From an uncultured virus (IMG/VR IMGVR_UViG_3300025151_000021) (lineage: Duplodnaviria; Heunggongvirae; Uroviricota; Caudoviricetes), in the IMG/VR virus record IMGVR_UViG_3300025151_000021: a DNA stretch of 27,051 bases; one strand, given 5' to 3'. This document shows, piece by piece, positions 1 through 27,051 of this stretch (the first letter of the stretch is position 1; each line of letters opens with the position of its first letter). The notes under the pieces are model-generated. The model searched no databases. It was given only the letters and a program-made list of their open reading frames with translations, and had not been told where the DNA came from. The translations under genes were made by a program, and so were the position numbers.

Positions 1-65
1 TTATGAATAACCATCTCTGCTAATTCAGAGTGTTCTCTACTGTCTATCTTTAGTTTATTCACCAT
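1..65 (-). CDS. N-terminal fragment of a probable ERCC4/XPF-family nuclease (runs off the window)
   Basis: Manual translation from ATG at 65 gives MVNKLKIDSREHSELAEMVIH. IDSRE matches the (V/I)DxRE start motif of ERCC4 domains. Overlaps the end of the primase gene. Confidence 0.55.
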   Translation of the reverse strand, partial: MVNKLKIDSREHSELAEMVIH

Positions 66-1068
66 CGTAATACCTCCAACACTTACCGATGCAGTATCCC
101 TGCGGTATAAGCACGTTAGAACATGAGGGCGCATTATATCCCTTATCTACAATTCCTCTAACGTACTTTGAAGAAGTCCTAGAGTCCCAATCCAACCACA
201 CATCCTCAATACCTGCTATCGATTCCAACTCCTGCATTATGGTAGTATGGATTTGGTCGTTTTGCTCAGGAGAAAGAACTCTTTCCCCCATACTCAACAA
301 ATCCCTGTACCACTGAACTAGATATACTCTAGCATAGTGACTAGGGTTCTCGACCATCACAGCGTTGTGCAAGCATGGAAGTATTGGTAGTTTACCTACA
401 GGAACAGGAATATCAACCTCAACCTCTGAGATTTCTATTGCTTCCATCTCAGGGAAGACTGCTAGTTTACTACCGTTGTTAGATGAGACCTTTCTTGGTT
501 TCTCAGCCATGACTAGGATATCTTCTAGGTCTAACTTCAAGTCATCTACTAACAATGGGATACAGAAGTAGGGATTGCCGTTGGAATCGGAACTACTCAA
601 GTTCATCGAGTTGGGTATTCTTCTTAGCCTATTAGTCTGGATACCCGTTCTATCAAGCGTAGCAACACCATTGCTGATTTTGGAATAATACTGCTGAATG
701 CTTCTGATATCATCTACTGGTTCTCCATAGACAAACACATGGAAACCCTTTCCACTAAAGTACATTTTGAATACAGTGTCGCTTTCAACTAGAGACTGCA
801 CCACCTTTCGTAAATCATCATAGGCGTTTTGCAGTGGCTCGTCATGAGCATCAAAATCTAGAAATGCTCTATCGAGAACAACTGAGTAGTCTAGTTTTAC
901 ACCGTTGTTGAAGTCTTCAAAGTCATAGACTGTCGTATAGCAGTTCATCTTCCCATTGTAGGAATTGAACCAATCTACAAACTCATTCCGATTGTTCACT
1001 ACTCTTCTTTTCATCTGTGGAGCGTTTCTTAGATGACTTCCGGCCCACACTTCTCTTGGCATTTGCAT
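55..1068 (-). CDS. Archaeo-eukaryotic primase: catalytic PriS domain fused to a PriL-like Fe-S C-terminal domain
   Basis: AEP motifs FLDFD, FSGKGFHV and RLRRIPNS. The C-terminal part has PCL...HYARVYLV...YNAPSC...CIGKC, as in the PriL Fe-S domain. Confidence 0.85.
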   Translation of the reverse strand: MQMPREVWAGSHLRNAPQMKRRVVNNRNEFVDWFNSYNGKMNCYTTVYDFEDFNNGVKLDYSVVLDRAFLDFDAHDEPLQNAYDDLRKVVQSLVESDTVFKMYFSGKGFHVFVYGEPVDDIRSIQQYYSKISNGVATLDRTGIQTNRLRRIPNSMNLSSSDSNGNPYFCIPLLVDDLKLDLEDILVMAEKPRKVSSNNGSKLAVFPEMEAIEISEVEVDIPVPVGKLPILPCLHNAVMVENPSHYARVYLVQWYRDLLSMGERVLSPEQNDQIHTTIMQELESIAGIEDVWLDWDSRTSSKYVRGIVDKGYNAPSCSNVLIPQGYCIGKCWRYYDGE

Positions 1069-1357
1069 TTTTATTTACCTCCTTGAAAGAGACCTTTGCC
1101 TCAAGCAATTCCTCTCTTACAACTTCTGCTATTTTTATTCTCAATTCTGACATTATTGTGTTCATGTATATTTGCCCAAAGGGAGTTCTCTCTTCGGCAA
1201 ACACTTCTGTTTCCCATACCATCTTCAACTTATCAGTAGTAGGCATCTTCTTGTAGAGAGCCTCTGCTAAGTTTTCAACGGTCTCAGATACATTTGCTAT
1301 CTCTGAGAAACTCCACACCTTTTGATTTAATTCTTCTTTTACCATTTTATCTATCAT
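983..1357 (-). CDS. Hypothetical protein
   Basis: 124-aa ORF in operon orientation; no recognisable motif. Confidence 0.6.
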   Translation of the reverse strand: MIDKMVKEELNQKVWSFSEIANVSETVENLAEALYKKMPTTDKLKMVWETEVFAEERTPFGQIYMNTIMSELRIKIAEVVREELLEAKVSFKEVNKNANAKRSVGRKSSKKRSTDEKKSSEQSE

Positions 1358-1415
1358 TTTTCTTTCTCCTTTTCTTAAATTTCTCTTTTGCTTTGTAGTA
1401 GTCTTCCCACTTCAT
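1347..1415 (-). CDS. Possible 22-aa basic microprotein (MKWEDYYKAKEKFKKRRKKNDR)
   Basis: Manual translation. TAATG stop/start overlap with the upstream nuclease gene; fills the intergenic gap. Confidence 0.4.
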   Translation of the reverse strand: MKWEDYYKAKEKFKKRRKKNDR

Positions 1416-2296
1416 TAGAACCAACTCTCGGTGTTAGCCGCATCACATATGCCAAAGAAACTACAATTTGAACATGTCTTTGCGAAATACTTGGTTGGGA
1501 ATATGCCTGTCTCATATGAGTGGATAAGTTGTGCTATACCCTTTTTTACTGCTGTTATACTACCCTTCTTGACTTCTTCCACATAGATGTAATTGGCCGC
1601 AGGATAGTACCATCCCCAATGAGAGATAGGAATCTCAGGGTCCAAGCCCCATTCTATCAGTTTTTCATCGGGAGTATTCTCAAACAGAATCTTGTAGAAG
1701 GCCATCTCCTTTCTCATCATAGTTGTCTTCCAATCTTTCCAACCACCAGTCTTCAACTCCATAGGGATGTATCTATCCCCTTCTCTGAACATTCTATCGA
1801 TGATGCCCTGAAGATGAACAGTGTAGTTCTGTTTCAATGGATACTTTGGGTTCTCGTCCTTATTGATTACAATCTTGGCATCTAGCATTATCTCATTGAT
1901 AACTGGTATGAAGTCATCTGTTGTTCCTTCCTGCTTTGACTCTATGAATCTATTAGCCTCAAAGATTGACATGGCCTCGTACATTTCGCTGTAGTCATCA
2001 ATTGGATGTAGTTCCATACAATAGTTGACTAGTTCCTCATAGGACATGTCTTCTGCTTTCTTTACATCGAATTCATTGAAGAAGTCCTCTCTAGCGTTAT
2101 GTATGATACTACCTTTAATCATGACCTCAGTTGTCTCTATTGGCATTCTCTCTTTGTATTGAAATTCATATCTCTTTGGACACCACTGGTAAGAACCAAG
2201 TGATGACTTGGATATCTTCAATATGGGATACTCCTCATCCCCATAGTATTCAGGTTGCCATTGGTATGTATACTCATTTCCACTATTCGGTTTCAT
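1415..2296 (-). CDS. Cas4-like PD-(D/E)xK exonuclease with Fe-S cysteines
   Basis: WCPKRY near the N-terminus, GIIDRM...MELKTG nuclease core, CSNCSFFGIC at the C-terminus. Confidence 0.85.
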   Translation of the reverse strand: MKPNSGNEYTYQWQPEYYGDEEYPILKISKSSLGSYQWCPKRYEFQYKERMPIETTEVMIKGSIIHNAREDFFNEFDVKKAEDMSYEELVNYCMELHPIDDYSEMYEAMSIFEANRFIESKQEGTTDDFIPVINEIMLDAKIVINKDENPKYPLKQNYTVHLQGIIDRMFREGDRYIPMELKTGGWKDWKTTMMRKEMAFYKILFENTPDEKLIEWGLDPEIPISHWGWYYPAANYIYVEEVKKGSITAVKKGIAQLIHSYETGIFPTKYFAKTCSNCSFFGICDAANTESWF

Positions 2297-2639
2297 TCTG
2301 ATTCACCTCTCTTCTACTTAGTATTTCATTTGCCAGTTCTTGCATACAGTCATCACAAGTGCATTTTTTGTCATGTGGTGGCTCTTCAATCATGAAGATT
2401 CTGTCTCCACTGGAATGTTTCTCAATCCTATAACCAATATACTTGTGATTCTCAGGAAACAATTCTGTGACTATTTCCACTTTCTTTGGTTTGCTAACCT
2501 TTGTTATCTCTATCTTTGAGACAACCTCCTCTGCCTTGGGTTTCATCCACTCTCTTAACTTGTTATACGTTTCAACTATTGAGTCTACTCTTCTCTTGTT
2601 GGTCCAAGAAAGACTATTGTAGAAACTTCTCAAAACCAT
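2283..2639 (-). CDS. Hypothetical protein with CxCxxC motif
   Basis: 118-aa ORF overlapping both neighbours; H...CTCDDC. Confidence 0.55.
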   Translation of the reverse strand: MVLRSFYNSLSWTNKRRVDSIVETYNKLREWMKPKAEEVVSKIEITKVSKPKKVEIVTELFPENHKYIGYRIEKHSSGDRIFMIEEPPHDKKCTCDDCMQELANEILSRREVNQNETE

Positions 2640-3511
2640 TCCTCCAACGAACTCTGCTTATTATCAGCAGTTATCTTTCTTGCATCCCAACCCATAGCAC
2701 GATAAATCGGTTCTGCTTTTTTAACCACAGACTCAGCGTAGTGGGACCAGTCAGGGTCATAGTCATAGAAGTCTTCTTCTACAAGTAGTGAGACATATGT
2801 TGCCTTCACATCCATACCAGTGATAGGATTGAAGAAGGTCTTGTTCGACTTAATCTTTAGATACAGATATGTATCATTAATCTCTTCATACCCATTTGCT
2901 TGACTAAACAATACACCGGCAATACCTGAACCAATCGTAGGTCTCTTGCCTTCAAGAGTTGTGAAGTTTCTTGTTGTAGCAGTACAACACGGTGTTTCAA
3001 TCAATGTGAATAGGTTATTCTTTCTAAAGCAGTTCTTACATTCTACCTGAAATCTATTCTCTCTGTATCTACTTCTTTGAAGTATATCAGACAACGGAAT
3101 ATCGCCGTTCATCACAGAATTATACTTGTTATTGAGAAAACCAGTAACTTCTTCCTCAGTTTTTCCCTCAACCCACATATTTAGTACATTCAATTGCACA
3201 TCTTTGGCTAATTGAGTTTGTGAAACCCTCTTCGCAGTGAAACCAGTCATGACAAACTCAGGCTCGTCTAGGAAAACACCATCTTTCCATGTAATTAGTC
3301 CCGCATTCCTGTTTTTTGTTGCTCCAACACCTAAACTCTTGAAGTATTTCTCAAATTCTAGTGTTACAGGATGCTCTTCTAGTCCCATAACGTTAGGAAA
3401 CGACTTTCTAACGTGTTCATTGAGGATTTTTAGTGTTTCTTTAGCAGTTTCGATGCTATCATCTTCAATATCAACGTAAATTGAATCAGTATGCCCGTAA
3501 ACTACCTTCAT
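2630..3511 (-). CDS. polB: Family B DNA polymerase, C-terminal half (motif C, thumb, PIP box)
   Basis: YGHTDSIYV (motif C variant), LEFEK, KNRNAG, and C-terminal PIP box QSSLEEWF. Start placed at ATG 3511 because it follows GGGGG and makes an ATGA overlap with the upstream small ORF; the ORF track gives 3517. Confidence 0.9.
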   Translation of the reverse strand: MKVVYGHTDSIYVDIEDDSIETAKETLKILNEHVRKSFPNVMGLEEHPVTLEFEKYFKSLGVGATKNRNAGLITWKDGVFLDEPEFVMTGFTAKRVSQTQLAKDVQLNVLNMWVEGKTEEEVTGFLNNKYNSVMNGDIPLSDILQRSRYRENRFQVECKNCFRKNNLFTLIETPCCTATTRNFTTLEGKRPTIGSGIAGVLFSQANGYEEINDTYLYLKIKSNKTFFNPITGMDVKATYVSLLVEEDFYDYDPDWSHYAESVVKKAEPIYRAMGWDARKITADNKQSSLEEWF

Positions 3512-3612
3512 ACACATCCCCCAACTAAATTAAACGTATTATTTACGAAAGCAACAGTGCCTGTGACATAAAATGACACTCTAGAGTAGAATATCGTGTC
3601 TTTCCTGTTCAT
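3508..3612 (-). CDS. 34-aa microprotein between the polB halves (MNRKDTIFYSRVSFYVTGTVAFVNNTFNLVGGCV)
   Basis: Manual translation; ATGA overlaps at both ends. Confidence 0.5.
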   Translation of the reverse strand: MNRKDTIFYSRVSFYVTGTVAFVNNTFNLVGGCV

Positions 3613-3815
3613 AATACATTCACATCCTGTAAAAGAGAAAATAAACCATAGAGAAAGATACTAACAAACAATATTCTTGATGTTGTTCTTGAAAAGAGTC
3701 TAGCATCTTTAAAAATCTGACTCCATGCTTGTTTTCTTAACTCTGACTCTGATTTCTTATCTTTCTCCTCTGCCTGTGTTGTATTGAAATCAATATTAGC
3801 ACTTTTTATTGGCAT
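3609..3815 (-). CDS. Small predicted membrane protein between the polB halves
   Basis: 68 aa with a hydrophobic C-terminal stretch ILFVSIFLYGLFSLL; start overlaps the polB-N stop. Confidence 0.6.
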   Translation of the reverse strand: MPIKSANIDFNTTQAEEKDKKSESELRKQAWSQIFKDARLFSRTTSRILFVSIFLYGLFSLLQDVNVL

Positions 3816-5476
3816 TATAGTTCCCTCACTTTGAATGCAGCAGTTCTGATTGCTTCTCTAGCACTAGCAGTAATACTAGCGGCCAAATCAACATCGGCCC
3901 AACCGAATCCCTGATATGCTACAATACCATAGAAAGAAGCCATCAACCTCTTAACAGCAAGTTGGTTGTTGTTCCATTTGACATATTCACTTTTACTTTC
4001 ACTTTCTTTCATTTTTACTTTGTATTCGTTTCTTAGGTTCTTCAACTCTAGAACTGCTTTTGGCAGAAGACCTAGTTTATCTGTCTTGTAATATTTCATT
4101 TCATAGCCGTTTACTTCTGAGAAATCTTTTGGGGTTCTGATATTTACACCAAATTCAGTTGGTGTGTCTGACTTCGTTTCCCAAGAGATATTCCTAGCAA
4201 TCATCATCGATGGATACAGACCTGCGAAGTCAAACGCTGCAACACCCAAATGAAGCCCATTTGTAGCCTCACTGAGAGGGTCGTAGACCATCGCACCATC
4301 ATAGTCCACCCTGTCACCCTTACGTCCTGTAGGAGCCTTCCATGAGGCATTTCTCATGAAGTATATTCCACCCATGTTTGACGCATAGAAACAGGCATCG
4401 AAGGGTGCAATCAGCAAACGCTGTAAAGAGATGATTGCCTCCGTTGTATGGTTCTCGTCGTCTATTCTCTTGATTAACTCTACATCTTTGACAGCATACT
4501 CAAGATAAGTTTCTGTGTCTTCCTGCCATCCTCTACGAAAGAACTCGTTCTTATCAGGGAACTTGCTACTGACTAACTTCTTCTCGCCAAGTACGCTTTC
4601 AGATACATAGTCAAGAGAAAGAGATGGTAGTGTACCACGTTGCGCATCATTCCATTGTCTTTCAAATGCTAGGTCTAGTGGTACGCATATTCTACCTTTG
4701 ATTGGTTGAGCAATCGGAGAGTAATTTTCTACACGTTTAGTTTGCACTATTACACTAGAATCCTTTATGCTCCATTTGACACCATCAACTTCCATCACAG
4801 GAGATAACAATCTAGGGTCTAGGTCATTTGCATGTAGTCTCTCAATCAACTTAGGTAGGTCGAACTTCCAACCAAACCAAGAGATTAGCATATCAGGGTC
4901 TTTCTCAAACAACAATATCAAGAACTTCTCTAGTGTGGTCCTCTCTGTCTCATCAGAATCAGGTTGCCATGTCAAAGTGTGATACTCATCATCATAGTTG
5001 TCATAAACAACAATAGCGGTAATAGCACCATCATGCTCACCACCTTGCATCCACTCCATATCCCAATACCACTTACGCAAGTTATACTCAGGAATAGTAT
5101 CTAGCATATCAACAGCGTATCTGTAATGGTACTGGACATCTGCTTCATATGTTCTATCTCCTCTGTTATGAAAGTAAGACTTTACCTTCTTGGTGTATTT
5201 ACTATGACAAGGAGACCATGTGACTTTGACTAGTTCCTTACCCTCAAGACTCAGGTAATCTCCTTCTTCATAAGATAGGTCCATACGGAAACTCGTATTC
5301 TTGTTCCCCCAATTTTCTTTGAGATAGACAGTCTCACCATCTAGTTTAACTAGCCTTGAGTTCTTCTCAACGAAGAAGTGTGGCTTGAAGTCATTGAAGG
5401 TGATAATCTCCTCCTCTCTCTCACCACCTTCTCTCCAACGAAGAAGTATGCCCTTTTCCGTATTCGTTATTATCAT
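3815..5476 (-). CDS. polB: Family B DNA polymerase, N-terminal half (3'-5' exonuclease, motifs A and B)
   Basis: ExoI WDMEW, ExoII WKFDLPKL, ExoIII YAVKDV, motif A FDFAGLYPSMM, motif B KRLMASFYG. Confidence 0.92.
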   Translation of the reverse strand: MIITNTEKGILLRWREGGEREEEIITFNDFKPHFFVEKNSRLVKLDGETVYLKENWGNKNTSFRMDLSYEEGDYLSLEGKELVKVTWSPCHSKYTKKVKSYFHNRGDRTYEADVQYHYRYAVDMLDTIPEYNLRKWYWDMEWMQGGEHDGAITAIVVYDNYDDEYHTLTWQPDSDETERTTLEKFLILLFEKDPDMLISWFGWKFDLPKLIERLHANDLDPRLLSPVMEVDGVKWSIKDSSVIVQTKRVENYSPIAQPIKGRICVPLDLAFERQWNDAQRGTLPSLSLDYVSESVLGEKKLVSSKFPDKNEFFRRGWQEDTETYLEYAVKDVELIKRIDDENHTTEAIISLQRLLIAPFDACFYASNMGGIYFMRNASWKAPTGRKGDRVDYDGAMVYDPLSEATNGLHLGVAAFDFAGLYPSMMIARNISWETKSDTPTEFGVNIRTPKDFSEVNGYEMKYYKTDKLGLLPKAVLELKNLRNEYKVKMKESESKSEYVKWNNNQLAVKRLMASFYGIVAYQGFGWADVDLAASITASAREAIRTAAFKVREL

Positions 5477-5847
5477 TTATTTCTTCTCCTTTTCTTAGTT
5501 CTCTGCCAATTGGGTTTCTTGCTCCTTGCATCTTCAAATGATTTAGGGATTGTTCTAGTATAGTGCTTCTTATTTCTTTCTTTCATCGAGGGGTAATCAG
5601 GGTCTTTTCTTTTTTCCTGTTCTTCCCAATATTCCTTATTTTCAGCAGTCTTTCTTTCTTGTTTCTTCTTAAGTTCTTCATCCTTTTCTTTACTACCGTC
5701 GTAATATTTTATTACGGCCTTGGCCTCATGTCTTGTTAACCTAGATGGACTACAACTAGGACAGTAGTTTGCCGTATCTTTGGTAGACCATTTCTTGAAT
5801 TGTTTGTCACATGCCTTACACTGTCTATATCCAGCAGGTATAGTCAT
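5473..5847 (-). CDS. Basic Zn-finger protein
   Basis: CKAC...CPSC; Lys/Arg-rich tail; SD AGGTGA upstream. Confidence 0.6.
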   Translation of the reverse strand: MTIPAGYRQCKACDKQFKKWSTKDTANYCPSCSPSRLTRHEAKAVIKYYDGSKEKDEELKKKQERKTAENKEYWEEQEKRKDPDYPSMKERNKKHYTRTIPKSFEDARSKKPNWQRTKKRRRNK

Positions 5848-5854
5848 CTTACAA

Positions 5855-6616
5855 TCACCTTGCTAAGTATGGTGCTTTTACCAGTATTCTACCTAATCCT
5901 TCCCATACCACAGGAGACTCATCCTTCAGATGAATCCTAACAGGAGTATTGGCTCTGAAGAACTTGTGAAACTGTCCCGTCACTTCTACAGTGCTTGACT
6001 CACCTTTGACATCAGTAAAACCAACAGATGTCTCTATTCTATCTGTAGGACTTCTCTCACTGCTTATCATGAAAGTATTGTCTTCAACATTGACATCAAA
6101 GCGATACCTAGCATTGTTGAGTACATCACATCTCTTTACCGCATCAGTTAGATTATCTGATGTAGTTATAATGGATGTCTCAAACTGAACCTTGCTGAAC
6201 CTTGGGTTATCCTCATCAATCTCGTATCCCTGTATTCTAGCAATCATAGATGCATTGGGATGGGAGACGACTAGTGGTAGAGATGCAGTGCTACTGTCAT
6301 CTGAAACCTTGATGTAACTGCCAATATCTAATGTGACAGTATCACTGAATGTCTTCAGATACTTCAAGGTCTTATCAATCTCAATAGTCACTAATGGTCT
6401 CTCATCGCCTTCTGCCTCTATGATAGGAATCCTGATGCTACAGATAGTAGTCATATCAGCGTTGTACGCTGTCAGAGTATTGTCATCATGTAATTCAAGC
6501 ATTGCATAATTAGACAGTTGGCTGTTCTTTGCCGTGTCACCATTATGGTACTTTCCTTTCATTTGAATGTCCTCTAGGACATTACACATTGCTTTGGTGT
6601 TCATTTTTATTTTCAT
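5855..6616 (-). CDS. pcn: PCNA-like sliding clamp
   Basis: About 250 aa with the clamp beta/alpha pattern, IHLKDESPVV...ILVKAP C-terminus; sits beside polB and RFC. Confidence 0.75.
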   Translation of the reverse strand: MKIKMNTKAMCNVLEDIQMKGKYHNGDTAKNSQLSNYAMLELHDDNTLTAYNADMTTICSIRIPIIEAEGDERPLVTIEIDKTLKYLKTFSDTVTLDIGSYIKVSDDSSTASLPLVVSHPNASMIARIQGYEIDEDNPRFSKVQFETSIITTSDNLTDAVKRCDVLNNARYRFDVNVEDNTFMISSERSPTDRIETSVGFTDVKGESSTVEVTGQFHKFFRANTPVRIHLKDESPVVWEGLGRILVKAPYLAR

Positions 6617-6629
6617 ATTTATTCCTCAT

Positions 6630-7505
6630 TCAAAGTTCACCTGCTTTAATCTCAGGGAAACCGTTCCAATCTACCTTGCCATCTTCGATAGTCAAGACCT
6701 TCAATCTCTTACCAATCATCTCAGGCTTCCTAGCACTTGCCTCTACCATAGCAGTGAAGGTTGCACCATTCTTCCTGATGTCTCTAGATGTTCTAACAGT
6801 CGAAGTGAAGATGTCCTCTGTGCTTGAATGCCAGTTAGCCTCTACACCTATTGGGTTAGGATTACCTGCATACTTGTCTTTGGAATGCGCTATCACAATT
6901 CTATGACAAGGCATCTCTAGAATTTGCTTGTGCAGGAAGTTCTTGTAAGGAGTGTTTCTATCTCCCCAAACGTAAGGTGCTGCTTTCATTACTGTATCAG
7001 CATCAAGTCCATGCTTGTTTCTCATGTATGTCTCACAGACATCCGTTAGAAGTTTATCAGCACCGTCAACTATGACAGCCTTCAATTTTCCTTCTTCAAG
7101 ATACTCTAGTGCCATCTGATAGAAAGCCCTAGCATTGTTCATCGTTTCATCGAAGTCTACTAGACTTCCATCTTCTCTGACAATAGGATTGTACACTACA
7201 AGGTTCTCTACGTTACCATAGTGGTTTCTCTTTACGTCTATTGCTCTGTTATCAAAGTCAAACACTAGAACTTTCATATCGTTCTTGATGTCTTCTTCTG
7301 TGAGTAAGTCCAATGCTATTGCGGATTTGGCAGACTTGGGTTCTCCCCAAATGCCAAGACATAGGAAAGACTTGTTGTTCTCCTGTGTCTCCTTAATCCG
7401 CTTGAGCATGGCCTCCTTTCGGAGAGCATACTTGCCCTTCTCAGATTCTTTCGTCTTTACTGCTTTTGTTTTATCGTTGTTTGTCCAACTCATATCTATC
7501 ACCAT
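6630..7505 (-). CDS. RecA-fold ATPase (Sak4/AAA_24-like recombinase)
   Basis: Walker A variant GEPKSAKS, VFDFD, Walker B VIVDG, RIVIAH; near an SSB-like gene. Confidence 0.75.
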   Translation of the reverse strand: MVIDMSWTNNDKTKAVKTKESEKGKYALRKEAMLKRIKETQENNKSFLCLGIWGEPKSAKSAIALDLLTEEDIKNDMKVLVFDFDNRAIDVKRNHYGNVENLVVYNPIVREDGSLVDFDETMNNARAFYQMALEYLEEGKLKAVIVDGADKLLTDVCETYMRNKHGLDADTVMKAAPYVWGDRNTPYKNFLHKQILEMPCHRIVIAHSKDKYAGNPNPIGVEANWHSSTEDIFTSTVRTSRDIRKNGATFTAMVEASARKPEMIGKRLKVLTIEDGKVDWNGFPEIKAGEL

Positions 7506-7761
7506 TCTTATAATTATCAGGGTTGAATGTAATCCCTTTCCATTTCATTAGTATTTCATTTACGTCATCAAGTCTTAGTTTCAGTCTTACTTCCTTAGAT
7601 TCAAAGTGAAACTTCATCCAATAGTGACTTGTCTCAGGATTGTACTTCCAAGTTAGGAAGTCTACGTTATCCATAGGAAAAGCGAAACTCCTCCCATGAA
7701 TAACGAGACCCCCGTTGGAATCAGTAATCATACTGTATTCCATTATGAACACCTCAGTCAA
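7471..7761 (-). CDS. Hypothetical protein
   Basis: ORF in operon orientation, overlapping both neighbours. Confidence 0.6.
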   Translation of the reverse strand: MTEVFIMEYSMITDSNGGLVIHGRSFAFPMDNVDFLTWKYNPETSHYWMKFHFESKEVRLKLRLDDVNEILMKWKGITFNPDNYKNGDRYELDKQR

Positions 7762-8971
7762 AGAACCAGTCTTCGTTCTCTTCGACTACGGCTATCTGCT
7801 CAGGACTTCCTCCCCTGTTGTCCAAGACGTATATCCCTGAAACGTTGATGCTTGTAGGGTTATCAGCAGATTGTGATGTTCTGCCTACTACTATTATCGT
7901 AGAGCCTATACCGAAGTCAATCTGTATGTTCTCAGGAATCCAGCAGGTTGTACCACTGAACCCATCTCCGTCCCAATCAATCTCGGTGTTGAAATCATCA
8001 AGATTGACGATTCTGTTACCATTTGCAGTTGGGTTCATGTTGATGCTTGTCACACTGCCATCAGTAATTACGAACCTATCAGAGTAAGGCTTCGACATTG
8101 CATTCGAGTGATACCTGTCAATCTCAACCAAGTGACATGTATTATTGCCACAATACTCTGCTAGTGTGTCTTCTATCTTTATCTGAGATACATCTCTGTA
8201 TGACTCAGAATCAGTTGGTAGGTCACTGTTGTAAACCAACGAGGTTAGCGTAGTGTCTGTTCCACCACTTATTGCACCTGCTCTGAACGAGTTTGGTATG
8301 CAACTGAAGTGAACAAACTCAAACGTCTTTGGCTCAAACATGACACAGGACTCTCCTTTGTAGGAGAAGTCCCACTTGCCCATCTGTCCATCTACTTCAC
8401 CAATGAACACACCACTTCTTCGGTATTCCTCCTTTGGTAGTGGCTTGCCATAGTTCTTGTTCCAGTCACCTTCTCTTGTATCTAGTGGAACGATATACTT
8501 CCCACTATCAACCTCTACGTTGTTCTCAGGTAGTTTGCTCATGTGCTTGACTACCTCTTCACCACTTCTCATCATTCTCGCTTCGTATCCATCACCATCT
8601 TCCATGAAAATAGCAACTCTTCCCAAATTGTATGTCATGTCACTGTCACGAATATACTCGTTTGTCATTCTGTCACGGTTCATTGCACCCATGTCTCTTG
8701 CTTCATTCATTGAGATGAAGAAACCAAATGCAGACTTGAATAGACCACCATCATTGCTGGTCTGTTGTTGTGAGCCTTGTCGCTTCATAGCGGCTCGGCT
8801 GTTAACATAGAATGCCTTCCAAAGACCCCTTGCTAGTTGGGGTTCTTCTTCAACATTGACGCTGTTCTTGGAACATATCTCCTCGAACTTCGCCATAGCA
8901 TCCTCTAGGCTCATGCCTAGTATTTCTGCGGCTTTTTCAATATCATTTCTTATTTCATCATTCATTTTCAT
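7754..8971 (-). CDS. Probable RPA/SSB-like OB-fold ssDNA-binding protein
   Basis: OB-like C-terminal region (GSVTSI...RIVNLDD...TTCWIP...GSTIIVVGRT), acidic/aromatic tail EENEDWFFD, replication context. Confidence 0.6.
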   Translation of the reverse strand: MKMNDEIRNDIEKAAEILGMSLEDAMAKFEEICSKNSVNVEEEPQLARGLWKAFYVNSRAAMKRQGSQQQTSNDGGLFKSAFGFFISMNEARDMGAMNRDRMTNEYIRDSDMTYNLGRVAIFMEDGDGYEARMMRSGEEVVKHMSKLPENNVEVDSGKYIVPLDTREGDWNKNYGKPLPKEEYRRSGVFIGEVDGQMGKWDFSYKGESCVMFEPKTFEFVHFSCIPNSFRAGAISGGTDTTLTSLVYNSDLPTDSESYRDVSQIKIEDTLAEYCGNNTCHLVEIDRYHSNAMSKPYSDRFVITDGSVTSINMNPTANGNRIVNLDDFNTEIDWDGDGFSGTTCWIPENIQIDFGIGSTIIVVGRTSQSADNPTSINVSGIYVLDNRGGSPEQIAVVEENEDWFFD

Positions 8972-9218
8972 TTTCCTCCTTTGTTTTCATTCTTTTTCTT
9001 TCATGTCTTATTTCCACTAGTCCTTCTGTCAGCATGACTATGCCACACAATATCCAAAAGAAATTGGAATCTACGCTGATGTAACCTAGCGTATTTAGTA
9101 CAGGTAGCACAATCAGCAATGCGCCACCTAACGCTATTATCTCATACCGGAGTAGTAGATGTTTGATATCTTCAATATCCACTACACCGTCTTTGTTCAA
9201 ATCCATTTTCATATTCAT
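8958..9218 (-). CDS. Small two-TM membrane protein with an N-terminal EF-hand/dockerin-like loop
   Basis: DLNKDGVVDIED followed by two hydrophobic segments. Confidence 0.65.
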   Translation of the reverse strand: MNMKMDLNKDGVVDIEDIKHLLLRYEIIALGGALLIVLPVLNTLGYISVDSNFFWILCGIVMLTEGLVEIRHERKRMKTKEENENE

Positions 9219-9226
9219 ACCTCATT

Positions 9227-9304
9227 CTAAAATCTCCTTCTTGGGGAATCTAACCATTTGATTAATTGTCTCAAAAATACCAACCCCAATAGTAGTTCAA
9301 CCAT
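9227..9304 (-). CDS. Possible 25-aa microprotein (MVELLLGLVFLRQLIKWLDSPRRRF)
   Basis: Manual translation; TGATG overlap with the RFC stop; fills the gap. Confidence 0.4.
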   Translation of the reverse strand: MVELLLGLVFLRQLIKWLDSPRRRF

Positions 9305-10221
9305 CAAATCATCTGACCTATCATCCATGAAGCAAGCAACTTTGGAGTCATACTATTGCTCCTCCACTCTGCCTCTCCGACAACCCTTAGCATTTTGAAC
9401 TTCTTGGTTGCTGGCATATCCGTCTTAATGATAACATCATGCAAGTTAATGCATATAGTCTTCATGTCAACCGATTCATATAACAAGTCATGCACCTTAC
9501 CTAAAGAATTTTCATAGTTATTTTCATCAATCATTTGCAATATTTCAGTATAAGGTTCCTGATTCTTGTTTATTTGGTTTAAGATGGAGGACTTACTAAA
9601 GATTACAGCCTGAAGTTCGGTAAGCCCCCGCCTCATATCTCCGTGTAGGGACTCTATGAAGATTTCTAAGTCCTCATCGGAAATATGCGAAATCTCTTCT
9701 CTTTCCAGTATATCTGAGAGCAATTTATGCATCGTTCTCGTCTGCAATCTCTCAAACCTGTAATTAGCACATCTCGATTGTAAGGGATGTATTATCTTGA
9801 ATCTGTCATTGCAGGTTATGATAAACCTACAGTTATCAGAATATCTCTCCATTATTCTCTTGAGGGCATTCTGAGCATCCTTCGTCATACCATCCATCTC
9901 ATCAAGAAGTATAATCTTGAAAGGAGCATCACCTATCTTTCTAGTGGAGGCAATCTCCTTGATTTGATTCCTGACTGTTTCTAGTCTTCTATCGTCTGAT
10001 GCATTGATTTCAAAGAAGTTGTTATCCACATCCCCCTTGAGAATATCATTCGCCAATGCAATACCAGCAGCAGTTTTACCCACACCTGCTATTCCATACA
10101 GCAGAACATTAGGCATATTGCCTTGCTCTACCCAACTCTCTGCATCGATAGTGAAGTTGTATTGACCTACAACATCACCTAATTTCTTTGGTCTATATTT
10201 TTCTGTCCATAGCATTTTCAT
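9304..10221 (-). CDS. rfcS: Replication factor C small subunit (clamp loader)
   Basis: WTEKYRP, GIAGVGKT, EINASDDR, ILLDEMD, SRC and GDMRR motifs. Confidence 0.95.
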   Translation of the reverse strand: MKMLWTEKYRPKKLGDVVGQYNFTIDAESWVEQGNMPNVLLYGIAGVGKTAAGIALANDILKGDVDNNFFEINASDDRRLETVRNQIKEIASTRKIGDAPFKIILLDEMDGMTKDAQNALKRIMERYSDNCRFIITCNDRFKIIHPLQSRCANYRFERLQTRTMHKLLSDILEREEISHISDEDLEIFIESLHGDMRRGLTELQAVIFSKSSILNQINKNQEPYTEILQMIDENNYENSLGKVHDLLYESVDMKTICINLHDVIIKTDMPATKKFKMLRVVGEAEWRSNSMTPKLLASWMIGQMI

Positions 10222-10230
10222 TCCTCATTT

Positions 10231-11085
10231 TTAATCCAGCCACTTTGACAGTGTGGCAACTGGTTGAACCGGGGTTCGCTTTGTTCGTCTCTTCTTCTCA
10301 CCCAATTTCAAAACTCTAAGTTCTGCGTTACCTAAGTTGTTTCTACAGTAGTCCTTAAAATCGTCGTTTTTTAGTAAGTCTTTGAAAAGATATCTTTGAG
10401 AAGGGCGCATTTTTAACTTCCGTAAAATTTTCGGTATTATAGAATACGCCTTTCTTTGTGGTGGTGTCATCTTTCGATGCATCCTACCATCATGAGCATA
10501 GGCCAACATTTCGTAAAAGTATGACTTATCCCATTTCCTCTTGACCTTCGCATCCAAAAACATCAACTTGTTAGGATGGATGTTTGGTGCTAACCAAGAT
10601 ATGAATTGCACATCAGCAGGTTCACTTACCTTCAACTGATTCATTATTTTCTCTCTATCAGGGTTTCTAAGATAGTCTCCAACCATTGTAAAGATATCAA
10701 CATCATAATTGTATGGCTCATCAGAACGTGGTGCTATCTCCTTTATCTCATCGAAGAGGGACTTCTTAGTTGCTCTATTCAACTTACACATATTGTATAG
10801 TTTCTTAGGAACGTCCTTTTGATTGATAGAGGTCAGTACCACTTGGCCCTTATACTCAAGCATGGTCTTCCTGATTGCCTCTACGTTTGGTTTGTAATTA
10901 CATTCTCTGATGATGATACCCCTATCAGGAGGTATGGAGAAATTATCCTCGATGTCATATTCATTAGCATAAACAATAATCGGATTATCAGATACGAGTT
11001 TCCTCGCTTTTTCCATTTTGTCTGTTCCGTCTTTGCCAACTATTATTATCGTTCTATTCTGATTCTTCATATTCAATAGGCTCAT
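10231..11085 (-). CDS. Putative degenerate RFC large subunit-like protein
   Basis: Directly upstream of rfcS; eroded P-loop IIIVGKDGTDKM; PIP-like C-terminus VATLSKWLD. Confidence 0.5.
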   Translation of the reverse strand: MSLLNMKNQNRTIIIVGKDGTDKMEKARKLVSDNPIIVYANEYDIEDNFSIPPDRGIIIRECNYKPNVEAIRKTMLEYKGQVVLTSINQKDVPKKLYNMCKLNRATKKSLFDEIKEIAPRSDEPYNYDVDIFTMVGDYLRNPDREKIMNQLKVSEPADVQFISWLAPNIHPNKLMFLDAKVKRKWDKSYFYEMLAYAHDGRMHRKMTPPQRKAYSIIPKILRKLKMRPSQRYLFKDLLKNDDFKDYCRNNLGNAELRVLKLGEKKRRTKRTPVQPVATLSKWLD

Positions 11086-11374
11086 TGATAACCCTCACTT
11101 CCATTATCTCTTCGTAGGCTTTTCCACAAGCCCCACAATCAACTAAAATGACATACCACTTTAGTTCGTTTTCTTCTTTTACACCCGCCTCATAAGCGAA
11201 TGATTTGTTGCCACATTCTCTGCATCCTTCCGTTACTCTCTTCAGAGTATGATATGTGATTATATCATCATCAGTAACGTGTGGCTTACTAGGATTAGGT
11301 GTCAGTAGTTTTAGTCTACAGACACTGCATGTGCTACTATCAGTCTCTCTAAGATTACACTTAGAACATAGCAT
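11054..11374 (-). CDS. Double Zn-ribbon protein
   Basis: Four CxxC pairs (CSKC, CSVC, CREC, CGAC). Confidence 0.65.
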   Translation of the reverse strand: MLCSKCNLRETDSSTCSVCRLKLLTPNPSKPHVTDDDIITYHTLKRVTEGCRECGNKSFAYEAGVKEENELKWYVILVDCGACGKAYEEIMEVRVINEPIEYEESE

Positions 11375-11766
11375 CAGAGAACACCCTTCATCTTCAGTAT
11401 CTCATCCAATCCCTTTGATGTCAGATGCTCTTTGCTCATTATCATGAATGTTGTTTTTGCGAGTATGTCCCAATCCGCATTAGATGGTAAATCCAGTGGT
11501 AGTAGATTGATTAACTTCATTACCTCTGAAAGTGAACTGACTATCAGTATGGGTTTCTTTCTCGCTGAGTGTTCCTCATCACGATACTTACTTTCAATTT
11601 CGTGCTGTAATAGGCTTCTCTGTACTGCCTTCAGGAATTCTTCAGTTCCCCTCAGACAAACTCGTACCCTTACCCTGTACCCTATCTGAGTGCCATTTCT
11701 GACAACGCTAACTTCCGGATTCCCATGTGAGAGAAATACTCCCTGTAGGAAGTCTCTGCTGTACAT
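11374..11766 (-). CDS. Stand-alone LAGLIDADG-like domain protein
   Basis: FLQGVFLSHGN helix, GYRVRVRVCL strand, and KEHLTSKGLDEILKMK tail typical of single-motif LAGLIDADG proteins. Confidence 0.7.
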   Translation of the reverse strand: MYSRDFLQGVFLSHGNPEVSVVRNGTQIGYRVRVRVCLRGTEEFLKAVQRSLLQHEIESKYRDEEHSARKKPILIVSSLSEVMKLINLLPLDLPSNADWDILAKTTFMIMSKEHLTSKGLDEILKMKGVL

Positions 11767-11790
11767 GTGCGTCCGAGGGTAAAGATGTCA

Positions 11791-13320
11791 TTATATGTTA
11801 CTACAGTATTCACGAATATCATCGATTGTGTTGCAGTCTGCTGGATATTTGTCATCCCTTATTCTCACGATTCTAGGAAACCTAAGACCATATGTTCCAT
11901 CTTGATTCCTAGTGACTGCATCGCAGGTTATCTCTAATACCGTTCTTGGTAATACATGGTATGTGCCATCTGAGTATGAATCTACATTCCTCTTCAGGGA
12001 AACAGATAACCTGTCCATTTCTGTTTCTGTGATTCCTGTCCCAACACTTCCGACCTCCACGAATCCATTATCGCCTATGACTGATACACCATAGGTTGCG
12101 ATGAACCCCGCTCTTTTGCCACTACCATGTTTGCCTGATGTAATCACAACATCTAACTCGATTCTAGGTGGTTTGTACTTGAGAAGGGAACTTGTTCTCT
12201 TTGACTCGTAAACAGCATCTAGGTCTTTTATCATTATACCTTCAAACCCACCGTTGATAGCAACGTTATACGCTGCCTCTATATTGTTATGGGTAAACAT
12301 CATTGCTTGATATTCTTCAGGCACGAACTTCTTCATTATCTCTAAGCGAATGTCATATATTTCATTCAACTGAGAGTTACCTAAGTAAGACATACAATCG
12401 AATACTACAAGTCTAACAGGACATTCAGATATTGCTTTCTGTTTATCCTTTGAGTGAACCCTAGTTCCTAGTTTCTGATGAGCCTCCGGATTACCATGTT
12501 CATCAATAGGATATATCTCACAATCAATCACGAATTTCTCTGTCTCAAACTTGCTAACTATAGAAACAATATCAGGATACTGGTCTGTGACAATCTTTCC
12601 CTTTCGATTGAATATAATTACGTCATTGAATTTGTGTATTTGATATCTGTTACCATCATACTTGGTATCTATGATGTATCTATCAGGTAACTTACTCTTG
12701 TACGGTTTAGCCAACATCGGTTTGATGTACGAACCATGAACATGTGCTGGTGGTTCCTTTCCATTATCTAAGTACATAATCATAGAACTCAATGAATTGG
12801 ACTTTGAATATACAGACACATCAGTATCATACAAAGCAGACATTGCTTTCTCAACTGTGCTGGTGTTGACCCCATTCCTTGGGGTTCTCAGCCAATATCG
12901 TATGAACCATTTCACCTCTAAGGTAGACATGCCCATTATGGCACTCTCAATGTTCTCAAATGCTAGTGAGTTTATCTTAGAGCAATCCAGTTCCAGTAAA
13001 TCCAACAAGCCCTGTAGTGTAATAGTAGAATCAGTTCTCTTTGAATTCAGGAACTCAAGCATACCCTCTCCTAAGTCTAGCCATTTCTCTGCTTCCTCAA
13101 CTATCTCATCCTCAAAAACATTGAACATTGATGCCAACCATTTGATTGCCTTCTTCTCACCAATGTTATTGTTGTCATACTCCAATGATAGTATTCTAAC
13201 CATCGTTGTTCTATCTGCTGTAGATAGACTAGACAATGTAGAAGATAGTATCTGTTTCTTTCTTGTTGGTGTGACGTTCTCTATTGACTCACACATCCGA
13301 CTGAATGTTATCATGCTCAT
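11791..13320 (-). CDS. lig: ATP-dependent DNA ligase
   Basis: KPMLA, motif I KYDGNR, IDCEI, VFDCM, EGIMIK, KYK and LRFPRIVRIRDDK. Confidence 0.95.
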   Translation of the reverse strand: MSMITFSRMCESIENVTPTRKKQILSSTLSSLSTADRTTMVRILSLEYDNNNIGEKKAIKWLASMFNVFEDEIVEEAEKWLDLGEGMLEFLNSKRTDSTITLQGLLDLLELDCSKINSLAFENIESAIMGMSTLEVKWFIRYWLRTPRNGVNTSTVEKAMSALYDTDVSVYSKSNSLSSMIMYLDNGKEPPAHVHGSYIKPMLAKPYKSKLPDRYIIDTKYDGNRYQIHKFNDVIIFNRKGKIVTDQYPDIVSIVSKFETEKFVIDCEIYPIDEHGNPEAHQKLGTRVHSKDKQKAISECPVRLVVFDCMSYLGNSQLNEIYDIRLEIMKKFVPEEYQAMMFTHNNIEAAYNVAINGGFEGIMIKDLDAVYESKRTSSLLKYKPPRIELDVVITSGKHGSGKRAGFIATYGVSVIGDNGFVEVGSVGTGITETEMDRLSVSLKRNVDSYSDGTYHVLPRTVLEITCDAVTRNQDGTYGLRFPRIVRIRDDKYPADCNTIDDIREYCSNI

Positions 13321-13531
13321 TTCTATTCCTCAATATCTTATCTAGTGCCTTATGCACATCTTCCATCTCTTTCATATTCATTCTAACGCCCTTCTTAGTG
13401 GGCTGACTACTTACATGCCATCTAATATCTACAATGTCTATATTGTAGAAGTTTCCTGTTCTTATTATCAACTCATTTGTTGCATCTCTTGCTATTCTTA
13501 GTATTATTTTTTCATCCTTCAAGCCAACCAC
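13289..13531 (-). CDS. PC4/Sub1-like ssDNA-binding protein
   Basis: VDIRWH...PTKKGVRM matches the PC4 signature DIR...PxKKG. Confidence 0.75.
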   Translation of the reverse strand: MVGLKDEKIILRIARDATNELIIRTGNFYNIDIVDIRWHVSSQPTKKGVRMNMKEMEDVHKALDKILRNRNEHDNIQSDV

Positions 13532-13925
13532 CCTTAAATTGTTGTAGATTCTTCCACGATTTGAAGTATCGAGGAGACTCTTGTGCGTCTATCCTATGTG
13601 CTACCCATACTACACCACCAAGACTGCTAATCTTGACTAACTCGTATGTTCTTCCTTCAACATCAAACATATCCTCAGTCTCTATGTCAGGAACCAACCC
13701 AAACTTCTGAGACAGTTCGTTAGCAATCTCATCCATATGTTCAGCGATATACTGAACAATCAGATGACGTTGTATTGGCACTTTGGCATCGACTGTAACT
13801 TTGATTTTACCTTCCATCTCACAGACCCTACACTTGTTACCCTCACAAATTGGACAAGGTATCTCCGCAGGAAGCGGGGCAGGAAAGCGAATAGTTACTG
13901 CTTTCTTCATTGTCTGCCATCCCAC
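13512..13925 (-). CDS. Hypothetical Zn-finger protein
   Basis: CPICEGNKCRVCEMEG, DnaJ-like CxxCxG repeats. Confidence 0.65.
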   Translation of the reverse strand: MGWQTMKKAVTIRFPAPLPAEIPCPICEGNKCRVCEMEGKIKVTVDAKVPIQRHLIVQYIAEHMDEIANELSQKFGLVPDIETEDMFDVEGRTYELVKISSLGGVVWVAHRIDAQESPRYFKSWKNLQQFKGGWLEG

Positions 13926-14380
13926 ACTCTGTAAACTACTTCGTACTCAACTGTGACATCGAATGGGAAGGCTGCAAAGTGCAGGGTAGCATTGCCGAAC
14001 TCAGGAGCAAAGCCACTAGACCAATACTTGTCGCCTTGAACTAAGTAGCCTTGCATGTTGACCCAACTGTAATTACTGAATATAACTGAGTTATTAACGA
14101 CCTCGAAAGATAGATGAGTTATATTGTAAAGGAACGATTGAACCTCAATCGCACCGTATGTTGTATTAACATCTACCCAAATAGTAGGTGCATGAATTAT
14201 GGTTTCATTGCTACTGTTATCCATAACAAGAGTGAACTCTCCTGTCATAGAAATCCAGTCTGCTTGTGTTGTTTGTCCTTCAAACTCTTCTTCAGGTGGG
14301 TCAGGCAATGCTTCAGTGCAACCAGCAACTAGAACAGCAGTTAGCAACATAGCAAGTGTTTTCTTCATAGTATGTGACAT
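13907..14380 (-). CDS. Predicted lipoprotein
   Basis: MKKTLAMLLTAVLVAGC signal with lipobox; several NxS/T sequons. Confidence 0.65.
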   Translation of the reverse strand: MSHTMKKTLAMLLTAVLVAGCTEALPDPPEEEFEGQTTQADWISMTGEFTLVMDNSSNETIIHAPTIWVDVNTTYGAIEVQSFLYNITHLSFEVVNNSVIFSNYSWVNMQGYLVQGDKYWSSGFAPEFGNATLHFAAFPFDVTVEYEVVYRVWDGRQ

Positions 14381-14408
14381 GTCTATCGTGTCTCGCAGTG
14401 ATGGCTAG

Positions 14409-14420
14409 GATATATATCTT
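14409..14420 (-). promoter_or_regulatory. Candidate archaeal TATA box
   Basis: AAGATATATATC about 30 nt upstream of ATG 14380, in one of the few intergenic gaps; no SD, so possibly a leaderless or short-leader transcript. Confidence 0.45.
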
Positions 14421-14429
14421 ACACCAAAA

Positions 14430-14501
14430 TCATTCAAAGATGAATCCAAATTCCTCTAGTGTCGTCTGTCTGCTATTCTCTAGTGTCAATATTTCTCTCA
14501 T
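14430..14501 (-). CDS. 23-aa PIP-box micropeptide (MREILTLENSRQTTLEEFGFIFE)
   Basis: Strong SD GAGGTGA 6 nt before the ATG; contains QTTLEEF. Not in the ORF track. Confidence 0.55.
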   Translation of the reverse strand: MREILTLENSRQTTLEEFGFIFE

Positions 14502-14667
14502 AATCTATCACCTCTTTATTCTTGTTGTACTTCTTCATGTACTGCTTCTTGAGGAACGCAATCCTCTCATCATCGTGTTTTCTATCTCTCGGTTGAGTAG
14601 TAAGTAGTTTAATGATTTCATCCAACTTTCTTTCCACTGCTCTTTCATGTCTATTATATCTCTTCAT
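14473..14667 (-). CDS. Small basic hypothetical protein
   Basis: 64 aa; ATGA overlap with the upstream gene. Confidence 0.5.
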   Translation of the reverse strand: MKRYNRHERAVERKLDEIIKLLTTQPRDRKHDDERIAFLKKQYMKKYNKNKEVIDYERNIDTRE

Positions 14668-14939
14668 ATTCCCAAATCCTTGTGTGCTATCATGCTACTA
14701 GCGACTACACTTAGCGCAAACTCTCTAGTATATCCCATCTTTTCATTTGCTTTATCACATGCTTCTTGGCATTCTTTCTCTGTTGTTCCCCAATAGTAAG
14801 GTAGTGAACCGGGTTCACCCCCATTTCTACATGGGATATGTCCGGCCACACCTTCGTAAACCATACTTGGAATGTAGTGCTTGACACCATCAATAACATC
14901 GTAGTCGCCTCCTACCCAATATACAAATTTGTTACTCAT
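14664..14939 (-). CDS. Hypothetical protein
   Basis: 91 aa; ATGA-coupled. Confidence 0.6.
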   Translation of the reverse strand: MSNKFVYWVGGDYDVIDGVKHYIPSMVYEGVAGHIPCRNGGEPGSLPYYWGTTEKECQEACDKANEKMGYTREFALSVVASSMIAHKDLGI

Positions 14940-15235
14940 TCCTTCACCACCGACTTAGGGAAGAACACATCTTCCCAAACTGTCATTTCTGCTTCTGTCA
15001 TCTTGGTTGTAAAGATAGTACCACTTCGTAGATGTACCTCTACTTCGTATGTGTTCTTCTTCAGCATACCCTCTTGAATCTCAACGACAGAATAGGCAGA
15101 TACCTCTGCCATATTCAGTGTAGTTTCTCCTGCGGTTGTATTTAGTTTGTAGAATTTATCTTTCATTCTTCTTCCTCTCCATCTTCTATGTTTTCTAGAA
15201 CCCAATCTATTTGCCACATCACGCTCTCCATACAC
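14936..15235 (-). CDS. Hypothetical protein (true start may be MKDKF at 15166)
   Basis: ORF track; C-terminal part resembles small beta-rich viral proteins. Confidence 0.5.
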   Translation of the reverse strand: MYGERDVANRLGSRKHRRWRGRRMKDKFYKLNTTAGETTLNMAEVSAYSVVEIQEGMLKKNTYEVEVHLRSGTIFTTKMTEAEMTVWEDVFFPKSVVKE

Positions 15236-15345
15236 TCAATCCATAAATCAACATCATAATCCCAACCGCCCTGTCTTTTTCTCCGATACTCTGTATCTAA
15301 GCCATTTTGCATTCGTTTTCTTAGTTCCTTCATCTGTTTGTTCAT
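15163..15345 (-). CDS. Hypothetical protein
   Basis: 60 aa; ATGA overlaps at both ends. Confidence 0.5.
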   Translation of the reverse strand: MNKQMKELRKRMQNGLDTEYRRKRQGGWDYDVDLWIECMESVMWQIDWVLENIEDGEEEE

Positions 15346-15893
15346 TCTTCTTCACCATCCAATACATCTTTAGCGACCTTTGCCCACTCAGGCTCTTCAA
15401 TAGTTTGCTGTTGGTAGATACCGTACTGAACCTTCTTTGCCATACCTGTCTTACATTCATAAGCGATAAACTCGTCGCTACCTAGAACAGTTGCACTCTT
15501 CAGAACTCTCTTCCATGTGTTGATTGTCTTCCAATCAGTACCACTGAAGAAAGCCTGACCGAATGGATGTGTGTGTATCCAACACTTCAATGGTAACTTC
15601 ATACCACTGAGTTGCTCCTCTTGGTCCTTGAAACTAACAAATCCGAATGTACCAACACTAACGAATAGTTGGTCTTCTGCATCTACAATGACTTGTACCT
15701 CTCTAGGAGAGTCAAATGCATTCAGAGACTTGTTCCATATTATAGTATAGAACAATTCTGTATCAGGGTCAGGGAAAGGATATTTGAAATCTATCTCATT
15801 GAACACCGTCTTGATGTCCTCAATCCAATTCTCATCCTTTATCTCTAATCCTTGTATTCCATTATTATCATATTCTGTTTCATCTGTTTTCAT
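15342..15893 (-). CDS. JAB/MPN+ (JAMM) metalloprotease
   Basis: REVQVIVD (catalytic Glu) ... WIHTHPFGQAFFSGTD, the HxH-x7-S-x2-D motif. Confidence 0.88.
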   Translation of the reverse strand: MKTDETEYDNNGIQGLEIKDENWIEDIKTVFNEIDFKYPFPDPDTELFYTIIWNKSLNAFDSPREVQVIVDAEDQLFVSVGTFGFVSFKDQEEQLSGMKLPLKCWIHTHPFGQAFFSGTDWKTINTWKRVLKSATVLGSDEFIAYECKTGMAKKVQYGIYQQQTIEEPEWAKVAKDVLDGEEE

Positions 15894-16081
15894 TTTAATT
15901 CCTCCATTGCCTGTTTCAATCTAGTTGGCAAAACTATTGTCATATTGCATTCACTGCAACATGTGCCGTCATTGATAGGTTGAGCATTATGCCCACCTGA
16001 CCAATATGGTTTTCCATCCTCTTTGTATTGTATATCGATATTCTTACCACATATACTACATGTCTTCATTTCTATTTCCAT
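15890..16081 (-). CDS. Small Zn-finger protein
   Basis: CSICG...GHNAQP...CCSECN. Confidence 0.65.
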   Translation of the reverse strand: MEIEMKTCSICGKNIDIQYKEDGKPYWSGGHNAQPINDGTCCSECNMTIVLPTRLKQAMEELK

Positions 16082-16324
16082 TCATACTCCTCCTAAGTTT
16101 TCTATTATTACATCCATTGAGTTCTCAAACTCATGGAATGCTCTGTGACCTGCAATGAATCCACCTGCATGTCTCTTCGTTCCCAAGAACTCCTCGCCAC
16201 AAGCAGGACAGCAAACCTTGACTATCTCTGCTTGGATGTAATATCCATCTGTGGCAATTATGTTCTGTATGTGTCCTATGTCTTCCTCTGTCAAATCCTC
16301 TACGGGGCTGTTATCTTCTGTCAT
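16082..16324 (-). CDS. Small C2H2-like Zn-finger protein
   Basis: CPACGEEF...HRAFH. Confidence 0.6.
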   Translation of the reverse strand: MTEDNSPVEDLTEEDIGHIQNIIATDGYYIQAEIVKVCCPACGEEFLGTKRHAGGFIAGHRAFHEFENSMDVIIENLGGV

Positions 16325-16620
16325 GCTTTCACCTTCATATATTGTCGAAGTGATTTGATTGGTCTTGGTGGGGCCAATCGAGGTTCTTCAACAGTAACCC
16401 CTTGTTTTTTCTTCAACTTCTCTGCTAGTTCATCGTTCTCTTTTACACTAACACCATGTTTTTTGATGTAAGGTAGCAACGTGTTTCTTCTGTACTCTTC
16501 CTTCCACATTACCTGTATGCAGTCGTGGCACAGTCTACCATTCCTCGCTTGTTCCTCGGATGGTTCTCTGTACTCAGCACCACAGAGGGTCTTGTCTAAT
16601 ATTTGAAAATGGATAATCAT
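16321..16620 (-). CDS. Hypothetical Zn-binding protein
   Basis: H...TLCG...CHDC; ATGA-coupled. Confidence 0.6.
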   Translation of the reverse strand: MIIHFQILDKTLCGAEYREPSEEQARNGRLCHDCIQVMWKEEYRRNTLLPYIKKHGVSVKENDELAEKLKKKQGVTVEEPRLAPPRPIKSLRQYMKVKA

Positions 16621-16772
16621 TCCTCCTCACCCATTTTATCCCTTAGTTGTTCTATTTCCTTGACTAACCATCTAACAGTAGCAGGGTCAACGCTTCTTCT
16701 GTTTACTATCTGTAGGGCTTTCTCTAGTCCTCTTAGTTTTCCTGTCAGGTAGTGTTTGTAATCAGGAGTCAT
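16617..16772 (-). CDS. 51-aa hypothetical protein (MTPDYKHYLTGKLRGLEKAL...GEEE)
   Basis: Manual translation; ATGA overlaps on both sides; below the ORF-track cutoff. Confidence 0.55.
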   Translation of the reverse strand: MTPDYKHYLTGKLRGLEKALQIVNRRSVDPATVRWLVKEIEQLRDKMGEEE

Positions 16773-17023
16773 TCTTCTTTCTCCTTGTATGCTGGATGCT
16801 TCTTTGGCAACCTGTGCAGTCTCTTCTCTATCTTATTGTTAATCATAGATGCAACTTCATTGACACCATCCTCCCAACGCTTTTCCAGTTGAGAGTAATA
16901 CTTGTCGCCTTTGTGTTGAAGCACCATCTTCTCCTCTAAGTCAGACAAGTCAATCTTATCCATGAGGTGTTTGAATACCTCATATTCAACATGTACCTTT
17001 GAACTCGCTCTCATACTATCCAC
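16769..17023 (-). CDS. Hypothetical protein
   Basis: 84-aa coupled ORF. Confidence 0.55.
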   Translation of the reverse strand: MDSMRASSKVHVEYEVFKHLMDKIDLSDLEEKMVLQHKGDKYYSQLEKRWEDGVNEVASMINNKIEKRLHRLPKKHPAYKEKEE

Positions 17024-17198
17024 TCACCATTTCCAATACACCAACCGTGTCATTCGACTCTGCTATCCACACATATTGGATTTCATCTTCTTTTCTTTTT
17101 CCCATTTCCCTTAGAGAGTAATAGATTTTCTTGTCTGTATAATGCTCATCAAGAAAACTATCTATCTCTTCAGGATATCCATATAATTTTATTATCAT
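17016..17198 (-). CDS. Hypothetical protein
   Basis: 60-aa coupled ORF. Confidence 0.5.
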   Translation of the reverse strand: MIIKLYGYPEEIDSFLDEHYTDKKIYYSLREMGKRKEDEIQYVWIAESNDTVGVLEMVSG

Positions 17199-17791
17199 AG
17201 GTTCACCATCTTCATATCTATCACATCTTCATTGTCATTGAACCATCTCTGAATCCACTGGACACCCATGCTTGCAATCACCATGTTCATGCAGTTGATG
17301 TCCTTCGCACTTCCATCCCAATCCTGTGCTTGGCAAGAGAAGGAACCCTCTTCACCAATCAACAATGTGTCCATCATCTTGGGGTCAGTCTTGTATGAAA
17401 TCAACGCTGCGTTTCTACCTGTTGAACGCAAATCTAGCCACTTCAACTTAGCATCTGACCCGAACCCCTGCCGATACAACAAACGCCTCACAGCGAGGTT
17501 GTCTGCACAACATACCACCAAGTCATATCCGTGTAACTGCTTGTCAAGTAGAACATTGAATGGTTGGGCATTGATACCTGAGATACACTCAACTTTCTTC
17601 TCACCAATATCCGACTCATCATATGCTTGATATCCAAGATTCTTGGTATCAACAGTGTCAGCGTCGTATACAGTAATATCATACAGATGAGTACCGGGTT
17701 TGTTTGTTCTTTGTGCCTGATTCATTCTCTTCAGGAACTGAGCCAAATAACTTCCAATGCCACCTGCTCCTATTATCATTATCTTCCTCAT
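17195..17791 (-). CDS. ThiF/MoeB/E1-like adenylyltransferase
   Basis: IMIIGAGGIGS, YDADTVDTKNLGYQ, GEKKV, DLVVCCADNLAVRR, candidate catalytic Cys in FSCQ. Start placed at MRKIM (17791); the ORF track gives 17812. Confidence 0.92.
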   Translation of the reverse strand: MRKIMIIGAGGIGSYLAQFLKRMNQAQRTNKPGTHLYDITVYDADTVDTKNLGYQAYDESDIGEKKVECISGINAQPFNVLLDKQLHGYDLVVCCADNLAVRRLLYRQGFGSDAKLKWLDLRSTGRNAALISYKTDPKMMDTLLIGEEGSFSCQAQDWDGSAKDINCMNMVIASMGVQWIQRWFNDNEDVIDMKMVNL

Positions 17792-17792
17792 T

Positions 17793-18074
17793 CTAATCTC
17801 TCCTTCCTGCATGTGGTAGGTCTTGTGGTTTTATCTCCCAAACCTTCCATCCCATTGATTCAAGTTCTACTTGTGAGAATGTTCCCCACTCGTCATGTAA
17901 TCCCTGTACGAAGCCAAACCATAGTGGTGCGCCACCATAGTCCTTCCTTTCCATCTCAGTAGCGAACCAATACCATCCGCTAAAGGACTCCCATCCTTTG
18001 ATTACTTTCTTGTCTCCAATATACAATCCGTCTTCTCTTGTGTTTAATTCATTCATACTCATTTTCATTTTCAT
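17793..18074 (-). CDS. DUF2958-like protein
   Basis: GWYWFATE...FGFVQGL..EWGTFS..ELES pattern. Confidence 0.6.
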   Translation of the reverse strand: MKMKMSMNELNTREDGLYIGDKKVIKGWESFSGWYWFATEMERKDYGGAPLWFGFVQGLHDEWGTFSQVELESMGWKVWEIKPQDLPHAGRRD

Positions 18075-18309
18075 TACCTTCTAATATTTTCATCTGTGCT
18101 TGTAATTGATAACTATCAATTATCTCATGTGTTATTCCATCCATTGTTGCACCGACAACGGATATCGCATCCTCAAGAACCGTCCTACGAACAACGTCCT
18201 GTATTCTAGGTAGGCTCTCATACAATTCAATAAATGCAGAAAAGTGGTACTGCATTTGTTTTAGTCTTTTTACTATTTCATCTCCATCATTCATACTTAT
18301 ACGCTCCAC
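18049..18309 (-). CDS. Hypothetical protein
   Basis: Coupled ORF; no motif. Confidence 0.5.
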   Translation of the reverse strand: MERISMNDGDEIVKRLKQMQYHFSAFIELYESLPRIQDVVRRTVLEDAISVVGATMDGITHEIIDSYQLQAQMKILEGNENENEYE

Positions 18310-19186
18310 TCAAAAACTCCTCAACACTCATCGATAGCATTCTTTCTTTGTTCAATCCAATGTAAGATAGCATCTCAGGAACCGATGTTCTTATTCCCAT
18401 TTCAGAACCGTTCAACGCTGCCTCTATTATCTTCTTCTGTGAATGTGGCTCATCCATCATCCTAGCAACAAGCCAAAGTGTGGAGTTCTGCATGTTTGGT
18501 GTGTATCGAATAGTTGAGTCACTGAGAACTTTGTATATCCTCTCGGCAACTAATATCGCACTCTGTCTGTATTCAGGGGTAACTCCATCCATTCTTTCTA
18601 ATGTATCTGTCAATGTTCTGACAGGATTTTGGTCTGCGAAGACATATGACTTGTTGAAATGTCTTGCTATCCTCTTTGCATACTTAGCGATTGCTGAGAA
18701 CTCTATCTTAGTCAGTTCCGAGTGCTTTCGCAATGTAACACCATAACCTGCGTCCTTTAACATGAAGTAAGAGAGACCACCTGCTATTTTCTCAACAGGT
18801 ATTCCTCTAGTCACTCTATCTGATACAAGAGAACGATACAATCTAGGAACTTGGTCACGAATAGTTCGAGTCACATTGTAGTAAGACAGGTACATTCTAG
18901 TGTGAAGAATTGTTCTTTTTTCTGCCTCTGTCACTGGTCTTGCTCTGATGTGCTGTCTCTTCAGAGCAAAGCCATTCCTTGTGTTTGTCTCCATGATATA
19001 GGAACCAAGTCCCTTCGTGCTATCATTATCCCTCGTTGGAATATACTTGTCCTTAGAACTAATGTAAGACACTGTTTCCTCAAAGGGTCTGACCACTTGA
19101 ACTAGCCCACAGTCATCACAGACGGTTTCACCCAACACCTCATCGAAAGTAGATGAAGTACAATTGCACTCAATACAGATACTCAT
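18287..19186 (-). CDS. tfb: Transcription factor B (TFIIB)-like protein
   Basis: N-terminal Zn ribbon CIEC...GETVCDDCGLV followed by two cyclin-like repeats (RGIPVEKIAGGLSY). Confidence 0.8.
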   Translation of the reverse strand: MSICIECNCTSSTFDEVLGETVCDDCGLVQVVRPFEETVSYISSKDKYIPTRDNDSTKGLGSYIMETNTRNGFALKRQHIRARPVTEAEKRTILHTRMYLSYYNVTRTIRDQVPRLYRSLVSDRVTRGIPVEKIAGGLSYFMLKDAGYGVTLRKHSELTKIEFSAIAKYAKRIARHFNKSYVFADQNPVRTLTDTLERMDGVTPEYRQSAILVAERIYKVLSDSTIRYTPNMQNSTLWLVARMMDEPHSQKKIIEAALNGSEMGIRTSVPEMLSYIGLNKERMLSMSVEEFLSGAYKYE

Positions 19187-20406
19187 GCTAAAAGTCCCTC
19201 CAATATACTCTGTGATAATCTGTAATTCGTCTTGTCCACTCTGCGTAGAGTGTGAATCATCTCCTTGGCCTTCTCGTCATTCCTTAGAATCATTGCCCTT
19301 GTTGCAATTTGGTCTCCAATGCTTGAGTTATCGTGTAAGTTGTCTATACAGAAGGGACCATCTCTAGATGATTCCCCTCTCAGGAAGACAGCACTTGTTC
19401 TTTGGTACTGACTAGAACTGTCATTCGCATAAACTATCCAGTCACCAAGTTTTCCTCTCACAAGAAGAGAGAAATCGTACATTTTACCGGGCATTACACT
19501 TTGTTTCAACCAAGAAAGTGTCTTTTCTCCATTCAATAAGAAAACGTCATCATATTTTCTTGACATGTCAATCAGAAGTGACTTGGCTCTAGTCTCAACC
19601 ATATCACCCGTCCTGTTCTGCTTTAGCCATGCTATCATGAGTGATAGTTGTGAATCACTAGGCTCACTATTCATCACTGCCATCCAAAGTTTTCTAGGAC
19701 TCAAGTTTGACCATTTCTTTGAACGTGCGCTGTTATTCCTGTAGGAGTTAATCAGTATGTTTGCATCCTTTACTTTCAGGCTACCCCAAATGCCATCCGA
19801 TATCTCTAACGCAACCTCCTTCGCATCAACCTGCTGCATGTTTATCCTACATTCAACCTTGCGAGGAATACCATCACTGTCTCTTTCATAGAAATAGAAT
19901 GGAACTCTGTTCTCAAGAGCATAGATTATGTTCTGTGGATACATGACATTGGTGGTAATGTACTTATTCAATGCTCTAGCACTACGATTAGTAGTGCCAA
20001 ACATGACTATCTTGGCTAGTGCCGAAGCAACGTCGTCCTTGTTCTTCTTGACTCCGTTCAGATAGAAAGTTCCATTGTCTCTAATCAAAGTCAATAGGAC
20101 ATCCTCTTTATCGTATCTCCAACCAAAGGTAGAGTACCAGTCCCTATCGTTTTCGGAGTATCCACGCCTAGAGTCTAGAAAGCACTCAGATATCTTCTTC
20201 TTAATATTCTCAAGTAGTGGGTCCAATCCCTTTCTTCTTCTATTACCTATACCTGCTCTACTCACAGTGGCTATGCTCTCACCAAATGTGTTTAGCCTAG
20301 TGCGAAACATAACCTGATTATATCTTCTAGTGGTTTTGTAGAGAAACGACGAGTGTAGGGTCGTTCCGCTATCATCAGGTGTTGGTATTGCAAATTTTAT
20401 TTTCAT
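19183..20406 (-). CDS. Hypothetical protein; C-terminal domain with GPFCIDNL (possible E2-like)
   Basis: 407-aa ORF; Cys353 context resembles the UBC active site, but there is no HPN motif. Confidence 0.55.
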   Translation of the reverse strand: MKIKFAIPTPDDSGTTLHSSFLYKTTRRYNQVMFRTRLNTFGESIATVSRAGIGNRRRKGLDPLLENIKKKISECFLDSRRGYSENDRDWYSTFGWRYDKEDVLLTLIRDNGTFYLNGVKKNKDDVASALAKIVMFGTTNRSARALNKYITTNVMYPQNIIYALENRVPFYFYERDSDGIPRKVECRINMQQVDAKEVALEISDGIWGSLKVKDANILINSYRNNSARSKKWSNLSPRKLWMAVMNSEPSDSQLSLMIAWLKQNRTGDMVETRAKSLLIDMSRKYDDVFLLNGEKTLSWLKQSVMPGKMYDFSLLVRGKLGDWIVYANDSSSQYQRTSAVFLRGESSRDGPFCIDNLHDNSSIGDQIATRAMILRNDEKAKEMIHTLRRVDKTNYRLSQSILEGLLA

Positions 20407-20662
20407 TTAAATCACCATATTCATCTTTATTGTTTTCAAAGTACATTTTTTGGCTGTACAAATCCATTATCTTCTTCTTTGTATTGATATCAGTATATCC
20501 CATTCTACCGTAGTATTCCAAACGGTTCACGACATACTTTGCTCTGACTCTACCCATTTCTAAGGCACGAAACACCTCAGTTAATCGGTCTTTAGCACCA
20601 ACATTGTTGATACTATCTATTGCATCGTCTCTAATGTAGAGTAATTGTTTCTTGGTAATCAT
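20375..20662 (-). CDS. Hypothetical protein
   Basis: 95 aa; ATGA overlap with the RNR stop. Confidence 0.55.
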   Translation of the reverse strand: MITKKQLLYIRDDAIDSINNVGAKDRLTEVFRALEMGRVRAKYVVNRLEYYGRMGYTDINTKKKIMDLYSQKMYFENNKDEYGDLNENKICNTNT

Positions 20663-22548
20663 ATTTCACAGACCCCACCTGCACAAGCAAGTTCGCCCTG
20701 TAAGTTGGTGTTGTCCATAGTCTCGACAATCTCAGTCAAGTCTATCTCCTTGAGTTCCTTGAACATCAAGTCGAAAGTCTTCTTGTCCGTTGCCTCAAAT
20801 GGTGCTTGCTTGTAGATACCACCATCGTAAGGCAATACGGATAGACCATTGTAGAAGTCTCTGTTCTTCCACATCCAGTTCCTTACATCTTCCCATTCAT
20901 CCTCACGGATGTTGACTGTCGCAGAAACATTGTGAGTGTTGACACCTCTGTTATGTCCACTCATTACCCAATCAACTGAGAAACGCTTGACTCTCTCAAG
21001 CATCTCTAATGCTGACTCATCTCTAGTTATCACATCACCTTTAGGTGTCTTCTGTGGTATTGAGATGATACCTTGATTGGGATTGAAGTAATCATCCTCG
21101 ACCAAGTTAGGAAACTTAGTCACAAGATAATCATAGATTGGCTCTGTCTTCAGAACTCTGATTCTCCTGATGTAATACTTGTCAAACCAAGCATGTATCC
21201 CTGAAGAAGAACCTAGCACTAGGCTAGTTGTTCCAGCAGGTTTCACACAGGTTATCCTCGCTGATTTGTTAATACCAAGAAGACCTGCTATCCTCTCATT
21301 TGTTTTCCTAGCGTGGTTCGCTGCCTTCTCCAAGTCTAGATTAAGAACCCTGTTACTTGCAATACCGGTCATTGATACACCAAGTAGTGCATCCTTCTCT
21401 GAGGTCTTCTTCCAAACTTCCCTTAGATAGTGGAAGTCAGTGTATGACGCTTGCAATGTTCCTAGTATGGTTGCAACTTCTACTCTCTCATGCAAATCCA
21501 TTTGGTCCTTGACATCAGAGGCATTAACCTCAGTCAAGTTGCAGAACTGATATGGTCGAAGTGCTATCTCACAACAAGGGTTAGTTCCCCAATCCTTGTC
21601 ATTCGTGAAGTAGAATCCGGGTTCTCCCGTCCCTGACTCCTGAACTCTCTTCCATAGATTGTTGAAGAAGTCCTTCTTGATTCTATGTCGTAGTAATACG
21701 ACTGAGTTATTTGCTCTTGCTCTCTGTGGGTTCTTCTCCCAAAAGTGACCTGACTTTGCAGTAATCATATCATCGTCATCAGCACTGAACAAACTGATTA
21801 GTGCTGCTCTACGAATACCACCTGCTAATACTGCATCTGCAATATGACAAACAATGTCATGTGCTTCAAGAGTAGTTAGATAGTCACCATTGTTCTTGTT
21901 AGATAGAATACCTTCTACCTTCACTAAACATTCTCTAAGTGGTTGAGGGCCGGGTGCTTTACCACCACTAGTCTTCAACAAACTTCCCTTTGGTCTGATA
22001 TCTGAGTAATCGAACCTAACAGTCGTTGACCTCTTACCTATGTAAGACTCAAACAACACCTTCACTGCGTCTGCCCATCCTTCGATAGAATCCGCAATGA
22101 GATGCCTGTAAGTTCTGTTAGGGTTAGGCAGTCTTATCTCAGGTAGTTTCTCCACATGATGTCTCTGTACTGAATAACCTACTCCTGTCCCTCCAAGAAG
22201 CAAGAACATTGCCTCTGAGAAAGATAGGTATGAATCGATAGGCATGTAAGCGCAGTTGTAGACTCTGTTAGGTGAGAGTTCAACAGGCTTACCTGCAAAC
22301 TGCATTGACCTCATTGAAGGCAATACTTTCTTTGGATACACAAACTCTGTGTAGACTCTCTGTATCTCGTTGATTAGTTGTTTCTTATTTTCTTCTTCTA
22401 TGTCCAAACCATTCACATGATTGATATGCATGTCTCTGTTACGCATGGTAATCTCTGTCCAAGATTCCCTTCGCTGTTTCTCTGCATCATACTTTGCATA
22501 CTTCATATGTACAGTTATATCTGACATTATCTCTTGTTGTAATTCCAT
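20659..22548 (-). CDS. nrdJ: Class II (adenosylcobalamin-dependent) ribonucleotide reductase
   Basis: YNCAY, GGIRRAALISL, TNPCCEI, QFCNLTEVN, CVKPAGTTS and C-terminal CAGGVCEI; no beta-subunit gene nearby. Start placed at MELQQ (22548) after SD GGAGATGA; the ORF track gives 22590. Confidence 0.9.
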   Translation of the reverse strand: MELQQEIMSDITVHMKYAKYDAEKQRRESWTEITMRNRDMHINHVNGLDIEEENKKQLINEIQRVYTEFVYPKKVLPSMRSMQFAGKPVELSPNRVYNCAYMPIDSYLSFSEAMFLLLGGTGVGYSVQRHHVEKLPEIRLPNPNRTYRHLIADSIEGWADAVKVLFESYIGKRSTTVRFDYSDIRPKGSLLKTSGGKAPGPQPLRECLVKVEGILSNKNNGDYLTTLEAHDIVCHIADAVLAGGIRRAALISLFSADDDDMITAKSGHFWEKNPQRARANNSVVLLRHRIKKDFFNNLWKRVQESGTGEPGFYFTNDKDWGTNPCCEIALRPYQFCNLTEVNASDVKDQMDLHERVEVATILGTLQASYTDFHYLREVWKKTSEKDALLGVSMTGIASNRVLNLDLEKAANHARKTNERIAGLLGINKSARITCVKPAGTTSLVLGSSSGIHAWFDKYYIRRIRVLKTEPIYDYLVTKFPNLVEDDYFNPNQGIISIPQKTPKGDVITRDESALEMLERVKRFSVDWVMSGHNRGVNTHNVSATVNIREDEWEDVRNWMWKNRDFYNGLSVLPYDGGIYKQAPFEATDKKTFDLMFKELKEIDLTEIVETMDNTNLQGELACAGGVCEI

Positions 22549-22568
22549 ATATCTCATCTCCTTAATGA

Positions 22569-22616
22569 TTAGCATGGGCTTCGCACCCATACGGCAGTCA
22601 ATCTAACTACTGCTAA
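22569..22616 (-). ncRNA. tRNA-like three-way-junction element upstream of nrdJ
   Basis: UUAGC/GCUAA closing stem, GUAGUU/GACUGC arm, and AUGGG-UGCGAAG-CCCAU T-arm-like hairpin; G-U pairs work on the minus strand. Confidence 0.45.
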
Positions 22617-22630
22617 GACTTTGGTTACGT

Positions 22631-22831
22631 CTAACACCCACCGACTACGGCAGGTATTAGTTCTACTTCATTCACAGTGTCCCAACTGACACCAGCGATA
22701 TCTTGTCTAATGACCATCTCACCATCAACAAACACCCAATGTGTAGGGTGGTCATTGATTTGCTCAATGGCTTGTTCGCTGTTCACTATCAGTTCTGTGT
22801 GTCCTGTTTCATTTTGTATTATCATTTTCAT
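22631..22831 (-). CDS. Ubiquitin-like beta-grasp protein (ThiS/MoaD/SAMP-like) ending GG-C
   Basis: 66 aa; VFVDGEMV...EVELIPAVVGGC-stop. Confidence 0.82.
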   Translation of the reverse strand: MKMIIQNETGHTELIVNSEQAIEQINDHPTHWVFVDGEMVIRQDIAGVSWDTVNEVELIPAVVGGC

Positions 22832-22850
22832 GCTTTTTCCTCCATTTGTC

Positions 22851-23066
22851 TCATTGTTTTTTCGTCATTTCTTGAATCCTTCCGGTCAAGATATTGATGG
22901 TCTGCTCGTAGTGCGCACAAAGCGCAGCATACTCGTTTGCCTTCGCTACAACTGCTTGTAGATTTACCTGTAACTGAGCAACACCTTGCTCAAGTTCGGT
23001 AATACGGGCATCCTTCGCATCAACTTTCTTGTCTTCGGTCTTCTTCGTTTCTTTCTTCTTTGTCAT
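22851..23066 (-). CDS. Small coiled-coil protein
   Basis: Heptad pattern KDARITELEQGVAQLQ. Confidence 0.6.
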   Translation of the reverse strand: MTKKKETKKTEDKKVDAKDARITELEQGVAQLQVNLQAVVAKANEYAALCAHYEQTINILTGRIQEMTKKQ

Positions 23067-24205
23067 ATTTTTTCCTCCTTCAATTTATCTATCAACTTAG
23101 ATACTTCTCCTCTTGTTAGAGATTCAGTTTCACCATCGTAACCCAAAGCCCGCAGGTAATTCACCTGACGTTCAGTTGGCTTATCATTGTAGCGATTGAT
23201 GATATTCATTAGAGACTCTAATTGTCTCTCTGTTAGTTCATTTTTACCCCTAACTCTGATTTCCATATCAAACAAAAAGCGTTTTTCCCAATCGTTGGTA
23301 GCCATGTCGCTAGAGAAAACGGGGATGTCGAAATAATCGCAACCATCCCTGAGTTCCGCTAACTTCTGCTCTTGAAGTATAGCATCCCTGATTTTCTTTT
23401 GCTCCTTGTATCGCAAGGCACTTTGAACTCTCTTCTCTATCTCCTCATCCTCTGCTAGAACGCTCTCTCTATGGACATCTATCATAGCGTTGAACATAAT
23501 CATATCCGCTAATAACTTATCATTAGGATAGCCCTTGGTGTTAATCTGAGCCTTTGGATTATCAGGATGATTCCATCGCCAAACGATAGAACTCATCTTG
23601 TAGTCAGGCATACCAAATGTCCCTTTGCCCTTCTTACGAATCTTGGTCTCAGGAACAGACACACCCAACTTCTTGTCGAAGATGTGCTTGCCTGTGAAGT
23701 GGACATTCACCCTCAAGTCAAGTTCCTTAATGTCATTGAACTGTGCTGTGAACCAATCACCATTCTCATTCCACCATGCAGTTCTCATCATAGAACTAAC
23801 CTTGGTCTTAATCCATTCCTCAATCATCTCTTCTGTGATTGCACTCTCATCGATGCCCATCTCATCCTTGATAGCACGAAGAACCATGTAGGAATTTATG
23901 TGGTCTGAACCAACACAATCCCTGTGTCCTGTCTCCGTGTTCTCTATCTCAAAGTGATAGACAATAGAATGAGAGCAAAGGCACTTGTCAGGATGTTCTG
24001 AAGCCCATGCAGGTCTTGGAGTTCCAATACCCGACCACCAAACTTCTCCCGTTGCTTTCCACTCATACTTTGCATCATCATAGTTATCAGCGACTGAAAG
24101 TGCGACCATCTCCCTCTTCAGGATTTTATCCCACCTTCCTTCGCCAAGAGTTCTCTTAGCATTCTTCATTACATATTCTATATCATCATTCATATTCTTA
24201 TTCAC
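23063..24205 (-). CDS. Hypothetical protein with N-terminal Cys/His motif and C-terminal PTERQ helical domain
   Basis: CLCSHSI...VGSDHI; PTERQVNYLRALGY...LTRGEVSKLIDKL. Confidence 0.65.
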   Translation of the reverse strand: MNKNMNDDIEYVMKNAKRTLGEGRWDKILKREMVALSVADNYDDAKYEWKATGEVWWSGIGTPRPAWASEHPDKCLCSHSIVYHFEIENTETGHRDCVGSDHINSYMVLRAIKDEMGIDESAITEEMIEEWIKTKVSSMMRTAWWNENGDWFTAQFNDIKELDLRVNVHFTGKHIFDKKLGVSVPETKIRKKGKGTFGMPDYKMSSIVWRWNHPDNPKAQINTKGYPNDKLLADMIMFNAMIDVHRESVLAEDEEIEKRVQSALRYKEQKKIRDAILQEQKLAELRDGCDYFDIPVFSSDMATNDWEKRFLFDMEIRVRGKNELTERQLESLMNIINRYNDKPTERQVNYLRALGYDGETESLTRGEVSKLIDKLKEEKI

Positions 24206-24317
24206 CTACATACGTTTTCTTACTACAAGCCTTGCAGAAGATTCCCTTACCAGTGAAAGACTTCCACAAGACTCCCATCTTGTTACAGTTAGCGCATCGG
24301 CCAACTTCTTTACTCAT
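24198..24317 (-). CDS. 39-aa Zn-finger microprotein (MSKEVGRCANC...CKACSKKTYVGE)
   Basis: Manual translation; two CxxC; overlaps the neighbours. Confidence 0.55.
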   Translation of the reverse strand: MSKEVGRCANCNKMGVLWKSFTGKGIFCKACSKKTYVGE

Positions 24318-24567
24318 GTTCTTCACTCTGTTCAATGTCCATCATCTCATCTCTTCTTACTTCCAAGAGATGACCATACAGAAGTTCGTTTATTTTCTCA
24401 AACAAAGCCTCTGCACATCCGCCAATCGTCTTGCGATGCAAGGACATCCATATCTTGTGTTGGCTGTTCATCACGACCTTCACACTATCATCATCATTCA
24501 TTGTTATCATTATTGGTGGTAACTGAATGTCATTCACCAATCTAAATTCTACTTGTTCTTTATTCAT
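24310..24567 (-). CDS. Hypothetical protein
   Basis: 85 aa; SD GGAGGT upstream. Confidence 0.6.
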   Translation of the reverse strand: MNKEQVEFRLVNDIQLPPIMITMNDDDSVKVVMNSQHKIWMSLHRKTIGGCAEALFEKINELLYGHLLEVRRDEMMDIEQSEEHE

Positions 24568-24902
24568 TTTCTATACCTCCCCTTAAATTCATTTTTTGGT
24601 ATTAAACCAAATAATACTTTCATCAATAGTAAGATAGGGTTAATCTTACCAAGTCTGCGTTGTCTTCTTTCTTTTTTATATTGTTTTATTTCATTTCTAA
24701 GGATGTCATTCCATCTAATGTCACATAACTCATCTACTACATCATCAAACTCTTTTGCAACTATTCTTTTTGTTATAGAATAGTTATTCTTTGCTAAATG
24801 TCTAACAAAGCAAAGTTCGACACTTTTCATAAATGTGTCTTTATTCGTTGATGAATGAATCCACCATTCGTTCCTCTTCATATTCATAATTATCACCATC
24901 AT
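24564..24902 (-). CDS. Hypothetical basic protein
   Basis: AT-rich 112-aa ORF. Confidence 0.5.
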   Translation of the reverse strand: MMVIIMNMKRNEWWIHSSTNKDTFMKSVELCFVRHLAKNNYSITKRIVAKEFDDVVDELCDIRWNDILRNEIKQYKKERRQRRLGKINPILLLMKVLFGLIPKNEFKGRYRK

Positions 24903-25290
24903 TCCAATTCTTAAATCTCCCGATAATCTTATCGAGATTCTTTCTAGTCGTTGTTGTCATAAACTTGTTTCCGCCTTTCAGGAAAACAACTAGGCTAAAC
25001 ACATTGCTTGAATCAGCATATCCTTGCTTCTCCCACATCTTCATCAGTGGGTCATCATCCGATAGCCTCTTCCAAGAGATGGCTTGAATCTCAGGCACTG
25101 CCAAGATACCATTCTGAAACCTGATGTGTCCCTTCATAATGTAATCCTCTTCTGCTACTGGAATACCATGTCTGTCCAAGAAGGAAAAGTAGTCTTCCTC
25201 CATAGAACAGAGACAGGGTTCCGGCTCCTTCTCACCGTCGGCGGTAAAATAAACTGCCGTTCCGGTCCCGTTGCAAACTCTACACTTCAT
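24841..25290 (-). CDS. Hypothetical protein with N-terminal Zn finger
   Basis: CRVCNGTG...PCLC. Confidence 0.6.
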   Translation of the reverse strand: MKCRVCNGTGTAVYFTADGEKEPEPCLCSMEEDYFSFLDRHGIPVAEEDYIMKGHIRFQNGILAVPEIQAISWKRLSDDDPLMKMWEKQGYADSSNVFSLVVFLKGGNKFMTTTTRKNLDKIIGRFKNWNDGDNYEYEEERMVDSFINE

Positions 25291-25880
25291 AGACCCATCT
25301 CCTTCATCACATCACTCAACCTACTTGCTATCGATTCATTGAAATCATCGACCTCAAAGGACTTCTTCAGGTAGTGGTCCTTCGGCCACCAATCAGGCTC
25401 TTGCGTCTTCCAAGAAGCGAGCCTCCATTTGCCCTCCATGTAGTAGTGCCTGTAAGAACGAATAGCAAAATCAAACGCATCCTCTGATGGCATTCTCTCT
25501 ACTCTATACCTATCTGACATGGCGATACCAAAAGGTGTCAAACCAGTTCCGGGTAAGATATCCTCGACTTGGTTGAAGACATTCGCATACTCCTCAAGCG
25601 TCTCCTCGACCTTGTGCTTGCGACCATACCTAGTGGTATACTCCTTGCACAAGAAGTAGCAATGCTTTCTCAACCACTGGTAGTTCTGTGAAGTCTGCCT
25701 AGCCCAAATAGTACAAGGGTGATTCAACATCACAGGCTTGTAAGGTGCATCCTCGATACCAAGATGAGTAGCGATAGTTGACATCATCTGCATACTCTCA
25801 GTTGGCATCTTCACAACATGCTGGTCCAACATCATCTGTGCTGATGTCTTGGGACTCATATCTAATGCGAAAATATTCAT
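25287..25880 (-). CDS. Pyrimidine-dimer DNA glycosylase (DenV/endonuclease V-like family)
   Basis: MNIFALD...HVVKMPTESMQM...NHPCTIWARQT...EYTTRYGRKH...YRHYY. Confidence 0.85.
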   Translation of the reverse strand: MNIFALDMSPKTSAQMMLDQHVVKMPTESMQMMSTIATHLGIEDAPYKPVMLNHPCTIWARQTSQNYQWLRKHCYFLCKEYTTRYGRKHKVEETLEEYANVFNQVEDILPGTGLTPFGIAMSDRYRVERMPSEDAFDFAIRSYRHYYMEGKWRLASWKTQEPDWWPKDHYLKKSFEVDDFNESIASRLSDVMKEMGL

Positions 25881-26305
25881 TCTTCCTCACCCCTGAAACT
25901 TGTTCTTAGTCTCTTAACCACAATGGCATCGACTCTCCGCTTGAAGAAGTCACTTCTCATTTCTTCTGTCAAGACTGCTCTCATAACTTTCTTGTTAGAG
26001 GAGATGTTATCTATTATCTTCTCAAGTCTGTTAACCTTGTTTTCCAAATCTATGATTCTCTGTCTCTCTTGGGGTTCCATATTCATCTTGTGCATTACCC
26101 ATTGTCGCATACTGTCATTGTTGCCACCTTGAGCATACGCATTGGTGCTTCTCACCAAAGGCGTGTGGCCTTCCAAGTGGCTCTTCCTGTGGTTATTGCC
26201 TATGTGCATTTCACAATATTTCTGCTGACTGTTACGACTACGATATCTCACATTGCACTTATGCCCGTCTTCCAATATATATTCGCATCTTCTTATCATT
26301 TTCAT
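25877..26305 (-). CDS. Hypothetical protein with CCCH-like N-terminus and coiled coil
   Basis: CEY...KCN...YCEMH; SD GGAGGA upstream. Confidence 0.6.
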   Translation of the reverse strand: MKMIRRCEYILEDGHKCNVRYRSRNSQQKYCEMHIGNNHRKSHLEGHTPLVRSTNAYAQGGNNDSMRQWVMHKMNMEPQERQRIIDLENKVNRLEKIIDNISSNKKVMRAVLTEEMRSDFFKRRVDAIVVKRLRTSFRGEEE

Positions 26306-26339
26306 TCTTATTCCTCCTGTTGACTAATTGATTGTAATT

Positions 26340-26434
26340 GCAGAGAAAGGTAGGGAGAATAGCACTCCCCGTACTAGGACGGCGAAATCCTCGGAAGTAA
26401 GAATTTACCTTTTTTATTTCGTACAAAACTCTGC
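26340..26434. ncRNA. Structured unit 1 of a putative ncRNA array
   Basis: GCAGAG/CTCTGC outer stem, AAAGGTA/TACCTTT inner stem, inner hairpins GGGAG/CTCCC and AGGA/TCCT. Confidence 0.55.
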
Positions 26435-26484
26435 TCGCTATGCCATGCAACGTAGCCATACGCTTTTGACATTTTGAGTGTGAT

Positions 26485-26563
26485 TAGTAGGAAAATGCAA
26501 TGCTGAGATGAGATGAAGCATCACTGCTATTGATTCTGCATTTTTACCACAGTAAACCTACTG
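26485..26563. ncRNA. Structured unit 2 of a putative ncRNA array
   Basis: AGTAGG/CCTACT outer stem, AAAATGCA/TGCATTTT inner stem, ATGCT/AGCAT hairpin. Confidence 0.55.
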
Positions 26564-26575
26564 TTTGAGTGTGAT

Positions 26576-26820
26576 GAGGGAAAGGATAGGTACTATGCCC
26601 ATCATGCGGAGTAGGGAACTGCAACCGGGAAAGTTGCCTCGATGTTACTTACGACCCCTGTTAACCTGCTTCATATTTTATACCGGGAAGCCGCTACTTA
26701 CGTTCCTTGTAAGTGCGAACAAGTTCGGATGGATTTGACACCCCTCTTCTCACGAATGAGTAAGGCGAACCATCGTTAGTCTGCTCCTATATCTTCAATC
26801 CTTATTATTACTAAACCCTC
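26576..26820. ncRNA. Structured unit 3 (long) of a putative ncRNA array
   Basis: GAGGG/CCCTC outer stem, AAGGAT/ATCCTT inner stem, internal hairpins GCAAC/GTTGC, ACTTAC/GTAAGT and GATGG/CCATC. Confidence 0.5.
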
Positions 26821-26946
26821 TATCCCACGACTCGACACTTCATGTTCTTGCTGAAACAATCGCTAAACCATTTCAACTCAAAGGTGAAGGCTAATCCACC
26901 TGAACATTCTTTGTCTCCCTGAGCCATATGTGAGTGTGATATTTGT

Positions 26947-27051
26947 TTACTTCTTTCTCCTGTAAACTAGGAGTAGAGTCAGATAACCAATCAAGTCCTT
27001 GATGATGTCGTCATCTGATTCTAGTGAGTCATTACCGAGAACAAGCCTGTT
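26947..27051 (-). CDS. C-terminal fragment of a DUF1599/Nmad1-like (nucleotide-modification associated) protein
   Basis: Manual translation NRLVLGNDSLESDDDIIKDLIGYLTLLLVYRRKK-stop; the DLIGY motif is typical of this family. Confidence 0.5.
   Translation of the reverse strand, partial: NRLVLGNDSLESDDDIIKDLIGYLTLLLVYRRKK

Follow-up and report, generated by a model that had tools for sequence, protein, structure and literature searches.

A conserved, uncatalogued RNA family on a reusable knotted scaffold in a virus genome of the group B magrovirus type

The U RNAs of Herpesvirus saimiri and the Y RNAs of bacteria and phages are sets of several RNAs with common ends and different effector parts, and stable RNAs are found in phage tRNA clusters. 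In the catalytic core of RNase P RNA the strands follow the order P1-P2-P4-insert-P2'-P19-P4'-P1'. Magroviruses infect archaea that are among the most abundant in the surface ocean. Those of group B, viruses of marine group II archaea, are described in PMC5434244 as carrying a split DNA polymerase B. According to PMC6565675, the P4 helix of RNase P is a pseudoknot, with the P19 stem between P2 and P4 and a conserved U in P4. Triple helices act as stability elements in viruses (PMC7583470, section 3.4).

The window analyzed here (the whole stretch of 27,051 nt) corresponds to G000:C1:56637-83687 of an 84-kb linear virus record, rated 86% complete by CheckV. All genes in the window lie on the minus strand; among them are those for a two-piece DNA polymerase B, a sliding clamp, a clamp loader, a ligase and a class II ribonucleotide reductase. 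The portal, capsid and tail-tube genes are on the plus strand, outside the window. Because this gene set, the split polymerase above all, matches that given for group B magroviruses in PMC5434244, the genome was assigned to that type, and we infer that the host belongs to marine group II archaea. The RNA block lies near the upstream end of the minus-strand gene module, between a 113-aa and a 142-aa gene (Table 1). The original prediction, which was made from the sequence of this locus, described it as the only large non-coding block of a tightly packed genome, and the next largest intergenic gap in the window is indeed 104 nt.

Other features of this genome were recorded in passing. Short purine-rich motifs are repeated upstream of the 113-aa gene (G000:C1:83950-84100, equivalent to L001:2950-3100) and also occur in the related loci L002-L005; they are possibly an early promoter or an origin. 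A 380-aa early protein matched only unnamed viral clusters in an ESM Atlas search. Two genes with ATP-dependent ligase domains are present in one genome (L242:13710-16289 and window 11791-13320), one of them encoding 860 aa and lying in the structural module. A ThiF-family gene, a small protein ending in GGC and an HxH-motif protein are encoded on the minus strand at window 15342-15893, 17195-17812 and 22631-22831, the latter two without a Pfam match. Together these three suggest a ubiquitin-like system.

The block had been described as an array of three units, each closed by an outer and an inner stem. All six named stem pairs are present where they had been placed, and units 1 and 3 have the proposed lengths of 95 and 245 nt, while unit 2 measures 77 nt between its named stems and not 79. 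The 10-nt motif assigned once to each unit was found at 26329, 26475 and 26566. A fourth copy, at 26931, had been overlooked, as had the leader hairpin module upstream of unit 3. These four copies are the sole plus-strand matches to the motif in the 84-kb genome, which holds one further match on the minus strand.

Table 1. Coordinates of the RNA array and of neighboring or diagnostic genes in the window.
Feature	Position	Strand	Remarks
DNA polymerase B in two ORFs	3815-5476 and 2630-3517	-	As reported for group B magroviruses (PMC5434244)
142-aa gene, family not known, downstream of array	25877..26317	-	Ribosome-binding site 26313-17
3' tail motif, unit 1	26329..26338	-	Motif matching
Unit 1, 95 nt	26340..26434	-	P1 26429-34/26340-45; UUU 26426-28
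Unit 1 inner parts	Pseudoknot 26421-25/26370-74; P2 26406-12/26346-52; last hairpin 26365-69/26353-57	-	
Linker hairpin between units 2 and 1	26436..26474	-	Structure read by eye
3' tail/linker motif, unit 2	26475..26484	-	Motif matching
Unit 2, 77 nt	26486..26562	-	P1 26557-62/26486-91; pseudoknot 26549-54/26522-27
Unit 2 inner parts	P2 26538-43/26493-98; last hairpin 26517-21/26500-04	-	Loop of last hairpin C/U-rich
3' tail/linker motif, unit 3	26566..26575	-	Candidate processing site
Unit 3, 245 nt, long conserved RNA	26576..26820	-	P1 26816-20/26576-80; UUU 26813-15; P2 26798-803/26582-87
Unit 3 inner parts	Conserved stretches 26790-95, 26590-99; palindromic hairpin loop 26684-87	-	Multi-helix insert
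Leader hairpin module	26824..26934	-	Closing stem 26930-34 with 26824-28; conserved apical loop 26861-66
Fourth 10-nt motif copy	26931..26940	-	Just behind stop codon of upstream gene; overlaps 5' strand of leader stem
113-aa gene, 3' part, upstream of array	26947..27051	-	phrog_1485, function not known

Taken alone, the window sequence does not fold better than shuffled controls, an outcome named beforehand as speaking against the original prediction. With pseudoknots ignored, the z-score of the whole block is -0.05 on the plus strand and 0.61 on the minus strand, that of unit 3 is 0.06, and those of units 1 and 2 range from -0.8 to -1.9. Among 42 hand-picked short units (of 96) the mean was -1.26, with 11 below -2. 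Since single-sequence folding is unremarkable, the case for structure rests on relatives.

Related loci were collected through the flanking proteins. A descriptor of the shared ends gave 168 matches on the gene strand and eight on the other in 617,866 nt from 100 sources, some of which are the same contig fetched twice and others of which stop short of the array; 67 of the 100 had at least one match, with one to six units per source. Because the descriptor selects on pairing, a second test began from the 5' end motif alone, and the partner was then sought. At least 11 Watson-Crick pairs of P1 plus P2 lay downstream of 85 of the 110 distinct motifs (gene strand, related loci), compared with 0/550 shuffles, 1/110 upstream regions and 0/20 opposite-strand motifs. 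This test skipped motifs less than 400 nt from a locus end, and unit 3 of the window scored only 7 in the script's register. Three of the 168 descriptor matches (a coding match in the window, L219:4967 and L237:265) were removed as spurious or duplicate before clustering, which yielded 129 distinct units, 33 long and 96 short, in 46 insert clusters. Homologues with compensatory changes were found in the unit-3 group-b and unit-1-slot alignments described below. The proposal of a family of viral non-coding RNAs with a common scaffold and interchangeable inserts is supported by the 129 units, their 46 insert clusters and the variable number of units. We conclude that the structured RNA is almost certainly real, and that it represents a conserved, uncatalogued RNA family on a reusable knotted scaffold.

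The number of units differs even among close relatives, in which the ends of unit 1 are kept around different inserts and an extra element is present in some. The insert of unit 1 in the window itself resembles none in the relatives examined. The linker hairpin between units 2 and 1 also varies, and another structured element takes its place in some relatives. In two records rated 100% complete, 3/5 and 1/1 motif matches fall within the array. Genes for tRNAs lie between units in some relatives. In all, 12 of 44 loci scanned contained 19 tRNA genes. Four or five units are interleaved with tRNA-Lys(UUU) and tRNA-Leu(UAA) at L038:4922-5588, L077:4943-5602 and L219:2647-3331, and the units of these three arrays are mostly without the tail motif.

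A conserved, stem-closed element of about 100 nt that has no UUU scaffold occurs between units on the gene strand of four loci (L003:3680-3780, L029:4774-4880, L179:293-400 and L234:880-1000), and the L234 copy gave no Rfam match. Its L003 copy is core-like for a hammerhead, an identification rejected by eye as the core is not kept and the stems fail to close. A second structured non-coding block, apart from the single scaffold unit of these viruses, is found at L031:5590-5880 and L032:5750-6050. Pattern scans of viral contigs returned chance matches, save four relatives already known, and the scaffold pattern had no match in GTDB genomes or GenBank phages. One such chance match, in an unrelated phage (L008, L010 and L011, about 800-1300), is preceded upstream by a long stretch that is apparently non-coding and contains numerous short inverted repeats. 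The unit-1-slot model, a narrow one that missed window units 2 and 3, gave no match below E 0.4 in 91 loci, mostly of unrelated phages, and no credible copy outside the arrays in five virus records.

The original prediction took the plus strand as the RNA. G-U pairs in unit 2 at first seemed to favor that reading. Across six alignments with pairs predicted on both strands, G-U and A-C pair types on the gene strand number 31 versus 11 (p=0.003), the types not being independent events. Five of the six alignments fold better on the gene strand and one slightly better on the other, and for one the pair types are even at 2:2. The 19 tRNA genes of the related loci all lie on the gene strand. The excess of G-U pairs, the better folding and the tRNA orientation therefore point to the minus strand as the RNA, an assignment in which we have high confidence, and on the pair counts and tRNA strand we reject the plus-strand reading.

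With the strand corrected, the sequence TGA(G/T)TGT(G/A)AT is no longer the head of each unit; it becomes a 3' tail or linker, and the one-sided bulge that had been placed before the outer-stem partner lies on the 5' side. Of 95 distinct tails, 52 have this motif at most 20 nt from P1', usually at a distance of 3-6 nt, as compared with 50/1459 background 20-mers and 17/95 upstream flanks; it is absent from the remaining 43. The motif was also considered as a transcription start, and was rejected as such since no conserved TATA-like box is visible by eye upstream.

On the minus strand, each unit reads P1, UUU, a pseudoknot strand, UAAA, P2 (which starts with AA), the insert, the pseudoknot partner, the last hairpin, P2' (which ends in UU) and P1'. 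The supposed one-sided bulge of the short units pairs with the strand before the last hairpin and is half of a pseudoknot; a three-way junction whose bulge would form a small side hairpin was considered as an alternative and gave way to this pairing. In 39 hand-picked short units (of 96), the complementarity of the bases after UUU to their own insert was 13.2 versus 11.3, a value reached in 0/20,000 permutations. The anchored pseudoknot plus hairpin was present in 32 of these 39 (null mean 18.1, maximum 29 in 50,000) and absent from seven, and 673/1482 non-own pairs also passed this anchored test. Several pair types are seen at each pseudoknot position in the short units. In a plain MAFFT alignment of 21 unit-1-slot sequences, 5/6 pseudoknot pairs show changes in both partners, and 90% of cells are paired. 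Window units 1 and 2 both have the pseudoknot, which abuts the last hairpin with no gap; in long units, window unit 3 included, it is short, at 3-5 bp, and inconsistent. As predicted pairings, P1, P2 and the last hairpin, plus the pseudoknot in short units, are shown by this comparison of sequences, and the pseudoknot is very likely to be present in the short units.

The order of the paired strands mirrors the RNase P core order given above, and the scaffold could accordingly be imagined as catalytic, either as a self-cleaving ribozyme that processes the array or as a stripped relative of the RNase P catalytic domain, with the long unit acting on tRNA-like substrates. A compact knot with invariant bases, the tRNA neighbors, and the extra conserved single strands that the long unit has at both P2 junctions would fit such a role. 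We nevertheless consider it improbable, as no RNase P match was obtained at the array down to E 10 and a cut inside a P1-closed unit would leave the units joined. In addition, P2 is variable and was found by the descriptor as an unbroken helix, in contrast to the universally conserved U in RNase P P4 (PMC6565675).

P2 and the last hairpin could also be viewed as an acceptor and a T arm, by which short units would mimic tRNA and serve as decoys for tRNA-cutting defense nucleases or as substrates of RNase P/Z. Unit 1 of the window has the corresponding dimensions (7+5 bp and a 7-nt loop), several relatives are alike, and tRNA genes are nearby. Across the short units, however, the last hairpin ranges from 3 to 9 bp and its loops from 3 to 66 nt, the loops are not T-loops by eye, and neither ARAGORN nor Rfam finds a tRNA within units. 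We regard tRNA mimicry as very unlikely.

The 5' U-run, of 3-6 residues, is present in 39/39 short units, the first two bases of P2 are A in 39/39, and a 3' U-run adjoins P1' in most units. A fourth U accompanies a third A-U pair in the hand-picked short units (9/6/3/13, p=0.029, 31 lineages; p=0.02 for 62 heads), a test that uses related sequences; the long units display no such link (p=1, n=20). The pseudoknot helix starts from the distal end of P2, which obliges the UUU to run the length of P2, parallel with the A-rich strand; pyrimidine-motif triples in pseudoknots are arranged in the same way (PMC7583470). In the resulting model the UUU probably forms two or three U·A-U triples on P2, and the UAAA linker would pack against a helix. 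A bolder and, in our judgment, doubtful interpretation is that the scaffold constitutes a new and autonomous fold: a minimal chassis made of a pseudoknot and a triple helix, connected in an RNase P-like way, that acts as a plug-in platform for dozens of RNA effectors, with a catalytic or dimerizing long unit. If true, it would constitute a new class of archaeal-virus RNA machinery, beyond a stability cap.

The long unit (unit 3 type; 242-345 nt) is the most conserved member and reaches distant relatives. In the unit-3 group-b alignment of 16 sequences, 27/55 pairs change on both sides, a number reached by 0/500 shuffles and compared with at most eight in slid registers; the structure was predicted from the same alignment that was tested. 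Whole domains are gained or absent among unit-3 homologues. The palindromic hairpin loop of unit 3 has only two states in 28 contexts (15 and 13), both of them 4-nt palindromes, and possibly mediates a kissing-loop dimer. Most of 36 sources show the leader hairpin on the upstream side of the long unit. Its apical loop is kept in most relatives though the stem changes, and is possibly a protein or nuclease signal.

Transcripts of the array had been predicted, and RNA contigs cover unit 3 in 4/4 metatranscriptome runs from four studies, lying over parts of 26580-26903 and bridging the leader and unit 3. These are assembled contigs, mostly of related strains at an 85% likeness cut-off, that are silent on strand, ends and level and could include DNA carry-over. 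Altogether, 14 RNA runs from five studies contain a small share of the region. The four runs gave no contigs over units 1 and 2, which is uninformative at 85% likeness. Missing cover over the coding genes was not used because relatives are mostly 67-82% identical there, below the cut-off, L005 being exceptional in reaching 90% identity over 714 nt. RNA contigs run from the leader straight into unit 3, and so the junction between them is not fully cut. The stop of the X1 contig at 26580, beside P1', was considered as an RNA end and dismissed as too weak, coming from a single run.

These RNA contigs from four studies, along with the covariation of the pseudoknot and of multi-helix inserts, speak against a role at the DNA level, in which the stems, formed in single-stranded DNA, would be signals for recombination or replication and their transcription would be incidental. 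Such signals would be in keeping with inserts and unit numbers that shift among close relatives, and DNA hairpins tolerate G-T too, yet we find this the least credible of the readings considered.

The reading that we consider best, at about an even chance and by analogy, is that the fold is an end-clamping stability scaffold for interchangeable viral RNAs. The block would be a small operon of non-coding RNAs in the magrovirus early region, on the same strand as the flanking genes, with each unit formed by one reusable fold enclosing a different insert. The single-stranded tail motifs would be the cleavage sites of a long early transcript, together with the tRNA ends in those arrays that have tRNAs. 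Both ends of each RNA would be locked by the fold and shielded from host exonucleases, in the manner of the triple-helix stability elements of eukaryotic viruses, and the different inserts would accumulate as separate RNAs. Most likely, we propose, the inserts would decoy RNA-binding factors or translation factors of the host. The C/U-rich loop of unit 2 could pair with purine-rich ribosome-binding sites. Guides and ribozymes had been offered as other kinds of insert. The longest complement to the virus's own genome is 11-12 nt, a chance length, and no ribozyme insert is supported, with no Rfam ribozyme match. In order of probability, the stability scaffold is followed by a protein dock, cis-acting mRNA elements, catalysis, tRNA mimicry and a DNA-level role.

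Y RNAs and Sm-bound viral U RNAs are the models for a protein dock, whereby the fold chiefly binds one host or viral protein, each unit is an RNP with a different effector domain, and stability is secondary. Few invariant junction bases and freely varying stems suit a shape recognized by protein, and the inserts are exchanged. The virus genes searched contain no candidate for the common binding protein of the original prediction: five virus records (three of them at least 90% complete) have no TROVE/Ro60, LSM (Sm-like) or reverse transcriptase gene, and 80 Pfam scans of the genome's ORFs, from which a few very long ORFs were left out, found no RNA-binding family. A protein dock is unlikely in our estimate, if the first alternative to be kept in mind.

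Somewhat less probable still is that the units are not free RNAs but work in cis within early mRNAs, as terminators, decay blocks or 5' stabilizers, and so are comparable to the promoter/stem-loop cassettes of T4-type phages. A distance of 23 nt separates the end of unit 1 from a ribosome-binding site, and lone units occur away from the main array in L220, L221, L223, L234 and L235; the phage PeSL cassettes, moreover, shuffle modules through recombination (PMC2839356). Against this role stand the tandem arrays, in which up to six units and tRNAs follow one another without an intervening ORF, the large, conserved inserts and the lack, by eye, of a conserved TATA-like box before the motif.

Whichever role applies, a reused fold around unrelated inserts is a compact, testable structure, and unit 2, at 77 nt, can be made in vitro. 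If the scaffold is stabilizing, it would extend triple-helix stability elements to archaeal viruses and provide a natural portable scaffold. The inserts would supply a list of candidate RNA effectors that the virus may direct at an uncultured host.

Comparison with catalogued RNAs agrees with the original prediction, which could not match the array to a known family: the window has no Rfam 15 match at the gathering cut-off. In seven related loci the only matches above cut-off were tRNAs, and searches to E 10 gave sub-threshold matches only. By sequence and model searches, then, the fold matches no catalogued RNA family. The manA RNA model had a match at E 10 in 0/5 records. Box H/ACA RNAs are not indicated, with ACA in only 45/95 tails and an unpaired strand that is one-sided and pairs internally; a fixed acceptor plus T arm with T-loop, as in a tRNA or tRNA-like RNA, is missing from the units. 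Term searches of three magrovirus papers returned no non-coding RNAs besides tRNAs. The scaffold RNA was likewise not found by term searches of the main texts of PMC11706807, PMC10160649, PMC5434244, PMC8651126, PMC10690425, PMC5737381, PMC13085918, PMC6565675 and PMC5069720, subscription literature being outside this scope, and three contig ids, a motif and the name of the host order were without a match in six supplement files of PMC10690425.

Among individual families, the only suggestive weak match was RT-14 (RF02921; PMC5737381), which scores 25.2 bits on the relative L082 in an alignment that spans the leader hairpin together with the 5' scaffold motif. The cut-off is 48.1 bits, 0/5 records exceed it, and the genome of the window has no match at E 10. 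The RT-14 model is without the 3' half of the scaffold, and the PF00078 reverse transcriptase of its context is found in 0/5 records. The two may be distantly related. Tan1, a 229-nt abundant RNA of marine group II archaea, is close to unit 3 in length and shares the host group, an origin in seawater RNA and a function that is not known (PMC5069720). Unlike the units, it is purine-rich with GAAA loops and has no scaffold motif, as compared by eye with the sequence in PMC5069720. The PeSL cassettes of T4-type phages resemble the array in their repeated stem-loops, variable early region and modular exchange (PMC2839356). However, PeSLs are described there as near-identical promoter-terminator units between genes, whereas the array units vary in sequence, surround structured inserts and lack a promoter motif.

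The units are like the Herpesvirus saimiri U RNAs and the Y RNAs in having shared ends, differing effector parts and a tRNA gene neighborhood. They differ from both in their fold, with no Sm or Ro60 gene found and no Rfam match; for Y RNA in particular, TROVE is absent from the five virus records. The short units share with RNase P RNA (RF00373 and relatives) the strand order of the core pseudoknot, a likeness of order and not of compared three-dimensional structures. They are unlike it in lacking a covariance-model match, a conserved P4 sequence with inserted U, and a P3, and in being as short as 68 nt; CR-I, CR-IV, CR-V and the conserved U of P4 are absent, with no model match at the array.

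The closest parallel is with the ENE of KSHV PAN RNA and MALAT1, in which, as in the units, a closing stem is topped by two U-rich strands that flank an A tract (PMC7583470). Protection from decay is proposed for ENE-type elements in the same source, and viruses use them (PMC7583470). The units depart from the ENE in having an internal A tract in place of one supplied by the 3' tail, pairing at both ends of the RNA, an enclosed pseudoknot and variable insert, and a host that is presumably archaeal; only two or three triples are possible, as against five in KSHV PAN (PMC7583470). Because the A tract is internal the units are not ENE-type elements, yet it is these elements that they would most resemble in the way they work.
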